Assembly: GCA_002104945.1 (NCBI GenBank)
Contig: MCFH01000047.1
Span: 1 to 64,000, forward strand
Length of the DNA: 64,000 nucleotides
Origin: Piromyces finnis finn
Lineage: Eukaryota > Fungi > Neocallimastigomycota
Direction of reading: 5' to 3'
Part shown: positions 1-64,000 of the stretch, piece after piece
Numbering within the stretch: position 1 is the first letter of the stretch
Layout of the letters: every line of letters starts with the position of its first letter
Translations under genes and position numbers: made by a program
The notes under the pieces: model-generated
Told to the model about the DNA's origin: nothing
Database searches by the model: none
What the model saw: only the letters and a program-made list of their open reading frames with translations

Positions 1-1062
1 TTTTTATCTTATTCCTATGCATTAATCATTGAACAAAGTAAATTGTAAAAAAAAAAAAAAAAGGCAAATAAATAGACAAGTAAATAAACAAAAAAACTGA
101 GATAAATAAATAAAAAAAAAAAGATTTATTATTAGAGTAAAAATCTTAACCTTTTAATTGTTTCTTATTAAAAGAAAAAAAAAATTGGTTTTCAATTTAT
201 ATATAATTTTTAAATTAAACTCAAAGTATTAATGTGGTTTTTTTTTTTTTTTTTTTTTTGAATAATCTATATATAAATCTTATATAATTGTGATGAAGTT
301 TATGTATGAGTAAATATTTCTTTTTTTTAGAAAAAATACAATCAACATTTTTTTTTTTTTTTTTTTAATATTGGAATTTAAACATACAAAAAAATAAATA
401 AAAAATTAAAAATTATAATAAAAATAAATACATAATAATAGCTCATATTCACACTATAAAATTTAGACACTTATTTTTAAATGTAATTCGTGTTATTATA
501 ATATTTATTATAATTATGTTGTTATGCTTGGTAATAAAACGGAAAAAAAAAAAAAAGTATATTGTTTAAATAAATTTGGATACTATAACTAATATTAAAA
601 AAAAAAAAAATAAATACTTTATGAAATGATTTTATATAAAAAAAGAAATAAAATGAAAACAATAAAAAATAAAAAAGGATAAATAATAATAAACAAATAA
701 TAATAATAAAAAAAAAAATGAAGAAAAAAAAAAGATTCAATGATTAATAATTTATAAGGGTTAAAGAAAAATAATATATGTATTAAAGACTTAATATATA
801 AATGGGATTTTGTGTATTATTTATAAAATTAAAATATTATCATTCCTTTTTTTTTTATCCTTATTATTTTTAATATAATATTATATCCTATAAACTACTA
901 TTAACACTGGTTTTAATGCTAATTCAGTTAATTTTATACCTATTGAAACTATTAATTATATATATATATTATATATTTAAAGGTTGATGATTTAGTATAA
1001 ATCCTAGATTTTTGGCCATTTTAGCCAGACTTTTAGCCAGGAAATTGGAAGTAACTTTGATC

Positions 1063-1098
<36 letters not shown>

Positions 1099-1104
1099 AA
1101 GAAA

Positions 1105-4100
1105 TTAAATAGTTGGATAAAGTAATGAGGCTCCGGATTTTCTTCTCTTGATACTAGCTCTGGAGGTTTCATTTAATTCATTACCTTCTTCTTTTTCAAT
1201 AATTTGACTTTTATTAAAAATTGAAATTTTACTAATTTGATCTTTAATTGAAGAAGTATCAGCTTCCTTACCATCTTCATTAAAAGTCATATAACTTTCA
1301 TTACTATTACCTTCTACATTGCTAATAGCACTAATGTCACCAGCAAATTGTTGAGAAATAAAAGAACGGCTACTAGAACCACCTAATGAGAGACGACTGT
1401 TATTGGCAACTTTTGGATAATAAGTAGTTACTTGTTTATTTATGGTATTTGGTGACTTTCTACGATTATTAAGTGCTGGATTACCAATCCATTCCCAACA
1501 ACGATGACTTTCGCGTTTAACAAGTGCATTAGATTCTAAAACATTACTATTAGCACGAACTTTTTCATAAACCTTTTTCCAAATTAAGGCTCTTTCCTTA
1601 GAATTATGGAATACCCAGTAGTGAGTCGTACTACCGTCATCGTTGATAATTTCAACACAATCACCTTCTGGAACATCTTTATCTTTTACACTAATTATAA
1701 CAGGTAATAAAATATCGTAGAGTTGAGCAACAGAAACATTTGGAGATGGGAAATGTAATGGATCTTCTTTATGTTGGTATTCAGATTCTTGTAAAAGCCA
1801 GATGACTTCTTCACAAATACTGTTAATAATGTTATTGCGTCTAGTTTTTCTTTTGACAATAAAAGTAATGATGCCAGCTATGTTAGTTAATATTATTATA
1901 CCTAATCCGTACATCCAGTAACGCTCAATTATATTTTGAACATTATTACAAATATAACGTTCCATGAACCACTTAAAACGGCATTTAAGTGAATGAACTG
2001 GCTTTTCTGAGGTTACAAATAAACCTTCATGAATTGGATATTGGGCATTATCATTTTCGACTTGAATAACGTTACCCTTTTCTGGAATATATTTAATTAA
2101 GCTAAAAGTATCACAGAAGAATGAGTCATCCTTGATTTCTGTAGTTTTCCATTTTCTTCTACTTCCTTCACATAATTTTTTAAGAGCTTCATAATCGTAC
2201 ATCTTTAATTTTGCTACCATAAAGTTCCATAATGATTCAAAACGTTCTTTTCTAATTTGATTACCTATTTCTTCCTTTAAGAGTGAGTGAAGTATGCTTT
2301 CAGAAATACCTGATTGTTGAGTCTTTGGTTGTACTTTTTTACCATCAACTATTTCCATGTCTTTTTGACATTCAATTTCACCAAGTTGTTTTTTAATAAT
2401 ATCAATGGAAATTTTCATTAAACTGTTAACATTTTGTAAAAGACGATCATAATTACGTTTTTTTTCAAAATCGAATCCACAAACAGGTTGATTTAATGGG
2501 AAAATAAGATATTTATTTGGAATAAAATTACTAATGAGTCTGGATTGTAATTTGTCAGTATTTTTTTTACAAGCAATAACACGACCTTCATTTTCATTAC
2601 AAATAGCATTTTTTGGACAATTTAAGCATTTTGGAAGATAATGATAGAATGGACTATATCTTAAAATACTGTTTTCTGGAAGTTTGTCTAAGTAAGTCAT
2701 TTCACTTCGGGTTAATTTTTCAAGATTACAAAATCCATTGAAACCACCAGTATGAATATGCCATTCACAGAATAACCCAATAGATAAAACCATTAAGAAA
2801 CCAAACAAACCAGCTAAAATATTAACAAGAGAGCATCTTTTACATTCATTTGGAATAACTTCTACTGCTTCATTTTCATTTTCTTCGGATATTTCATTAT
2901 CATATAAATTTCCAATAACATTACTGCTTGATTTATCATATGACCCTTGATTTAATAAAGCATCATCATAAAGAATAGTGTCGTGACTAGATTGAATTGG
3001 TGACATATCATAGGAAATATTAATTTTTGGCTTATCATTAAAACTAGTATTTAATGGAGAATAATCTGAATTTTCTGCTTTTTTTGATTTAGAGAATGAA
3101 GTATTACTTTTATTGTAAGAGAATGAATAAGAATATGGCTTTCCTAATCTATTAGAATTAGTAAATGAATTATTACTTTTGTTGTATGAGAAGGACTGAG
3201 ATTGTGGTTTTTCTAGTCTATTGGATCTACTGAAAGAATTATTAACTTTTTCATATGAAAAAGATGAAGAACCATTAAGAGATGATTTTGGCTTTTCTGA
3301 TTTACTGACTTTATTAAGTGGACTATTTTCATTCATAGCTTGAACATAATTAATATTATCTAATGGTGGTACTGAAATACTAGAATCTGATGTAGAAATT
3401 GGTACTGATTGTTCTTGATAACTACCTTCAGAGAAGTTAATATTAGATGAATCAATAGAATCTCTTTCTAAATCAGCCATTTCTTCATCGTTTATTACGT
3501 CATCCTCTTCAGATACTGAAATGGATGGACTATTACTTTGATAAACGTAATCACCATCTTCTTCATCGTCATTCTCTTCAGCAAAAACAATATTTGCATT
3601 TGGAATTTTTGAGGAACTTGAGGTGAAAGATGGTGGACTTGTTATTTCCATACTATTATTACGGCTGTCGAATTTTTGGAAAATATTACTGGTATTAGAA
3701 TTAATAGGTGATTTTTTTGAAGCCTTTTCATCATGCTTTCTCTTTTTTGGTGATGGTTCTTCATCATCATCAACTTTTGTTTTTTTAATTTCAACACTTT
3801 GATTATTATCTTCATTAAACTTTTGTCTAGCTCTTTTAACATTTCCTGTTTGAATTCCACTTTGTTCTTTGCTATATGATTTTTCATATGTACTATTGAG
3901 TTCATGTTCTTCATTTAATTTATTTATAGTATTTTGTATTAATGGTTTCTTTTCTTTACTATCTTCTTTTACTATTTCTGAAGTCTTTTCTTTTGTCTTC
4001 TTTGGGGATTCTTCATATTTAATTTTTATCTCGTTCATTCCAAAACTAACTCTTTTGTTTTTAATTTCTTTTGCTGGTGATTCAGATTTTCCACGTACAG

Positions 4101-4380
4101 CATTTGGTAAATTTAAAGATTCTGAATTTACATTAATGTCTGATTTTCTTGGTCTACCTGGTTTTTTTTTTTCTTGTTCTGATATGTTTAATTTTTTAAG
4201 TATAGTTTCTCTATTTTCAGTAATCACATTATTAAATAATTTAATAAATACTCTTTTTGGTTGGTTTGGTGCTGGAACGTTTTCAATATCATGATCTTTT
4301 AAAATAGATCTAAGTTGAGGAATAGTTAATGAATTTGGATCAAAGTTTTTTTTTAAATAATCCGGTATGGCTCCTGACAT
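1105..4380 (-). CDS. SRC1: Src1/Heh1/Man1-family inner nuclear membrane protein (N-terminal HeH/LEM-like domain, two TM helices, Man1-Src1 C-terminal domain), single exon, 1091 aa
   Basis: N-terminal FDPNSLTIPQLRSILKDHDI matches the HeH pattern. Acidic/Ser-rich nucleoplasmic region. TM1 ILAGLFGFLMVLSIGLFC, then a luminal GFC...CLNCPKNAIC Cys motif, TM2 YWMYGLGIIILTNIAGIITFIV and a C-terminal ALIWKKVYEKVRANSNV...WEWIG motif. Confidence 0.9.
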   Translation of the reverse strand: MSGAIPDYLKKNFDPNSLTIPQLRSILKDHDIENVPAPNQPKRVFIKLFNNVITENRETILKKLNISEQEKKKPGRPRKSDINVNSESLNLPNAVRGKSESPAKEIKNKRVSFGMNEIKIKYEESPKKTKEKTSEIVKEDSKEKKPLIQNTINKLNEEHELNSTYEKSYSKEQSGIQTGNVKRARQKFNEDNNQSVEIKKTKVDDDEEPSPKKRKHDEKASKKSPINSNTSNIFQKFDSRNNSMEITSPPSFTSSSSKIPNANIVFAEENDDEEDGDYVYQSNSPSISVSEEDDVINDEEMADLERDSIDSSNINFSEGSYQEQSVPISTSDSSISVPPLDNINYVQAMNENSPLNKVSKSEKPKSSLNGSSSFSYEKVNNSFSRSNRLEKPQSQSFSYNKSNNSFTNSNRLGKPYSYSFSYNKSNTSFSKSKKAENSDYSPLNTSFNDKPKINISYDMSPIQSSHDTILYDDALLNQGSYDKSSSNVIGNLYDNEISEENENEAVEVIPNECKRCSLVNILAGLFGFLMVLSIGLFCEWHIHTGGFNGFCNLEKLTRSEMTYLDKLPENSILRYSPFYHYLPKCLNCPKNAICNENEGRVIACKKNTDKLQSRLISNFIPNKYLIFPLNQPVCGFDFEKKRNYDRLLQNVNSLMKISIDIIKKQLGEIECQKDMEIVDGKKVQPKTQQSGISESILHSLLKEEIGNQIRKERFESLWNFMVAKLKMYDYEALKKLCEGSRRKWKTTEIKDDSFFCDTFSLIKYIPEKGNVIQVENDNAQYPIHEGLFVTSEKPVHSLKCRFKWFMERYICNNVQNIIERYWMYGLGIIILTNIAGIITFIVKRKTRRNNIINSICEEVIWLLQESEYQHKEDPLHFPSPNVSVAQLYDILLPVIISVKDKDVPEGDCVEIINDDGSTTHYWVFHNSKERALIWKKVYEKVRANSNVLESNALVKRESHRCWEWIGNPALNNRRKSPNTINKQVTTYYPKVANNSRLSLGGSSSRSFISQQFAGDISAISNVEGNSNESYMTFNEDGKEADTSSIKDQISKISIFNKSQIIEKEEGNELNETSRASIKRRKSGASLLYPTI

Positions 4381-5458
4381 TTTTAAATAAATATAGATTT
4401 ATTTACTATTATTATTTTTTTTAATTTATTTAACTTTTTATTATATAATATTTTATTAATAACAATAATAGTATAATAGTTGTTTTTTAGTCTAGACTTT
4501 TAATATAATTATAAAATATTATAAAGTTAATTTTTTTTCAAAAAAAAAAAGTTAATATTTTATGTAAAAAATGAAAGAAAGATTTTTATAAATTATTATC
4601 CTATTTTCATTAATAAATTTTCTGATATATTAATACTAAAAATCTTAAGCCGTTTTATAACAAATAAGATTTTTAAATAAAAAATAATATTAAATTAAAT
4701 TTATTATTAAAAATGATACAAATTTTTGAATATAATTATGTAATCACTAATGTATACATTAAATATTATTAAATAAAAAAGTACTGATCTTTAATATTTA
4801 TATTATTTTTAATTAATAAATATTTAAAAATAAAAAATTATTTGTAGTATCAAATTTAAAATAATTAGATATTTTAAATTAAAAAAAATTAAGGTTTATA
4901 AACATCTTCTTTTTATTTTAAAGTTGTACAATAATATTTATTAAATATAAAACAATATAGAACATGGTATGAAATTGAAATAAATATTATTTTATAATTT
5001 AATAGACTTATGTGTTTATAAATACACATAATTTGAAAAAATATAAAAGTTTCCATTTTTGTATACTAATATATGTACTCATTATTATTATTTTCAAGAA
5101 AATTATTTTTTTTATTTTTATATTTATATTCTAAAAGTATGTTATTTAAGAATTCATAATATAGTTTATACTTCACTATATATTTAACATCTATTACATA
5201 ACTTTAATAAAAAATAATTTTGAAAAATCAATAATATTAAATATAGTATAATATAGTGATTATAGTTATTCATATCATTATTATAATAAGACTTTAAATT
5301 TTTTATATGCCATATTTTTATTTTCGCAATGGAATTATAATTTTTTTTTTATTAATATTAGGTTTTTATTTACTATTTTTTTATTTTATTTTTTTTTTTA
5401 ATGACATTATATTATTTATTTATTTATTTAGCTTTCTTTCTAGTTTATTAATGTATTT

Positions 5459-7612
5459 CTATTTTGATTGAAGATAAAAATATATACTATAATTATTGTT
5501 ACCGACAGCCAAGGAAGCAGCTGTAGCTCCCTCATTTGTAGTAATTTTTGTATTTGCACCATGTTCAACTAAATATTTTACTACTTCTACATAATTTTTA
5601 ATAGCAGCAGTCATTAATGCTGTATAGCCTTCATTATTTTTAATATTAACCATTGCATCATGCTTTATTAAATAATGAATCATAGACATATGTTCTTGAT
5701 CTACTGCATACATTAATGCTGTTATACCATAAATATTACATTCATTAACATCAGCACCTTTATCTATTAAATATCTCAATATAGATTCTAATCCATGTTG
5801 AGCTGCTAGTATTAGAGCTGTATTACCATCATAGTTTCTATCATTAATATTTACATTAAATTCTTCTATTAAAAGTTTAATAATTTCTTCTTGGGCATAT
5901 TGTGTAGCTACTAAAAGAGCCGTATCTCCATCACTATTTCTATCTTCGATATTTGCACCATTTTTAATTAATGCTTTTATGAGTTCTTTGTGGCCCATTT
6001 TTATTGCTTCAAGAAGAAGAAATGAACCTTGATTATTTTTTTCATTTAAATTTGCTTTATTATTAATCAGTAATTCAAAAAGTTCTGGATGACAATCATA
6101 AGACGTAACAATTAACGCAGTTTCTCCTTCAATATTTTTTATATTGACATCAGCACCTTTTTCTATAAGGAGTTTGACAATTTTAGTATATCCATATTTA
6201 GATGCTTCAATTATAGCAGTATTGTGTTCTTTATTCATTTGATTAACATTAGCTCCTTTTTCTATTAAGAGAGCAACAATGTCAATATGCCCATTTTTTG
6301 CTGCTAATAATAAAGGTGTATCTTCTTTTTGATTACTTTCATTTACATCAATTCCATGTTGTTCTAAAATAAATCTCACGGTATCCAAATGTCCTTGTTG
6401 ACATGCATACATTAATGCTGTATTTCCTTGGTTATTTTTACTTTTTAGATCCACTGATTTATCAATTACAAGTCGTTTTATAATATTCAAAATACCATGA
6501 TAAGCCATCATCATAATCAATGTGTCACCATTGTTTCTTGTAACATTAATATCAACATCACTATCTATTAAATAATTTATTATTTCTTCATGTGCATTTT
6601 CAGAAGCCTCAATTAGTAAGCAGTTACCATAGCAGTCTTTATCATTTACGTTAGCTCCTTTTGATATTAAATATTGTACTAAATTAAGATTTCCACTTTG
6701 AGCTGCAAAAGTTAATGCAGTAAAACCTTTACTGTTTTTAGCATGAATATTAGCATTATGTTCTATTAAGTAATAAACAATTTCTTCATTATTATTTATA
6801 ATGGCATACATTAACGCAGAATAACTAAGGATATCACAATCATTAACATTTGCATCATTTTCTACTAAGCATTTCAAAATATCAAAATAACCTTTTTCCG
6901 TTGCAAATAATAGCGCTGTTTTATTATTATTTATATCTCTTATTTGAATATTTGCTTTTTTTGATATTAAATATTCTACAATTTCTTTGTTTCCCTGAAA
7001 TATGGCTTGCATTAAAGCAGTATGTCCTTGAATATCCTGATCATCAATATTAGCACCGTGTTCAACTAAATATCTTACTACATTTTTATTTGAATTATAT
7101 GCAGCAAGCATTAATGCAGAAGTGCCTTCTTTATCTTTTAAATTTATCTCTGCACCTTTTTCTATTAAGTATGTGACTATATCAATATATCCATAAGAAG
7201 AAGCTAACATTAATGCTGTGGTATCTTTATAATTTCCTTCTTCTACTTTAATTAAGTTTTTTACAAATTTATTATAAAAAACATCTTGTAAAATATTTGT
7301 TTTATAAATACTCTCCAAATTTAAATAGGCACCATTTTCTACTAAATATTCGATAATTGGAAGATTTCCTGTACGCGCCGAAAACATTAAAGCTGTCCAA
7401 CCATTATTATCAATTTCATTAATATTAATACCACGATTAATTAAAAATTGAACAATTTCCAAATTTCCGCTTTGACAAGCATACATTAATGAATTCCATC
7501 CCAATTCATCCTTTACATTAATATTTGAACCATTATCTATTAATTGTTTTATTATTTTATAATTTCCATTTTGGGAAGCAATAATTAAACTTTGTTCCGA
7601 GGAATTTGTCAT
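5459..7612 (-). CDS. Ankyrin-repeat-only protein (about 20 repeats), single exon, 717 aa
   Basis: Continuous 33-aa repeats of the form G.TALM.A...G...IV..LI..GA.VN over the whole ORF; no other domain seen. Confidence 0.95.
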   Translation of the reverse strand: MTNSSEQSLIIASQNGNYKIIKQLIDNGSNINVKDELGWNSLMYACQSGNLEIVQFLINRGININEIDNNGWTALMFSARTGNLPIIEYLVENGAYLNLESIYKTNILQDVFYNKFVKNLIKVEEGNYKDTTALMLASSYGYIDIVTYLIEKGAEINLKDKEGTSALMLAAYNSNKNVVRYLVEHGANIDDQDIQGHTALMQAIFQGNKEIVEYLISKKANIQIRDINNNKTALLFATEKGYFDILKCLVENDANVNDCDILSYSALMYAIINNNEEIVYYLIEHNANIHAKNSKGFTALTFAAQSGNLNLVQYLISKGANVNDKDCYGNCLLIEASENAHEEIINYLIDSDVDINVTRNNGDTLIMMMAYHGILNIIKRLVIDKSVDLKSKNNQGNTALMYACQQGHLDTVRFILEQHGIDVNESNQKEDTPLLLAAKNGHIDIVALLIEKGANVNQMNKEHNTAIIEASKYGYTKIVKLLIEKGADVNIKNIEGETALIVTSYDCHPELFELLINNKANLNEKNNQGSFLLLEAIKMGHKELIKALIKNGANIEDRNSDGDTALLVATQYAQEEIIKLLIEEFNVNINDRNYDGNTALILAAQHGLESILRYLIDKGADVNECNIYGITALMYAVDQEHMSMIHYLIKHDAMVNIKNNEGYTALMTAAIKNYVEVVKYLVEHGANTKITTNEGATAASLAVGNNNYSIYFYLQSK

Positions 7613-7674
7613 TTTTTTCTAAAAATTTTATTATTTACTTTAACAATTTATAAATTGAGTAAATAGTAACAATG

Positions 7675-7710
<36 letters not shown>

Positions 7711-8056
7711 AAAACGTCAAATAAATTTAAATAAAAAAGTTTATAATATGCCAACTTTTCTTATATAAAAATATTATTTACATAGAAGCAATTATATATT
7801 TATAAATATATATTAAATACAATTTTATGGTTATATTAGTATTTTAATTCAATAATCAATTTACATTTAAAACTTTTGATATTATAATTTATAAATATTC
7901 ATGTTAATTAATTTAATGTAAATATTATTATGAATTTTTTGTTTATAATTATATAATTTTTATAAAAATTAAAAATAATTAAGGTGATTTTGGATATAAC
8001 TGCTATATGAAAAATTGTATAGAATTATTTTTGTTATTTCTTCTTTTTTTCCTTTA

Positions 8057-8089
<33 letters not shown>

Positions 8090-9945
8090 TTTGGTATACT
8101 ATGATTACTATAAATTTAATGTGACTTTATATAAACAAATTGAAATTTAATATGTATTCATATTGATTATTATTTATATTGGTATAATTATTTAATTTTA
8201 TTATTTATAATTTTTTTTTGTTTTATTTTATTATTTATGATTTTTAATTTTTATTATTAGGTTTTATTATATATTTTTTTTTTATTATACTCTTAAAATG
8301 TAATTATTGGTTGTTATGTAATTAATGAGTATAAATTTAAATATAGGATAAATTATAAATATTTATTTATTATTTATTCATTCATTTATTAAATGATGAA
8401 AAATTAAAAAATCATTCATGTTATTACTATGAATAATGAAAATATATTATTCAATTTGCTATTAAATGTATGAATGAATGTTTACTTAGCCTTACTACAT
8501 ACAACTTAATAAAATCGACATTAAATTGTCGAAGAACAATCAATTTTGATATTTAATTGTCGATGTTTAAGTATTTTTATACGTACTTTAACATATTATA
8601 TTTATTATTGAATGATATCAAAATAATGTAAAATATTTAACATTATAAATTATAACAACATTTGCCTTATACAATAATCCTTTTAGTTGAGCAAACAATA
8701 AATTAACATAATTGACATTGATCAATTAATAAAACCAATATAATTAATACGTGTTTAATAAACTTTTAAAACTTACTAATCTAGTTTTGATATATTATGT
8801 ATATTCGTTATATATTTAGTATAACAAATAAATCAAAATAAATACGATGAAATCTGATACTAAAATATAAACATAAAACATAAATATTGAAATAAAACTT
8901 ATCCGAAAATATTTAATAGCTACTGCTTAATTACAAAATATATATTTGAAAGAGAAAGTTATTATGTATTATCAAGCATAAATATTGGTACTACATAATA
9001 TTCAAAAGAAATGAATAATGTATAATTAACATATTCTACCTAAACAATTACATAATACTAAATTTAAAGGAATGCTAGAATATGTAAAATAAAATTGAAC
9101 ATTAAGTTAAATATTTAATCTTATTGTTCATTTTATTATCATAACCTTATTAAGCAACATTTATTATAAATAAAACTAAAATTTTCCCAATTTTTGCATA
9201 TAACTTTTATCAAAAAATTATATTAATAATGTTAACATAATCACAAAATCTATATTAATACTTTTAACAATAATTAATAAATTAAGTGTTAATAATTTTT
9301 CTTAATTATTAACCAACATTATAAATATAAAAAGAAAATTCATTAAGTTATTTTTATATTATAAATTATTATTTCCCCATTTTATTTTTTGTTTGTTTGT
9401 TTTTAATTATTATTATTTTATAAGTTTATAAATTTTGATCCTTTTTTTTTTTTTTTTTTTTTTTTACATATTATTTTTAATTATTAAAAAAAAAGAAAAA
9501 AAAATATGTTTATTTTATTTTTATTTTATTTTTATTTTTTGAAAAAAAAAATTTTTTTTGATTTTTTTAAAAAAGATGATTTCGTGAGGCTAAAAAAAAT
9601 CCTTTTCTTTTTCCATTTAGAATAAAAGAAAGAGGTGCTAATAAATTAACTAAAACATAGCATGATGGTAATGATATATGCAGATGAATAAATAATATTT
9701 TTTTTCTCTTATTCTACTTTATACTATATATCATTCTGATTTTCAATTAATTAAAACCATCATATGAAGTATTAATAATAATATATTTTAATTAGTTTTT
9801 TTCTATCAATAAATCAATAATTTCATGATATAAAATTTTATTTATATACTATTAAAATAAAATATGTATTTTTTAATATTATTACTGTAATTATTATAAA
9901 TAGAAAAAAATTGTTTATATTTTAAGATAAATTTCTGTTAGAAAC

Positions 9946-11913
9946 TTAGTTGAATTTTAAGGTAGACTTTCCTTCTTCATGACCGTTGAAGAAAATTACC
10001 ATAAGAGCCATATCTTCTTCGACCTTTTTGTTGAAAGCCTTCTTCATAACGTGAGTGGCAGCGTTGTTCTTACCCTTATTTTGTTTGTATTCAGCAATGC
10101 AAGAAGCGATCTTTGATTCTCCCATTTGCTTAACAACTTCCTCAGAAGAAATACAAAGGAATCTGTCATCAGCTTTAACTTTAATAGACTTAACTTCTGG
10201 CATAGCAGTAATGTATGGTGGAGAAATGTTCATTCTGTCATATGGTTCTAAAAATTTCTTATCCATTGCAGAAAGATACTTTTCAATTTGAGTACGTTGA
10301 GTTTTATTCCATTTTAATAAACTGTCACCAAATGCTTTTTTTTAAGTAAGTAAAATATATATAAAATCATAAATATTACATTTTTTTAGATATATACCAT
10401 TATTACTATGTTATAATATATATATTTTGAAATTAGGATACATACATCTAGTTTCCTTGTAGATACCTAAGATTCTACCATCAACAAGAACCTTTTCTTT
10501 TGGGTGAGCAGCTCTTAAAAGAGCAGTTTCGTATTGATTTGATATATCGTGCTTAGCAAAGAGATTAATAACTTCCCAGTTACTCTTCTTTTCCTTACTA
10601 ACGAAGGCTTGAGAACTACCAATACTAGCAACGAAAACTTCATCCTTTTCAAGGAAAGCAACAGTACAAGAACAACCAGTTAAACTACTTGGGATAATTT
10701 CGAGAACCTTTTGTTGTTCATTTAATTTTAAGCTTTCTGGCTTCTTAATATTAGATATAGTGTTGAAAGCAAGGTTTACAAGATCTTCATCAAGTTCCAT
10801 AAAAGCTCTTTTGAAAGCATTAGTAATAATTTCCTTTCTGCTTGGTTTTTGCCACATCCATAATCTTTCAGCCTTTTCAGTTTCAACCTTTAATGCTTGT
10901 TTAAAGTATTCTGGTAAGAATTTGGCAACATTCTTGGCACATTGAGAACCACCATGACCTTTTGAATTATTTCATAATTTAAAAATTAAAAATTGTATTA
11001 AATTAATAGAATTGCTTTTTTTTATATTTGAATTTATATATTATGGATTATGGTAATTTTTGTTAATTAAATTTACTAGTTAATTAATTATTTTAAATAT
11101 TATTTTGACTAACTATTTTTCAAAATTATTTATTATGATTGCAACAAATTTTAAATGCTTATTTCATTAGTATTATATATTTAAATCCTGTTAATTATAT
11201 TTAATTAATAATTTTCAATTTAATTTTAGAATAATAAATGCTGAAAAATTGTTATAACATTCATTTTTTTATTTTGTTTATATAAGGTATAAAGTTTTTG
11301 ATTTCGATTTGATTTTTTTCTTTGCTTTATTGTTTATTTATTTTATTAATTTAAATACTTATTAAAGAAACTTACCATCAACAACACCAAATAAATAACT
11401 TCCATCAATTTCAGCAGCTAAGAAACCATCTTCAATTGGACTGTTGTGGGCAACAGTATCAACATCAACACGGTCGAAGATCTTATTTTTAACAAATAAA
11501 GAAGCTTCTTCCTTACTAATAAATTTATTTATAGCTTCTTCGGTACTTGGAATCTTAACAAGCTTTGGCTTCTTTTTGTAATCTTGGTATAAATAATAAC
11601 CACCAAGAGCTGCAAGAGTACCAGCACAAACACCTAAGCGAAGTTTAGAATTTTGTTTTGGAGCTTCGTAATTGTCATAGTAACTTTTTTGTTTTTCTTC
11701 CTTTGGTGGTTCTTGTGGTGGTGGGGTAACCTTTTCAATTGGTTTTTCTGGAGTTTCTGGAGTTTCTGGAGTTTCTGTTTTTTCAGATTCAGTAGTATAT
11801 AATCTATTGAATTTGTAAGAAACATTTAAACCAGTACGTAAAGCAACTGGTGCGAGTCTTGGAAGTGTAGTTTGACCTAATTTTTTAACACAAGTACTAA
11901 GACTTAAAGACAT
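9946..11913 (-). CDS. PP2C phosphatase of the pyruvate dehydrogenase phosphatase (PDP/Ptc5)-like type, with presequence-like N-terminus and one TM segment; 3 exons (11913-11376, 10958-10446, 10334-9946)
   Basis: Splicing restores VVD|GHGG and ETR|SFGD. PDP-type motifs NSPIED, HPKE..V.DGRILG and SPPYITAMPEV are present. The N-terminal ~39 aa are Arg/Lys/Ser/Leu-rich with no acidic residues. Hydrophobic segment LGVCAGTLAALGGYYLY. Confidence 0.85.
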
Positions 11914-13077
11914 TTTTCTATAATTTATAAATTATTTACAAATTTCAATTATAAATTATTTTTATTAATAATTATATATTTATAATATAATTTTATCATT
12001 TTAATTTTACCTTTTAACTATTTTTTTTTTAAAATTAATAGCAAAATTAAAAAAAAGAAAAAAAAATTTATAATTTTTTTTATCTATATCAAGTAATATG
12101 TTTTAGTAATAAAACATATATTAGTATTAATAAATAATATATTGACTTAATAGAAATATTTATATTATATAATAATTATTAATATAATTAATATAAAAGT
12201 TTTATTAACCACTTTTTTTATTTAATACATTACATTAAAATAGGTACATTATATATATTAATCAGAAACTATAACCAATAGTAATCCTTTATTTTTTGAT
12301 TTATTCAATCATTAATAAAATAGAAAATAAAATCAAAATAAAGAAATAATGTATATGTATTCATATATTTAAACAATTATGAATCTACATAATAATTTTA
12401 AAATTAATTAGCCATTTTTTTCTCCATAGATATTATTTATAATAATAATTGATTTAAAAAACTATATTTAGTAAATTGAAATGTCAATTTACTAAATATT
12501 GAATGATAAATTAAGTATTCCAACATATATATTTATAAATTATGTGTTATATTATTAAAGAAAGGTATACCAGGCGATAATTAAAATCCCTCATTCAATT
12601 ATTCACAAATGAATGTAGAAGAGGTATTATTTGATAATAAAGAATTTATTGATTATTTTTTTTATAATATCCTTAAATATTAATATTTTTAGAAAACTGA
12701 TATGTATTAATAATTCAATGACTTTCATTGATCCACTTGTTATTAAACTCTATGTTTCAAATAGTGGTTTAAAAAATAATATTGAATTACATTCTAAACT
12801 TGATTTTATTTTGTAATTTTTTTTATTTAATAATTTATTTGATTGTTGTTTCTATGATTACAATATTGTTTTTTTATTATCTATATTAATATTGATATAT
12901 TTTAATCCATTAAAAAAAAAATAAAAATAAAAATAAAAATTATATTTATATAAATTTATATTAATTAACATTAATATATCAATTAAAATCAAAATTTCTT
13001 GAATTCCTTAATTATTATTTGCTTTTATTTTTACTAACAATGTAAAATAATTAATATAATTTAGTGTATTTATAAAC

Positions 13078-15198
13078 TTATTCTTTCGTACTTATTATGT
13101 ATAACCTTTTTAATGCATCCTTCAATAAAAAGGTATATTGTTTCAATTGAGTAACATAAACAAATCCACTCATACCGTAAGTAGGTAAGCAATTTTTGCA
13201 ATAAACCTTTTCATTTTTTGGTTTCAATCTTCCTTCTTCATATGCTTCATGCAAATCCTTTTTACAATTCTGACAGTAAAAACAATGTAAATGCCAACGA
13301 AAGCCATTTAACTTTATACATTCTTCCTCTACTGACTTATGACAAACAGGACAATATTCTGAATGAGTACTATATTCATTAGAAGTCATTAAATGTTGTC
13401 GACGTGATTCTGACTGCATTTCATCTAATGTTAAAAACTTTGCTAAAAATGAATCTACAGCCGTTTTATCCTTATAAACATTTTCCTAGATATATCATTT
13501 TTTAATATGTTTATAAATATATGTTATTATTATATTTATATTTATTTAAAATAATAAATTAAAAATAAAAATAAATTAATAGCAATATATTCTATATAAA
13601 ATATATTATTATAGTTATATAAAACTATTTTTTCTGATTTTATAATAAAATAAATAAAATTATTAAAATAAAATAATTATTTACTAATTTTAAAGCTCCT
13701 TTTAATGCAGATTGAATTAAAATTTTTATTATTTTGCTTATATCATTGCCTATTTCTACAATTTCTTGAGATGTATCTTGCTTTGGATTAGGTTTAAGTA
13801 ATGAAAATAAGGCAATAATTTTTCTAGCTAAATTTTTTGGTTCTTTGGTATGTTGAAGTCCAGTATTATCATTAAACTTGCTTAATTTATATTCAATTTC
13901 ATCAATACCAGAAAATAATACATCAACATGACAAAGAAAATTACCAGCTTGTTCTATACCATCTAAATATAAATTCTCTGATACATATGATAAAATTTCC
14001 GCCATACATTCTGCTGATGATTCTTCAAAAGCAGAAAGAATAGACCAAATTCTTCCAATCTTTTCTTCAATTATTTTCTGTTTCTCTATTTCGGCTATTA
14101 ATTATTAATTATTTTATCAAAAGGATATATAACATAAGTACATATTTCATTAATTTAATTAATATTAAAAATCCATATATATAGACTTCATAAAAATATT
14201 ACCATTAAAATCTTTTGGTTCAACCGGCGGTTCTTTAGGTACTTCATCTTCTAGTACCAACTTTACATTCCAAGACTGTAGTTTTCATCAATAAAAATTA
14301 TTTTTATCAATATATAAAAACAAATTATTATTAGTATATATAAATGTAAATAATTGAATACTAATATCATTAACCATTGCAAATAAAAAGGTATACATTT
14401 GACAATAATTAAAAAGAGCTATGAATTATTAAATATATTTCTACATACTTTATATATCACATAACATTCTGGATGCCACTGTTCTTTTAAATTTACATTT
14501 TTATCAAATTTAATTGATTGCTGTCTTATTAATAGAGTATGGCAACCACTACAACGATTAACAAATAATTCAGAAAAATGCTCTTGACAATAAATATTAC
14601 CATTATTTTGAAAATAGTTTGAAGATGGTGGCAAAACAGTATTACAAACATCACATGTAAAATGTTCTACATGAAATTTTTTATTTACTGCATTAATGTG
14701 TGGGCCTCTTATAGCACAACAGCATTTAGCACATAATAAATCTAATCTTCTTAAGTAGTCAGTTTCACATAGAACTCCCTTAACTCCATCTTCTTTATAA
14801 GGGAAAAATTTGATACACATATCTTATCACAATCCTATGAAATAAATAAAATCCGAAATAATATTTAATATTTTAATATTTATATTTATTATATCTAGCC
14901 TTGCTTTTATTTCATCCACACTTTTCATTTCATTATTTTTTCTTTTTTTTTGTATAAAGAAAAATACATCATAAATATCGATAATTTACTATACATCTGA
15001 AACAATTTAAATGATAATATTCACCTAGAGCCATTACATGTTGACCTTTGATGGTTTTACCGCATGCTACACAAACTTTCGGAACTTCTTCTTTATTTAA
15101 TAAAGTAAATTTTATAAAATCATTATATATTTATAATTAACAATATGTTTGAATTAAAATAATAATTAATTATTTATAATATTGCTATTACCACTCAT
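13078..15198 (-). CDS. Multi-LIM-domain protein resembling the N-terminal half of fungal Lrg1/Rga1 LIM-RhoGAPs; multi-exon, exact 3' end uncertain
   Basis: 7-nt first exon ATGAGTG (15198-15192). LIM motifs CVACGKTIKGQHVMALGEYYHLNCFRC, CAKCCCAIRG...HVEHFTCDVC and CPVCHK...WHLHCFYCQNC. Lrg1-like blocks IWSILSAFEESSAEC and YVTQLKQYTFLLKDALKRL. Confidence 0.8.
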
Positions 15199-16955
15199 TA
15201 ATTCTAATACTTATTTTTAATTATAATTTATAACTTATTATATTTTGATTTTTAATATTCAATTAGTTTTATATAATTATATAAAGGAAAATTCATATAA
15301 TATGTATAATATATATGTTAGTATTTACTTAATTTAAAAAGAAGACATTAAAGAAAATAATAATCTTGATAAACCATTTTTTTTTTTAAATACCTATTTA
15401 AAAATTGAAATCTCGATTAATAAGTATTGTTTGGTATTTTTTTTTTTTTTTTAAAAAAAATAATAAAATCCTTTGACTTTTATAATAATCCATATGAATT
15501 CTAACTTTTTTTATACTTCTAAATGAAAGTTTTAACTATTTACATGATAAATTTTTATATTGTACTTATTTATTGAATATTATATTTGAAATGACTGTTT
15601 ATACTTGCTATACTGAACAAAATAAGTATTTAATGTATACTATTTCAAAAATTCTCCTACTAAAGTTTGAAAAAGTCCTTCTTTTATTTAAATATATTAA
15701 GCATTTAATAAAATGAAATATTAAGGTGAATTCTTTTTACTATTTTCTTTTATTATATATGTATATTATATTGTTTACTTTTTTATTTTATTTATTTATT
15801 TTAATCTATAATAATTTCTTATTATTGTAAATTTTTGGATTAAATAAACAAAGTTTTCCAAAATGAATATTCATCAATATTATTTTTTATTTACTTTAAT
15901 ACTTTTTTTTTATTAAATTATTAATATATTTTATTTCAGTGAGATTTACTTTTATTAAAAAAATGCTTGTCTCAATTAATGTTTGTTTGTTTAATATTAT
16001 TGTTTTTTTTTTATGAATAATATTTTGATTTCTTTTTTATTATTATTATTTTTGTTATATTTTTTTTAATCCTTAAAATAAAAAAATAAATCTTCATTAT
16101 CATCTTATTATATAATATATATTAAATTAATATTATAACTATTATAAATTAAAATTTTTTTATTAACGGCAACAAATATTACTAAACTTTATTATTAATT
16201 AAAATTAGAATGCATACAAAATAAAAAAATAAAAAAAATAAAAAAATAGGTTTAAATAAACACAAATGAATAAAAATTGGGTATAATGTATTCTAGTAAT
16301 TTTAATTAAAGTAAGAAAACCTCTATTAGACTAAAGTATAATAATTGTATTTGACTTCTCAATAGGATACCAAGTCAAAGATCAAAATTTTGTTATGGAC
16401 AAAATTATAATCTCCATTGGTTGCGCTTGTTTTACTGTTTCTTCAGTATTGACGCTCTTGGATTATATATTAAAATATATTGAAATTAATTTAATTTATT
16501 AATAACAGCGTATAAATAATCATATAATTACATGATATTTGTAATAATAGTATTATTACTATTCATTAAAAGATAATATACTTATTTATTTATTATTTTC
16601 ATAATTATATCAAAGGTAATACTCCATTTTTTTTTTTTACTTTCGTTTTTATTTGTTATCATGAAAGACATTTTATTTATTCTCATATATTTAACATTTA
16701 AACATGTCAAAATTATAAATAATAATAAAAAATTAGATGGAAATAATAAAAAAAAAAGGTCATAGTAGCAAATTTTATTTAAAAATATGTAAATTATTTA
16801 ATAACTTTTTTAGCATCTTAAAAATTATTTTTAAAGTTCATAAAATTAAAAGTAATTTATATTAAAATTAAAAAATGTTTCAAGTTTTTATGTAGTACAA
16901 AATTTATTAATATTATATTAATAAAAATATAACATTAATAAAATAATTAAAATAA

Positions 16956-18693
16956 TTATATTATGTTAAATATATTTACTTGATAATCTACGATTTGTTT
17001 AAGTTTTTCGTTGGATATTTCTTTTTTATTCATTTTTTCTTTCTATAATAATTAAGTAAAAAAAAAGGTTATTAAATATTCAAATATAAATATATATATT
17101 CTAAAATAGCTTTTACCAATGCATAAATACAAGAACGATAAACTTTAGTTCTTGTCGTATTAAACTTTTCATCATTTGGATCAATATGTAGAGTACTTGC
17201 TACAGCTTTCTTAGTTAAATGCCATAATTTCTATTATAAGTTAAAAATATATAAATAAATTGACTGCAATGTTAGAAAAATAATACATATAATTTAAGCA
17301 ATACCATTTTATTTTTATCTGCGATGCTATTGGATTTACTCTTCTTTTTTTCCATTAGTGGTTTTTTTTTTCCATATAAAATATTTGATGATTTGTCATT
17401 AATTTTTCGTTGAAGAGATAATACTGAAAGTGTGGAAAGTGTTGATGAATCAGATGGAGCTGGACTGGATGATCTCTAGATTTTTTAAATTTTTATTAGC
17501 TTTGCATTTTATTTTACTTTTTATTTTATATTTATATTTATATTTATTTTTTTTTTAATTTTTTATTAATTTAATCTAATTGAAATTCACAAACCTTTAT
17601 GTTTCGTTTTATTTTATTAACAACGCCTGCTTCAAAATTAAAAGTAGAACTTTTTTCAATTGATATCCTTTCTTTTTCTATATAAAGTTTAATATTTCAT
17701 TAATATTAATATTATAATATTGTTATTTTAGAAATTAAATAAGTTACTATTATATATAATATTTATATATAATATACTTCGTTGTTCCATTATTTCTTTA
17801 CTAGACGTTTCAAGTAATTTCTTTAATATTAAATAACGAATTTCATACTTTTCGCTATTATATTATTTATAAAAAAAAATATTATTATTATTATTAGGGA
17901 AGGAAATTTTTATTATTATAATACTTTATTACTATAATACTATTTATAATATTAATGCTTACTTATTTCCATCAAATATATTAATTTGTTCTTTGTAGTA
18001 ATCATAATATATTATTAAAAATAACAATTCAGTATTTTTTTATGTATAAGATATATTTTTTTTTTAATTATATATTTACCTTCTTCACTCTTTAATTTTT
18101 TTGGCTTAGGAGTTCTGTAAGTATCTTGAAGAATTAATTCTTTATCAATATATAAATCTTTATAATTATTTCCATTATTTTTTAAATCCAATTCTATAGG
18201 AATTTCAGTATTTTCCTGTCTGTTATTATTGTAGAGATTATAATTCATCATATATTTTGTAAAGAATTCTATAAAAATATGGTTTGGTATAATATTTAAA
18301 TGAGATATAAGAGAATATGCCTGATTTGAAAAATCCCGAATTTGCTCCTTTTTTAAAGATGATATTATTTTTAATTTTGAAATATTATCTCTATATTCAT
18401 GTATAATATCAATAATATTTTCTAATTCCATACATGAAAATAATGGAATCATTTCTAGTCTTATCTCTTTCTTTGATTTCACTTTATATTTTTTTCTTTT
18501 AGTGAGTAAATCCCATTCGTCAATATCAATGACATCATTTGACATTATATTCAACACATTATTTTCTTTTTCCTTTTCTTCATTACATAACACACCTTGT
18601 ATTACCATAATCATTGGGGGTTGAGGTGAAAGAATATTACTTTTTTCTGATGTAAATTTAACTAAAATGCAATTTTCAGTTTTGGTTAAAGTC

Positions 18694-18741
<48 letters not shown>

Positions 18742-19426
18742 TTTGTTATTTTTTTTTAAATTGAATATCATAAATATTGTTATTAATACAAACCTCTTGA
18801 ATACAAAACTTTTCTGAAAACCATTCAAATGTATCTGTACATTGAGGGTCGATAATTCTTTGTAATAATAATAAAAAAGAAGTTTAATTATAAATACGTA
18901 AATAATGTTGTTATTTAATAATTAATATATTTACAATTTATATCTTTTATTTGATAATAAATATAGCGGTAATTGATTTATAGAACATTCAAAAATATAT
19001 TCAATGTTGAATGGTCCAGATGAAAAATTTAATTCATCTTTTAATTTATCATTTTCACTTTTTTTAGTATCCCTCGTATTACTTCTATATATGTAAATTC
19101 CTTCTAATTGTTTAATATCAATCTTGTGTACTTCTGAATCCTCTATGATATTTATTAATATTAAATGATTTTAATTGAAATTTAATTACAATTTTATAAT
19201 AATAATAATAAAAGAAAAATTACTTTCAAGATTATAAATAATAAGTTTTCCTTTTTCAATATCTATGGTATTATCATTCTATATTATTATAAATTCATAT
19301 ATTTTACATTTGTAAAAATAATAATAATAATAATAATAATATATATATATATATAAAAAAAAATCAGTAATAAAATTTTTTCAAATGGGAAGAAATTTAA
19401 ATTTTGAATTTCATTACCTGATTCAT
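16956..19426 (-). CDS. Multi-exon protein with a probable Sld7/MTBP-type C-terminal domain (replication initiation factor candidate)
   Basis: Exons joined by GT-AG sites from ATG AAT CAG (19426-19418). Spliced C-terminus NKM|KLWHLTKKAVASTLHIDPNDEKFNTTRTKVYRSCIYAL|KEKMNKKEISNEKLKQIVDYQVNIFNII* fits my recollection of the Sld7_C pattern. Includes ORF 18015-18614. Confidence 0.55.
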
Positions 19427-19597
19427 TTTATAAATTTACTAATAACAAAGGGGTATAATTTCTAATATATTTACGTATAGTATATTATTATCTAATTTAG
19501 TAATACACTGAAGCAAACAATAAAAGGAAGAAAAAAAAGAAAAAAAAGAAAAAAAGAAAAAGAATAATTGGATGAGAGTAATGAATTGAAGATTATT

Positions 19598-19629
<32 letters not shown>

Positions 19630-19969
19630 ATATTTTTTATTTTTATTATTGTACTACATAACAAAATTTAAAAATATTTTTGATATAATAAATTTCATTT
19701 CAATATTAAAAAAAATAAATAATAAAAAAAAGGAATAATTCTGCAGTACAACATTTAATAAGAAAATGTTATTTTATATATATATATATTCTATTTTATA
19801 CGCTTGATTATATACTTTATAGCTTTATAGATGTTTTATGTAAGTTAATTTATTTATTTTTTTTTTAAAAAAAAAACTCAGTATTTAATAATTGCATATT
19901 TAAGAATAGCATTAAATATGAATTATTGTAATGATTATTATTTTAAAATTTTTTATAATATTCATTTTA

Positions 19970-21634
19970 TTAAAATATTTTATTATTATTGATTTTATAT
20001 TTTGCATTATCAGCTTTAATCTTATTAAAGTTTTCTACAAGCTATTTAAAATTAATTATTCAAAAATAGATAAATGAATATTAAAGTATTAATTAAATAT
20101 AAATATATAGAATATTGTAAATAAATCCTTACATTATTGATTTTGTTTGCTCCCTTTGTAAGGGCAGATAAATATGATATTAATAAAACATCATTACAAT
20201 CCTATAAATTATAAATTAATTAATATTTTTAATAAAAATAAACATTTATAAGTTTAAAAATAAAATATTATAATAGAGGTAATAGATAGCATACTATCAT
20301 AAATTCATTTTTAAACTCTTTACTACTAATCGTAGGTAGTCTATTACAAACACCGGCAATTTGACGTAATATTTCATGGTTTGGTGGTATTTTTCCTTTA
20401 TTAATATTAAATATTTAATGAAAAAATTCAAGATAATTATAAATAATATTATAAAAGTATTTACCTGCTTCAATATCTTCTATGTATTTATATAAAATTT
20501 TTATTCTATCATTTAACATCTTAATCGCATTTCTTTGATTAGTAAGTTGTGTTAATACTATTTAATATTATAAATATTATAATTAAAAGGTATAAGTAGA
20601 GAAAATAATGTTATTTATATAAATATATTTTTGCCATTTGCTTTCATTTAACTTCTTTTTATTATTACATAACGAATGCTTAGCATCTCCAGCTTGCGTA
20701 GCAACATTAATATGATCAATAGAAACACGTTCTTCATCTCCCGAAACAATCTGATACTTATTTTCAACGAAAAGCATTTGCGATTGACCATTAACAGCAT
20801 CAATAACTGATTCATAAATTGTGACAGGTAAATCTTTTGAAACAATTTTACTTGGATTTAATTGAAGAAATATTGAACTTTCATTATGTTTTAAAAACTA
20901 TTTTATATATAACAATACTTAATATCTTATATTTATGTTTTAAAAGTAATATTACTACCATAAATATATATTACTTGTTGTTGACACATAATATCAAATT
21001 TTGTTGGGTAAAAACCAGTAGAATACCAACCCAAAAAATCATAATTAGGATAAACTTGTTTATCTATAAAAATTTGAATATTTTTAAATGAGAGATATTT
21101 TTTATATTAATAAATATAGTACTTTTTTTTTTTTTTTTTTGAAAAAAAAAAAAAAAATAAATAAATAAATAAATAAATAAGTAAAATAAAATAAAATAAA
21201 ATAAAATTACATTGAATTTGTTTAGCAAGGAAAAATTGCTCATCAACTATTATATCATTTTCTGTTTGAGTAAATGGAATTTCAAATGAACTGAATATTT
21301 CAATAGCTCTTCCATTTTGGGTTCCAAGAAGTGCACCAATTACTTTAACTATTATTTTTATTTTATTTTATTTTTTATAGTGAAAATGAATATTTCAATA
21401 TTTAGATTTTTAGAGTGTATTATTCATATTATCATTAATTTTACCATTTCCTGAAGATTTTTGAAATTTTTCACGAGTAAAATGATCTGAAATATTAATT
21501 AATACAAATGGATGTCTTTTAAATAAAAACATTAAAATAATATATATTAGGAGTACAAATTATTACAAATATATGATTATATATTAATATTTGCTTTTTC
21601 AATACATTATATTTATATTTATTGAATTTGAATG

Positions 21635-21704
<70 letters not shown>

Positions 21705-22054
21705 TATCGATTTTAATTCATTATATTTATTAAATTAATTGAAATTACAATTAATATAAATCTATCAATTATTTCTTATATATATATTTGATTAATTGAT
21801 TATCCATTTAAGGAAATGATTTAACTTTTTTTCTTTCTTTCTTTCTTTTTAAATTTCATTATATATACTTTAAAATAATATGATAATTATTTAGCTCCAT
21901 GTTAAAATTCATCAATAAGATTTTCCTTTTTTCTTTTTACATTAAAAATACTTTATTTTATTTCATTTATTAATTTAATTAATTAATAAATGCTTTTGTA
22001 AAATATATATCGACAAAATTTTTTATAATTTCTGTTATTATTATTTAAAAATAA

Positions 22055-22090
<36 letters not shown>

Positions 22091-22205
22091 TAAAATATAT
22101 ATATATATATATATAATTTATATTTATTTACAGTGTTAAATTTAAACCAGATGAATTTTCAGTAGTTAATATGTAACTGTTTTCTACGCTACTGACTTCC
22201 ATCAT
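19970..22205 (-). CDS. CSN6: COP9 signalosome subunit 6 (non-catalytic MPN domain), multi-exon
   Basis: Spliced protein contains L|HPFVLINISDH, VIGALLGTQNGRAIEIFSSFE, KQVYPNYDFLGWYSTG, LPVTIYES, EERVSIDHI, NAIKMLNDRIKILYKY and NHEILRQI. Confidence 0.9.
21636..21703. repeat. (TAT)n microsatellite in CSN6 intron 1
   Basis: Directly visible. Confidence 0.9.
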
Positions 22206-22616
22206 TTTATTTATATAATAAATATTATTAATTTAATAGAATTTTATAATTTATATTAAGGTTCCTTCAATATTTAAAGTAATTATTATTATTAATTTGA
22301 TTATTTATAATTTTCCAATTTCAAATTATAAAATTAAAATGAAATCTGATAAATAGTGAAAATAATAATACAAATTTATGTTTAAATTTTTATAGAAAAA
22401 TAAAACTTTAAAATTAATATTTATTGATTGTATATTAATTTTAAAATTAATTAAAAAAAATATTATTCTTTTATTAACATTAAAATTTTATTGGATAAAT
22501 TTTATTTATTAAAATAATCAGTTTAACTACTTTTTGAAATTAAATTTTTAATTTATTTTATTCTGTATAATATTTTTTTTATTTTTATTTTTTAATGCTA
22601 CCTTATATTTAGTTAT

Positions 22617-24960
22617 TTAGTTAGTAATATTTAAATATTTTAAGAAAGCATTATTATTTGGTGGACGCCCTAAAAACTTTTTCATTAAATTAATGAAGTC
22701 ATCATTTGCACCAGGCTCTAAGATAAATTTTCTATAATTAAATCCGAGATCAGTATCCATACACCCCTTAGAACTTTCAGCAAATTTTGTATATAAATCA
22801 TGGCTATAAACTTCAGACCATAAATAGGAATAATATCCTGCATCATAACCCATAGTTAGATGATACCAACTACAAAGAAATGACGTATTTGATATTGTTT
22901 CAATATTGGTATATTCCTTTTGCATTTTTTCCCATACATTAGAAATTATTTCAATATCAATATTTGAATGTACCTTTAAATCAAATAATGACATAAAAAT
23001 TTGACGACTATATTTATAAGCATCATTAATATGTCTTGTTTTACAAATCGAGGCAATTAAATCATCGGGAAGTTGTTCTTTTGTTTTATAATGGCACGAC
23101 AATCTTTTTAAAACTTTAGCATCCCAAATCCAATTCTATATTATTATATAGATTTAAAAATATTATTGTTAGAAAATTTCATTGAATTTGAAAGTTGCTA
23201 TATTGTTTTATTCATTTATATTTATATTCAATACTTCAAACATTTGGGATGGCACTTCTAGAGCATCCATTTCAATGCCAACTGGGTATGGAATAGCTGT
23301 CCATGACCATGAGAATCTTGAGTACATTGATTTGGTACAAAGAGCATGCATAACATGTCCAAATTCATGGAAAAATGTAACAACTTAAATATTATATTTA
23401 ATATACATTTTTATAATTGAATACTTATTAAAGATATACATTATTTATTAATATATTCATATTTTATCATACCTTCCGTGTGTTTTAATAAAGAAACTGA
23501 ATCATTTGTTGATTTAGTTAAATTTCCAATAATAACTACAACTGGTATATTTTGTTGATTTTTATTATCAATATAACTTGGGGCTAATGGCATTACACAT
23601 TGATGAGAATACCTTTAATAAATAATTCAAAGAAACAATTTATTATTATTATAATGAAGATATTTTAATTATAATACAAATAAATACATTTTTCTTATAT
23701 ATATTACTTTCCATCTCTAGGGAATAAATCTAATACCATACTACATAATTTTAATAAAAAAACAATGATTAATATTAATAATATTAATAGTTATTTTATT
23801 TGATATATATTTAAAAATATTTATAATTACAATCCAATATTATCACCCTTTTGATCATATGGAACATTATGATTATCATAAACTGCATACATCATGACAT
23901 CTTTATGCCATAACTCGGTTTCAACTTTTTCAAATTTAATATGAAGAATTTCTTGATATCTTTAAATATAATTCGAAAAAATTAGCTCATTAATTAAATA
24001 ATTAAGTAAAAATAAATATATACATACAAACTTAATATTCCAGAAATAACATTTTCTACTGGGAAATAGCCACTAACTTTTACATCATCAACAGAATATT
24101 CTTCATCCTTTAAAATACGTTCATAATAAGAAATATCCCATAAATGTAATTCATTATCATAAGACCAGTTGTGTTTCTCACAAGTTTTTTTTTTAATTTC
24201 TAATAATTTTTGTAACTCTTGATGAAGCACTGGTTTTAATGGATTTAAGATATTATAAAGAAATTGATTTGCATTATCTAAATTTTTGCACATATTTTGA
24301 GAAAGCATAAAATTAGAATGATTATCATAATTTAAAAGTTCTGCCATTTTTTGACGTGTAGCAAGTATTTCCTTGAAAAGTGGAAGATTTTCATCTTTAC
24401 ATCTAGAATGAGAAGCTGTTAGAACAGTTTTTCTAGTTGATTCCATATTGGCATTTTGAATAAGTTCTTTTAATTCCGGTGGTTTTAAATTTACAATATA
24501 TTTGGTTTGTTCTTTTCCATCATCATTTTTTTCAGTTTTCTTTGTTAAACTATTAATAAAATTTTCACTACAACCATCTAATTCAGATAAAGTGAAGGAT
24601 AAGGTGACAACGCTTTCATTTATATTTTGAATAAATTTATTTTCAAGCTCAGTAATTTTAAGTTGGATTTCTTGAAACGTTTTTTGCTTATTTTTTGGAA
24701 GATCTAATCCATTTCTTTTGAAGAGATGAAGAGTTTTATCAAGAAGACGTTGATCCATTGGATCTTTTATTGGACCAATGGACTTAAAAATGGCATACAC
24801 TTTTTCTTGAGAATAACATTGATTCCATGCATCCTTTATTCTTTTTTTTGCAAGGGCGGATTCCTCACGGACCTTACTATCAAAGTGAACCTTATTCGAT
24901 AATTTTTTATTAAAGATAATAATCAAAAAAAAGAATTATTTTAATTAATAGTTTTAAACC

Positions 24961-24995
<35 letters not shown>

Positions 24996-25454
24996 CTATT
25001 AACACAATTTATATTAAATAGATATAACACCTCCATATTTTGAAATTTCTTTTAAAAAAAAATAAAAAATAAAAATAAAACTGAATATACTTTTACTAAA
25101 ATAATTATCATTAAAATTATATCAGTTTTATTTTTAGATTATAATATGGTATTATATATTATTATATATGGTAATTTAAAAACAGCATAGTATATAATAT
25201 TAAGAGTAATATATAAGACTTGAATTTAAATTTAAATTTCATTAAATCCTGTAATGAATATATGAATATTAATTTACTATTTATCATACATTATAAAAAA
25301 TAACATATATATATTTATATTATATAAATATATTTTTTTACTATTTCTTAAAGAATAAATTTTATATAAAATTTTGATTATCTATTTAATTGTTTTTTTG
25401 TTTTTTTTTCATTCCTATTCCTCCCAATTATAACATCATAATAATAATTAATAT

Positions 25455-25489
<35 letters not shown>

Positions 25490-25843
25490 AAATAATTAAG
25501 TTTTGAAATCCATAAATATATATTATAAAAACAATAATTACTAAAACATTTAAAGTAATGTTTAATATTTATATTATATAAGGAAAAATTAATATATATA
25601 TAAATATATTCCCATTCTTACAAGAGAAGGAAGTGTACAAAACGTTTGCTTTTCAGCAGCAAGACTTTCTACTTTATGCCATTCCTTTAATAAATCTAAT
25701 TTATTTATTTTTTTATTTTCTGAAAGCTCAATAATACTTTTTACATTCTGTTGTAAAATATTAATAATTTCTTGAGTTAATGTATTTAATTTTTGTGGTG
25801 TAGTATTTAAAGAAAACTTTGGAATGTTTCCTGGCAAAACCAT
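22617..25843 (-). CDS. M3A metallo-oligopeptidase (thimet oligopeptidase/neurolysin/saccharolysin-like), multi-exon
   Basis: Zinc motif [14 protein letters not shown] near 23330-23385, then [13 protein letters not shown]-terminal [20 protein letters not shown]...YRKFILEPG. Also LHLWDISYY. Confidence 0.92.
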
Positions 25844-26895
25844 TTTTTAAATAAATTTTATTAATTTAAATTTCTTATTTCTTACTTTTTTTTTATTTTT
25901 ATTTATTTTATTTTATTGTTATTGTTATTTATAAATAAAAAAAAGACAAACTAAAAGGTTATAGGTTATAGTTTTATATTAATAATAATTATAAAAATTA
26001 TATATATTATTTAATTTTAAACAAAATTAAAAATAAAAAATGAAGCTCTAAAATCTATTATATTTATTATTATATACATATTTTTAATTTGATTAGATGT
26101 AACATTCATCTAATATCAATTATTATAATAGAAATCTAATAAATTATAAAAATATACATGATTTACAAGATTTATAATAAAAATAATTGATACTTATATC
26201 AGATTTTTTTAAAGAAAAAAATATTATATATATATAAATCCTTTCTTTTTTTTTAAAATAAAAATTAGTAAAGCTAATAAGATGCAATTTAATAACAAGA
26301 AATAATTTAATAGTAAAATTAATTAAAACTTTATTATAAATTTTTATTGAATTATTAAAAAAGCATGTTATTTAATAAATTAAGTATTTATGAAAAGTTA
26401 TGCTTTATATTAGGTTAGATATAAAGTTTCTAACATGCTTATTTATAATTTATATTACATATGTGGCTAGTGCAATATTGCTATGGTATTAAGCGCTTGA
26501 AGTTAAATATTATAATATAATTAAAAAATAATATTAAATTTTCAAAAAGTTTTTTTATTTATTCATAATATGAAATCTATATAATAAACTATAATTTGAA
26601 TAATATCATAATATTTTTATTCCATATATTCAAGAACTTTATAATAAAAATAAAATTTCAACTTAAGTTGTAGTTATTTTATTTTTTATGACATATAAAA
26701 TTTAATTAATATTATTTAAATTTTGAAAATTAATTTAATTAAAATTCATTATAAATTTAATTAAAAATTTGAAAGAAAACTATTTTTTAATTGTGTAGTA
26801 TTTTTTTTTTTTTTTTTTTTTGTAATATATCAAAGAAATAATATTAATACAATAGTTATTAAAAGTTATTTTTTTTGTAAATTATTTAATCAAAT

Positions 26896-29435
26896 ATGAA
26901 ATATTTTACATTATTCAGTGTCATACTACTAGCTTTAAAAGCATATTCTTCAAACACAGAAGAGTTAACTGAAAACTTTTTAGACCTTTTTGAAAACAAT
27001 AATAAGGCAGAACCAAATCCAAATGGACAAATTGTTCATTTAACTTCTTCTGATTTCGAAGAAGTAAATATTACACTTAATATAAATATATATAATAATT
27101 TATTATATAAAAACCAATGTTATATACATATATAAATAAAAGAAAGAAAAGATTCTGACTTTTGAATTTTTAAATATTTATTTTATTATATTAATTAGAA
27201 AACTTCTGATGATATGTGGTTTGTTGTAAATATTTTATTTCTTAAAATTCTCTATATAAAAGTATAATAAAGTAAATTTATATATAAAATGCTCACATGC
27301 TATGAATTATATATTTTATTGAAAAGATGTTCCATGCTCCATGGTGTGGTCACTGTAAGCAAGTAAGTACTAAATTATATTATTTTAGGAGAAAAAATAA
27401 GAAAATATTCCATAATAAAAACGTTTAATTTTTATATTTTCCATTTTTTTCACACTCTGTTATTAATTATTGTTTGAAATGTAGTTAGCACCAACTTGGA
27501 ATAGTGTTGCATATCATTTGAAGGGTCAAGTTAATGTAGGAAAAGTTGATTGTACTGCTAATGGAAGTATGTATAAATGTATAAACTAATATAGAATTAT
27601 AATTTTAGAATACTTTCAATTAACATAAATATTATCTAGAAATATGTCAACAAATGAATGTTCAAGGATACCCAACCTTAAAAGTGTAAATAAAATAATA
27701 ATAATAATTATAATAATAATAATATAATAATATTTATAATAGTTATTCTTATTAATTAATTAATTAATAAGAATTAATATCAAGGTTAAGAAATTAAAGA
27801 ATTAAAAAAATAATTATTTAATGTATAAAAAAAATTAAAAAATCTCAATGTATGTAATTATGAAAAATTTAAATTATCATAGTGTTCAAGGAAAAGAATC
27901 AACAGAATACAGAGGTTCTCGTCAAATTGATGAAATCTTAAACTTTGCTATTTCTTATACCTCGTATGTTTAAATTAATTTAATAATTTAAAAAAATTGG
28001 TAGTCACTTTAATTTTAATGTTATCATTAATATTATTTATATATATCCATATTATTTATTATTTGAAATCGAAATACTAATATAGTACTGCTTTAACTGC
28101 TATTGAAAATGATGATTTAGAAAAATTTGTTTCAAACAATGAAAATAATTATGTCTATTATTATGATAGTTCAAATCCAAATCTTAAGGATTTAGTATGT
28201 ATCAATTCTTAATATATTTTCTTTATATTGATATTAGTTCTAATATTTTTTCATATATATTTTAAAGAAATTATATCTTAATTCTGCTAGAGCCCATAGC
28301 AACTCCGGTGCTAAATTCCTTGTTACATCTGATACTCAAATATTAGAAACTTTAGGATATGAAAATGCTGATACTAAACAATCTAAACTTGTTTTATTAC
28401 AAGACCATAACACTAAGAAGATTCAATTCACCAAAAACTTAAGTAGTGAAAATGATCTTAATAAATGGTTTGCTGAAACAAAATATCCATTATTTACTGA
28501 AATCAGTAGTCAAAATAGCGAAGAAATTATGGATAATCATGATTTAGTTGTTATTAGTTTTATTGATGGTAATACTGTTCATTCATGGACTCCAAAATTC
28601 AGAGACATTGCCAGAAAGTGGAGAGCTTCTAAATTAGCTGATAATCATAATGTTGTTTTTACTTGGATTGATGGATCTAAATGGTCAAAATATATTTCAA
28701 AGGTTTATCACTTAGAACCAACTGATTTACCAAGAGTTATTTTAACAAAACCAGATGTAAGCAATTATATAGATAATATATAAATGATATATAAAATAAA
28801 ATTTATAGAATATAAAAATAGCAATAATATGTTTTATTTTTTAACAATGATATGAAATAATAATAAATTTAATATTACTTTTATTTTATTATTTTAATAA
28901 AAATAATATTAGACTGAACAATTTTATGACTATAGTAAGAATGGAAAATTAATTCATGAAGATGATATTAATGAAGTTCTTGAATCTGTTTATGATGGAA
29001 GCATAGAAGTAAGAAATACTTTTATATTTCAATATAAATTTTTTTTTTTCATAATTATTAACTTATTTTTATTAATAGCCAAAATATATTGATAAAGCAG
29101 TTACAAGAGCCTTAAAGGTAAAATAAATAAAATTTATAATTAATATTGTTATTTTGTAACTAAATTTAATATTCCTTTAAACTAAAATATAGAAACTTAA
29201 CAAGAAACTTAATGCCTTTGGAGTGAGTATTATTCATTTATAATTAATAATTAGTAAAAACAAATATTAACGATTAAAAATCAAATTTATTAATTAATAG
29301 GATATGATAAGTAATCATCCAATTATTTCTGCAGCTGTTATTATTGCATCATTTGTTGGTTTTATTTTATTCAGTATTTATATTATTCCATCAGATTATG
29401 AATCATACAACAAGATTGATTCTAAAACACAATAA
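26896..29435 (+). CDS. Protein disulfide isomerase-family thioredoxin protein with signal peptide and C-terminal TM helix (TMX3/Eps1-like), multi-exon
   Basis: Signal peptide MKYFTLFSVILLALKAYS. Spliced MWFV|MFHAPWCGHCKQ|LAPTW...VNVGKVDCT and QGYPTLK. Last exon has TM HPIISAAVIIASFVGFILFSIYII and ends ...KIDSKTQ* (TAA 29433-29435). Confidence 0.88.
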
Positions 29436-30046
29436 ATATAAAATGATTAATAAGAAAATTTAACTGTTATAAATTAAAAAAAAAAAAAAAAAAAAGAGAA
29501 AAGTTTATTAATTTAAAAATTAAGAACTTTGGTTTTAGATAAAATTCACATAGGAAAAAACTATTAATTCTCTTAATTAAACAAGAAATAGATATTAATT
29601 AAATGTAATGAATTGATATTTTTAAAGAAAAAGAAAATCTATTATAAAATAAATTTAATAAATAATATATTATTAAAAAAAATTTTTTTTTAATTAATTT
29701 TTTACTATTACAAATAAAATTTAATTGCTTTCAAACAATTAAAAGAGATTATCATTAATATCATATCATAAAAAATTAAAAAATTAAAAATACAATGGTA
29801 ATCATTTTTACATTTTATAATATATATTATGTACTATAATATATATATTTATTATTTATTAATTTGAAAAATAATTTTTATTATTTTAATTTTAATGAGA
29901 TAAAAAGCAATCTTTTTTTAGATTACTTATTTATTCATTTGTCGTTATAACGATTATTTAATTTTGTTATAAGGAAAAAAAAGTAATAATAAATAATTGT
30001 AATATTGTAATATAGAAATAATATTACATTATATCAATTTATTAAT

Positions 30047-31208
30047 TTATTCAGATTTTTCAGATTTTGGAAGGTTCATAAGTCTGTTTTCTTCAGAAAG
30101 TTCCTTAAGAGTTTCTAACATTTGATTTCTAACCTTTTCAAGAAGAGAATTAACATCTTCAGAAGTTAAACCTTCAGTTGGAACTGGTGGAAGAACTGTT
30201 GTTATTATTTTTAATATATATACATTTAAATATAAATAATTAAGTATTTTAAATATTTTTTTGCTTTTATTATATTATGAAGTATTATTTTAATAATTAG
30301 CAAAATTATAAATTATAATTACCCTTAATCTTTAATTTTCCTCCATCGTAGCTACGTTTAGAAGAATCATAAACACCGGCAGTTGGGTAGTTTGGTATAA
30401 CAATTGGAACAATTGGACATTGAGCTTGAACAGCTAAATGGAAACCACCTTTCTTGAATGGTAATAATTCTGGGGTTTTGAAATTAGAACGAGTACCTTC
30501 TGGAGCAATATTTACTGATAACTTGTTTTTCTTAATGTATTGAGCAGCTTCCTTCATAGTTTCAATAGCACTGGAACTGTTCTTTCTATCAATGAAATAG
30601 GAACCAGTAATAGTTACTTTTTGGTGTTAAATAATATTAATAATATTAATAATATATCAGTAAAATATACTATTTATTAATATTTATCAAATTTTTAAAA
30701 CTATTATTTATATTTACAATATTGGCCAAGAATTGGGTATTTTTTTAAAGATTTTTTACATAAGATAATACTTTTCTTTGGGAAGAAAGAACAGCTAATT
30801 TATTTATTCAAAATTATATTGATTAACATTATTGACTTTTAATAAGGAATATATATATATATTTACTTACATCATTAACATATCAAGAGAACTTTGATGA
30901 TTATACATGAATACACATGGTCTTGAACCTTTACCATCAACTTCTAAGTATTCCTTACCATCAATTTCAATATCTTCAAAACCAGAAACTCTTTGCCAGT
31001 ATTTACTGAATACAGTACGAATAACAGATCCATCTTGTGGATTACTAGTAAATTTTGATACTAATATAATTATAAAAGCACCGAAACAAACAAATAAATA
31101 ATTGAAAATAAAAGCTCCACATTTAATGTAGTATTTAACTATTGGAACATAGAAATAGGCTACAGTAAGAATAGCTGTAATAGCTGAAAGAATAAGTAAA
31201 CAACACAT
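30047..31208 (-). CDS. SLC1: 1-acyl-sn-glycerol-3-phosphate acyltransferase (LPAAT), multi-exon
   Basis: PlsC motifs NHQSSLD, FIDR, PEGTRS and LLPFKKGGFHLAVQAQCPIVPIV; N-terminal TM segments. Confidence 0.92.
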
Positions 31209-31528
31209 TTTATTTATAATTTAATGTTTGTTTTTTATTATTATTTAATTTAATTATTTATATTAAATAAATACTATTAAAATGAAAATATTTGTGAATA
31301 TTATATTGAATGTAATTTTTCATAAATTTTAATTTCAATGTTTAACAATATTTAAAATAAAAATAATTATATATAAAATATATAATAACATATTAGTATA
31401 ATTTATTATGTGTATTATGAAAAAAAAAATATTTATAGATTATAAAACCAAAGCATAGTATATAGTATATAAGTTAAATATTATTATTTTATTACTTTAT
31501 TACTTACGATTTATTAATATTCCCCTCT

Positions 31529-31566
<38 letters not shown>

Positions 31567-32639
31567 ATTCTTTCTTTTTACTAATTATATAATAAATATA
31601 ATAAAGCAGAGTAAAGAATTAAAATTTTGGCAATTAAATTTTTTATTAATTATTAAATTATCTTATTTCAATAGATTTTATTGGCTAAGTATCAATGATA
31701 TCATGTGATATCAAAATATACTTTTTATTATTATCCATATCCATATTTAATTAAAATGTCAATTTAATTTCAAATTTTTCCATAATGAAAGTTTAACATT
31801 TATTATTAATAAGCATTAAATGTGTATATATTATGAATTTTTATTTCTTCACAAAGCATAAATGTATAATAAATAAAAGAAATGTTATTGATATATAATC
31901 AAACAACAATTATATTGTTTATATAAAGTTATCATTTATGATACATATCTTGTTTTAAAATACATTAAAATTTTGTTATTTGAAGCTATTATTTTTTAAA
32001 ATTATTTATAAGTAATATGGTTGGAATACAATATTAATAATACTTTTTTTTATAAAATGGTATAAATATTTTGTATAAAATCATTCATTAATAAGTGAGA
32101 ATAATTAAAAAAAATAAATTAAATAATATAACAAATATAGAATATATTGTATACATTGAATTTCTTTAATTATTTTCTTTCATATATTTATCTTAAACAA
32201 ACATTTCAATTACATGAAATTAATTGTATTCATATTACATCTACTATTTATGAATTATATTTGAAATAAATAACGCATTACTAATGTAAATAAGTATATT
32301 AGTGATAAGATTGTCAGATTTTGTTTTTTTTTTTAAAAAAAAAAAACAGTTGAAATTTTATAGAAATTGGTAAATAATAGGAAATAAAAATAAAGTAAAT
32401 AAATAATTAATTTTATTACAACTATACATTTTAGGATGCGGCTACTGATCCTAATACTGAATGTATATTATTTTAGAATAACATCATTCATTTATATACA
32501 ATATAAAATCGTAAGTATAAAAATATTTATTTAAAATAATAAATTGTGAATGAATAATTAATAGTTTTTATAATATTTAATATTATGTCAATCATTATTC
32601 CAGTATCTTCAATTATAACCTTCATATATGATTTTTATA

Positions 32640-33036
32640 TAACGTAAGCAGCTTAAAGACTTATACAAGTGAGACAGTAGTTACTTTATTATCAACATTA
32701 TATCTAAATATATCAATTATTATTTATACTATAAAATCACCAATCACCATTTTCATCAGTGTAAATAATATAGATAATTAATCAATAACCAACATGTTTT
32801 TTGAATTAGAATTAGATTCAGATAGGTTAAATGAACTTGCTTACTATTATTATCACTGTTTTCAGTACCAGATAGACGAATCTTTGTAGATTTTAATTCC
32901 ATTAATTCTTCCATTTTCAGCCTTTTAAATAATTGTAAATAAAAATAAGCATTCATTAATAATTATTTCTTTTAATACTATCATAAAATCCTTAAACGAT
33001 AAAAATAAATTTTAAGGAAATATGATAGTATTTCAT
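32640..33036 (-). pseudogene. Decayed, internally deleted paralog of the CBM35-GH26-dockerin mannanase, inverted relative to the intact gene
   Basis: Minus strand 32921-32880 encodes AENGRINGIKIYKD versus [14 protein letters not shown] at 35260-35301 (32/42 nt identical). This is followed by tctggtactg, a linker remnant SESNSNS, an exact 18-nt dockerin match gatgaaaatggtgattgg (32757-32740 vs 36715-36732) and actactgtctca (vs actactgtttca). Stops and frameshifts throughout; the GH26 catalytic domain is absent. Confidence 0.7.
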
Positions 33037-34995
33037 AATTTAATTTTTATTAATTATTAAATAATATTTCATTTTTAAGTTTTTTTTTCTGTTTTCCATA
33101 ATTAATATAATTATATATTTTTTTTATATTGATACTTCTTTAAATATTAATTTTGGTATATTTCTGAATTTTCATATTTTTTTTATATGTATATTCTTTT
33201 TTAAAATTTTGTATAATAATTATGTTACATTAAAAAAAAAACAAATTAATATTTAATATAAATTTAAAACTTTATTTTTGTCAAAATAAAGTTTTAAAAT
33301 TTTGAAATATTTTCCTTGGAAGTTTTTGTTTTAAAATATAATTTCCATTATATAATAAATAAGATTGGACTTTAATTAACAATATCTCATAACATTTTTT
33401 TTTGAAACTGGATATAACAAGGTTTGTATTACATAAGAATTTTATAAAAATCCTCTATTGTAATAGTAATAAAATGTGTTATATATATAATAGAAAAAAA
33501 ATAGATATAATAAAAAAATATTATATTAGATTTTAATATTATGAATATTTAAATTGAAAATATAAATGATCTTAATAAAAAGTTATCCATAATTAATATA
33601 AATATAACAATTAAATATAAATAGATAAATTAATTTATCACATGATCATAGAAATATGATAAATACATTAATGTACTATATAAAATGTACTAAAAAAAAA
33701 CTACATTATAATCTATTCTAATATTACATTAATTTATGTTTATATAGCATTTATTATAGTAATATCAATTATATTATTAATTAAGGTTTTTATGTTCATT
33801 ATATTTCACATATTTTAATATGGTAATAGTGATTAAATTAGTCATATTTTTACAAATACATGTGATTATTATTATTAAAAAATAGGATAATGGTAGACAA
33901 TTACCATAATAATTCATAATTAGTTTTTTAATTATGAATTATTATGGTAATAGGATAACTCATTTAAATTACATTTCATTATTAATATATATATATTTTT
34001 TTTTAAAAAAAAGGAAAAAAGTTAATAGATAAGTCAGCTTATTGATTATATATTATATTATATTTATCTTTTTATGTAGATAAAAAGGTTGTACTAATAA
34101 AACCAACTAGTAAATTATTTCAGTACAAATATTACTTTCTTTTGTACATATATATATTTATAAAAATATTAAAAATTTCCATTAAATATTAAAATAATCA
34201 TTTGCATTAAAAAAATAATATAATAATAATATTTTTAGTTTTTTAATAAAATAATAACAAGAAATTTAATATTAAATATATTATTTTATTTATTATAAAT
34301 TTATTATCATGACTAATTTTATTATAGTTTTAAATTATATTAGTTGTAGATCATTAATAGTAATATTAAAATTTAAAGTTTAATATCTTTAAGATTTTTC
34401 AAATAATTGAAATTAATAACTATCTGCAATTATGATAATAATGATATTTATTCACTACTTATTATTGTTGAAATTAAAATTATCTTTTATAAATTTGTTT
34501 GTTTTCCTTTAAAAAATAAAAATTATTTTGATGAATGTTAATTTTTTTTATAAAATATTATTGTTTTATATTTATTTAAAAAGATTATTTAAAAGAGATA
34601 TTATTATCTACAAAAAATATTATTTTATATTTTCAATAATTATATATCTATTAATTCAACTATAATTATTACTTTAAATTAATATATAATTTTATTATTA
34701 TAAAAAATTTATATAATACAATATAAATTTTTAATTGGGATGTTTTTTTTTAAATTAATTTTTATACAGTTTAATTAAATATAAATTAATTATATATTAA
34801 AATATATTATTGTAATTAAATGTATTGTTTTTATTACATTACATTACATTACAAAAAAGCAAAATATTTAAAGCATAATATTTTCTTCTTTTTGTTTAGA
34901 GGATAAATTGTCTCATAAAAGTTTTAATATAGTTAAAAAGAAGAATAAATTAAGTTAAATATCTTTACAAAGAAAGTTTGAAGAATTAAAAGAGA

Positions 34996-37029
34996 ATGAA
35001 AACATTAAATATAGTTTTTACTATATTATCTTTGATAATAAGCGTATTATCTAAAAAAGGTGAATAAAAAATAAATGTATATAAAAAATGATTTAAAAAA
35101 ATATTTTATTAATTTTATGATTAATTTTAAATTATACAAAAAAAAAATCCACATACTTTAAATATATAAACGATATAAATGTAATCAAAAAAATAATAAA
35201 ATTGAATATTTAAAATATTTAATCATTTACAATTAATGAAATAAATAGTTTACTATGAAGCAGAAGATGGTAAACTTGATGGAATTACTGTCTATAAAGA
35301 TCTTTCAGGATTTTCTGGTACTGGTTATGTTGGTAGATTTGAAAATCCAGGAAATTCAATAACAGTAACAGTCAATGCACCATCAACTGGTATGTATGAT
35401 TTATCTATTATATACTGTGCTAATATGGGTCAAAAAATCAATACTCTTATGGTTAATGGTCAAAGTGCAGGTGATGTTACATTCACTGAAAATAAAAAGT
35501 TTGAATCAAAAGATGTTGGTGCTATTTATTTAAATAAAGGAAAGAATACTATTGGTCTTGTAGCTTCATGGGGTTGGATGTGGGTTGATGCTTTTGTTAT
35601 TAATGATGCTCCAAATGCAGCTAAAGATGTTACTTCTAAACTTAGTTCATCATTAGTAAATCCAAAAGCTATTCCAGCTGCTAGAAAGCTTTATGACTTT
35701 TTAAAATCTAATTATGGTAAGAGAATACTTTCTGGTCAAGTTGGTGCTGCTGGTAAAGCTGGTGATGAAGGTCAAGAATTCCAACGTATTAAGAATGCTT
35801 CTGGAAAATTACCTGCTGTTTGGAATATGGATTTCATTTTTGAATCAAATGATTGTACTTGGAGACCAGAAAATCCAGATATTACTGAAATGGCAATTAA
35901 TTGGTGGAAAAAGTATGAAGGAAAAGGTATTATGGCAGCTCAATGGCACTGGAATATTGCTGGTAAAACTGGTAATTTTGCTTTTTACAGTAAGGATACA
36001 ACATTTAGTCTTGAGAATGCAGTAACTAAAGGTACTTGGGAATATGAAAAGATTATTAAAGATATTGATCGTGTTTCAGGTCATATAAAAAAGTTACAAG
36101 CTGTTAATATGCCTTTAATATGGAGACCTCTCCATGAAAACAATGGTGATTGGTTCTGGTGGGGTAATAATCCAAAGGCTTGTGCTAAATTATGGAAAAT
36201 CTTATATGAACGTATGGTTAACTATCACGGTTTAAACAATTTAATTTGGCTTTGGAATGGTAATAATGATGAATATACTCCAGTTGACTATATTGATATT
36301 ATTGGTGTTGATATTTATGCTAATGACCACGGACCACAAACTACAGCATTCAATACCCACTTTGATTTCTATGGAGGAAAGAAAATGGTTGTTTTATCAG
36401 AAAATGGACGTATTCCAGATATTCAACAATGCGTTGATCAAGATGCTTGGTGGGGTTACTTCCAAACTTGGAATAGTGAATTTATTTTACAAGAATCATA
36501 CCATACTAATGCACAACTTAAAGAATACTTTAATCATGAAATTGTTATGAATATGGATGAATTACCATCATTTAATGTCAGTAGCTACAATGGTGACAGT
36601 AGTAATACAGGTTCATCTGGATCCAACTCCAATTCAGGAAATTCATCCTCATCTAAATGTTGGTCTACCGAATTTGGTTTTCCATGTTGTAAAGGAAATA
36701 CCATTGTTTTCACCGATGAAAATGGTGATTGGGGTGTTGAAAACAATAATTGGTGTGGTATTAATAGTGGATCAACTACTGTTTCATGCTGGTCTGAAGC
36801 TTTAGGTTACCCATGTTGTGAAGGCAATGTTGTTATAACATCCGATGAAAATGGTGATTGGGGTGTTGAAAACAATGATTGGTGTGGTATTAATAGTGGA
36901 TCAACTACTGTTTCATGCTGGTCTGAAGCTTTAGGTTACCCATGTTGTGAAGGCAATGTTGTTATAACATCCGATGAAAATGGTGATTGGGGTGTTGAAA
37001 ACAATGATTGGTGTGGTATTTTAAATTAA
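34996..37029 (+). CDS. manA: Cellulosomal endo-beta-1,4-mannanase: signal peptide - CBM35 - GH26 - linker - 3 fungal dockerins (CBM10-type); exons 34996-35059 and 35249-37029
   Basis: Exon 1 [21 protein letters not shown] splices in phase to VYYEAEDG, upstream of the listed ORF start. GH26 motifs [15 protein letters not shown] (acid/base) and VLSENG (nucleophile). Three CW...GYPCC...[13 protein letters not shown] modules. Very close to the Piromyces ManA sequence as I recall it. Confidence 0.95.
36748..37020 (+). repeat. Perfect 129-bp tandem duplication of the linker+dockerin module inside manA
   Basis: Sequence at 36781 recurs identically at 36910, and 36841 at 36970; identity runs to about 37020. 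Confidence 0.93.
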
Positions 37030-37578
37030 AAGAAGTAACTATCAATATTTATGAAATTGTATTATCTATATGGACTACAATATACACCTAATATAATATT
37101 ATAAATTTACATTTATGATAATATTAAAAATAGAATGTATTGAAGTTGTAAATTTTAAATGTTTATAACAAATAATACTAAAATATGTATATTTTAAATT
37201 CTTTTTTTTTTTAAAAAAAATAATATATATAAATGTTTTTATGACTTTTTCAGTATTTAATTATTAAATCAAATAAAACCATATTAATAATAATAATAAT
37301 ATATATTTAAATTAATGTGTTAGTTTTATTAAGTTGTAGTGATATACATTTTATATATTACTACAAAACTATAATTTTTTATTTTTAATTAAAAAAATAA
37401 TGTAAAAAAGTATTTATACAATTAAAATATGATAATAATTTACAATAATATTATTCAAATAACAGATAGATATCAAACATTTTTATTTATAAAATGTAAT
37501 ATAAATATTTTCTTTTTATATATTATTTTACACATACTTTTATCATTGTTTAATAATCGTAATAAATAGTGAAAATAA

Positions 37579-38941
37579 TTATTTTTGCTGTTGTTGAAAG
37601 GAATTTTGCATTTTTAGGGTCTGCTGTTGAGTAAATTGAAATGATATCGGTTGATTTTGTTTTGGCGATGATATAGATGATTGTGTTTGTTGCTTGCTTT
37701 GTTGTTGATTTTGATTTTCAACTGGTGTTTTTTCTGAAGGTTTAATATATTCTGGTTTACCCCAACCTTCTGGCGCACTCCAATTATTAAAGAGCATTGG
37801 CCTTTTTGTTACCTGAGGTCTTGCATCATTAGTATCTGAATGAGGTAATTGTGTTGCATGATCTTCTACTTTTGATCCAGTTTCACTATTCGCTGAACTG
37901 GCTGAATTACGATTATAAAGATAAGGGGGAGGAGCATTTGATGTTGGCTTAACTACAACAAGATTTTTTAATAATATCTGATCAATATAAATAATGTAAT
38001 ACGGAACATTGAAAAAGGTATTTCTAGCATATTCACCAGATGAATTTCCTATTCTTTTATCAAATAAGATAAGAAAAGTGTAAAATATAACAAATGGAAT
38101 TGAGCATAAAATATATCCACTTGAAATCATAATTCGATATTGGGATATTCTACGGAATTTTGTTAAAAAACTTTGATTTCTCATAATTTCTTTATATTTT
38201 AAACAAAAACGAGTTCGGATATTATAAAAAATAGTTGCATGATAAAATATGGTAGTAAATGAAATAAGAATTAAAATAAGATGTCTTTTTTCATAAAAAT
38301 CAGGTGATTTCATTTCTGAATTGGTGGTAAAAGGTGTAAAAATATAAAGACCCATATACATTAATTTTGAAATATTTATTAACATACAGGTAATTTTAAT
38401 ATATCGACAAGTTTTATCCTGATTTATAATTAATAGCATAGGATACCTTTTTTTTTTTTTTAAGAAATATTTAAATATTTATTTTTAAAATAACAAAATT
38501 TAGATTATTAAATACATATAAATAAATTTTAAAAATAATACATAATTATTTACTTACCAATCTCCTACAATTTGAGCAGAATATTTAAAACAGGTATATA
38601 ATACTTGAGACATAAGCCAAACTCCTTTTGAAGCATTATCTTTATAATTTTTATATTTTAAAATTCTATTTTAAAATAATTAAATTTATATTTATATTTA
38701 ATAAATAATATTAATTCTTACTTTCATCATAGTTATCATAATAATTTCCCATCATATAAAATATAGATGATAGTGAAGAAAATATCCAATGAATCATAGC
38801 AATTAATACTGATGGTGTTGACCAGTTTTTCCTATGAAGAATGAGTACAATGAGTGCCCAATAAAAGTATGATATTGATACAGGAGCTGTTAAACTCTGT
38901 ATAACTACAAGAAGTTTATGCGTAAATGAAGATGCTGTCAT
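37579..38941 (-). CDS. Seven-TM membrane protein (GPCR-like topology) with Gln/Ser-rich cytosolic tail; 3 exons
   Basis: Spliced protein has seven hydrophobic segments, with motifs IVGD|WYP, FLTKFRRISQYRIM and YIIYIDQILL. Tail is low-complexity. Confidence 0.7.
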
Positions 38942-39218
38942 TCTTTATTATAATTTGTATTTATTTATTTCGAAAATTAGGGTATAAATATTTATTAAAT
39001 ATAAATATTAATTTCATATATAGTTTTTGATTATTATTTAGAAATTAAATTTTTAATTTTATATAAAATTAACTCAATTAAAATTATTTTTATGAAAACA
39101 TATATTTTCAAATATAATTTATTACTGTCATTCAAAAAAATAATGAAATATTGGTATAATAAATGATATATATTATGAGTATATATAGTAGTGATGAGAA
39201 ATACATTAATATGGCAAT

Positions 39219-39277
<59 letters not shown>

Positions 39278-40161
39278 CAATAAAAATTAAGCAAATACTT
39301 TATATTTGTTTAATTTCTGAATTAACAAATATATATTTATATTTTTAACTTATGATTAATATATAAATTAAATTATTATATATTCTCCGTAAATTTTATG
39401 TAATTAATGATTAATTATTATTCAAAAAGTGAAGAAAAAATAAAAATAATTGAAATTCGTAAAATTGTTATTTTAATTGTTCTTTTTTTTTTTTTTAATG
39501 AATTTTCGGATAATAAAAATAGAGTTTTCTAGCTGAATTACATTTACAAAAATATATATACACAATATATGTTAGCAATTTAAGAGTTTTTTTTTTTTTT
39601 TCTAAAAGTATTCTATTATAACATTTTTAAATATATAATCTTTAATTTAGATAAATAATATTTATGTAATAAATATTTTGAGAATTAAAAAAAAAAAAAA
39701 AAAAAGAAATTATTCTAAATTATACATATTAATTTTAAGTCTCCATAAACAACTTTATTTTCTAAAAAAAATCACTATTTTTTAAATTTTAATTTACTAT
39801 AAAATATTTCCATAATTTTAATATAGTAAATATATATAATTTATCATTTATTAATTGTTTAATAGGTAATAATATATTATATATTGTAAATAGATATTTT
39901 TAAAAAACAGATATTTTAGTAGTAATTATTAATTATTATTAATTATTATTGATAAAAATTTTTAAAGGAATAATAATCATAATATCTTATTAACATTAAT
40001 ATTAATTATAATGAATTTATCATTATTATTAAATTTATTATTTTTATTTTTATTATTGTTATTGTTATTTTTTATGTATGTGCGTATATTTCTAAATTAG
40101 AAAAGAAAAGAAAAAATAATAATAAAAGTAGAGGTATGTAATACATCTTTTGATTATTCAT

Positions 40162-41270
40162 CTAACAAGCACAACCACCTTGTGGTGCTTCATCATCATT
40201 CATATGAATAGTTCCTGGAGTTTTATTTTGTTGCTTTTGCCATAAAGATGGGGTTTCAATAATCTTATTAAATTATTAATAAAGAAAAAAAGAATTAATA
40301 TATATTGTTTATAATATATAATTAATTTTATAAAACCAATGTGGAGTGGAATAAAAAAAATGTTATTTTTTTTTTATAAATAATACCTTTCTAACAACTT
40401 CTATAAAAGCATCTTTAACACCGGTCTTAGTTTTAGCAGAGGCTTCAATAAATAGAGTACCCATTTTTCTTGCAAAGGCTTCACCTTCTTTTCTCGAAAC
40501 TTCTCTGCTACCGCTAGATTCTTTATCAACTTTGTTGCCAACAATCATTTTTATAACTTCTTGACTTGAAGAATATGTATCTAATTCATTAAACCATAAA
40601 TTTAAGTGTTCAAATGTAGCACGGCTAGAAACATCATAAACTAATATTTAAAATTTTCAATTTTATTGTTAGATATATTAAAAATTAAAATCGGTACAAT
40701 AATAATTGTAGTGATAATGACTATATATATATAATACAAAAAATATATTTATTTTTATATTTTTTTCATAATAAAAAAACAAGTTCAATAAATATACCTA
40801 ATATAACACCTTGTGCACCTCTATAGTAACTAGAAGTTAAAGTACGGAAACGTTCTTGACCTGCAGTATCCTATAAAATTAAATTTTAAAATTTAATAAA
40901 TACTTATATTTAAAAATAATAAAATATGAATTTTTATTGATTTTACCCAAATGGTTAATTTGTATTTACTTTCATCAATATCAACTACTTTAACCTTGAA
41001 ATCAACACCTTTAATAATTATAAATAAGAAAAAAAAAAAGATTAATATTTTACAATTTTAATATAATTTTTTAATTATTTTTTATTTATTCAATTTGATA
41101 TATTTCTTAATGTATTAATAATAAATACCAATTGTGGCACTGACTTCATCTGGATGAAGCCAAGTATCATCAGTGAAACGTAATAATAAAGATGATTTTC
41201 CTGTTCCAGAATCACCAATAAGTAATAACTTAAAAGTAGCAGCTATTTCTTTATCTGGAGTTGGTGGCAT
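40162..41270 (-). CDS. RAB18: Rab GTPase Rab18, multi-exon
   Basis: [20 protein letters not shown]|GVDFKVK, IW|[33 protein letters not shown]; C-terminal GGCAC* prenylation signal. Confidence 0.93.
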
Positions 41271-42391
41271 TTTATAAATTTCTTAAAATTATTAAATTAT
41301 GCTTTTAAAAATTGAATAAAACTTTACTATTTGGATAGTTAATTAAATTGAATTAATAATAACCCTATAAGTAATATATTTAGATTAATTATAATATGAT
41401 AAAAATAATAAAATATATTAGAATATTAGAACTTATTAATTTTAAATTTGGCATAAACTCAAATTATAAAAAGGGATATATTCTATAATATCCAAATATA
41501 TAATAATATAATTGAATAAAACATAAATGTTTATAATTTATATTGTAAATAAATAATGTTGATATTGCTAGAATATTATTTCATATAAATATTTTTTATT
41601 TAAATATGCTTTATGGAATACAAATTTTAATTTTTTCACTATTTCGTTCTTTCATTTCTATTAAAGAATAATATCTATATTTATTATATTTTACATTTAA
41701 TTTTTATTTTACACTTTATATATTTTTATTTTATACAATACTAAAGTATAAATATTTGTTAAAATACATATTTATTTTAATATTTTCATTTTATTATAGA
41801 TTAATTAAACTATTAATAAAAAATCTTTAATAAAGTATATAATTTTATTAAATTTATTTTATAATGTTTTGAAAATAAAATATTTGAACTATTTTGTAAA
41901 GTATTGGTGACGTCTTTGAATATTTTATGTACTGATTAACGAGGATATATATTACAATTATTAATATTAGGTGTTATTAGATAGTACAGTTATAAATAAA
42001 AATACTCTACAATAAAATAATTAATAGTTATGAATTTGATTTAGTATAACACTAATCAAATTGAAATCTTTATATTATTTATTTAATTTTTTATAACAAT
42101 TAAAAATTTATAATTTTGTAAAATTTTAAATCATTAATTATTTTATTAATAATTAAAACAGTAGTTATAATATATATTTATTAAAATATTATAATATAAT
42201 TATATTATTATATATAAAACTATTATATAAAAATATTTAACTAATAAAATAATATACTACTCAAATTCCAAAAATGTTAAGATTAAATTAAAAAATATAT
42301 TATAAATTTAATTATAATATAAAATGAATTGCATGATTATTTAACAGCCTCAACTGAATTTTTAAATAATAAAATAATAGGATATTCTACA

Positions 42392-42544
<153 letters not shown>

Positions 42545-42548
42545 TATT

Positions 42549-42586
<38 letters not shown>

Positions 42587-45111
42587 TTATTAATTTTTAT
42601 TAGTGTTATAGTATTGGTAGTTCTTATTTTCTTTAACATTTTATATTTTTAAACTATATTTTAGTCAAGGTATATAAATATTAGGAAGTTGATCTTTTTG
42701 AAAGTATAAATAATAGAATATAATAAAAAATAAATTTCTATATGAAATATTCATATATTATATATTATAATTACTTTTTGATGATAATTATGTATTATAT
42801 TTACTAATATTTTATAGTATATATATTTTTTTAATTAATATAGAAAATATCTTTTTATTTTTAAAATTTGTATTTACTCCATAGTATACAAGAGTTATTT
42901 TCAATTGTATATTTTATGATTAGATTTTTCGACAAGTAAGAGTTGATCGTCTGATAATTTACCTCAATTAGATTATTTAATTCAACTTCAGAATTATATA
43001 GAGTATCTTAAGATAGAACAACTCTACAAATACTATATTTGAATTCATATTCTTCCAAATACTAAATTTTCGAAATATAATTTAATCTATAAATTACATT
43101 TTGAGCATTTATTTTAACAAAGTAAGAATAAATTATTTGGAGAGAAAATATCAAATTATTAAATATTTATCATAATGGGAATTACTATTAATATATTCGC
43201 TTATTATAATCATTCTTTTGCAAATATTAATAATATTTATTAAATTAAGTAATTAAAGAAAATGTATAATAATAATATTTATTTTATAATATATTTTTTT
43301 TTTTAAAAAAAAAAGGGAAAAACCATATTTTGATATTATTTATTTATTTCATTCGTTTAGTAAATTATATATAAAGAAATTAATGAAGAATAAATTTTTT
43401 AGTATAAAAGCCATATTAAATATTCAAATTTATTTAATTTTTCGATAGTAATTTAATCTAAAATACAACTTTTTTAAATTTGAGATAATAATTATTATTC
43501 ATATGGTTTCTTTTGTTTTTAGAAATATAAATATGTTTTAATTCACTATATTAGTTTCTATTCATATAGCTGCTTATTTAATTTTTTATTACTTTAATAT
43601 AGATTAAGATTTTCATATAATTTATAATTCTTTTTACTTTTAATAATTATATATATGGATATAACATTATATTGATTAATTTATATATATATATGAATGG
43701 GAATGGAATATAATATTAAAGTCAGTAAAGTTTCTTGTTTAAATAATACTACTCCTCATATCTTTTTCATACTATAATATTAAAAAAAAGAGTAAATTGA
43801 TTATTATTAAATAATCTTCATATTGAACATTCAAATATTTAATTAATTTTTAAAAATGCATTAAAATATTATTTTTTTACAATTATTTCTTTTTTATACA
43901 AAAATATCTGTTAGAATACATTATAATACATTATATCTTTTTTATATTTTTATATTAATTAATTTTTATACATTTTTAAAATTATAATAATTTTAAACTA
44001 TTTAGATAAAAAATAATACTTTATTTAATAATAATAATTTATATTTAATATTCAAACTAAAGAAATAGTACATTATTGAGAAAAAATAAAAAATTAAATA
44101 ACTATTTTATAGAAAATTCTTAAGATATGATAGAAGTTTAAATAAAAAACTGAAAAAAAAGAAAGGACGAAAAAAATAAAAAGTATTAGTATTTTTTATT
44201 CAAAAAGAGAAAAATAGAATACCAATCATGTTAAGACTTGATATGAATAGGCCAACATACAAGAATAACCAGAAGATTTTATTAAATAATGATATATACA
44301 TATATATATATATTTGTTTAAGTTAATTTTTTCTTTTAGACCTTTTATTACTTTTATGTAACATTATACAACTTTTATGTTCTTTTAGTATATCTTTTTC
44401 AGTAGAACATTGCTCTAAAATAAAATAATATTGAAGAAATGATATTCTTAATAATTTCTCTTTTAGAGTTAAGACAGCAACGTTCTATTGATATTTTAAT
44501 CATTCTACAGATATTGGAAATAATAGAGTACTTAAATACCCTTTTGGTTTATGATATTTAGTTGTAAGCTATAATATATAATCCATAGTTCAAAACTAAA
44601 ACTGAGAAAATTTTAGAATATAAATGTCAAATAGTGTTAATGTTAAAAATATATATAAATTTATTTTTACATAATATTATTAAAAATTTGTAATAATGTA
44701 AAAATTATTTTATTATTTATTTAAATACATTTAAACTTTTAATATAAAATTGTATATTTAGATTTTAATATAAATAAATTCTCCATATTAATTTGTAGTT
44801 AATTTATACGGAAAATAAAAACAAACTTAATAATATAAATAACTTTTCTGAATAATTATACCACCAATAAAATTAATATATACAAATAGATAATTTATTA
44901 TTATTTAATTTATTTTAGAATTTAAAATTTATATTAAAAATAATTTAATTTAAAATTAAAGAAAAAAAAAAAAAACTAATAATGGAAAGTTTTATTTTAG
45001 TTTTATTTAATTAGTTTTAAAAATATATACTAAATGAAAAAAATTCTAATAATCTATTTAATTAATAACATTTTAATAATCAAAATTTATAATATATTAA
45101 AAAATATAGTT

Positions 45112-46658
45112 TTATTCTTTTTCCATAAAATCAGATTCTTTTTCAATATATGCGGCTTTAAATTCAGAATGCTATATATTATTATTTAATATTATATTAT
45201 TTGAATTAATCAACAATTATCTAAATTTTGATTAATTTAAATTTTTTTTTTTTTTTACATACTTTTGTTCCAAAGGAGAATCTTGGTGATGAATTCTTTA
45301 TAGATGTTAGATTTATATCATAAGCACCAGGACCAGGAACAACAAATTTGGACCTTGGTTTCTTTCCCGATGCCACAACATTTCCATTTTCTAAAAATGG
45401 GTATAAATATTTTAATTAAATATTTATAAATATTGATAAATTATATATTTTTTTCATACTTAATTTTCCATTTGGAAGTGTGAAGTTATCATCTGATGCT
45501 AAACGTAAATGTAATGAGTATGCTGGTGATGATTTTTTAACCAAATTATAATTAACGGGATCATATTCAGCTGGACCAGGAGAAGTCTGAATTTCTATTT
45601 AATTTATTTAGTATATTTAATTTAACTATTTAATTTATTTAATAATACTTCAGTAATATTATGACATTACGTTTTTTAGGCAATGATGGTCTCATTGTCC
45701 AAGCAGGAGTGTCTGAACCAACTTTTTTATCTGTAGAATATGCTGCTGGACTTGGTGTAATACTAACTAATGTTATCGAATTTAATGAATAATTATTATT
45801 TATATATTAAGTTATATTTAATTTATATTTATAATTAATTACGTTTTGCTGAATTATGTCTTCCTAAAAGGGAATATGCAGGAGAAGATTTACATTTACT
45901 TTGATAATAGTTTGAGTATGAGTCTATGATATAATATAATAATATAATGATCAATATATTTAATTTTATTTTCATTTCAGTAAATTGTAATAACTGAATT
46001 ACATGAAGCAGGCCCTGGACTTTCAGTTGCTTTATTATAAATTGAATAGGTGATAAGTAATTAATAAAAATATATATTAATAATATAATTAACAAAAAAA
46101 TTTTATAATACCTATTTTATTTGGAAAGAAATTTCTTCCAGTCATGGAGTAAGCCGGAGAACTTGTCACCCCATTTCTTAAAGCTTTTGGTGTAAATTCA
46201 TTTGGACCAGGTGTAACTATAAATTATTTTAATTAATCAATTATTATATTCTTTCTTTTCTTGCTCTTTAAGATTAATATTATTAATATATTTAGTTATT
46301 TACCTAATTCTATTTAGTAATTAAAATAATTATAATGATAAAAAAATTAGTATTGAGGGAAAAAAGAAATATAAAATTAATATAGTATTTTTACTTTTTT
46401 GTGGCTTTAATTTCATTCCGAAAGAATATGAAGGTGCTGTTTTTCCATTATAAGTATTATTTCCAATTGTAGTTTTCAATGTATATGCAGCTGGTCCTGG
46501 ACCTATTTTTGTTACATAAATATAAATTTTTATATTTTATATTTTATAATTAAAATTTCTTCTGAACGTATTATAATTTAATAATTCATACCTTTAAATC
46601 TAGCAATAATAGGAATTTCTGGCTTCTCAGCTTGATCTATTTTAGGTAGTTTACTCAT
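45112..46658 (-). CDS. ODF3/SHIPPO-repeat (sperm-tail PG-rich repeat) axonemal protein, multi-exon
   Basis: Exons give repeated GPGPAAY, TPGPNEF, SPAYSM, TPSPAAY, TSPGPAEY and VPGPGAY...PRFSFGTK|HSEF motifs. Start MSKLPKID at 46658. Confidence 0.8.
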
Positions 46659-47543
46659 TTTTTTTAATTCTTATATATTACATGTATTTTATATGAATAT
46701 TTTTATATTATTTGTTATAAGAAATAAAAAAATATGATATATATTTTAAATTAATAAGAATATTATCTTTAAATTTTTGATTGAAAAAAAAGGAAACATA
46801 AAATTCTTATAGTTACATTTTTAGCTATATTAAATTACCAAAACTATTTAAATTACTAATAGTACTAAAAGTAGGATTCTTTATTAAAAAATAAAATATT
46901 ATATATAAAAAAAATTTATAAAAAAAAAAAAGAAAAAGAAAATATAACATTTTTATACTAATTAATAAATTCCGTAATTCTTAGTATTATATTGATTTCT
47001 CCATTTTATATTTGCTATAAATGAATCAAGATAATGATGTTTTAGATAGGATAGTTTCGCAATAATATATAATATGACAATTAAATGTTTAATTAATCAA
47101 TTAGTTATAATAAATTTTCCATAATTAAGTTAATTAAATAATATAAACATCCATTTAATTTAAATTATAAGAAAAACTAAGTTCAATACAATTTAATTTT
47201 TAATTAAATTAAACTTTAATTATTATTATTTATTTTGAATATATTTAACTACTGATTAGGTAATAATCTCCCTAATTAATGTAAAATGTGAAATATTTGA
47301 TGTTACATATGACAATTTTATTTTTTAATTTATATAAAAGTGAAAAGAATGATGAAAAAAGTTATTACTAAATTCCTATATAATATAACATATATTTTGT
47401 AATATAAAAATAAAGTTGTTAAAAGTAAAAGTAAAGGTTTAAGGAATTTAAATTTAATGGATGATGGAATAAAAATATTTATTGGATAATTGCTATTATT
47501 ATCTTAAAAATATTTATAGAAATAGCAATGTTAAATTGATATC

Positions 47544-47589
<46 letters not shown>

Positions 47590-47883
47590 TATATATATAT
47601 ATAAACTTGATTATTATTATTATTATTATAAAATATTCATTTTTTTTATTATAGTCAATTTTATAATTTATTATTATATCATTATTAAAAAATTTTTTTT
47701 TCTTCTATGTGTTTATACAATTTATTAGTTATAAAAATCAACAATGATAATTTAATATTAATATAAAATATGAAATATTAATGTCAATAAATATTTTTAA
47801 CTAGGTTATTCATTTTTCTTTTTAATTATTAAATATTATTTTGAATCCCCCATAAAATTTCTTTCTGTATTGTTTAACTCTTA

Positions 47884-48794
47884 TTATGAATAATAATTAT
47901 TCATATTTTTATTAAATTCTCTTAATCCTTCATGGAGTACTTTAATAGACATACCATCGTCTACGAATATTGATGTGACGCCAATTGATTTAAGATCACG
48001 TATGTTTCTTGTTTCGTCATCGAAAAATAAAATTTCGTTTAAATTTATATTCAAACGTTTAGCTATTTGTTTTATATGTCTTATTTTTGATGTTGGATAT
48101 ATCTCTACAACATCTACAATATCCTTAAGAGTTTTTGAGTATATTTCTGATTTTGGTACTTCGTCTTCTTGAATAAGTGGTAAAGGAATTAATTGAATAA
48201 TTTGTTCAGCCCTTATTATATTCAAAAAATTAATTTTAATTTATTTTTGATTTGCATATGTTTTTTATTTCAAATACAATATAATAATTAAAAATCTTTT
48301 ATACCAGGATATTGCACCAGTTCTTGATGCTATTCCGACTTTTATGCCATTACGCTTTAATGAATGAATAATTAATGGAACATCTTTATAAAACTTTACA
48401 CGATCTCCAGAACTATTTTCATAGCATATAAAAAAAAATACACATATATATTTTTTTAGTATACGAAAAAAAAATGTATATTATTAATGGGAATAGTTTA
48501 TACATTTTTAATATGATTTAATTAAAACTATATTTATTTAATAATGAAAATTTATACCGGTCAGTAACAACATGATTGACAAGACGGAAGGGTGGTCCAC
48601 TTAAACAATCTAAATTAAAATAATGATTATGAAAAATCAATATATTTATATATTTATATATAAAAAAAGAAATAAATAATTCAATCACAAATATATTACA
48701 CATACTAACCAACATATAAAGGCCATAAAGTATAATCTAAATCAAATACAACAACTTTTGGTAAATATTTAAATCCTTCAAATTCTAAAGCCAT
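47884..48794 (-). CDS. MDP1: Magnesium-dependent phosphatase 1 (HAD superfamily), multi-exon
   Basis: LPKVVVFDLDYTLWP (HAD motif I), GPPF, GIKVGIASRT, EIYPTSKIRH and FFDDETRNI. Confidence 0.9.
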
Positions 48795-49360
48795 ACTATA
48801 ATTAATTAATTAATCAATTATTATATTTCTTACTAATTATTATAATATTTTCTTATCAGTATAAAAAATTAACATTATATTAATATTATTTTAACTAAAA
48901 TTAAAAAATTGTTTTAATTAATTCATATAAATAATATTTCTTTTCATTTTATTATTTAGGTGTATTATAAATAGTTTATTAATTATAAGAAAGAAAATAT
49001 ATAATTTAATTTTATTTGAATTACAAACTAAAATTGAATATTTTCAAATGTACTTTTAATAATTAAAACATAAATTATATTAAACATAACAAAAAACAAT
49101 TATATTACTGTTGAGAATTAGAGCGTTATTTATTATTTATTTCTTATTATGAATAATTTTATAATTTAAGGTACAATATACAAGTTTAAAAGAAAAATAT
49201 ATTTATAAATTTTAATTATTAATAAATCAATAATCGTATACAAATTAATAATGTATTATGATAAATAGGGAAAAATATGATTTAATTTTTTATTATTAGT
49301 TTTAATTTTTTTTTTTAAACAAAAACTTTTATTTATTAAAAAATTATATAGAAAAAAAAA

Positions 49361-50156
49361 ATGATAAGTCAAGATAATGATTATGTTCAAACTTTTATAT
49401 ATGGGTTAATTTGGGCATCTATATGCTTCTTATTATATAAAGGGGCAAAAGAAAATAATGAAAATGGAGTTAATAAAGAAAATAAAAAAAATAATGAAAA
49501 CATAAAAACTAATAAGTAAATATATATTTAACATTTTTATTATATTTTTATATATTTTGAAAAAAAAAAAAAAAAAAGGAAATTTATAAATTTTTTAATA
49601 AATATTAATTTCTCATATATTTTATATTACTTTTAAAAGATTAATAATACCAGAAAAATATCAAATTATTGGATATCCATTACTTTCATTTCTCTTTTCA
49701 GCAAGTGTTTTTTTAACTCTTAAATTAATAAGTCAAGAAACAGGATATAATTATCAAAAATTAATTCCTTCAATTTCATTAATCTTATTACTTCAATGTA
49801 TAAGTTTAGTATTTTTCTGGATAACAATTTTTAATAAGAAAAACCAAATTTCATATTTAGTATCTTTCATTTTATTTATTACAGCTTTATTTTTATATTT
49901 TGCTGTAATTAATCTAAATGAAAATAATATTGAAGATGAAAATATAAAATTCAAAAAACTTAGTAAAAAACCAACCATTTCATCAGGACTATCTGTAATT
50001 TTAAGTTTCTATTTTTGTTGTATTAGTATGATTAATACTATATCAGAAAACAAGAAAGGATTCTTAAGCTACTTCGGAGAAGCATTATTAAAAGCTTTAA
50101 ATGTTAAAAACCCAAATATAGAATGTCAAACCAAGGAAGTCAAAAAGAAAAACTAA
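49361..50156 (+). CDS. Small multi-pass membrane protein (about 5 TM), 2 exons, C-terminal KKKN*; not in the ORF track
   Basis: ATG at 49361; phase-2 GT-AG intron (about 49516-49639); exon 2 is open to TAA at 50154-50156 with alternating hydrophobic segments. Confidence 0.6.
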
Positions 50157-51262
50157 AACAATATTATAATATTATTAGTTATATAACAATAAATCCAATA
50201 ATCTAATGGATAATTTAATAAATATTGTTAAGTAATTAAAATATTAGTAATAAACAATATATTAAAAATAATGAAATTAAAAAAAAAAAAAAAAGGAAAA
50301 ATAAAATAAATAAATAAAATAAAAATGTTTCTATTGAAAAGAAAAAATAATAATAATAATAAAAAAAATTATTAAAATAAAATAAATGAAGCCAAATATT
50401 TTAACCAGTGTTTATATTTATTTTTTTTTCATGCTCTCTTTTTTTATTTTATTTTATTTTTTTTTATTGTGAAAATTTAATTATAAATTTCAATTTTTTT
50501 AATGTTTAATGAAAAATTTAATTCATAAGCCAATCAAAAAAATAAAAATCCTAATTATATTATAAATTAATTATGTGCTTTTTTATTTTGTCTTTAAATT
50601 ATAATTTAAAAAGTTTTATTGAAAAATAAAAAGTAGTTGTAATTAAATTTTAAGAAGTAAATAATTTAATAAGTTAATGCTATAATAAAAAGATATTCAT
50701 ATTTAAACATTATACTTTATAATAAATACATATATTAATAATATGAAACGTTATTATTAACTTTCAATTAAATAAAAAAATAATTTTTATACTAAACAAA
50801 TGAAGAATAAAATTTTTGCAATTTTGTTAATAATTTGAATTTTAATAAATATATTATAATAATTATTAACAATAATAAATAATTTCTATTTCATAACAAA
50901 CAGTATATATTATTTTTAAATGTAAAATAAAATCATATATTTCTATTTTTAAAATAGTTCTATCATTTCAATTTTTATCTATATATAGACTATTTATTAT
51001 TTATTATATATATATAAATATCAAAACTTTTTTTTTTTTTTTTCCAGGAAAAATAAAAAATAATATTAACAGAAAAACTTATCTATTCCTAGATTTGTAA
51101 TTTAGTGCATTCTTTATATTTTATTTCAATATTGTTTTTATTTTTTTTTTTATTGTCATTATAATTGGTATTTTCAATTATTATCAAATAAATTATAATT
51201 TAGTTAATAATAACAGTATTATATTTTTTTATATATTTCGTTAAAAGTGTATATTGAGAACA

Positions 51263-54200
51263 ATGGATAAAAAACAAAATCAGAATCAAAATGACATTTT
51301 AAATCTTTTAAAAGGCAAAATTGATATAAGTAAATTGGCACAAACAGATACAATTTTTCAGCAAATAAACCAAAAGAAAAATGAAAATAATAAGATAAAT
51401 GTTAATCAAGCATTAAATAATGGGAATCTTTTAGGTGTAACATCACCATTATTAACTAATTTAAATACTAACAATAATTTTATGAATTTAATTAACAATG
51501 ATGCAATTAATTTATTAAATCAAAATCAATTAAATGACTTTTCTTCATATTTATCAACAAATAATATTTTAAATTCATCTATTAATACAAGTTCTCCATT
51601 ATTTTTAAATAACAATTTATTAACTAGTAATTTACTATCAAATAATATTGATGCTACAAATGTATTAACAAGCATAACAAATTCAGCAGCAAGGAATAAA
51701 ATAAATAATTCAATATTACTTAATAAAATCAATCAAAATATAAAAGTTGATTCACCAGTATTAGATAATTCAAGTATATTAGGAAGTTCTTCTCTCCCTT
51801 CAAGTAATATTTTTACATACTCTCCTTATCCATTATACTCTAATAATGAAATTCAATCATTTTCTCCTTCAATTATTTCACCACCAATAATATCAAATAT
51901 AAACAAAGATACAAAGTTAACTTCACCCTCTTCTATAGCTTCAACACCCACTTCTTCATTACCTCCAACCCCAATTACAAAAGCACTCAGACCTTCAACT
52001 TCAACTACTACAAATTCAAAACCTACATATTCATATAAAAATTTAAATTCTAAATCATTGAATAAAAAGTCACTTCTTGAAAGTACATTTACTCCAGCAA
52101 TTTCTAAAAATAAAAAACGAAGCTATTCTGATGAAAAACTAAATACACATACTTCTAATTTTCACAAAACTGGAAAATATAGTAGGTGTTTTTGTACATT
52201 TATATATTATCATAATATAAAATAAAAAAAAAATTGCAACTAAAATGTATTTAATATATTAAAATAAATATTAAACCATTAGATAAAAAAGAAAAATCCG
52301 CCCAAAAACTTCGTAATGATAAAATTTTAGAATTACTTAAGAAGCAATCACCTGAATCACTTAGTTATGATTCAAATGAAAAGTTGATTAATGCAATAAA
52401 AAATAATACTTTCAAATTCCCAATAGTAGTATCCGATAAGAGTAAAAGTGAATTAGGAAAAACAAATTCTGGTAATAATGATAATGAATCAAAAACTTAT
52501 ACAATAGAAATAAATAAAGATAAAAGCAATGATAATTTAAAGAGTGAAAAAATAAAAGTCATTACGCCATCATTAAATAATGAAAAGTCTAATAAACTTT
52601 CAACAGCAAGAAATAATATAACATCTTTACAAAGTCCAAGTTTAAAAAATAATTATATGAAAATTCCTGTGACTTTAAGTACTGATAAAAATATATATTC
52701 AAATCAAAAATTAAATAATGTAAAAGATGCAGCATCCTATATTTATTTAAAACAACAGCAAATTCAAAAACAAAATAAACAAAAGGATTATTTAAATGTC
52801 AATTCCAATAAAAATGATAATAATAACCAAAATTTATTAAATAAACTAAATTATTCTTTAAATGGAACACTTTCAAATAATAATAAATTACAAACATCAG
52901 CATCAAATGCATCATCATTAGCATCTTCATTAACAGATAATAAAGTTTTTAACGATACAGGCATTAATGAATCTCTTTTATTGAATAATACAAGTTTACC
53001 TGAAGTAAACTTAGATTCAGTATTTAAAGATAATCTATTGAATAATATAGAAACAAATAGTTTATCATTAAACAATTCAATAAAAAGTAGTACCAATATA
53101 TTAAATAATAGCTTAATAAATACTGATTTGGATATTTCAAAAGATTTATTAAATAATATAAAATTGTTATCACAATCCTCTAAAAACAATATATTATTAA
53201 ATGATGAATTAAAGAATTCAAATTCATTACTTTTTAATCCAAATCTTAACTTATTTAATGCCAAAAATGAATTATTAATTTCAAATAATAATATTTCTTC
53301 AAATACAATGAAAAAAGCATCTTCACCATTAAAAAAAGATTTAACAAAACAGCAAAATGATATAGAAAAAAAACTAAACTCTTTTAACTTATTAAATAAT
53401 AAAGCACAGGAAGTTAATAATTTTAATAAAATAAATGGTAGAACAATTAATAAACCCCCAATTACTTCTTTTGGTACAGGGATAAATAGTATAAATATCG
53501 GTATAAATGATAATGTGTTAAATAATACTACTATCTTAAGTAATAATACTAGTAATAATAGTAATATATTAAGTAGTGGAAGTAAAAGTAGTAATGTTGT
53601 TAATTCCTCATCATCAAAACCAGACTTGGATAATAACTCAACATTATTGAATGAAAATATTAATAAGCTAAGTAATTCACTAAATAAATTAAATAATTCA
53701 AGATTAAACTCAAATTTAAGTAAATTTGATGTTAGTAATGCAAATAGTATAATAATGAATCCAGTAATGAATCCAAATAATATATTAACCAATCCAGTAA
53801 GTAGTATAAATGTATCAAATAATAATAGTATTATTGGAAATCCCTTGAATTCATTTAATATAGGTGATATAAGTAATCTTTTGACCAATCCAATAAATTC
53901 TATTAACGTAAGCTCAGCTAGTAGTATCCTTTCAAATCCTTTAAACACAATAAATGTTAGTTCCGCAAACCCACTTCTAACAAATTCTATAATTAATGTT
54001 TCAAATCCTTCTTCTTTATTAACAAGTTCAATAAATAATATTACAATTCCAAGTAGTGTATCTCTTATTAATAATACTATCAATAGTTTGAATATTAATA
54101 CTAGTTCAATTTTAAATAACTCAATAAATAGCCTTGAATTACAAAATAAAAATAATATTTTAAAAAATAATGTAAATAATTTAAATATTTCTCCAAATAC

Positions 54201-56604
54201 AAATATTCTAAATGCTGTAAATAAAATAAACGACAATGATAATACAATAAAAAAATTAGGAATAACTAATAGTAGCTCAGAAAAAATTTTAAAAGAGATG
54301 AATAAACTAAAGTCAACAAAATATAACAGTAACAGTAATAATTCTTGTCCAAACAATACAAATAATAATTTATTAAATAATTCAATTATATCGGCAAAGG
54401 CAACAACAGATAGTAATGTAGCATCACTTTTAAGTACCAATATAGGAAAAACAATAGATAATAATGTTGCTATAATAAATTCTATAAATAATGCCTATAC
54501 AAGAAGTAAGAATGATAACATAGCTCTTATTAGTACAATACCAGAAATTAATACAAATGATAAAATTAATTTGTATTTAAATAATACTAATCATATAAAT
54601 AATGCATTAACCAAAGCTAATAATGAGATGAATAATACTTCAGCTTTAATTAATAATGCTATTGCCAAAAATATAGGAGTAGATAATTCTACTACATCTT
54701 TATTAAATAATTTTAAAAATACTTCAACATTAAGCAGTACTAACGAATTATTAAAAAATTCTATAAGCAATATAAATATTAATAAATCAACAAATTTAGA
54801 TAAAACACAAGTGAATAATGAAACTTTATTAAAAAATACAATAAAAAAACCAATTACTGTAAATAATTCAAATGCAATTTTAAATGATACTGAAAATTCT
54901 GTAAATATATTAAATAATGTGCTATATAATGCTAATATTAAAAAAGAAGATATTATAAATAATAATAATAATAATAAAGTAACAAATTCCAATGATAATT
55001 TAAAAAACAATGATACAGTTCTTTTAAAGAATGAACTAAATAAAATAGCAAGTTCAAATTCATTAAACATATTAAGAAATGATTCATCAAAATCTACTAT
55101 AAATAAAAATATTGCATTATTAAATAAAGTAATGAATAATTCAATAAAAAAGACAGCTTCAAATACTTCAACAATTAATAATAGCGTTGCCCTTTTAAAT
55201 AGCCTTCTGAGTGAGGCGAATCCAACAAATGCTGCGATTTTGAGTAAAGTTATTGGAAAAACAAGTATTAAGCCTAATGTTAATAATAATAAAATAAAAA
55301 ATTCAAACTTATTTAATAATAATTTAAATGAGACAAAAGTTTCAAATTCAGAGATAAAGCCAAATTTAGCTGTTTATAATAAACACACCATTAAACCCCA
55401 GACTGAAAAGACTACTGAAATTACTAACAATAAATTAATTGATATAAAAAATATGAATATATCTCAAACTTCTTCGATGGACAAAATAGAGTATAATAAA
55501 AATTTCATAAATTCTACACTAAAAAAAATTAATCTTCCAAATAACAGTAATATAATAAATAAAAGTATTGAAGCATTTAATAATCTTATTAGTGGAAGTA
55601 ATCAATTAAATAATAAAAACAGTAATAATAAAATAATGATAGAGAATAAAAATAAATTTATTAATTCAAAAAATGCATCAAATAATGTAGTTACTACCAA
55701 CAGTCTATTATCTAAAACTAAAGCTTCAATTGATAACTCTAAAACTATAAAATCGCATATTCCTTCAGATTTATCAGCAAAGATAAATAGTCTTGTCTCA
55801 TTAGAAATAAAAGATAATAAGAATTTTGTAAATAATACAAATATGAAGAATGCTCAAAATGCACAAATTCTAAAATATATTTCACAAAATAATTCAAAGA
55901 TATCAAATATAAATTCCAATATAGAAAATAATATCGCAATAAATAAATCTAGTGAAGCGATTAATAAAGCAATATCGAATTCTTCTAGTGAACCTAAACA
56001 AATAAAGTCTGAACCCTCTACAATTAAAGATTCTTCTAATACAATAAAAAATAATATGATTAAAGTTTCAACAACTTCGAATACATTATTAACATCTAAT
56101 AAATTACTATCTCAATTACCAACAACAATGCCATCATCCACTATTGTTGTCACTACTATTCCTAGCGTATCGTCAGTAGCCAATACATCAGTAAATTTAA
56201 AGAATTCAACGAGTAATCTAATTTCTACAACGCAAAATCCAAAATCTTTCAAAAATATATTACCATCTTCAAATAATAAAATTAGTAAAAATTCAATTTT
56301 CGAAAAACCTGACGTCAATGTTATTAATTCTATCATTAATAAAAGTAATACTACACCTATAACATTAAACCCAGAAATAAATATTAAAAAAATACCAGAA
56401 TTTAATAAGCAGAATGTAGTTTTTGAAAAATTAAAAGAATTACAATCAATAGCTATAAATGAAAAAGAGGAAACATTTACAGAAAAAGAAATGGAAAGTA
56501 AGATTTTCAAAAATAACAAAAGATTATTGGAAGAAATACCTTATAAAGATCAAGTAAAAAAAAGGTAAGAAATTGAATATAGTAAAAAGATAAATAAATA
56601 ATAA

Positions 56605-56671
<67 letters not shown>

Positions 56672-57247
56672 ATAGATATCAATACTCAATATATTTTGTT
56701 CCCACATTTATAGATTAACCTATTCATTAGAAAAAGACCATCAATCTGTTTTAAAGGTTGATATTTCACCATTCAAATCAAAATTAGATATACTAAAAAG
56801 ATTGTTACCATTCCATCTCTATCAGTATATTGATGATAACTATGATTTTAAAAAAGATTTCGAAGAATTAGATAAAAAAGGTAAAATATTCATAATGGAG
56901 ATTTAAGAATAAAAATAATAAAGAAAATAATATATTAAAATAAATCTTTTTATAAAAAATTTTAGGAGACATTTATATTCAAAAATCTGAAGAATTGAAA
57001 GCACGCTATATTGATACTTTGAAAAGACAAGCAAAAGTATAAAAACATTATAAATTATAATACAAAATATAAAAAGATATTATTTTAAAATATATAATTT
57101 TTTTTTATATTATAAAAATAGGAAAAGGTAGAACTTCCATTATTATTATTAAGCGAAAAGTTACAAAATGAAAGTTATGAAGAAGAAATTAAAGAAAGAA
57201 AAAAGATTATTGAGGAATATAATTTACAAAAAGAAAAAAGAAATTGA
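51263..57247 (+). CDS. Very large Asn/Ser-rich low-complexity protein with C-terminal GLTSCR1 (BICRA/GBAF-type) domain; multi-exon
   Basis: Exons 51263-52182 and 52283-about 56564, then short exons. Spliced C-terminal part EKDHQSVLKVDISPFKSKLDILKRLLPFHLYQY fits the DQ..V..PD..PF.S..D...RLLPYH signature. Last exon 57122-57247. Confidence 0.72.
56591..56673. repeat. (TAAA)n tetranucleotide microsatellite in an intron
   Basis: Directly visible; explains the YLFI-repeat ORF 56507-56707. Confidence 0.9.
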
Positions 57248-57361
57248 AAAAAAGAATTAAATGATATCAACTGTGAATCAAATGTAAATAAATAATAATG
57301 GATTGAATTTATCTCATAATAGGAATAAATAAGATAAAGAAATAAAATATATATATATATA

Positions 57362-57392
<31 letters not shown>

Positions 57393-57801
57393 TACTATTT
57401 TAGATTTCATTTCTCTTATATTATTGTGCAAAAACTGTTTTTAATAACAAGCTTATAAAATTATCATTTTTATTATTTTTGTATTATATAAATATATATT
57501 AAATATTATAACAATAAAAAAAAAAAAAAAAAAGTTATAAAATTTTTATAGTATTTATTCATTTAATTATTTATTTATTATTTTAATAATAATTAAAAAA
57601 TATTTTATTTATTTTACTATTGATTTTGTCTTTCTTTTAAATTTTTTTTTTTTTTTTTTTGAAAAGTTCCTTATTTTTTCGAAAAGAAATGTTTTTGTAT
57701 TAAACATGGGAGGATAATAAAAGCAAATTAGTCATTGAAAAATAAGCTCTACTTTATTTATTTATTTATTTTTTTTGTTTATTATTTATTTATTATTAAT
57801 A

Positions 57802-60800
57802 TTATTTAATTCCAAAACCTTCACTATAATATATAGCTTTTTCAAGTTTATCGGCTAAAGCTTCTTTTGATTCATAATTAAATAAAAGAATTTCATTAAA
57901 ACATGTATGTGTTTGTGGTAGATATTCTTTGCCTATTATATCCTCATAGTATGTAATTTGAAATTTCATATCCTTTAAAAAGGAATATAAAAATAAATTT
58001 AATTTGTTAAGACAAAATAAACTAGTGTAGAATTGAATTTTTAAATAGAATTTTACCTCTATACCAGTAGGACAAATACGATCTGAACCTGTAACAAAAA
58101 TCATTAACTTTTTTTTCATTTGTTCATCGTATTTACTAACAATTTCCCAGAACCATTGAACTGCTCTTGTATTTGCATCACATCTAAAAATTACAAAATT
58201 TTATTTTAATTATTTTTTTTTTTTTTTAATTTTATTTTTCATTTAAAATTATAATATATATTACTTTTTATAAACTGTAATTCCTCTAAGACGGTCTATA
58301 TCAATATCTTCTTCTCCAAGAATCATACTCTTTTTTTTTTAAAAAAAAAAAATTTAATAAATTAAATTTATAATAAAAAATATATAAAACTATAATTTAC
58401 TTGAATCTCTTCTGGTCTACACAATGATAAAAAGTTCCCTGAGCACAATAAATTAAAGCCTTCTCTAAAAGCCTTTATTTTAAATTAATATTAGATACAG
58501 TATATATATGATTAAAGAATTATTAAATTTTAATATATACCATTTCTAATGATAAAAAAACTTTTTTCTTTAGTTTTTAATTTATAACTTACCTCGAATT
58601 TCTTTTGTACGGATTCTATAAAGAACCAATAGAGATAGCGATCAACAAAATCCTTTCTATTTTCTTTATTAACATAAATATCTTGACCTTTTTCAATTAA
58701 TGGCACCTGTACAACCTTACCAAATTCAGAATATGTTGCCATAAAATTCATACAAAATACATCTTCCATATTTTCACCCTCATATTTTAAAATTTCATCA
58801 AAACTATGGGCTACTTGAGGATGTATTTCTCTTAAATCCTCTAAATTACAAGTATAATTAAGAAGGCGTTTATAACAAGCTAGTGGTAACCGGATATCTA
58901 AAATAATACCATTATAAATTGCTAAACCAATGATAATACCTAAAAGTTTATATTGACTTTCATTTTCAAATGATATTGGACTAAACCAACATAAGTTGGT
59001 AGTTTCATCAAACTTAAACATACCATATTTTGGTTCAAACAACTCTTTCACTAAAAGAAATAGCCACTCCTTTCTTAAACCACCAGCATCAACTCCATCT
59101 TCACCAATAAATTTAACATTTAATCTTTTTTTCATATCTACACCATTTTTTAATGCAAGTTGAATTTGATCCAATGAATCTTCTATTAAATGATCTCTTC
59201 TAATTTGTATACTGAAATATGGATTTACAGGTGTTGTTCCTGAAATATTATTACGTAAAATTGATGTTAAATATTGATTTGTTTCCATCTTCAAAATCTA
59301 ATGGTAAAAAGCATATATATAAAATAATACAATAATAATTATTATTTTAATATATTATATTTAAGTTTTAATTTATTTCTATATTAAATATATATATATA
59401 TATTACATTAATCTTTTGTCCTAATGAAATTAAACATGGATATTGACAAAAAGAAAAACATCTATTTAAATATATTATATTAAAAACCTTTTAATTAAAG
59501 ATTGCTGAATCTCTTTATAATATCAAATATTATAATAATAATACTTACGGTTGAACATTCTGCCAATTATTATAATCACCAGTAATATCAATTAAATCAA
59601 CTGCCATATTATAAAATTCGGATATAGGTATACTAGGTTTACGTATATTGTTAGCGGCATCTTTAATATATTAAGAAAATTGGAAAATAATAAAATAACA
59701 ATGAATACTTTTTTCAAATATCACAAAAACAAAATTTTGTTTTGTATCAATAAAAAAATATTACGAAGTAAAGCCATAATTCTAGAAGCAGCTTTTATTG
59801 ACCAGTCATTTGGATAGATCTTATACATATCTTCAAATTCCATTAAACGGTAGGATATAAAATGGTTTACTAATTCAATTTTCTTTTTAAAATCTTCTTC
59901 TGAAAGGCTATTTTAATTATTATTGTTATTATTATTTATATTAATTTTATATTATTGAAATAATAAATAATTATATATTAAATAATTCTTAAACTTTACT
60001 TTGCAAACACTCCAACCATATATTTATGTAAATTATTTGATAAACACGATATTATTCCGAATAGTCTTTTTAATATTTCATGATTTCTAAGTTTTTCATC
60101 TTTTGTACCATTATGGAATAAAAATGGACACTTTTAATTTAGTTTTGTTAATTATTATTATTAATAATTATATATAAATTTAAAAAATATATATATTATG
60201 ATAGTAAATTAATACATTATATTTATATAATGTTAAAACTTTATGAAATAATAAAAAAAGGACAAAACTATATATATATATAAAAGCATATACTTTATAA
60301 TAATCTTACTTCAAATATTATAAGAAGAAAACGAACATCACTATTAACAGTAAGTTTTCTTCCCGGTCTTTTTAATAATGTTATTAAACCATTCATTACT
60401 TCTGATTCAACTGAACTACACTATAATTTATTTAATGTTTATATATGTATATGTTAAATCGATAATATTAATTAAATAATAAATTTTATTGAAGATTTTA
60501 TGCATTTTTAAAATAATATCTTACTAAGTATCCAATAAATTCATATGTATTCAACAATTCTTCATAATTAATTGCATTTGGGTCATCATCTCCTGGTTTC
60601 TGTACATTTTGATAATATATAATTATTGAATATATAAATATATATATATAAGTATATATTGCTTATTTTGTATTATTCACAAATTTCAAAATACATAGAA
60701 ATTTATTAACCTTGAATGCTTCATTTAAATTACAAAATCTAGAAAAGTAGCAATTTATATATTCTAGAAATATATTAATATTTCCCATTTCATTTAACAT

Positions 60801-61202
60801 TCTTAATGTATCTAAAGAAAGAATTGCATCTTATTTTATTGTAAAATTTTATAAATATATATATTAATTGTTAATTATTAAACAATAAAAAAAAAAAAAA
60901 ATACATATAAAAAATATAGCTATTAGCAATATTATATTATTTATAATTATTTATACAATTAAATTTTTTACTTTCTTCCTTTATTTGGGATAGCGGATTA
61001 ATATCGTTAATAGTCTCACAAACTGTACATCTAAAGCAATTAACATCTAATGGATATTGTAGAAGACTATCACAACAAAAACATCTTCCCTTTTTCTATA
61101 TGCGATATTTTTTTTAATATAATATGTTTTAAAATTCATTTTAAAATTATAAATTAAAAATAATAAAATATTTTCTTCTCATGTTACCATTGATGTTGAC
61201 AT
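57802..61202 (-). CDS. HECT E3 ubiquitin ligase, Hul4-like, multi-exon
   Basis: 15-nt first exon MSTSM, then N-terminal Cys motif GRCFCCDSLLQYPLDVNCFRCTVCETIND. HECT motifs RRDHLIEDSL, VKFIGEDGVDAGGLRKEW, FVTGSDRICP and LPQTHTCFN (catalytic Cys), ending EGFGIK*. Confidence 0.92.
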
Positions 61203-62317
61203 TTTTAATATATTCAAAAATGACCTTTATATATATGGTGGCTTTTTGATAATATACTTAATTTATATTTCCCCTTTTTTATCTATTTTTTTTTTTTCAT
61301 ATTTAGATATTTAATTATTCAAAAAAATTATTAATATTTATAAATTTGCTATTTTTTATATTCATTCTAAATTTTATTTTAAATATGAAATAAAGCTAAA
61401 AGTTTAAAATTGTTCATAAAAGAAAAATAAAAAAATATATATATTATACCCAATTTCTTTTTATTATTATTTTTATTATATAATAAGTTAACCTTATTAA
61501 ATATCTATTATTTATATTATAATTGAAAAATAAAAATAAAAAATAAAAATTATTATATTTTATAAATATTTAAATGGATTTACATTTAAAATTTTGATAA
61601 TAGTGTACAAGCTTAAATAATTGGAATTTCTTTCTTAATCTTAAAATGATAAAATTATTAAATCTATTTGAAATTGAGATTTTTAAATTTTAATTTGTTT
61701 ATTGTTTATATCATACAATTTCCTTTTAATATAAAAAAAAAGTACATTTTTATCATTATTGTTATTATTGTTATCATTATTTATTATATAGATTTATTAA
61801 ATGAAACTGAGCTAAATTTAATTAACAAATTATTTATTATTTTTTACTATTCTTGAATTTTTTAATAAATATCATTAGATATACTATAATTATTTATTAT
61901 ATACTTTTAATTCTTATTCATTAAACAATGGAAATGTCAAAAACAATTAGATAAGTAATAAATATAAATTGTATTGAAATTTTAAATTTCAAAATCTTGT
62001 TGACAATTTTTATATTGACTTTATCATTAATAAAATAAACATAATATTCTTTAAAGGATACTTAGTTTATACAGTTTTAAATCATATTACCTTTAAACGA
62101 TTTTTAATTAAAAAAAAACTATTTTTCTTTCATCTATTTTATATATTATTTATCGGTTTTTTTTTTACTTGATAATTAATATATAATTAACGAAGGAGTG
62201 AAACTTCTTTAATTATATTAAATATTTAATTGTGTCATATATTAAATAAAATATTGTGTTATATTAATATTTTATAATTAATATTAAAAATTTTTTTTAT
62301 GACTTATAAGAATGGTT

Positions 62318-62794
62318 TCTGGTTCGACCCCGCAGATGTCAGTGCCTGTGGATTTTCCCACTGGGTTTGCCATGGGTTGGGTTATGATATTCAGGTAAGT
62401 ATAAATGAACTTTCTAATTTACTACTATGATAATAACACTCGTCTAGCCGGCCTGAGAGGGTCTAGTGTACATGGTACATTCCAAATTAGAACTTAATAA
62501 GTGGTGACTTAGGCTATGCCAAAAACACATAATATTCCTTAATCAATTTAAGTGTAAACATTAGGGGGCGGTTGACACGTGATCAAATTGACTATAAGAG
62601 GCTTAGCATTGTAGTTGTGAAATATCGTACAACGACATGCATCTAATGTACATGGATTAAGTGAGCGTCGAAGCTGAAGAAACAGTATGACAGACCAGGA
62701 GGGTCACAACCACCTAGCAATAGGAATGAGCCAACGTTTCTCTAAGAACCACCATTGGAGCTAACTCTGATCGATGGGAGAAATGCACTCGGAA

Positions 62795-62874
<80 letters not shown>
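62318..62874 (+). mobile_element. Non-autonomous non-LTR retroposon (candidate tRNA-derived SINE, 5'-truncated) with poly(A) tail and 14-bp TSD
   Basis: Identical ttataagaatggtt at 62304-62317 and 62875-62888. Uninterrupted poly(A) 62798-62874 (77 nt). 480-bp body markedly GC-richer than the flanks with no long ORF. B-box-like GGTTCGACCCC at its 5' end. Confidence 0.85.
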
Positions 62875-62876
<2 letters not shown>

Positions 62877-63574
62877 ATAAGAATGGTTATAATATATTTA
62901 CAAATTATATTTTAAACTTAGTATTTTGGACATTTCTATATATAAGCCATATAATTATAATAAATATATAAATGCAAAGAAGAAAAAAAAAACATATACA
63001 TAATTGATAATATTATTCATATCATCAGCATTAATGATCTAAATCAGAATTAAAGTTTTACCATATAGTGTTTGCTGATGATAATTAGAAATTATAATTT
63101 ATTATTAATATTAAATTTAAAATCTTCTTAATGTGTAACTTTTTAATCAAAATTAATTGTACTACCAATAATTATTTTTATTATCAATTATATAACCTTT
63201 TTATTATTTAATAAAAGAAATAGATAAATACTTTATAAAGATGATTACTATAATTATTATTATATTTTAATATTAACAGTTAAAAGTTATTATATGTAAT
63301 TTTTAATTTATTATATAATTTTACATCAGAAATTTAATGACATTTTTATCGATTATTCAATTTTTCATTATGGATAAATTTTTTAAATTTTATTAATAAA
63401 AAATTTATTTTAAAAATAGTATTCAAAAAATTGAAATTATATATAATATATATATATATATATTTTTCCCCTTAAACATATCCTTATAATTCTAAATAAA
63501 TTATACTTCTCAAATAAATTTGAACACTATGATACTACAAAATAAATGAATGAATATATATATTAAATAAAAAA

Positions 63575-64000
63575 ATGAATGATGAAGAAAAAAACAAAGA
63601 TACTTTTCATAGTAACATTGTAATTGATACAACTACAATTTCAGATGTTGCTACCACAAGAAAGAAATATAGAACAGGAAATAATCCTACTTCTGTCAAA
63701 GGTATTTTCATCTTTCATATCAAAATAAAATGATAGATAAATATATATTAATTAAGTGCTTATTATATCAAATATCTATACCATTATTAAAATTGTAATA
63801 TAACTTAGTTTATACAATAGCACAGGAATCAAGGTATTCACATATTCATTAATAAAACAAAAATTATTTAAAAAATAAATAAATAAATAAAAAATAGATT
63901 CTTATGTAGTTATATTTTAATAGATATTTAATAGTATCGAATGTACCGGTATTGGGAATTACAAAAGAATTGATAGAATTATTTGCTTTATATGGACCAA
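63575..64000 (+). CDS. RBM48: RBM48 (RRM protein of the activated minor spliceosome), 5' part; runs off the window
   Basis: Spliced RKKYRTGNNPTSVK|VYTIAQES|RYLIVSNVPVLGITKELIELFALYGP matches human RBM48 as recalled (RAKYREGRRPRAVKVYTINLESQYLLIQGVPAVGVMKELVERFALYGA). Splice phases are consistent. Confidence 0.85.

Follow-up and report, generated by a model that had tools for sequence, protein, structure and literature searches.

What occupies positions 62304-62888 of the window, i.e., of the whole 64-kb stretch of DNA analysed here, and by which route did it arrive there? An earlier note on this DNA had described a 480-nt non-coding body, a poly(A) run of 77 nt and a perfect 14-bp target-site duplication (TSD), and had taken the ensemble for a young, 5'-truncated, tRNA-derived SINE. 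Reading of the window and a script count reproduced this anatomy exactly, and the individual features are collected in Table 1. As set out below, positions 62304-62888 very probably harbour a copy of a high-copy SINE, a non-autonomous retroposon, that was inserted very recently and has lost its 5' end.

Table 1 Features of the insertion at 62304-62888 of the window and location of the related segment in four LINEs
Feature	Position	Strand	Basis or remark
5' target-site duplication TTATAAGAATGGTT	62304-62317	+	window read and script count
SINE body, 480 nt, non-coding	62318-62797	+	GC 0.417
tRNA-like T-arm, whole	62318-62334	+	stem TCTGG, loop TTCGACC, stem CCGCA (4/5 pairs)
B-box-like GGTTCGACCCC	62321-62331	+	inside T-arm
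GATGTCA, putative acceptor-stem 3' strand site, tRNA positions 66-72	62335-62341	+	inferred from tRNA numbering
LINE ORF2 3'-end-like segment, two hairpins	62663-62714	+	sequence match to LINEs and folding
Pure poly(A) tail, 77 nt	62798-62874	+	no other base
3' target-site duplication TTATAAGAATGGTT	62875-62888	+	exact copy of 62304-62317
Shared segment in LINEs	L022 3742-3782; L023 5183-5235; L024 4868-4908; L025 4966-5018		within called RT ORF

The body of the element begins with TCTGGTTCGACCCCGCA and finishes with GGGAGAAATGCACTCGGAAGTT. Given the base composition, we estimate the chance of a 14-nt exact repeat lying precisely at both borders of the element at about 3e-7. The element is also the strongest G+C island, the highest of five stretches in the window that reach 38% G+C over 200 nt. 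Its surroundings have a GC content of about 18%, intergenic DNA of the window lies at about 13-20% and most 1-kb bins of the 64 kb lie at 12-25%. The longest open reading frame with a start codon in the body comprises 43 aa and the longest stop-free stretch 51 codons. A protein search with the latter frame found no homologue, and a 30-aa ORF inside the SINE has no entry in the protein collection. A script search detected no second copy of the SINE in the 64-kb window, Rfam returned no family match for positions 62100-63100 at E<=10, and ARAGORN reported no tRNA in the window, as is expected of a copy that spans tRNA positions 48-76 only.

For an assessment of copy number, Logan contigs of four runs were aligned to window positions 61300-63900. 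These were a DNA run (X3) of the window's own organism, an RNA run (X4) labelled as the same organism, and RNA assemblies from two other organisms (X1 and X7). The attribution of X3 follows from its contigs, which show 0 differences from the window in the AT-rich flanks. Over the SINE body, the summed word depth in X3 amounted to 185,322-482,961, compared with about 100-700 in most flank bins. A total of 972 X3 contigs was found on the aligned stretch, 391 of them at >=99% identity, 322 at 95-99% and 259 at 90-95%. Note that summed word depth is not copy number; with single-copy contig depths of about 70-130 as the reference, it points to a family of about 10^3 copies of several ages in the organism's own genome. 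The assumption of a repeat family is thereby borne out, and a single-copy sequence is incompatible with the high copy number in own-organism DNA reads. The identity classes from 90% to more than 99% fit successive waves of amplification.

Depth in X3 climbs toward the 3' end of the SINE, which agrees with 5' truncation but is not a pure truncation gradient, as other repeats contribute to the rise over the last ~180 nt. Six X3 contigs match the window only from position 62619 on, the differing sequence before this point being AAAAATAAAGAAGACATAGCATTATGGTTG, and summed depth steps from about 286,000 to 434,000 at 62619. These observations suggest that other repeat families have only the last ~180 nt (62619-62797) in common with the SINE, i.e., that tails are modular.

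RNA of the SINE family is abundant. In X4, single contigs over the body reach up to ~23,500x while most flank bins are at 0, a ratio beyond what DNA carry-over could produce. SINE-body k-mers were present in public RNA runs of four organism labels (shares 0.61-0.95) and in DNA runs of one label. One RNA contig of organism A agrees with the window SINE at every base along 460 nt, as do two RNA contigs of organism C along 125 nt and 287 nt. We conclude from these identities, the pure A77 tail and the perfect TSD that the window copy is a very young insertion, in line with the age that had been proposed for it. Other collections were searched as well: three SINE patterns had no match in viral_contigs and the core pattern had none in genome_contigs, the two matches listed for the 3'-terminal 20-mer of the SINE in metagenome_contigs were chance ones, both in contigs of 58% GC, and about 200 kb of fetched DNA (Neocallimastix lanati, Piromyces sp. 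E2, the NCBI assembly GCA_002104895.1 and metagenome LINE contigs) contained the LINE core only and no copy of the SINE.

High RNA abundance, together with a near-identity in RNA runs of four organism labels that could reflect purifying selection, also speaks for a different origin, namely that the copies are retrocopies of an abundant, functional ncRNA gene with a tRNA-Ala head, passively copied by LINE machinery. We regard this origin as unlikely. Rfam knows no matching family, the whole body folds no better than shuffled sequences (z = +0.42), and a depth corresponding to hundreds to thousands of copies, along with identity classes from 90% to >99%, fits amplification waves. Furthermore, the body contains a LINE-derived module, a feature that characterises SINEs but not the ncRNA genes of a host. 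Retrocopies of a viral RNA or of an rRNA/ncRNA were dropped as candidates after the Rfam, viral_contigs and copy-number results.

An AT-rich, intron-like stretch of 53 nt (62395-62447, GTAAGT … TAG) resides in the SINE body. It is retained gap-free in RNA contigs and there is no sign of its splicing. A processed mRNA pseudogene was rejected on account of this retained stretch, the missing coding frame and the high copy number.

Longer copies of the family show what the window copy has lost. They diverge from the window flank at 62317, where the T is the last base of the TSD and matches the family sequence at the same time, such that the truncation junction exhibits a microhomology of 1 nt. The upstream continuation of these copies, GTTAAGGCGTTTCCTTAGCATACATAAGGC (30 nt), is identical in X1 and X7, i.e., in two different organisms; X4 shows its last 10 nt, and X3 DNA gives a diverged consensus with an agreement of 0.73. 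Head and start of the body together read GGCG TTTCC TTAGCAT ACATA AGGCT TCTGG TTCGACC CCGCA. If TTAGCAT is taken as an anticodon loop (U33, AGC, A37), the distance from the A of AGC to the first T of GGTTCGA downstream is exactly 20 nt. In class I tRNAs with a 5-nt variable loop, 20 nt is the canonical distance between positions 34 and 54. Since the anticodon AGC reads GCU, the head is tRNA-Ala-like; anticodon and spacing, and not a covariance-model score, are the basis for its designation as tRNA-Ala(AGC)-like. The anticodon stem is degenerate (TTTCC/ACATA). The B-box-like GGTTCGACCCC agrees at 10 of 11 positions with GGTTCGANTCC, the established B-box consensus. A tRNA T-arm with a B box at the start of the body, and a tRNA head in general, had been postulated from the window alone; the former has four of five T-arm pairs in its favour and the latter a continuation with canonical tRNA spacing in longer copies.

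The AGC anticodon loop 20 nt upstream of T54 also fixes the register of the T-arm in the window copy. The register places the cut of the window copy at tRNA position 48/49, the boundary between variable loop and T-stem, and leaves the T-arm complete. The earlier note was right in describing a 5'-truncated copy, as longer copies continue upstream, but not in placing the cut inside the T-arm. Neither can its proposal of a lost 5' stem strand TGCGG be upheld: the strand typical of the family is TCTGG and is present in the window copy. An A box is absent upstream of the window copy, just as had been stated, and because of this loss the copy is probably inert and not a source copy.

The recovered head continuation starts at tRNA position 18, such that the first ~17 nt with the A box and the acceptor 5' strand lie outside it. 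The longest RNA contig, from X1, has its start 45 nt upstream of the window copy's first base, near tRNA position 3; that of X7 begins 36 nt upstream, near position 12. Contig ends of this kind stem from low-depth or branch-broken assemblies and are at most suggestive of a true 5' end; those in X1 and X7 fit an RNA that begins at the tRNA-like +1 position. DNA contigs of longer copies in X3 extend at least 255 nt upstream, with sequence shown for 30 nt. From these data, a full-length element of about 528 nt plus poly(A) is predicted. The possibility that longer copies might extend into a reverse transcriptase (RT) ORF or into an mRNA had been raised; over the 30 nt shown, they extend into tRNA-like sequence, and the two RNA contigs come to an end shortly upstream. 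A TTTT at 62353-62356, ~85 nt from the predicted RNA 5' end, could represent a weak Pol III terminator, which would be odd for a Pol III transcript of 530 nt.

The 64-kb window itself contains no RT gene, and LINEs were therefore sought in relatives. Window positions 62663-62703 match five LINE copies at 77-90% identity over 41-53 nt. One of these is a degenerate non-LTR element with RVT_1 pieces in N. lanati (L003), where the match comprises 41 nt at 90% identity. The other four (L022, L023, L024 and L025), which carry the same segment at 77-88% identity, were obtained from NCBI, JGI and ENA assembly contigs by a representative search and a homologue search seeded with RT. All four have long called RT ORFs with RVT_1. 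L024 and L025 as well as the related protein P0302 carry an additional Exo_endo_phos (APE endonuclease) domain, and the closest solved structure for P0302 is human LINE-1 ORF2p (E 1e-29). L023 and L024 terminate in poly(A). In L022-L025, the shared segment is located within the last ~25 codons of the RT ORF and not in the 3' UTR, with the peptide SVNADNTVxQTSRVSAT. Just past the poly(A) of L024, a stretch at positions 5170-5420 looks by eye like part of the LINE 3' UTR in reverse complement, suggesting a second LINE tail arranged tail-to-tail with the first.

These matches bring up the question of whether the insertion is simply a 5'-truncated autonomous LINE, with the 480 nt representing that LINE's own 3' end. 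The 41-52-nt piece in the body truly is LINE ORF2 sequence; LINE copies are just as typically marked by poly(A), TSD and 5' truncation; and the rise of X3 depth toward the 3' end would be in accordance with it. Such an identity is nevertheless very unlikely, as it is only the short core that aligns to the five LINE copies, the remaining ~430 nt of the SINE aligning to none of them. In addition, the LINE reading frame of the core is interrupted by a stop codon in the SINE, and the core lies ~330 nt from the poly(A) in intact LINEs where this is visible vs 94 nt in the SINE. Finally, longer copies continue, over the 30 nt shown, into tRNA-like and not RT sequence, and the RNA contigs from two organisms extend no further than 36-45 nt upstream. 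The insertion is thus better described as a SINE that shares a module with LINEs. The idea that sequence is shared with a LINE stood up for an internal segment of 41-52 nt; it did not do so for the extreme 3' end, the common part being separated from the poly(A) by ~94 nt. None of the fetched LINEs has the last 90 nt of the SINE (…GGGAGAAATGCACTCGGAAGTT) at its 3' terminus.

Evidence for a LINE of this kind in the same organism comes from RNA. One X4 contig matches the window from 62663 on and before that reads AAAGGTTTGAAGCAACATCCAA, which resembles the pre-core part of ORF2 in L023 and L024, with a score attained by 1 of 500 shuffles for either LINE, and does not resemble the SINE. As this contig joins LINE-like sequence to the 62663 segment, we state that a LINE with the shared module is expressed in the organism.

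The core folds as two hairpins in all six sequences, i.e., the SINE and the five LINEs. In hairpin 1 (62667-62691), the GCUG/CAGU stem is invariant and the 6-nt loop varies; in the LINEs, the encoded residues vary along with it. Hairpin 2 (62693-62705) exhibits one compensatory exchange of an A-U for a G-C pair, and another pair is G-C vs G-U. In the hairpin alignment, 94% of the cells are paired; sliding the partners lowers this to 12-35%. As the alignment comprises six sequences, of which five are coding, a conserved double hairpin is a lead and not a demonstration. A more far-reaching joint reading would be that SINE and LINE are tied by the double hairpin inside the ORF2 frame, that the ORF2 protein chooses its template by a structured element in the interior together with the poly(A), in between the 'stringent' and the 'relaxed' mode, and that the family is currently active with about 10^3 copies in several gut fungi. 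We put this reading forward tentatively and consider it possible though rather doubtful as a whole. If it were true, a currently active SINE family could be put to use in these fungi, as an insertional tool supplied by nature or for marking strains. What is unusual and deserves attention is the internal location of the LINE-related module in the SINE and its coding nature in the LINE.

The insertion might, in theory, not exist at this site at all but stem from an assembly artefact or a chimeric join. None of the Logan contigs listed bridges either junction of the element, and a k-mer look-up for the 5' junction, with three words sampled, listed no run. As no listed contig or run spans them, the insertion junctions rest on the assembly alone. 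On the other hand, short-read unitigs are expected to break at a repeat of 10^3 copies and at a run of A77, and a perfect 14-bp duplication abutting the element's start and its poly(A) end is the product to be expected of retrotransposition and not of misassembly. Moreover, one X3 contig, aligned from 62886, begins with 32 letters that do not align, a length that would fit part of the A-run together with the 3' TSD. We therefore consider an artefact extremely unlikely and treat the element as a genuine SINE insertion.

The following sequence of events could have produced it. A full-length master copy would consist of a tRNA-Ala(AGC)-derived head, a family-specific body of ~300 nt, the 41-52-nt double hairpin, a further ~90 nt and poly(A), with the hairpin module in common with the 3' end of ORF2 of a resident LINE of the endonuclease type (L1-like). 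Its RNA would be made by RNA polymerase III from an A/B-box promoter inside the head, a proposal derived from the B box and the contig start positions. The ORF2 protein of the LINE, with its APE endonuclease and reverse transcriptase, would act in trans, nick AT-rich target DNA, prime on the poly(A) and copy the SINE RNA by target-primed reverse transcription. Synthesis or joining of the cDNA would have ended at tRNA position 48/49 with the help of 1 nt of microhomology, and a staggered second nick 14 bp away would have led to the TSD. In this scheme, the mobilising LINE is a putative one, and any role of the hairpins is likewise conjectural. The target, …ATGAC|TTATAAG…, differs from the L1 motif TT|AAAA, and as a single site it carries little weight with regard to target preference.

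As a kind of element, the SINE is ordinary: it is tRNA-headed, contains a LINE-related segment and ends in an L1-style poly(A). It resembles the Okada-type SINE/LINE pairs in that it has a tRNA-related head with B box, TSDs and a segment in common with a LINE, is non-coding, occurs in many copies and gives rise to abundant RNA. In contrast to those pairs, the shared segment of the gut-fungal element is not terminal but corresponds to about the last 25 ORF2 codons and is positioned 94 nt before the SINE poly(A), and the element ends, like L1-mobilised SINEs, in a long and pure poly(A) run. 'Stringent' and 'relaxed' features are thus combined in it. With mammalian L1-mobilised SINEs (Alu, B1/B2) it has in common the poly(A), a TSD of variable length (14 bp here), truncation with microhomology and the proposed mobilisation in trans by an APE+RT ORF2 protein; the fungal ORF2 has human L1 ORF2p as its closest solved relative. 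Alu and B1, however, have 7SL heads and no sequence in common with LINEs, whereas the gut-fungal SINE has a tRNA-like head and a LINE segment. Its target site also departs from the classic L1 TT|AAAA.

Within fungi, we take ascomycete SINEs such as Mg-SINE (Magnaporthe), Foxy (Fusarium) and EGH24/Eg-R1 (Blumeria) to be the closest known counterparts, likened here by description and not by sequence comparison. Ascomycete SINEs share with the gut-fungal element a size of ~0.5 kb, a tRNA-like Pol III head, an A-rich tail and TSDs. The host is different here, being an early-diverging, extremely AT-rich anaerobic fungus. A full-text literature search for SINEs or non-LTR elements in Neocallimastigomycota, Neocallimastix and anaerobic fungi, with Repbase and Dfam outside its range, found no description, which is in keeping with the statement in the earlier note that none was known from this phylum.

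Anaerobic gut fungi have large, extremely AT-rich and repeat-laden genomes, the mobile elements of which have barely been described. For annotation, the SINE needs to be masked, as a body of 42% GC looks gene-like in a genome of 18% GC, and it will inflate counts of tRNA-Ala and of pseudogenes. Its insertions could mark the phylogeny of strains and species. Moreover, it points to recently active LINE machinery in organisms for which genetic tools are lacking.

That the host is an anaerobic gut fungus, as had been assumed from the start, is corroborated by a gene elsewhere in the window. Positions 35392-37029 encode a GH26 mannanase with CBM35 and three CBM10 fungal dockerins, the best relative of which in the public protein collection is 85% identical, an exact match being absent. 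On the N. lanati locus L003 (6406-11840), two tandem mannanase copies with 85-87% DNA identity to that of the window are followed by two decayed LINE fragments. The dockerin-bearing GH26 gene and its ~85% DNA identity to the tandem mannanases of N. lanati are the grounds for this assignment of the host. ARAGORN found no tRNA on the 13 fetched loci. As a minor observation, the window also contains two long ORFs at 51254-56568 (323 aa and 1394 aa), which have no Pfam match, lie where the A-over-T skew is strong (0.15-0.24) and may encode low-complexity or repeat protein.
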